Shown: one piece after another, positions 1 to 5,062 of the stretch
How the letters are laid out: each line of letters opens with the position of its first letter
Position numbering within the stretch: position 1 is the first letter of the stretch
Notes under the pieces: generated by a model
What the model saw: the letters and a program-made list of their open reading frames with translations, nothing else
What the model was told of the DNA's origin: nothing
Database searches by the model: none
Translations under genes and position numbers: made by a program
From: a virus
Reading direction: 5' to 3' (one strand)
IMG/VR virus record: IMGVR_UViG_3300045988_114963
Length of the DNA stretch: 5,062 nucleotides

Positions 1-99
1 GTTTTTTTTAGAAGAACTACCTCTAATAGTAGGAATGACATAATCAGTGCTATCACCAGGATCTTCCTGTTCAAAACAGAAATTCTGCCAGTGTTCCCA
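1..99. repeat. Terminal direct repeat, copy 1 (identical to 4964..5062). It is the assembly overlap of a circular genome, not a biological repeat.
   Basis: Base-by-base comparison shows gtttttttta gaagaactac ... ccagtgttccca at both window ends (99 nt). The VP1 reading frame runs through the junction without a stop when 99 is equated with 5062. Confidence 0.95.
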
Positions 100-366
100 A
101 ACGAGACGATTTGGGACAAAAAAGAAAAACCAGTCCAGATAAATATTATCCATGATAGGCTTAATAGGAGTAGCCAGACGAGCAAAATAATTAACAGACA
201 TCCTAGTAGTATCGCCAGGCAAAACCTCGTCAACAAATATAGGAATAAGCTTACCAGCATCAAAAGTTGTTTTATAGACATGCGAGCGGTCAAATTTTGT
301 CCTTCGCATATACATTGCAGGAGTATCGCTAAAGCGATGTCCTCGAACTCTAATTTTACGAGCCAA
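1..366 (-). CDS. VP1: Major capsid protein VP1 (F-like jelly-roll), N-terminal segment. It continues at 4963 in circular coordinates. The full CDS is 366..1 plus 4963..3656, 557 aa.
   Basis: My translation of the minus strand reads (TTG)ARKIRVRGHRFSDTPAMYMRRTKFDRSHVYKTTFDAGKLIPIFVDEVLPGDTTRMSVNYFARLATPIKPIMDNIYLDWFFFFVPNRLVWEHWQNF... The block FDRSH-KTTFDAG-LIPIF-DEVLPGDT is the conserved gokushovirus VP1 N-terminus. An in-frame TAA lies just upstream (399..401). The TTG at 366..364 is preceded by GAAGGTGA (378..371) at about 5 nt. The first in-frame ATG has no SD and would remove conserved N-terminal residues. The frame joins the 3656..4930 ORF exactly. Confidence 0.88.
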   Translation of the reverse strand, partial: MARKIRVRGHRFSDTPAMYMRRTKFDRSHVYKTTFDAGKLIPIFVDEVLPGDTTRMSVNYFARLATPIKPIMDNIYLDWFFFFVPNRLVWEHWQNFCFEQEDPGDSTDYVIPTIRGSSSKKN

Positions 367-388
367 ATTTTCACCTTCTTTGAAGTGT

Positions 389-428
389 AAACCTAAGAAT
401 TATCCTAAAGCAAATCATTCTTAGGTTT
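389..428. repeat. Perfect 12-bp inverted repeat forming a stem-loop, just upstream of the VP1 ribosome-binding site
   Basis: aaacctaagaat (389..400) is the exact reverse complement of attcttaggttt (417..428). The loop is 16 nt (401..416). Confidence 0.8.
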
Positions 429-440
429 TAGTTTATTTTT

Positions 441-489
441 GCGTCACCTACGCCAGTTATATCAAGTAAGTAACTGGCTTCGGTGACGC
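441..489 (-). promoter_or_regulatory. Large interrupted stem-loop in the VP3-VP1 intergenic region. Candidate viral-strand replication origin (Rep nick site in the loop).
   Basis: The outer stem is gcgtcacc (441..448) paired with ggtgacgc (482..489). A 3x3 internal loop follows, then the inner stem gccagtta (452..459) paired with taactggc (471..478). The minus-sense loop reads CTTACTTGATA. The 9-mer ACTTGATAT (complement of 459..467) is identical to the core of the phiX174 origin CAACTTG^ATATTAATAAC. Confidence 0.5.
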
Positions 490-972
490 CTATTTTTGTG
501 TTTCATTATTATTTTGTTCTAAAGTGTTACTTTTTTCTTGTGTTTGTTCACTACTTAAGGATTGTTGTGGTTCGTAGGAAGTATCTCTGCTACCATACAA
601 GCCTTGTTGTTGGAGATATTCGAGCGTTGCAGGATCATTCAATTGGTTGATGAAATTCATAGGATCGTGACCAAATTTTGCTCGAACGTAAGCGGGCAAA
701 CTGTAGAATTCTTCGCGAACTCCAGACACAAGCTCGAGCGCAGTGCTGTAATCGCCAGGGAGCGTTGCATCTCCGAACTGCAGATAAGCGTATTGAGAAC
801 TATCGCCGAGGTCAAGAGTCATGATGCCTTTCTGACCGTCTGCATACTTATTTACGATGTAATTGATATCAGTTTCATCTTTCTCGTCCTGAACTGTAAG
901 AGAGGGCATGGTAAACTCAATACCGCAATGATCATGTTCTTCTACAGGATCGTAAGCTGTCTTAAATTTCAT
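490..972 (-). CDS. VP3: Internal scaffolding protein VP3
   Basis: This is a 160-aa ORF with ATG at 972, preceded by AAAGGAGGTGA at 5-nt spacing. The N-terminal motif MKFKTAYDP...PSLTVQDEKDETDINYIVNKY matches the conserved gokushovirus VP3 pattern (PS-T-Q--KDE-DIN-I). The C-terminus is acidic and polar. Confidence 0.85.
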   Translation of the reverse strand: MKFKTAYDPVEEHDHCGIEFTMPSLTVQDEKDETDINYIVNKYADGQKGIMTLDLGDSSQYAYLQFGDATLPGDYSTALELVSGVREEFYSLPAYVRAKFGHDPMNFINQLNDPATLEYLQQQGLYGSRDTSYEPQQSLSSEQTQEKSNTLEQNNNETQK

Positions 973-1020
973 AGTTTCACCTCCTTTCGCAGGCGCCTAG
1001 ACGCGGCGGGCGTGGCGTAC

Positions 1021-1055
1021 AAAAAAAGGGCGATCTCCGTGAGATCGTCCTTTTT
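1021..1055 (-). terminator. Rho-independent terminator for minus-strand transcripts (hairpin plus U7)
   Basis: The minus sense reads AAAGGACGATCTC-ACG-GAGATCGCCCTTTTTTT. The arms are 1041..1053 and 1025..1037, with one A/C mismatch in the minus-sense RNA. The GC-rich core is followed directly by seven T (complement of 1021..1027). It lies between the stop of the 96-aa ORF and the VP3 start. Confidence 0.65.
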
Positions 1056-1072
1056 CTGATACGCTCTTTATT

Positions 1073-1101
1073 AGATTATCATTTAGTAGAATCATTGTCA
1101 A
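1073..1101 (-). promoter_or_regulatory. Sigma70-type promoter candidate upstream of VP3, overlapping the 3' end of the 96-aa ORF
   Basis: The minus sense reads TTGACA (1101..1096), then the 17-nt spacer ATGATTCTACTAAATGA ending in TGn, then TAATCT (1078..1073). An alternative -10 is GATAAT (1080..1075) with a 15-nt spacer. Confidence 0.45.
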
Positions 1102-1369
1102 TAGTCTGCACATATTCTATGGCGCGACCAACCATGACAGGAATACGGGACTCGTCACAATTCTCAATGTAATAGCGACCATCGCTGTCACCGAGATTGC
1201 CAATATAATAAAGAGTAAAGTCTTCAGGATACTTTTTAATAAGCATTTTATCATCGTTAACTATACCTTCAAAAGCTCGCAGAGCAAGCATATCGTTGTG
1301 ATAAACCTGCGGAGGACTGAACTGTTCAGCCTTGGAATCATAAATGGAATAAAGTCTCAGCGGAATCAT
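1079..1369 (-). CDS. Small conserved-looking non-structural protein of unknown function (96 aa from ATG 1369, or 102 aa if the TTG at 1387 is used)
   Basis: The ORF is on the same strand as all phage genes and fills the VP4-VP3 gap. Its product MIPLRLYSIYDSKAEQFSPPQVYHNDMLALRAFEGIV... resembles, from memory, a recurrent small Microviridae protein family (-YSIYD-KAE-F-PP...A-R-F). The start is ambiguous. AAGGAG abuts the ATG with no spacing, and the TTG at 1387 has no SD. Confidence 0.65.
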   Translation of the reverse strand: MIPLRLYSIYDSKAEQFSPPQVYHNDMLALRAFEGIVNDDKMLIKKYPEDFTLYYIGNLGDSDGRYYIENCDESRIPVMVGRAIEYVQTIDNDSTK

Positions 1370-1577
1370 CTCCTTTTCTAAGTGCAATTAAATATCTACG
1401 AATCATAAGATAAAGCGTAGCAGATATAACAAAATAATCATTATCAAGACGAATAACCCTACAATCATCAGGCTTTAGACGGTAAGCGGCATATTTACTA
1501 CCACGGAAAAGGTAATTAAAAGGAATATCACGCTCACGACAAAAATTTTTAACAGCTTCAAGTTCACTAATAAGCAT
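1338..1577 (-). CDS. Hypothetical small protein (79 aa) at the VP5/ORF-N position downstream of VP4
   Basis: The ATG at 1577 (the track used GTG at 1580) follows GAGGTG and sits about 20 nt downstream of a strong promoter candidate. The ORF exactly fills the space between VP4 and the next ORF and overlaps that ORF by 32..50 nt in a different frame. I recognise no family motif. Confidence 0.5.
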   Translation of the reverse strand: MLISELEAVKNFCRERDIPFNYLFRGSKYAAYRLKPDDCRVIRLDNDYFVISATLYLMIRRYLIALRKGDDSAETLFHL

Positions 1578-1595
1578 CACCTCACTTCTGACTTA

Positions 1596-1624
1596 ATGAT
1601 AACACAGTCATAATACTTTGTCAA
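1596..1624 (-). promoter_or_regulatory. Sigma70-type promoter candidate for the two small ORFs, overlapping the VP4 stop codon
   Basis: The minus sense reads TTGACA (1624..1619), then the 17-nt spacer AAGTATTATGACTGTGT ending in TGn, then TATCAT (1601..1596, 5 of 6 matches to TATAAT). Confidence 0.55.
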
Positions 1625-2519
1625 GCTTTCTGCCAAGAAAATGTTTATATTTACCTTCCTGAACGCGGCAACGGTCAACCAAACGCTCAAAAGTATTGTT
1701 CTCCAAGTTATGAAGCATCTTCTCAATACGGTTGTTACGAATAAACTCCATCCAGTGAGGATGCGTTTCATCAAATTTCTTATCATAATAACGAGGAGGA
1801 CGCATCTTCTTACCATTGATAACAATATAATCATTGGCATAGCATTCTTCACCATGATCCTCGAGCCATTTGGCACCTATGCCAGGACGATTAGAAGCAA
1901 CCATGAATTCAGGAATGCGACCTTTATAGTGAGAAGAAGCATCTTTACCTGTCTGCTTTTTAACTATATAGCGAGCGACATAGGCAGCAGAATCAAAGCT
2001 AAACTCACCAATAAGATGCATACCGTATTTCCATACTTTGGCAAAACGAGAAGAAGTATAGGTATTATAACCATCTGTACGGAACCGAAAAATTTTGTCA
2101 TCAAAATCAATATTAAACAAAATGTAATGATAATGGGGACGACCATGAAGATCACCATATTCACCACAGCCAAGAAAGCGAATACCACTACCATACTCAC
2201 GACGAAGATTTTTCATAAATGTCTGATGAAATTTCTTGCTTAAGCTTTTATCACGTGGCAAATGATAATCGTCGAAAGTGCAAGTAACGAAATAAGCAGA
2301 AGACGAAGAACGGGCTTCGTGAACAGCACGGACAGCCCACTGTCTGCTATTTTCGAGACGACAGCCAATGCATTGTTTACAAGAACAACGAATGAAACGA
2401 CTATCGCCAGCAAGCTCGGGGTGAGAGGCAAGGCTAGCGTAAAAACTATAATGTTGTTTTCCATTTTTTGTAATTGCTCCCTCAACTGGGTACATAAGAA
2501 TAGGATTATAACAAACCAT
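1608..2519 (-). CDS. VP4: Replication initiation protein VP4 (HUH rolling-circle endonuclease, homologue of phiX174 gpA)
   Basis: The ORF carries RCR motif I FVTCTFDD, motif II GRPHYHYILF (HUH) and motif III AAYVARYIVKK (two Tyr spaced as in the phiX174 gpA active site). An N-terminal Cys cluster reads CSCKQCIGC. The likely start is ATG 2519 (MVCYNPIL...), with AGGTGA 5 nt upstream. The track start at GTG 2528 lies inside that SD. Confidence 0.92.
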   Translation of the reverse strand: MVCYNPILMYPVEGAITKNGKQHYSFYASLASHPELAGDSRFIRCSCKQCIGCRLENSRQWAVRAVHEARSSSSAYFVTCTFDDYHLPRDKSLSKKFHQTFMKNLRREYGSGIRFLGCGEYGDLHGRPHYHYILFNIDFDDKIFRFRTDGYNTYTSSRFAKVWKYGMHLIGEFSFDSAAYVARYIVKKQTGKDASSHYKGRIPEFMVASNRPGIGAKWLEDHGEECYANDYIVINGKKMRPPRYYDKKFDETHPHWMEFIRNNRIEKMLHNLENNTFERLVDRCRVQEGKYKHFLGRKLDKVL

Positions 2520-2536
2520 ATTAATCACCTGTACCG

Positions 2537-2565
2537 ATTGTATCAGGATTAAGTCAGAATGTCAA
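2537..2565 (-). promoter_or_regulatory. Sigma70-type promoter candidate for VP4, overlapping the stop of the Arg-rich ORF
   Basis: The minus sense reads TTGACA (2565..2560), then the 17-nt spacer TTCTGACTTAATCCTGA ending in TGn, then TACAAT (2542..2537, 5 of 6). The VP4 SD and ATG follow about 12 to 18 nt after the -10. Confidence 0.55.
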
Positions 2566-2672
2566 ATCCTAAATCCACCTCGTCCTACTCTCTTAAAATT
2601 TCTGCGACGAGATTTGGAGGTATGCCGAAAGAGACGGCGAGAGCCTCGCTTAGATAAACGACGACGTCTCAT
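2562..2672 (-). CDS. VP8: Small arginine-rich DNA-binding/packaging peptide (VP8, functional analogue of phiX174 J), 36 aa
   Basis: I translated this by hand, as it is absent from the ORF track: MRRRRLSKRGSRRLFRHTSKSRRRNFKRVGRGGFRI*. It is extremely basic and ends in the RGG-aromatic-R-hydrophobic pattern typical of gokushovirus VP8 peptides. Its ATG (2672..2670) overlaps the TGA of the preceding ORF as ATGA. Confidence 0.8.
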   Translation of the reverse strand: MRRRRLSKRGSRRLFRHTSKSRRRNFKRVGRGGFRI

Positions 2673-2908
2673 TTAGCATCCCTCCAAGAACCGAAAAAAC
2701 GGCTAGTTTTTTTAGAATCATTCTTATTAGCAACTGGCTCAACAAGTTGAGCAACATCGGCTTGAAAGTCCGAGGCAACCTTTTTAGCAGTAACAGTATT
2801 CGAAGAAGCTTTACCTTTCAGAGCTTCAATTAGATCTACAACTTCCTGAATAAAAGGGACAACAACGGTGACAATAAAAGTAAGAATCATAGTAGTTTTA
2901 TTAGACAT
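2669..2908 (-). CDS. Hypothetical 79-aa protein with one N-terminal hydrophobic (transmembrane-like) segment. Candidate membrane or lysis protein.
   Basis: The ATG at 2908 is preceded by GGAAGGAG at 8-nt spacing and lies 4 nt after the VP2 stop. The product is MSNKTTMILTFIVTVVVPFIQEVVDLIEALKGKASSNTVTAKKVASDFQADVAQLVEPVANKNDSKKTSRFFGSWRDAK. The ORF occupies its own space between VP2 and VP8. The 145-aa track ORF 2669..3106 is an upstream extension of the same frame into VP2. Confidence 0.7.
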   Translation of the reverse strand: MSNKTTMILTFIVTVVVPFIQEVVDLIEALKGKASSNTVTAKKVASDFQADVAQLVEPVANKNDSKKTSRFFGSWRDAK

Positions 2909-2912
2909 AAAA

Positions 2913-3641
2913 TTATCTCCTTCCGAAATAACGACCTCCGAGGAAGCCAAGTACATTTTTGACACCTGAACCAATACCTTTGTAGAGGGAGGTGGTACCA
3001 CCAACTTTATCTTGAATACCTTTATAAAAATCTCTTTCCATGCCAAGCATCTCAGTCTGCATCTGGTCAAAAGCAGAAGCACTGTTAGACCTAGCTGCCG
3101 AGGCAATATTGCTTAAGGCACCAGACTGAAGATAAGAACCTTGAAGGCGCATATTCTCAAGTTCTAAGCGCATCTTTTCAAGCTCGTAACCAAGACGCTT
3201 TTCATAAGTCTGCTCACGAAGATTCAAATCGTTTGCAAGAATACCGTTCTGAAGAACTGTACCATGGGTACTCTGACGCACAGAATCGGCTTCTGCGACG
3301 TTTTTATCAATTTGAGATATTGCAAGATGCTCGGCATTCTTAGCCTGCCTTTCAGCGGCACTAGCGGCTTTAGCAGAGTTCATAGTAGAGCCTATATCAC
3401 TCATACCTACAGAAGCAGCCGAAGCTCCAGATATAGAACCGCCTATGCCATTAGTTGCGGCAAGAATAGGATTAAGACCAGCCTTGCGCATATCTTCTAC
3501 GGCCCATTGATAACGATGTTTATAGTTTTCAACATTCCACGCGTTAGCCTGTGCGGCATTAGCAGAATTGTAATGATTCTGAACTGCAGATCCTAAAACA
3601 GAACCAGCAACACTGCCTAAAGTATTAGAAAGCCATGACAT
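2913..3641 (-). CDS. VP2: Minor capsid / DNA pilot protein VP2
   Basis: This is a 242-aa ORF. ATG 3641 is preceded by AAGGAG at 8 nt, immediately after the VP1 stop. It has a Gly/Ser/Ala-rich N-terminus, the conserved motif YQWAVEDMRKAGLNPILA (gokushovirus VP2 pattern --AGLNP-LA), and a central heptad-like region EKRLGYELEKMRLELENMRLQ. Confidence 0.85.
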   Translation of the reverse strand: MSWLSNTLGSVAGSVLGSAVQNHYNSANAAQANAWNVENYKHRYQWAVEDMRKAGLNPILAATNGIGGSISGASAASVGMSDIGSTMNSAKAASAAERQAKNAEHLAISQIDKNVAEADSVRQSTHGTVLQNGILANDLNLREQTYEKRLGYELEKMRLELENMRLQGSYLQSGALSNIASAARSNSASAFDQMQTEMLGMERDFYKGIQDKVGGTTSLYKGIGSGVKNVLGFLGGRYFGRR

Positions 3642-3655
3642 AAAACCAACTCCTT

Positions 3656-5062
3656 CTAGAAGTGATCAACAAGGCCGGGCGTACCAAACATAGGCATAGG
3701 ACGCACAGTAGTGTAACGGAAGCCTATGTCAAGCAAGAATTCAGGCTCATCTTGAACAGCAATGATACGCTTAATAGGTGGATTTTCCATAATAAACTCT
3801 TCGTTGAGGGTTGGAGCATTTTTAAAGAACTGAGACAGATGCCAAACGTCAAGGTTACCACCAGTTACAGAGCTACGGAATTTACCAGTAATCTGCGAAG
3901 GTTTATAGCGATATTCGGCATAACGTTCCTGATAACCGAAAACAATAGTATCAGCTTTAGAACCTTGAGCATAGATCTCACGAAGCTCAATAGCCTGTTC
4001 GCCGAGATGCGCGAATGTAGGCCAATAGAAATCATAAACAGTAGAGCGAAGCCACATCTTATTGATGCCCTGCTGATAAGTAAGATCGGCACGAGCGCAT
4101 ACGAAGCCTATAATATAGCCATGTTCAACGAAAGACTTGGTAAAACCATGGAACTTGGCAGCAGTAACACCATAAGCAGAAAGGTTGCCTTGAGGAGAGG
4201 TGTCGTCGGTTGCAGAAGTCTGAGCTATTGGATTAACATTTACCATTTTAGTGAAAGAACCTAAAAACTCTGGACGCTGAAGACGGGCGTCAGGAGATAC
4301 TACGCCAAAGAAAGAGCGAAGCACTTCTGTATACCGACTACCACCACGGGCAAGACGTTCATAGAACTTCTGCATCTGGAAAGCAGTGCGTAAGCTGTTG
4401 ATAGTAAAGACAGAGGACTCGTCAAGATTCGCAATCAAACCAGACTGCGTCAAACCTTTAACAGTAACGTTATTAGTGGGCCAAGAAGAAACAGTAGGAT
4501 AATTCGAAACGCGACCATTTTTACCTGCAACAGCAAGAGCCTGAAGTTTATTGGTAGTACTTTCGTCGGTGATGGTACCGGTCTGAAAACCACTAATACT
4601 AAATTCACCTTGTACAGGAGCGGTACCAGCAAGACCTATAGAAACGCCAGGTCCCTTCTGCGTCCAAGGCAATGCCGAAGTGAAGTAATCATGACGCTTA
4701 CCGCGTGGCGGACAGGCATGACCAGGAATAGGTTGCCCATCGGCACCAAGAAGCCAAGAAGGCTGATCAGAAAGGCGAGTATAATCAATAACAGAATTTT
4801 CATCCGTCTTAATAATTTTAACAGACTTTTGGAGGTTTTCATCTCTAAACCATTCATTCCAAATAAGGTAAACACCACGGAATGGGAGTGCGTTAATACC
4901 AGATATATCATTAGTAGTATTGATAGGCAATCCAAAATAGTCCCAAAGAGTACCTATAAGCGCGTTTTTTTTAGAAGAACTACCTCTAATAGTAGGAATG
5001 ACATAATCAGTGCTATCACCAGGATCTTCCTGTTCAAAACAGAAATTCTGCCAGTGTTCCCA
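3656..5062 (-). CDS. VP1: Major capsid protein VP1, main body and C-terminus. It is open to the window edge, and the N-terminus is at 366..1 through circular closure.
   Basis: The track ORF 3656..4930 begins at an internal TTG. The frame stays open for 44 more codons to 5062 (WEHWQNFCFEQEDPGDSTDYVIPTIRGSSSKKNALIGTLWDYFG). Conserved gokushovirus VP1 blocks are YLIWNEWFRDENLQ, TINSLRTAFQMQKFYERLARGGSRYTEVLRSFFGV-SPDARLQRPEFLG and HGYIIGF. The stop is TAG at 3658..3656. Confidence 0.93.
   Translation of the reverse strand, partial: WEHWQNFCFEQEDPGDSTDYVIPTIRGSSSKKNALIGTLWDYFGLPINTTNDISGINALPFRGVYLIWNEWFRDENLQKSVKIIKTDENSVIDYTRLSDQPSWLLGADGQPIPGHACPPRGKRHDYFTSALPWTQKGPGVSIGLAGTAPVQGEFSISGFQTGTITDESTTNKLQALAVAGKNGRVSNYPTVSSWPTNNVTVKGLTQSGLIANLDESSVFTINSLRTAFQMQKFYERLARGGSRYTEVLRSFFGVVSPDARLQRPEFLGSFTKMVNVNPIAQTSATDDTSPQGNLSAYGVTAAKFHGFTKSFVEHGYIIGFVCARADLTYQQGINKMWLRSTVYDFYWPTFAHLGEQAIELREIYAQGSKADTIVFGYQERYAEYRYKPSQITGKFRSSVTGGNLDVWHLSQFFKNAPTLNEEFIMENPPIKRIIAVQDEPEFLLDIGFRYTTVRPMPMFGTPGLVDHF
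4964..5062. repeat. Terminal direct repeat, copy 2 (identical to 1..99), from circular-genome assembly overlap
   Basis: The sequence is the same 99 nt as the window start. It begins at the g before the T8 run (4964). Confidence 0.95.

Follow-up and report, generated by a model that had tools for sequence, protein, structure and literature searches.

What is the hairpin that directly follows the scaffold gene of a gokushovirus genome, and could it be the site at which synthesis of the viral strand begins? The stretch of DNA analyzed here (hereafter the window) comprises the 5062 nucleotides of IMG/VR virus record IMGVR_UViG_3300045988_114963. Since its first 99 bases are identical to its last 99 bases, the window represents a complete circular genome of 4963 nt with a terminal redundancy. 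The nearest megablast matches were gokushoviruses from human and animal guts (85–92% identity), and the minus strand carries every long open reading frame (ORF) with a family match; from this gene orientation and the gokushovirus placement, we infer that the minus strand of the window is the viral, mRNA-sense strand. The genes, all on the minus strand and in the order VP4-VP5-VP3-VP1-VP2, are VP4, a HUH rolling-circle Rep (1608–2528; Pfam REP_ORF2-G2P, PF23343, E 2.2e-17), ORF5/VP5 (1079–1387), the VP3 scaffold ORF (490–972, with its stop codon at 490–492; Pfam Chlamy_scaf, E 2.7e-23), the VP1 capsid gene (from ~366, across the junction, to 3656; Phage_F), and VP2 (2913–3641).

A preliminary description, made from the sequence alone, had proposed that the hairpin is a plus-strand replication origin and that VP4 is a gpA-type HUH Rep with a YxxxY active site. 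The latter claim held: VP4 contains both a HUH motif (PHYHYILF) and a YxxxY motif (YVARY), and the segments FVTCTF, PHYHYILF, and YVARYIVKK are conserved in a VP4 alignment of 8 divergent Reps. PF23343 was the sole match in a Pfam search of VP4, which returned neither a helicase domain nor Rep_1 (PF01446). Microvirus Reps form one clade (PMC6668415), and we presume VP4 to be the trans-acting partner of the hairpin element, its binding and cleavage being inferred.

The hairpin begins at position 489, directly after the VP3 stop codon, and reads on the viral-sense (minus) strand, from 489 to 441, GCGTCACC GAA GCCAGTTA CTTACTTGATA TAACTGGC GTA GGTGACGC. Folded as single-stranded DNA, this extended, interrupted inverted repeat (441–489, minus strand) forms 8 + 1 + 8 = 17 pairs around an 11-nt loop, with a ΔG of −17.8 kcal/mol compared to −4.65 ± 1.81 kcal/mol across 200 shuffles (z = −7.27, 0/200 as stable). 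All of its parts are given here on the minus strand. The outer 5′ arm, GCGTCACC (482–489), is complementary to a box, GGTGACGC (441–448), and the same architecture is seen in the genome L004 and in the phage SpV4. The inner arms, GCCAGTTA (471–478) and TAACTGGC (452–459), enclose the loop CTTACTTGATA (460–470), which includes a conserved heptamer, ACTTGAT (461–467). The predicted Rep nick lies within this heptamer, between G463 and A462, a position derived from homology with phiX174 CAACTTG^ATA. The box, for which the subfamily consensus is GGTGACACC, lies 13 nt after CTTGAT and represents a candidate Rep-binding locus. Hairpin and 3′ box together make up the whole conserved element (435–490, minus strand), which is the sole strong match in the window to the covariance model R1 described below (48.8 bits, E 1.6e-10). 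As a side observation, the box often forms part of a palindrome, either through the outer stem (the window, L004, and SpV4) or through an inverted copy lying downstream (L150, L152, and L168).

The hairpin and loop were thus as initially described, and two accompanying claims fared less well. The hairpin had been called the strongest intergenic one, which failed: it is one of the two strongest in the window, as the terminator-like hairpin region at ~1020–1058 scored higher (−18.4) in a 64-nt scan, in which the scan window at that place also includes a second small hairpin alongside. It had also been placed in the main non-coding region, which held only in part, the VP3–VP1 spacer (367–489, 123 nt) being the second longest non-coding stretch after 2529–2668 (140 nt). 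A further conserved hairpin is found in the window at 389–428.

We next consider the 9-mer on which the original proposal rested, described as identical to the core of the phiX174 origin and as having a chance expectation of ~0.04. The identity held: ACTTGATAT is present once in the window, on the minus strand from 467 to 459, and is identical to phiX174 positions 4301–4309, within CAACTTG^ATATTAATAACACTATAGACCAC and the 30-mer CAACTTGATATTAATAACACTATAGACCAC; the phiX174 record annotates a viral-strand rep_origin at 4306. The chance expectation did not hold, since an exact match was obtained in 20 of 200 dinucleotide-preserving shuffles, i.e., 0.10 per window, so that the exact 9-mer by itself is weak, non-significant evidence. 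Its eighth base (window position 460) is also private to the window genome. Loops were compared across two samples of 80 IMG/VR relatives each and two GenBank genomes: nearly all close relatives carry a G at this position, a loop with ...CTTGATG is nearly universal, and TACTTACTTGATGTA was found in 71 of the 78 relatives scored in one of the two samples. This G pairs with C470, yielding an extra C–G stem pair and a 9-nt loop. For both reasons, the exact 9-mer was rejected as evidence, and conservation is limited to the heptamer ACTTGAT. Outside the shared 9-mer, the phiX174 30-mer matches at 7 of the 21 remaining positions, which is not significant (p = 0.21). Given this and the lack of a significant match between the covariance model and Bullavirinae (see below), extended homology to the 30-mer was rejected; the likeness to the phiX174 origin is limited to the heptamer core, and homology of the whole origin is not established.

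Within the window's own clade, relatives keep the hairpin directly 3′ of the VP3 stop codon, and its inner stem shows compensatory changes from GCCAGTTA/TAACTGGC to ACCAGTTA/TAACTGGT and to GACAGTTA/TAACTGTC, with GCC/GGC swapped for ACC/GGT and GAC/GTC. Among 90 unique clade sequences, the least variable blocks were the loop (minor-allele fraction of 0.005) and the last 8 nt, GGTGACGC (0.003), compared to 0.02–0.03 for the stems and 0.02–0.09 for the flanks. These last 8 nt correspond to the box, which the preliminary description had overlooked. Two GenBank records depart from this pattern: KT264819 has neither hairpin, and OP971933 lacks the first hairpin and has Ns exactly at that place. 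The closest IMG/VR relatives retain the hairpins, and the KT264819 deletion junction was found in no IMG/VR contig. We therefore consider both losses to be probable artifacts of assembly or amplification across strong hairpins, which remains unproven; a viable hairpin-less lineage, if real, would count against an essential origin.

Conservation beyond this clade was evaluated on diverse genomes picked by Rep similarity only, i.e., blind to the motif: six sampled at even spacing from a VP4 tblastn ranking, the 46%-identical L004, and 80 IMG/VR contigs retrieved with the alignment of eight Reps. A plain hairpin scan already revealed a layout common to every genome, the stem sequences themselves being quite dissimilar: the stem encloses a loop containing (C/T)T(A/T)CTTGA(T/C) and is followed by (A/G)GTGACAC(C), and CTTGAT and GTGAC are 13 nt apart in almost every case and 14 nt apart in a few. 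A strict pattern, CTTGA-N12-16-GTGAC, was tried and abandoned: of 88 genomes, 73 had a match on the coding strand and 2 more on the other strand, and the 13 apparent absences were variants that the covariance model recovered.

This model (R1), built from 42 distinct elements with 56 positions and 11 pairs, yielded one strong match per genome unit for 86 of 86 diverse loci, in addition to the window and L004, with scores of 26.7–73.7 bits; among these matches are 13 loci that were not used for training and had escaped the strict pattern. The hairpin is thus the window's copy of a cis-element present in every gokushovirus genome sampled. Double-sided changes were observed for all 11 stem pairs across 83 distinct sequences, and 90.4% of cells were paired, compared to 21–42% when the partner column was slid by 1–3 columns, with 0 of 500 shuffles reaching the observed values. 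An alignment fitted to the model favors pairing; the slid controls and a plain MAFFT alignment nevertheless agree with this result. While stem sequences drift, CTTGAT is invariant in the 42 diverse training sequences and nearly so in the 83 distinct sequences, and the GTGAC of the box is likewise invariant in the training alignment. Across the subfamily, the loop motif yTACTTGAT is nearly invariant, the loop consensus is CTTGATG, and the top of the inner 3′ arm, (G)TAAC, is conserved, with the inner arms showing compensatory changes at this scale as well. A few genomes carry CTAGAT, and two (L165 and L170) have loops without CTTG. Overall, the comparative test suggested by the preliminary description, i.e., whether motif and hairpin are conserved with compensatory stem changes, came out clearly positive.

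No match was found in phiX174 with R1 at E ≤ 1, and with filters off the best E-value was 3.9 across phiX174, G4, alpha3, and pC194, and 4.8 across the three phages. An Rfam search of the element returned one sub-threshold chance match only. In IMG/VR, the composite motif TACTTGAT-N13-GTGACACC was found in at least 80 contigs; of these 80, 75 were 3.3–6.2 kb long, and matches in contigs of 17–80 kb were discarded as chance occurrences, with no hairpin and no model match. In this database, the composite motif is nearly confined to contigs of microvirus size.

The element is intergenic in the window (VP3–VP1) and in all relatives. For genomes with the usual order VP1-VP2-VP3-VP4-VP5, the median distance is 61 nt from VP3 to the element and 173 nt from the element to the downstream start of rep. 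The window's gene order is common to L085, L086, and an Escherichia coli prophage, in which the element follows VP3 and precedes VP1; in the window's clade, it is located ~1.1 kb downstream of rep and does not adjoin it, and in L090 its neighbors are VP2 and VP4. Regarding orientation, 83 of 86 genomes carry the element on the coding strand; in L161, L165, L168, and the more distant L362, it is flipped as a whole with respect to every gene. The packaged strand is the coding strand in cultured microviruses; this is established there, and not for these contigs. Separately, we observed that wherever gene order breaks between gokushovirus clades, the breakpoint adjoins the element (VP3–element–VP4, VP3–element–VP1, and VP2–element–VP4).

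Versions of the element were also identified in cultured, distant, and integrated phages. In Chp2, it reads CTAGCGTATAACAG[TCTACTTGATC]TGTTATACGCTAG GTGATAGC. The matches in phiMH2K, SpV4, and Chp1 were weaker and obtained with filters off, at the expected intergenic places: the phiMH2K loop is CCTACTTGTTGTAA, SpV4 has GGGGCATAT[ATTACTTGTTATA]ATATGCCCC then TTGACGACA, with an outer stem resembling that of the window, and Chp1 has the loop CCTCTTGGC and the box GAGCGACAC. CTTG is the invariant core among these four phages. The base after the predicted nick varies, being A in most genomes, T in SpV4 and phiMH2K, and G in Chp1. Recognizable versions were found in 3 of 5 more distant microviruses, whose Reps are 25–29% identical, and a gokushovirus prophage in the E. 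coli chromosome carries an intact copy in its VP3–VP1 spacer (63.2 bits). The hosts spanned by the element thus include Chlamydia, Bdellovibrio, Spiroplasma (Mollicutes), and E. coli, along with gut anaerobes and other gut or environmental hosts. The Chp1 GenBank record annotates four hairpins, and this element is not among them.

The most likely interpretation is that the element is the double-strand, i.e., (+)-strand, origin of rolling-circle replication. This reading is based on several lines of evidence taken jointly: the motif, the covarying stem, the box, the copy number, the strand bias, the usual site upstream of rep, the conservation across hosts, and the HUH/YxxxY Rep. What is directly shown is that the element exists, is conserved, and covaries, how many copies a genome carries, on which strand, and with which motifs, and that a matching Rep is encoded. 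The origin function is supported by inference: neither binding nor cleavage, including cleavage at the nick predicted between 463 and 462, is backed by experiment. Double-strand origins are usually located upstream of rep and include bind and nick loci, the nick site being exposed in a hairpin (PMC5703833, PMC5714925). Exposure of the nick sequence as single-stranded DNA is consistent with the predicted hairpin (z = −7.3) and with a stem backed by covariation, although extrusion in the replicative form is a prediction only. The Rep-binding half of the origin probably corresponds to the box, VP4 binding being inferred. Finally, a CTTG core kept across different hosts is more readily explained if the site is recognized by a viral rather than a host protein.

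Under this model, the inverted repeat would extrude in the supercoiled replicative form, possibly aided by VP4 bound at the neighboring GGTGAC(A/G)C box, and would thereby expose yTACTTGAT as single-stranded DNA in the loop. VP4 would then use its HUH and YxxxY motifs to cut CTTG^AT on the minus strand, between window positions 463 and 462, and would remain linked to the 5′ phosphate while the 3′-OH primes leading-strand synthesis. After one round, the regenerated site would be cut and joined, which would release a circular viral strand for packaging. Binding, cleavage, the exact cut position, and the role of the box are all inferred here.

Besides the lack of experimental support, several observations count against a (+)-strand origin, namely the non-significant identity with the phiX174 30-mer beyond the heptamer, the variable base after the nick, the aberrant loops, the inverted elements, the two hairpin-less GenBank records, and, in the window's clade, a position ~1.1 kb downstream of rep. 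A bolder reading, which we only raise as a possibility, is that lineages with an inverted element (L161, L165, L168, and L362) are nicked on the non-coding strand and package the antisense strand, and that origin-mediated illegitimate recombination drives genome rearrangement; breakpoints abutting the element would fit the latter. To our knowledge, no negative-sense microviruses have been described.

Among alternative explanations, the one that survives best is a complementary (−)-strand origin, i.e., a hairpin on the packaged single-stranded DNA at which host primase, PriA, or RNA polymerase would prime conversion to the replicative form, on the model of the G4 complementary-strand origin, the phiX174 primosome assembly site, or plasmid single-strand origins. 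In its favor, the element is a strong intergenic hairpin on the packaged strand, conserved intergenic hairpins from other microvirus clades have been given this interpretation, with stated uncertainty (PMC9865509), the G4 complementary-strand origin is intergenic (as annotated in NC_001420), and the strand bias of 83/86 fits equally well. However, this would leave unexplained why the conserved parts are a loop motif with a Rep-cleavage core and a box at a fixed distance from it. The element is also conserved over very different hosts, while we would infer that host-recognized origins vary with the host, and it has no sequence similarity to the G4 complementary-strand origin. In addition, the second conserved hairpin at 389–428 would be available for that role. 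We thus consider a (−)-strand origin unlikely, though it cannot be excluded.

A second alternative is that the element is never cut and serves instead as a binding site for another viral protein (VP5/ORF5 or a packaging factor) or as a regulatory site in duplex DNA, with the nick located elsewhere. The frequently palindromic box would suit a dimeric binder, and the four inverted cases would pose no difficulty for a site that works in either orientation. Against this, our analysis turned up no second conserved nick candidate in non-coding sequence, and the loop motif is that of the phiX174 cleavage core and of pC194 CTTGATA, so that we hold this explanation to be very unlikely. Within coding sequence, a conserved nick motif inside VP4 had been named beforehand as an outcome that would refute the proposal; we checked for one and found no conserved candidate there. 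The recurrent CTTGA(A/G) in rep was considered as an intragenic origin and rejected: it corresponds to the Leu-Glu codons of a CRLE motif and reads CTCGAA in the window, hence it is not constrained at the nucleotide level.

A third alternative, which we also find hard to sustain, is an RNA or transcriptional element at the end of the VP3 message, i.e., an intrinsic terminator, an attenuator, or an mRNA-processing hairpin. The hairpin does directly follow a stop codon, and a T-run comes after it in some relatives (L004 CCTTTTTC, L086 AATTTTTT, and L157). In the window, however, the coding strand continues AAAAATAAAC, without a T-run, CCAAA follows the box in most genomes, and a terminator scan skipped this hairpin yet called one at 1047–1031 on the minus strand. 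A terminator would need neither an invariant loop nor a fixed-distance box, no Rfam match was obtained, and the inverted copies would alter the RNA loop. Lastly, an attachment site of the XerCD/dif type for prophage integration, whose outline the inverted repeat recalls with its ~11-bp arms around a short spacer, is all but ruled out by the E. coli prophage copy, which is intact and internal (in the VP3–VP1 spacer) rather than at the prophage ends, and by the combination of a conserved loop and covarying arms, the opposite of what is expected for a recombinase site.

Gokushoviruses are among the most abundant single-stranded DNA phages in gut and environmental viromes. In the literature searched, which did not cover the original Chp1, Chp2, SpV4, and phiMH2K papers, we found no mapped or predicted gokushovirus origin and no description of this hairpin. 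The nearest prior work is a 2022 study of two other microvirus clades, which described conserved hairpins in their intergenic regions and left the function of these hairpins open (PMC9865509). What is new here is the presence, in every gokushovirus sampled, of a phiX174/pC194-type cleavage sequence in a hairpin loop with an adjacent box, cleavage itself being inferred. For the (+)-strand origin reading, this translates into a prediction across all sampled genomes: an element of 56 nt, cleavage of CTTG^AT between its G and its second A-T step's A, and a candidate binding box. This prediction is directly testable, as Chp2, phiMH2K, SpV4, and E. coli gokushovirus prophages, which are cultured or can be resurrected, carry the element. 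The element could also be used as a marker to orient and circularize microvirus contigs and to infer the packaged strand, and may provide a basis for gokushovirus-derived phagemids or systems for single-stranded DNA production.

Several known systems resemble parts of this arrangement. The G4 complementary-strand origin and the phiX174 primosome site are, like the element, intergenic hairpins on the packaged strand of a microvirus, and they differ from it in showing no sequence similarity. These complementary-strand sites are recognized by host proteins and are not known to be conserved between phiX174 and G4. Circoviruses, geminiviruses, and nanoviruses share with gokushoviruses an intergenic stem-loop with an invariant loop motif, a conserved flank, and a HUH Rep (cutting by VP4 being inferred). 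Their loop nonanucleotide, TAGTATTAC or TAATATTAC, i.e., (T/N)A(G/T)TATTAC, differs from the window loop CTTACTTGATA, and the Reps of these CRESS-DNA viruses combine an SF3 helicase with a single catalytic tyrosine, while VP4 has no helicase match and a YxxxY motif. In pT181 and pMV158, the nick sequence is similarly presented in a hairpin loop near a Rep-binding locus (PMC5703833, PMC5714925), binding to the box being putative for gokushoviruses; both the nick sequences and the Rep families are unrelated, and the pMV158 bind locus lies 84 bp away, compared to 13 nt for the box.

The closest sequence likeness is with the double-strand origins of the pC194/pUB110 plasmids and with that of phiX174, G4, and alpha3 (Bullavirinae). 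The nick consensus of the pC194/pUB110 family is reportedly CTTG^ATA (Gros et al. 1987), and CTTGATA occurs exactly in the window loop as well as in pC194, within TTCTTATCTTGATAATAAGG (993–999, minus strand), which we take to be the nick region of that plasmid. The putative origin lies upstream of rep in most gokushoviruses, as is usual for these plasmids (PMC5703833). These are plasmids and not phages, however, with Reps of the Rep_1 family (PMC5714925) compared to REP_ORF2-G2P for VP4, and the gokushovirus consensus is CTTGATG. For the Bullavirinae, the origin is likewise on the viral strand and has ACTTGAT around the cleavage point (9/9 positions in the window), but it is located within gene A in phiX174, where the gokushovirus site is intergenic and in a hairpin loop. 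The phiX174 origin is not known to include a stable hairpin. Both origins are bipartite, with another conserved block downstream of the cut site (predicted for gokushoviruses) and with GAC found 15 nt after ACTTGAT in each, which may be a coincidence, and the cognate phiX174-type Rep is a HUH protein with two tyrosines from the same clade as VP4. If correct, the (+)-strand origin reading would therefore join the cleavage sequence of phiX174 and pC194 with the hairpin-loop presentation of pT181, pMV158, and the CRESS-DNA viruses.

Across the compared loci, every gene-order difference between gokushovirus clades has a breakpoint at the element, i.e., the conserved hairpin (hairpin 1) together with its 3' GTGAC box, which we infer to be the (+) origin. 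The arrangements at these breakpoints were VP3-element-VP4, VP3-element-VP1, VP2-element-VP4 and VP4-element-..., a pattern that would be consistent with origin-associated recombination.

In four of the compared genomes, the element was inverted relative to all genes (L161:4372-4430; L165:3158-3212; L168:595-650 and 5241-5296; L362:951-1006). These inversions take in the complete element, hairpin and box, while the usual location is kept: 3' of VP3 in L161, L165 and L168, and 3' of VP4 in L362. The loop of the inverted L165 element lacks CTTG. If the element is indeed the (+) origin, these four viruses would package the antisense strand. Separately, a subset of genomes (L102, L105, L123, L146 and L155) carries CTAGAT in place of the loop motif CTTGAT, which may represent a specificity variant of the putative nick site, potentially covarying with Rep.

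The sequences flanking the element also varied. Many environmental gokushoviruses (L091-L170) display a small G+C-rich stem-loop directly 5' of the putative origin hairpin, ~10-25 nt upstream of the element (e.g., GGCTGAATAAGCC, CCTCAGAATGAGG and CCCCCGAAGGGGG); in the window, L004 and SpV4, its place is taken by an outer stem, in which the box pairs with an upstream complement. On the 3' side of the GTGAC box, an inverted copy of the box is often found (L150, L152, L168, L087 and L142; e.g., GTGACAGGGTCAC and GGTGACAGCAATGTCACC), which suggests either that the site is bound by a dimer or that another small hairpin forms there.

Hairpin 1 was missing at the VP3-VP1 junction of two GenBank "complete genomes", KT264819 and OP971933. 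These belong to the same subclade, the deletions removing the hairpin differ between them, the Ns in OP971933 fall precisely at the hairpin 1 site, and the nearest IMG/VR genomes retain it. The apparent loss is probably an assembly or amplification artefact at strong hairpins.

Elsewhere in the window, the VP1 ribosome-binding site is immediately preceded by a second minus-strand hairpin (AACCTAAGAAT...ATTCTTAGGTT; 389-428). This hairpin is kept across the clade, where it shows a compensatory exchange between G-C and T-A, and might act as a complementary-strand origin or a VP1 regulator; L004 likewise has a second hairpin 3' of its element. Between VP5 and VP3 (1020-1058, minus strand) lies a hairpin of the canonical intrinsic-terminator type, including a T7 run, which is also kept in KT264819 and L004; taken together with sigma70-like promoters at 2565-2537 and 1624-1596, it points to VP4-VP5 and VP3-VP1-VP2 as separate transcription units. 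An 80-aa minus-strand ORF (1338-1580) between VP4 and VP5, overlapping the VP5 start, had no Pfam match. The phiX-like string within it, CGTCTTGATAATGA, is conserved in close relatives and results from Leu-Asp-Asn-Asp codons.

Finally, a gokushovirus prophage lies between a fim cluster and hipBA on the E. coli E9 chromosome (NZ_CP104500, 2.4339-2.4383 Mb). It offers a tractable system for origin tests, and its gene order, Rep-VP5-VP3-element-VP1-VP2, is that of the window.

What the first reader, a model, noticed from the sequence alone, without database searches (positions are those of the whole stretch)
2669..2908. Strongly signalled 79-aa N-terminal-TM protein between VP2 and VP8: candidate lysis or membrane effector
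Gokushovirinae lack homologues of the phiX174 lysis gene E, and most have no identified lysis function. This ORF is non-overlapping and has a GGAAGGAG SD at 8 nt. It starts 4 nt after the VP2 stop and ends in an ATGA overlap with VP8, so it is almost certainly translated. The product has a short basic N-terminus (MSNK), a roughly 15 to 17-residue hydrophobic stretch containing a proline (TMILTFIVTVVVPFI), and a charged, probably helical tail. This layout resembles single-gene lysis proteins such as phiX174 E, which has an N-terminal TM helix with an essential proline. I recognise no sequence family, so the functional assignment is inference only.
Basis: inference. Interest (0 to 1): 0.65.

Follow-up and report, generated by a model that had tools for sequence, protein, structure and literature searches.

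The report
Conserved small membrane-type protein of gut gokushoviruses
Between the pilot-protein and DNA-binding-protein genes of this complete gut gokushovirus genome lies a real, very strongly conserved 79-codon gene for a small protein with one hydrophobic helix; it is a reasonable but unproven candidate for the host-lysis function that has never been identified in this virus group.

Summary
On the minus strand the ORF runs 2908 to 2669. The SD GGAAGGAG lies 8 nt upstream, the ATG is 4 nt after the VP2 stop, and the stop shares ATGA with the 36-aa VP8 gene.

It is a real gene:
- It is present in 80 of 80 relatives picked by VP4 similarity.
- dN/dS is 0.06-0.09, as low as VP4 and VP8 and lower than VP1-VP3.
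- For codons 1-32, dN/dS is 0.037 with dS 0.36.
- In deeply diverged relatives its first 32 residues are the best-conserved protein segment of the genome.

It matches phrog_23638 (unknown function). There is no Pfam, NCBIfam or PDB relative, and no homology to phiX174 E. About 650 clusters exist, all on roughly 5-5.6 kb microvirus contigs, always in the order VP2, ORF, VP8. The family keeps a fixed 16-residue hydrophobic stretch with invariant I8, L9, F11, P18, F19, I20 and D25, a variable linker, and a C-terminal aromatic-S-R-F-hydrophobic motif.

The lysis role remains inference, at about 0.4. Arguments against it:
- The family is lineage-restricted.
- Most gokushoviruses sampled, and by published description the plaque-forming EC6098, lack any such gene.
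- The SD is as strong as those of the virion genes.
- The hydrophobic stretch is short.

The parts
2669..2908 (-). ORF79 coding sequence (79 codons plus TGA); member of phrog_23638.
   Evidence: Intact in all relatives. dN/dS 0.057-0.090.
2917..2924 (-). Shine-Dalgarno GGAAGGAG for ORF79, embedded in the last VP2 codons, 8 nt before the ATG.
   Evidence: Duplex energy with the 16S 3' end is -8.8 kcal/mol, compared with -8.3 for VP2 and -9.8 for VP8.
2813..2908 (-). Codons 1-32, the conserved N-terminal block (K4, hydrophobic stretch, P18-F19-I20, Q21-E22, D25). It is the best-conserved protein segment of the genome in deep comparisons.
   Evidence: dN/dS 0.037 with dS 0.36. It is 56-78% identical in relatives whose VP1 is 50-60% and VP4 34-53% identical. 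Invariant positions.
2849..2896 (-). Codons 5-20 (TTMILTFIVTVVVPFI): a 16-residue uncharged stretch, the putative single transmembrane helix.
   Evidence: Hydropathy. Its length is fixed at 16 in the diverged members scored and appears so by eye in the other representatives listed. The central positions 12-17 vary only among hydrophobic or small residues. AF2 helix with block-mean pLDDT 87-96.
2693..2704 (-). Codons 69-72 (S-R-F-F), the core of the conserved C-terminal aromatic-S-R-F-hydrophobic motif.
   Evidence: The motif is kept in all full-length diverged members. It is encoded by different codons in different lineages, so the constraint is on the protein.
2671..2745 (-). The last ~25 codons of ORF79, up to the VP8 start codon. 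The stretch is almost invariant at the nucleotide level and includes the VP8 SD (GGAGGG).
   Evidence: Divergence is 0.2-1.3% here against 4-18% in most flanking bins, in 121 distinct relatives. dS is 0.02. Codon table. The RNA fold is not significant.
2562..2672 (-). VP8 (36-aa arginine-rich, J-like DNA-binding protein). Its ATG overlaps the ORF79 stop (ATGA).
   Evidence: A 36-37-aa basic ORF follows the family member in all 13 genomes examined.
2913..3641 (-). VP2 (DNA pilot protein), immediately upstream. Its last codons carry the ORF79 SD.
   Evidence: phrog_8693, E 1.8e-91. In diverged relatives the ORF starts from 14 nt inside VP2 to 15 nt after its stop, with two exceptions of about 120 nt.

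Best explanation
ORF79 is an expressed gene that appears indispensable in this lineage of mammalian-gut gokushoviruses. It encodes a small bitopic protein.

Proposed anatomy:
- One conserved basic residue (K4) holds the N-terminus in the cytoplasm.
- A fixed-length 16-residue hydrophobic helix with invariant ends (I8-L9-x-F11 and P18-F19-I20) sits in the cytoplasmic membrane.
- A conserved acidic amphipathic segment (Q21-E22-x-x-D25) lies at the membrane surface.
- A variable helical linker carries a conserved C-terminal aromatic-S-R-F-hydrophobic motif.

Proposed expression: it is translated from the same message as VP2 and VP8, from a strong SD, and terminates on the VP8 start codon (ATGA).

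Proposed function: it acts on the host envelope to release progeny, as a single-gene lysis effector. The conserved membrane helix would either engage a conserved membrane step of cell-wall synthesis (E-like or 'amurin' logic) or accumulate to a threshold and depolarise the membrane, letting host autolysins act (holin-like logic).

Shown: it is a real gene under strong protein-level selection, with fixed synteny, a hydrophobic helix and no known homologue.
Inferred: membrane insertion, topology, and everything about lysis.
For: Gene reality and constraint. dN/dS is 0.06-0.09, and 0.037 for codons 1-32 with dS 0.36. It is present in 80 of 80 VP4-selected relatives. The N-terminal block is more conserved than VP1.

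Expression signals. The promoter/terminator scan lists no promoter-like site and no classical G+C-rich terminator between the VP2 start and the VP8 stop, only two weak terminator-like matches at 2949-2932 and 2649-2637.

Hydrophobic helix with invariant proline, and charged tail (10 K/R, 8 D/E). The variable, purely hydrophobic or small centre with invariant ends is what a lipid-embedded helix with specific interfacial contacts would look like.

No other candidate:
- Every other non-overlapping gene is assigned (VP1-5, VP8) except ORF80. ORF80 is not hydrophobic by inspection of its translation, is weakly constrained, and is absent from diverged relatives.
- No endolysin or peptidase is encoded.
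- The overprinted hydrophobic +1-frame ORFs are no longer than synonymous-codon shuffles produce.

Open question in the field: gokushoviruses lack a recognised lysis gene (PMC7062461, PMC3394797, PMC9239249).

Sporadic, unrelated small hydrophobic ORFs appear at other gene borders in a few other gokushoviruses (L133/L145, L153, L171). This recalls the scattered, independently arising sgl genes of ssRNA phages (PMC7693330, abstract only).
Against: No experiment or homology links the protein to lysis.
- The family is lineage-restricted (20 of 2924 records).
- 65 of 74 other gokushoviruses have no analogous gene.
- The lytic EC6098 is described as having only six genes (PMC7062461). An ancestral lysis mechanism must therefore exist elsewhere and may still operate here.
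- The SD is as strong as those of the virion proteins, whereas E is made in small amounts (established knowledge).
- Known single-gene lysis proteins are usually poorly conserved outside the functional helix (established knowledge). Here three separate blocks are conserved, and the N-terminal block is more conserved than the capsid protein. That pattern also suits a protein making several specific contacts with viral partners.
- The gene sits inside the virion-protein block VP1-VP2-X-VP8.
- The hydrophobic stretch is only 16 residues, with a crude positive insertion energy. It is comparable to MS2 L but weaker than E or Rz (comparison sequences recalled from memory).
- No dedicated TM predictor was available.
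Confidence: 0.4

Rival explanations
1. ORF79 is a morphogenesis or DNA-delivery accessory that works with VP2 and/or VP8. It could be a minor virion protein, or an assembly factor whose hydrophobic helix is buried in a protein complex or helps the pilot protein cross the membrane. Its C-terminal S-R-F motif would dock on a viral partner.
For: - The position is invariant between the two internal virion proteins VP2 and VP8, with translational juxtaposition or coupling to both.
- The SD strength equals those of VP2 and VP8.
- Conservation of three separate blocks is stronger than for VP1 and VP2.
- VP2 proteins of this lineage end in a similar R-Y-F-G motif, including two genomes where the ORF lies about 120 nt away so that the motif is not the SD. 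None of 72 VP2 proteins from other gokushoviruses has it.
- The hydrophobic stretch is short for a bilayer.
Against: - The cultured reference gokushoviruses Chp2 and phiMH2K have no gene at this position. EC6098 is described as having only six genes (PMC7062461). Most of the other gokushoviruses sampled lack such a gene. The core particle therefore does not need it.
- The C-terminal similarity to VP2 is a four-residue motif defined after the fact.
- There are no proteomic data.
Confidence: 0.25
2. ORF79 is a membrane protein with another host-directed role. Options are superinfection exclusion, anchoring of replication or assembly at the membrane, or a modulator of burst size or timing like phiX174 K. 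Lysis would be encoded elsewhere.
For: - It is a lineage-specific accessory gene in the larger, mammal-associated genomes (PMC9239249).
- It has membrane-type architecture.
- The subfamily as a whole lyses without it (PMC7062461).
Against: - Accessory modulators such as K are dispensable and usually evolve fast. ORF79 was never lost in 80 of 80 relatives and has one of the lowest dN/dS values in the genome.
- Nothing specific points to any one of these roles.
Confidence: 0.2
3. The lysis gene of this phage is an overprinted hydrophobic ORF, as in phiX174. The candidates are the +1-frame ORFs inside VP4 (1964-2200 and 2240-2485, minus strand). The first lies in the same frame and region as phiMH2K orfN, which its GenBank record annotates as 'similar to phiX174 E and K'. 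This reading is compatible with rivals 1 and 2.
For: - These ORFs stay open in 77-80 close relatives.
- They are very hydrophobic (KD 2.6-3.2).
- Open hydrophobic +1 stretches recur in the VP4 genes of diverged relatives.
Against: - Synonymous-codon shuffles of VP4 give equally long open +1 frames (mean 109 codons; P = 0.66). The number of +1 stops equals expectation in every gene.
- Their positions shift between lineages.
- There is no SD evidence.
- Their hydrophobicity follows from the VP4 amino-acid sequence.
Confidence: 0.12
4. ORF79 is a chance ORF or a non-coding spacer.
For: None beyond its small size and lack of annotation in some GenBank records.
Against: Searches show strong protein-level purifying selection, conserved start and stop, and conserved synteny across deep divergence.
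Confidence: 0.01

Closest known systems
phrog_23638 and GenBank 'hypothetical protein' (e.g. ARQ16029.1 of Human gut gokushovirus SH-CHD9, KX513872)
   Same: Full-length match, E 5e-51 over residues 1-79 of a 79-position profile. Same position after VP2 in KX513872, MG945573 and others.
   Different: Nothing differs; this is the same family. It carries no functional annotation. Several records leave the ORF unannotated.
phiX174 lysis protein E (Pfam Microvir_lysis), an inhibitor of MraY
   Same: A small protein of a microvirus with an N-terminal hydrophobic helix containing a conserved proline and a charged tail. The helix is the most conserved part. The gene ends right at the start of the J-like gene (for E: established knowledge).
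   Different: - No sequence similarity.
- Not overprinted in another gene.
- Strong SD.
- The hydrophobic stretch is 16 residues against about 24, and less hydrophobic.
- The flanking charges suggest the opposite topology.
- Two further conserved blocks lie outside the helix.
Holins with one transmembrane domain (class III type)
   Same: Meets the generic descriptive criteria: small, one hydrophobic helix, a highly charged hydrophilic C-terminal part, and signals for abundant expression.
   Different: - No endolysin gene in the genome.
- No match to any holin family.
- No conserved dual-start motif. M7 is replaced by A, L or I in diverged members.
Bdellovibrio phage phiMH2K orfN (annotated 'similar to phiX174 E and K')
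   Same: The only candidate lysis or membrane ORF annotated in the three reference isolate records I opened (phiMH2K, Chp2, SpV4). It has one hydrophobic segment.
   Different: orfN is overprinted in VP4 and is unrelated in sequence and position. Its positional analogue in this window (1964-2200) has no statistical support.
Lambda Rz-type i-spanin (architecture only)
   Same: A short N-terminus with one basic residue, a signal-anchor-like helix, then a helical domain with a conserved C-terminal contact motif. Compare MRVTAILAF... in family members with MSRVTAIISAL... in Rz (Rz recalled from memory).
   Different: - No homology.
- Much shorter.
- No o-spanin partner and no holin-endolysin genes.
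- The host may be Gram-positive (weak hints).

Membership tests
phrog_23638 (unknown function) | Full-length match to the family profile | tested here: met
   E 5e-51, 172 bits, residues 1-79 on profile positions 1-79 of 79.
phiX174 E / Microvir_lysis | Sequence homology to E | tested here: not met
   No Pfam family at E <= 1. No PDB chain of E found with the family profile at E <= 10.
phiX174 E / Microvir_lysis | Gene overprinted inside the scaffolding gene | tested here: not met
   ORF79 occupies its own interval between VP2 and VP8. It overlaps its neighbours by 0 and 4 nt.
phiX174 E / Microvir_lysis | N-terminal transmembrane helix with an essential proline | tested here: inconclusive
   The hydrophobic helix with invariant P18 is present. 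It is only 16 residues long, and the crude insertion energy is positive. Membrane insertion was not tested.
phiX174 E / Microvir_lysis | Inhibition of MraY, dependence on SlyD, septal lysis | not testable with these tools
   Needs expression and suppressor genetics.
Holins (generic criteria) | Small size, at least one transmembrane domain, charged hydrophilic C-terminus | tested here: met
   79 aa, one hydrophobic stretch, and a tail with 10 K/R and 8 D/E. These criteria are descriptive, not diagnostic.
Holins (generic criteria) | Adjacent endolysin gene / lysis cassette | tested here: not met
   No muralytic domain in any ORF of the genome.
Holins (generic criteria) | Membership of a described holin sequence family | tested here: not met
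   No Pfam, NCBIfam or PHROG hit with a lysis annotation.
Spanins (i-spanin) | N-terminal signal anchor plus periplasmic coiled coil, with a partner o-spanin lipoprotein gene | tested here: not met
   By inspection of the ORF list, no lipobox ORF is embedded in or adjacent to ORF79. No family match.
Gokushovirus core gene set (VP1-VP5, VP8) | Present across the subfamily | tested here: not met
   tblastn finds the family in 20 of 2924 VP4-bearing records. It is not annotated in phiMH2K or Chp2. It was absent from 74 diverse genomes.

The most novel reading that the evidence does not exclude
ORF79 and its relatives are the missing lysis proteins of a large lineage of mammalian-gut gokushoviruses. 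They would be a new, sequence-unrelated family of single-gene lysis proteins. Their unusually conserved 16-residue membrane helix (I-L-x-F ... P-F-I-Q-E-x-x-D) would bind a conserved envelope-synthesis protein of a probably clostridial (Gram-positive) host, a target or host class not yet described for any single-gene lysis protein.
Probability: 0.3. Interest if true: 0.75.

Novelty: new member of a known kind. Interest (0 to 1): 0.5.

Why it matters
How gokushoviruses, the most widespread microviruses, get out of their hosts is unknown. No lysis gene has been identified apart from occasional borrowed peptidases.

This work turns a vague 'hypothetical protein' into a defined candidate with testable features:
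- a real gene that is never lost and is as constrained as the replication initiator;
- precise conserved residues to mutate (K4, I8, L9, F11, P18, F19, I20, D25, R70, F71);
- a fixed genomic position.

If it is a lysis protein, its target would be a new 'protein antibiotic' lead, possibly in Gram-positive gut anaerobes. If instead it is a virion or assembly partner of VP2, it changes the accepted six-protein picture of the gokushovirus particle for this lineage. Either way the function is open. The gene is already catalogued without function (PHROG, GenBank), so what is new is the evidence and the hypothesis, not the sequence.

Tried and rejected
- VP2-ORF79 fusion. Three GenBank records list the match 'under VP2'. 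Inspection shows only an 8-nt overlap of a slightly longer VP2 with the ORF start, not a fusion.
- Cleaved signal peptide. There is no small residue at -1 and -3 after the hydrophobic stretch, and no conserved A-x-A in diverged members (sequence inspection).
- Holin-type dual start (M1...K4...M7). M7 is not conserved in diverged members.
- C-terminal conservation as a by-product of the VP8 SD. This holds only for W75-R76 (TGG AGG) in close relatives. The S-R-F core is kept when VP8 starts up to 217 nt downstream and is encoded by different codons.
- One-sided helix conservation. The conservation moment is about 0.05, so the invariant residues do not lie on one face.
- PDB and NCBIfam. The only hits are designed helical repeat proteins and sub-threshold noise. 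I did not run a fold search, because a single-helix model gives meaningless matches.
- Overprinted rivals. They are not distinguishable from compositional expectation.
- RNA element in the invariant 3' stretch. The fold z-score is 0.48, and there is no Rfam family.
- Host from prophages:
  - The GTDB genome scan gave one hit, a 5.5-kb free microvirus contig binned in a Clostridiales MAG.
  - One 15.8-kb IMG/VR contig (L009) joins the phage to genes for CsrA, an ECF sigma factor, RelB/ParE, ArdA and TcpC. The TcpC is closest (about 70% aa identity) to those of Clostridioides, Vescimonas and Clostridium perfringens.
  - The junction lies inside ORF80 with no evident attachment site, so it may be a chimeric assembly. 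It is only a weak hint of a clostridial host.
- One look-up of a diverged member (P0148) found no contig.

Full report
**What is there**

All genes of the window lie on the minus strand, and the window is a complete circular 5062-nt gokushovirus genome. VP1 runs across the window ends.

The gene order is:
- VP1
- VP2 (2913-3641)
- ORF79 (2669-2908)
- VP8 (2562-2672)
- VP4 (1608-2528)
- ORF80 (1338-1580)
- VP5 (1079-1387)
- VP3 (490-972)

PHROG and Pfam matches confirm VP1-VP5. The closest GenBank genomes are human, pig and dog gut gokushoviruses at 85-92% nucleotide identity, with one record at 99% or more.

- GGAAGGAG (2924-2917) lies 8 nt before the ATG (2908).
- The ATG is 4 nt after the VP2 stop.
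- The TGA shares ATGA with the VP8 start.

**It is a real gene**

ORF79 is intact in all 83 loci retrieved by similarity to it. It was found in all 80 loci retrieved independently by similarity to VP4, spanning the full length in 76. IMG/VR holds 246 contigs with the ORF and 239 with this VP4, so the two travel together.

Pairwise Nei-Gojobori dN/dS values:

| Gene | ORF79-selected set | VP4-selected set |
|---|---|---|
| ORF79 | 0.057 | 0.090 |
| VP4 | 0.067 | 0.044 |
| VP8 | 0.065 | 0.096 |
| VP2 | 0.127 | 0.158 |
| VP3 | 0.129 | 0.150 |
| VP1 | 0.206 | 0.196 |
| VP5 | 0.212 | 0.184 |
| ORF80 | 0.376 | 0.402 |

Each set is biased in favour of the gene used to pick it. ORF79 stays among the three most constrained genes in both. 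Codons 1-32 have dS 0.36 and dN/dS 0.037, so many synonymous codons are in use and almost no amino-acid change occurs.

**The family**

ORF79 matches phrog_23638 (unknown function) end to end. It is annotated 'hypothetical protein', or not annotated at all, in GenBank relatives.

Searches of very large protein collections found:
- 492 clusters at 90% identity with the single sequence;
- 653 clusters with a profile of diverged members;
- 29 clusters at 50% identity.

All listed hits lie on contigs of about 5-5.6 kb or shorter fragments, plus a few contigs of 8-10 kb that I did not inspect. None carries a meaningful name; one JGI entry is labelled 'nucleoside diphosphate kinase', with no supporting domain.

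Diverged members are 75-102 aa and share three blocks:
- an N-terminal block, M-S-x-K-T-T-x-I-L-T-F-(6 hydrophobic or small residues)-P-F-I-Q-E-x-x-D-F-I-x-x-L-K;
- a weaker mid-helix motif, V-x-S/D-D-L/I/F;
- a C-terminal aromatic-S-R-F-L/F/I motif followed by a few mostly basic residues.

The linker varies in length and sequence.

In relatives whose VP1 is 50-60%, VP4 34-53% and VP2 32-61% identical to the window's, the first 32 residues of ORF79 are 56-78% identical. That makes them the best-conserved segment in the genome. The S-R-F core uses different Ser, Arg and Phe codons in different lineages. It persists where VP8 starts up to 217 nt downstream. It is therefore a protein-level motif and not a shadow of the VP8 ribosome-binding site.

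**Synteny**

In every diverged homologue examined, the order is VP2, family member, then a 36-37-aa arginine-rich VP8. These are L084-L088 and L092-L098.

The start lies from 14 nt inside VP2 to 15 nt after its stop in most genomes. Two genomes have a gap of about 120 nt.

**Physical character**

- The uncharged stretch T5-I20 is 16 residues in the window protein and in the diverged members checked.
- The Kyte-Doolittle 19-residue mean is 2.07 in the window protein and 1.6-2.0 in the two diverged members scored.
- A crude sum on the biological hydrophobicity scale is positive (+3.9). This is similar to MS2 L and clearly weaker than phiX174 E or lambda Rz. The comparison sequences were recalled from memory.
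- AlphaFold2 gives a single helix over residues 2-56, with block-mean pLDDT 87-96 over the first 30 residues.
- Positions 12-17 vary among I/L/V/A/S/T, while both ends of the stretch are invariant. The invariant residues do not lie on one helical face.
- The conserved K4 before the helix and the conserved E22 and D25 after it suggest N-terminus in, C-terminus out. That is the opposite of E. This is inference; no topology predictor was available.

**Expression**

The SD duplex energies are:
- ORF79: -8.8 kcal/mol
- VP2: -8.3 kcal/mol
- VP8: -9.8 kcal/mol

All have about 7-nt spacers.

Between the VP2 start and the VP8 stop, the scan lists no promoter-like site and only two weak terminator-like matches, at 2949-2932 and 2649-2637. 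A near-consensus promoter-like site follows VP8, at 2565-2537. ORF79 should therefore be made in amounts comparable to the flanking virion proteins.

**Is it the lysis gene?**

For:
- The literature states that gokushoviruses lack a phiX-type lysis gene. Only some carry acquired peptidases (PMC7062461, PMC3394797, PMC9239249).
- This genome has no muralytic domain.
- ORF79 is its only unassigned, strongly selected, membrane-type gene.
- Its layout resembles known small lysis proteins.

Against:
- The family is found by tblastn in only 20 of 2924 VP4-bearing microvirus records.
- In a sample of 74 diverse gokushoviruses, only 9 have any non-overlapping small ORF with a hydrophobic segment. About four to five of those look credible, and they sit at other positions and have unrelated sequences.
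- Neither phiMH2K nor Chp2 has a gene at this position.
- EC6098 forms plaques on E. coli and is described as having only six genes (PMC7062461).
- The strong SD, the three conserved blocks and the position inside the virion-gene block fit an assembly or virion partner of VP2 and VP8 equally well.

One further observation bears on the assembly reading. VP2 proteins of this lineage end in R-Y-F-G. This is like the ORF's S-R-F-F-G, and the motif is absent from 72 VP2 proteins of other gokushoviruses. Part of that VP2 motif is the ORF79 SD, and the resemblance is short.

**Overprinted rivals**

Hydrophobic +1-frame ORFs inside VP4 (1964-2200 and 2240-2485) stay open in close relatives. The first corresponds in frame and region to phiMH2K orfN, which is annotated 'similar to E and K'.

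Synonymous-codon shuffles give equally long open +1 frames in every gene (VP4: mean 109 codons, P = 0.66). Stop counts also match expectation. These ORFs therefore have no support, although they are not excluded.

**Host**

All hints are weak:
- Strong GGAGG-type SDs and 41% G+C.
- One related 5.5-kb contig binned in a Clostridiales MAG.
- One 15.8-kb contig that joins the phage to Tn916-like genes closest to those of Clostridia. The junction lies inside ORF80 and may be an assembly chimera.

**Verdict**

My probabilities are:
- about 0.4 for a lysis or envelope effector;
- 0.25 for a virion or assembly accessory;
- 0.2 for another membrane role.

The sequence family is already catalogued without function. 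What is new is the evidence for extreme constraint, the defined motifs and the fixed synteny.

Noticed in passing
window 2671-2745 (minus strand), with inverted repeat at 2737-2752: The last ~25 codons of ORF79, right up to the VP8 ATG, are almost invariant at the nucleotide level in 121 distinct relatives. Divergence is 0.2-1.3% against 4-18% in most flanking bins, and dS is 0.02 against 0.36 for codons 1-32. Conservation stops exactly at the VP8 start. The RNA fold is not significant. Just upstream lies a 7-bp inverted repeat, GCTCAAC-TT-GTTGAGC, that contains CAACTTG, the heptamer at the phiX174 origin nick site (recalled from memory). This may be a cis element: VP8 translation control, an origin, or something else.
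   Followed up: partly
window 2506-2580 (minus strand): A second nearly invariant stretch (divergence about 1%). It covers the VP8 3' end, a near-consensus promoter-like site TTGACA-17-TACAAT with an upstream TG (2565-2537), and the VP4 start.
   Followed up: no
window 1338-1580 (minus strand), ORF80: An unassigned 80-codon ORF between VP4 and VP5. dN/dS is 0.38-0.40. It has no PHROG or Pfam match and was not detectable in diverged relatives except L097 (31% identity). It is either a fast-evolving accessory gene or not a gene.
   Followed up: partly
window 1964-2200 and 2240-2485 (minus strand, +1 frame of VP4): Very hydrophobic overprinted ORFs that stay open in close relatives. The first is in the same frame and region as phiMH2K orfN ('similar to phiX174 E and K'). 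Synonymous shuffles show that such open +1 frames are expected from composition.
   Followed up: yes
window 2650-2778 (minus strand, +1 frame inside ORF79); protein P0124: A leucine-rich 42-codon +1-frame ORF overlaps the 3' half of ORF79. One database protein (P0124) is a frameshift fusion of the ORF79 N-terminus to this frame, at the AAAAAG run (codons 42-43). It is probably a sequencing indel in a homopolymer. The +1 ORF is present in several diverged genomes but not all.
   Followed up: partly
window 2916-2930 (VP2 C-terminus) versus 2693-2704: VP2 ends in G-R-Y-F-G-R-R and ORF79 ends in S-R-F-F-G-S-W-R. VP2 proteins of ORF79-bearing lineages often end in [KR]-R-Y-F/T-G, while 0 of 72 VP2 proteins from other gokushoviruses do. 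The G-R-R / G-G part is explained by the ORF79 SD. The R-Y-F part also occurs where the ORF lies about 120 nt away.
   Followed up: partly
L133 and L145 (about 1550-1745), L153 (about 1606-1788), L171 (about 2588-2713): Other gokushoviruses carry unrelated small hydrophobic ORFs at other borders. A homologous 55-59-aa pair and a 60-aa ORF lie between VP1 and VP2. A 41-aa ORF is ATGA-coupled to the VP2 stop. These are possible independent inventions of small membrane proteins.
   Followed up: no
L009 4473-9288 (IMGVR_UViG_3300008383_000153): A contig in which a close relative of this phage is joined, inside ORF80, to genes for CsrA, an ECF sigma factor, RelB/ParE, ArdA, TcpC and a response regulator. 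The TcpC is about 70% identical to those of Clostridioides, Vescimonas and C. perfringens. It is either an integration into a clostridial mobile element or an assembly chimera.
   Followed up: partly
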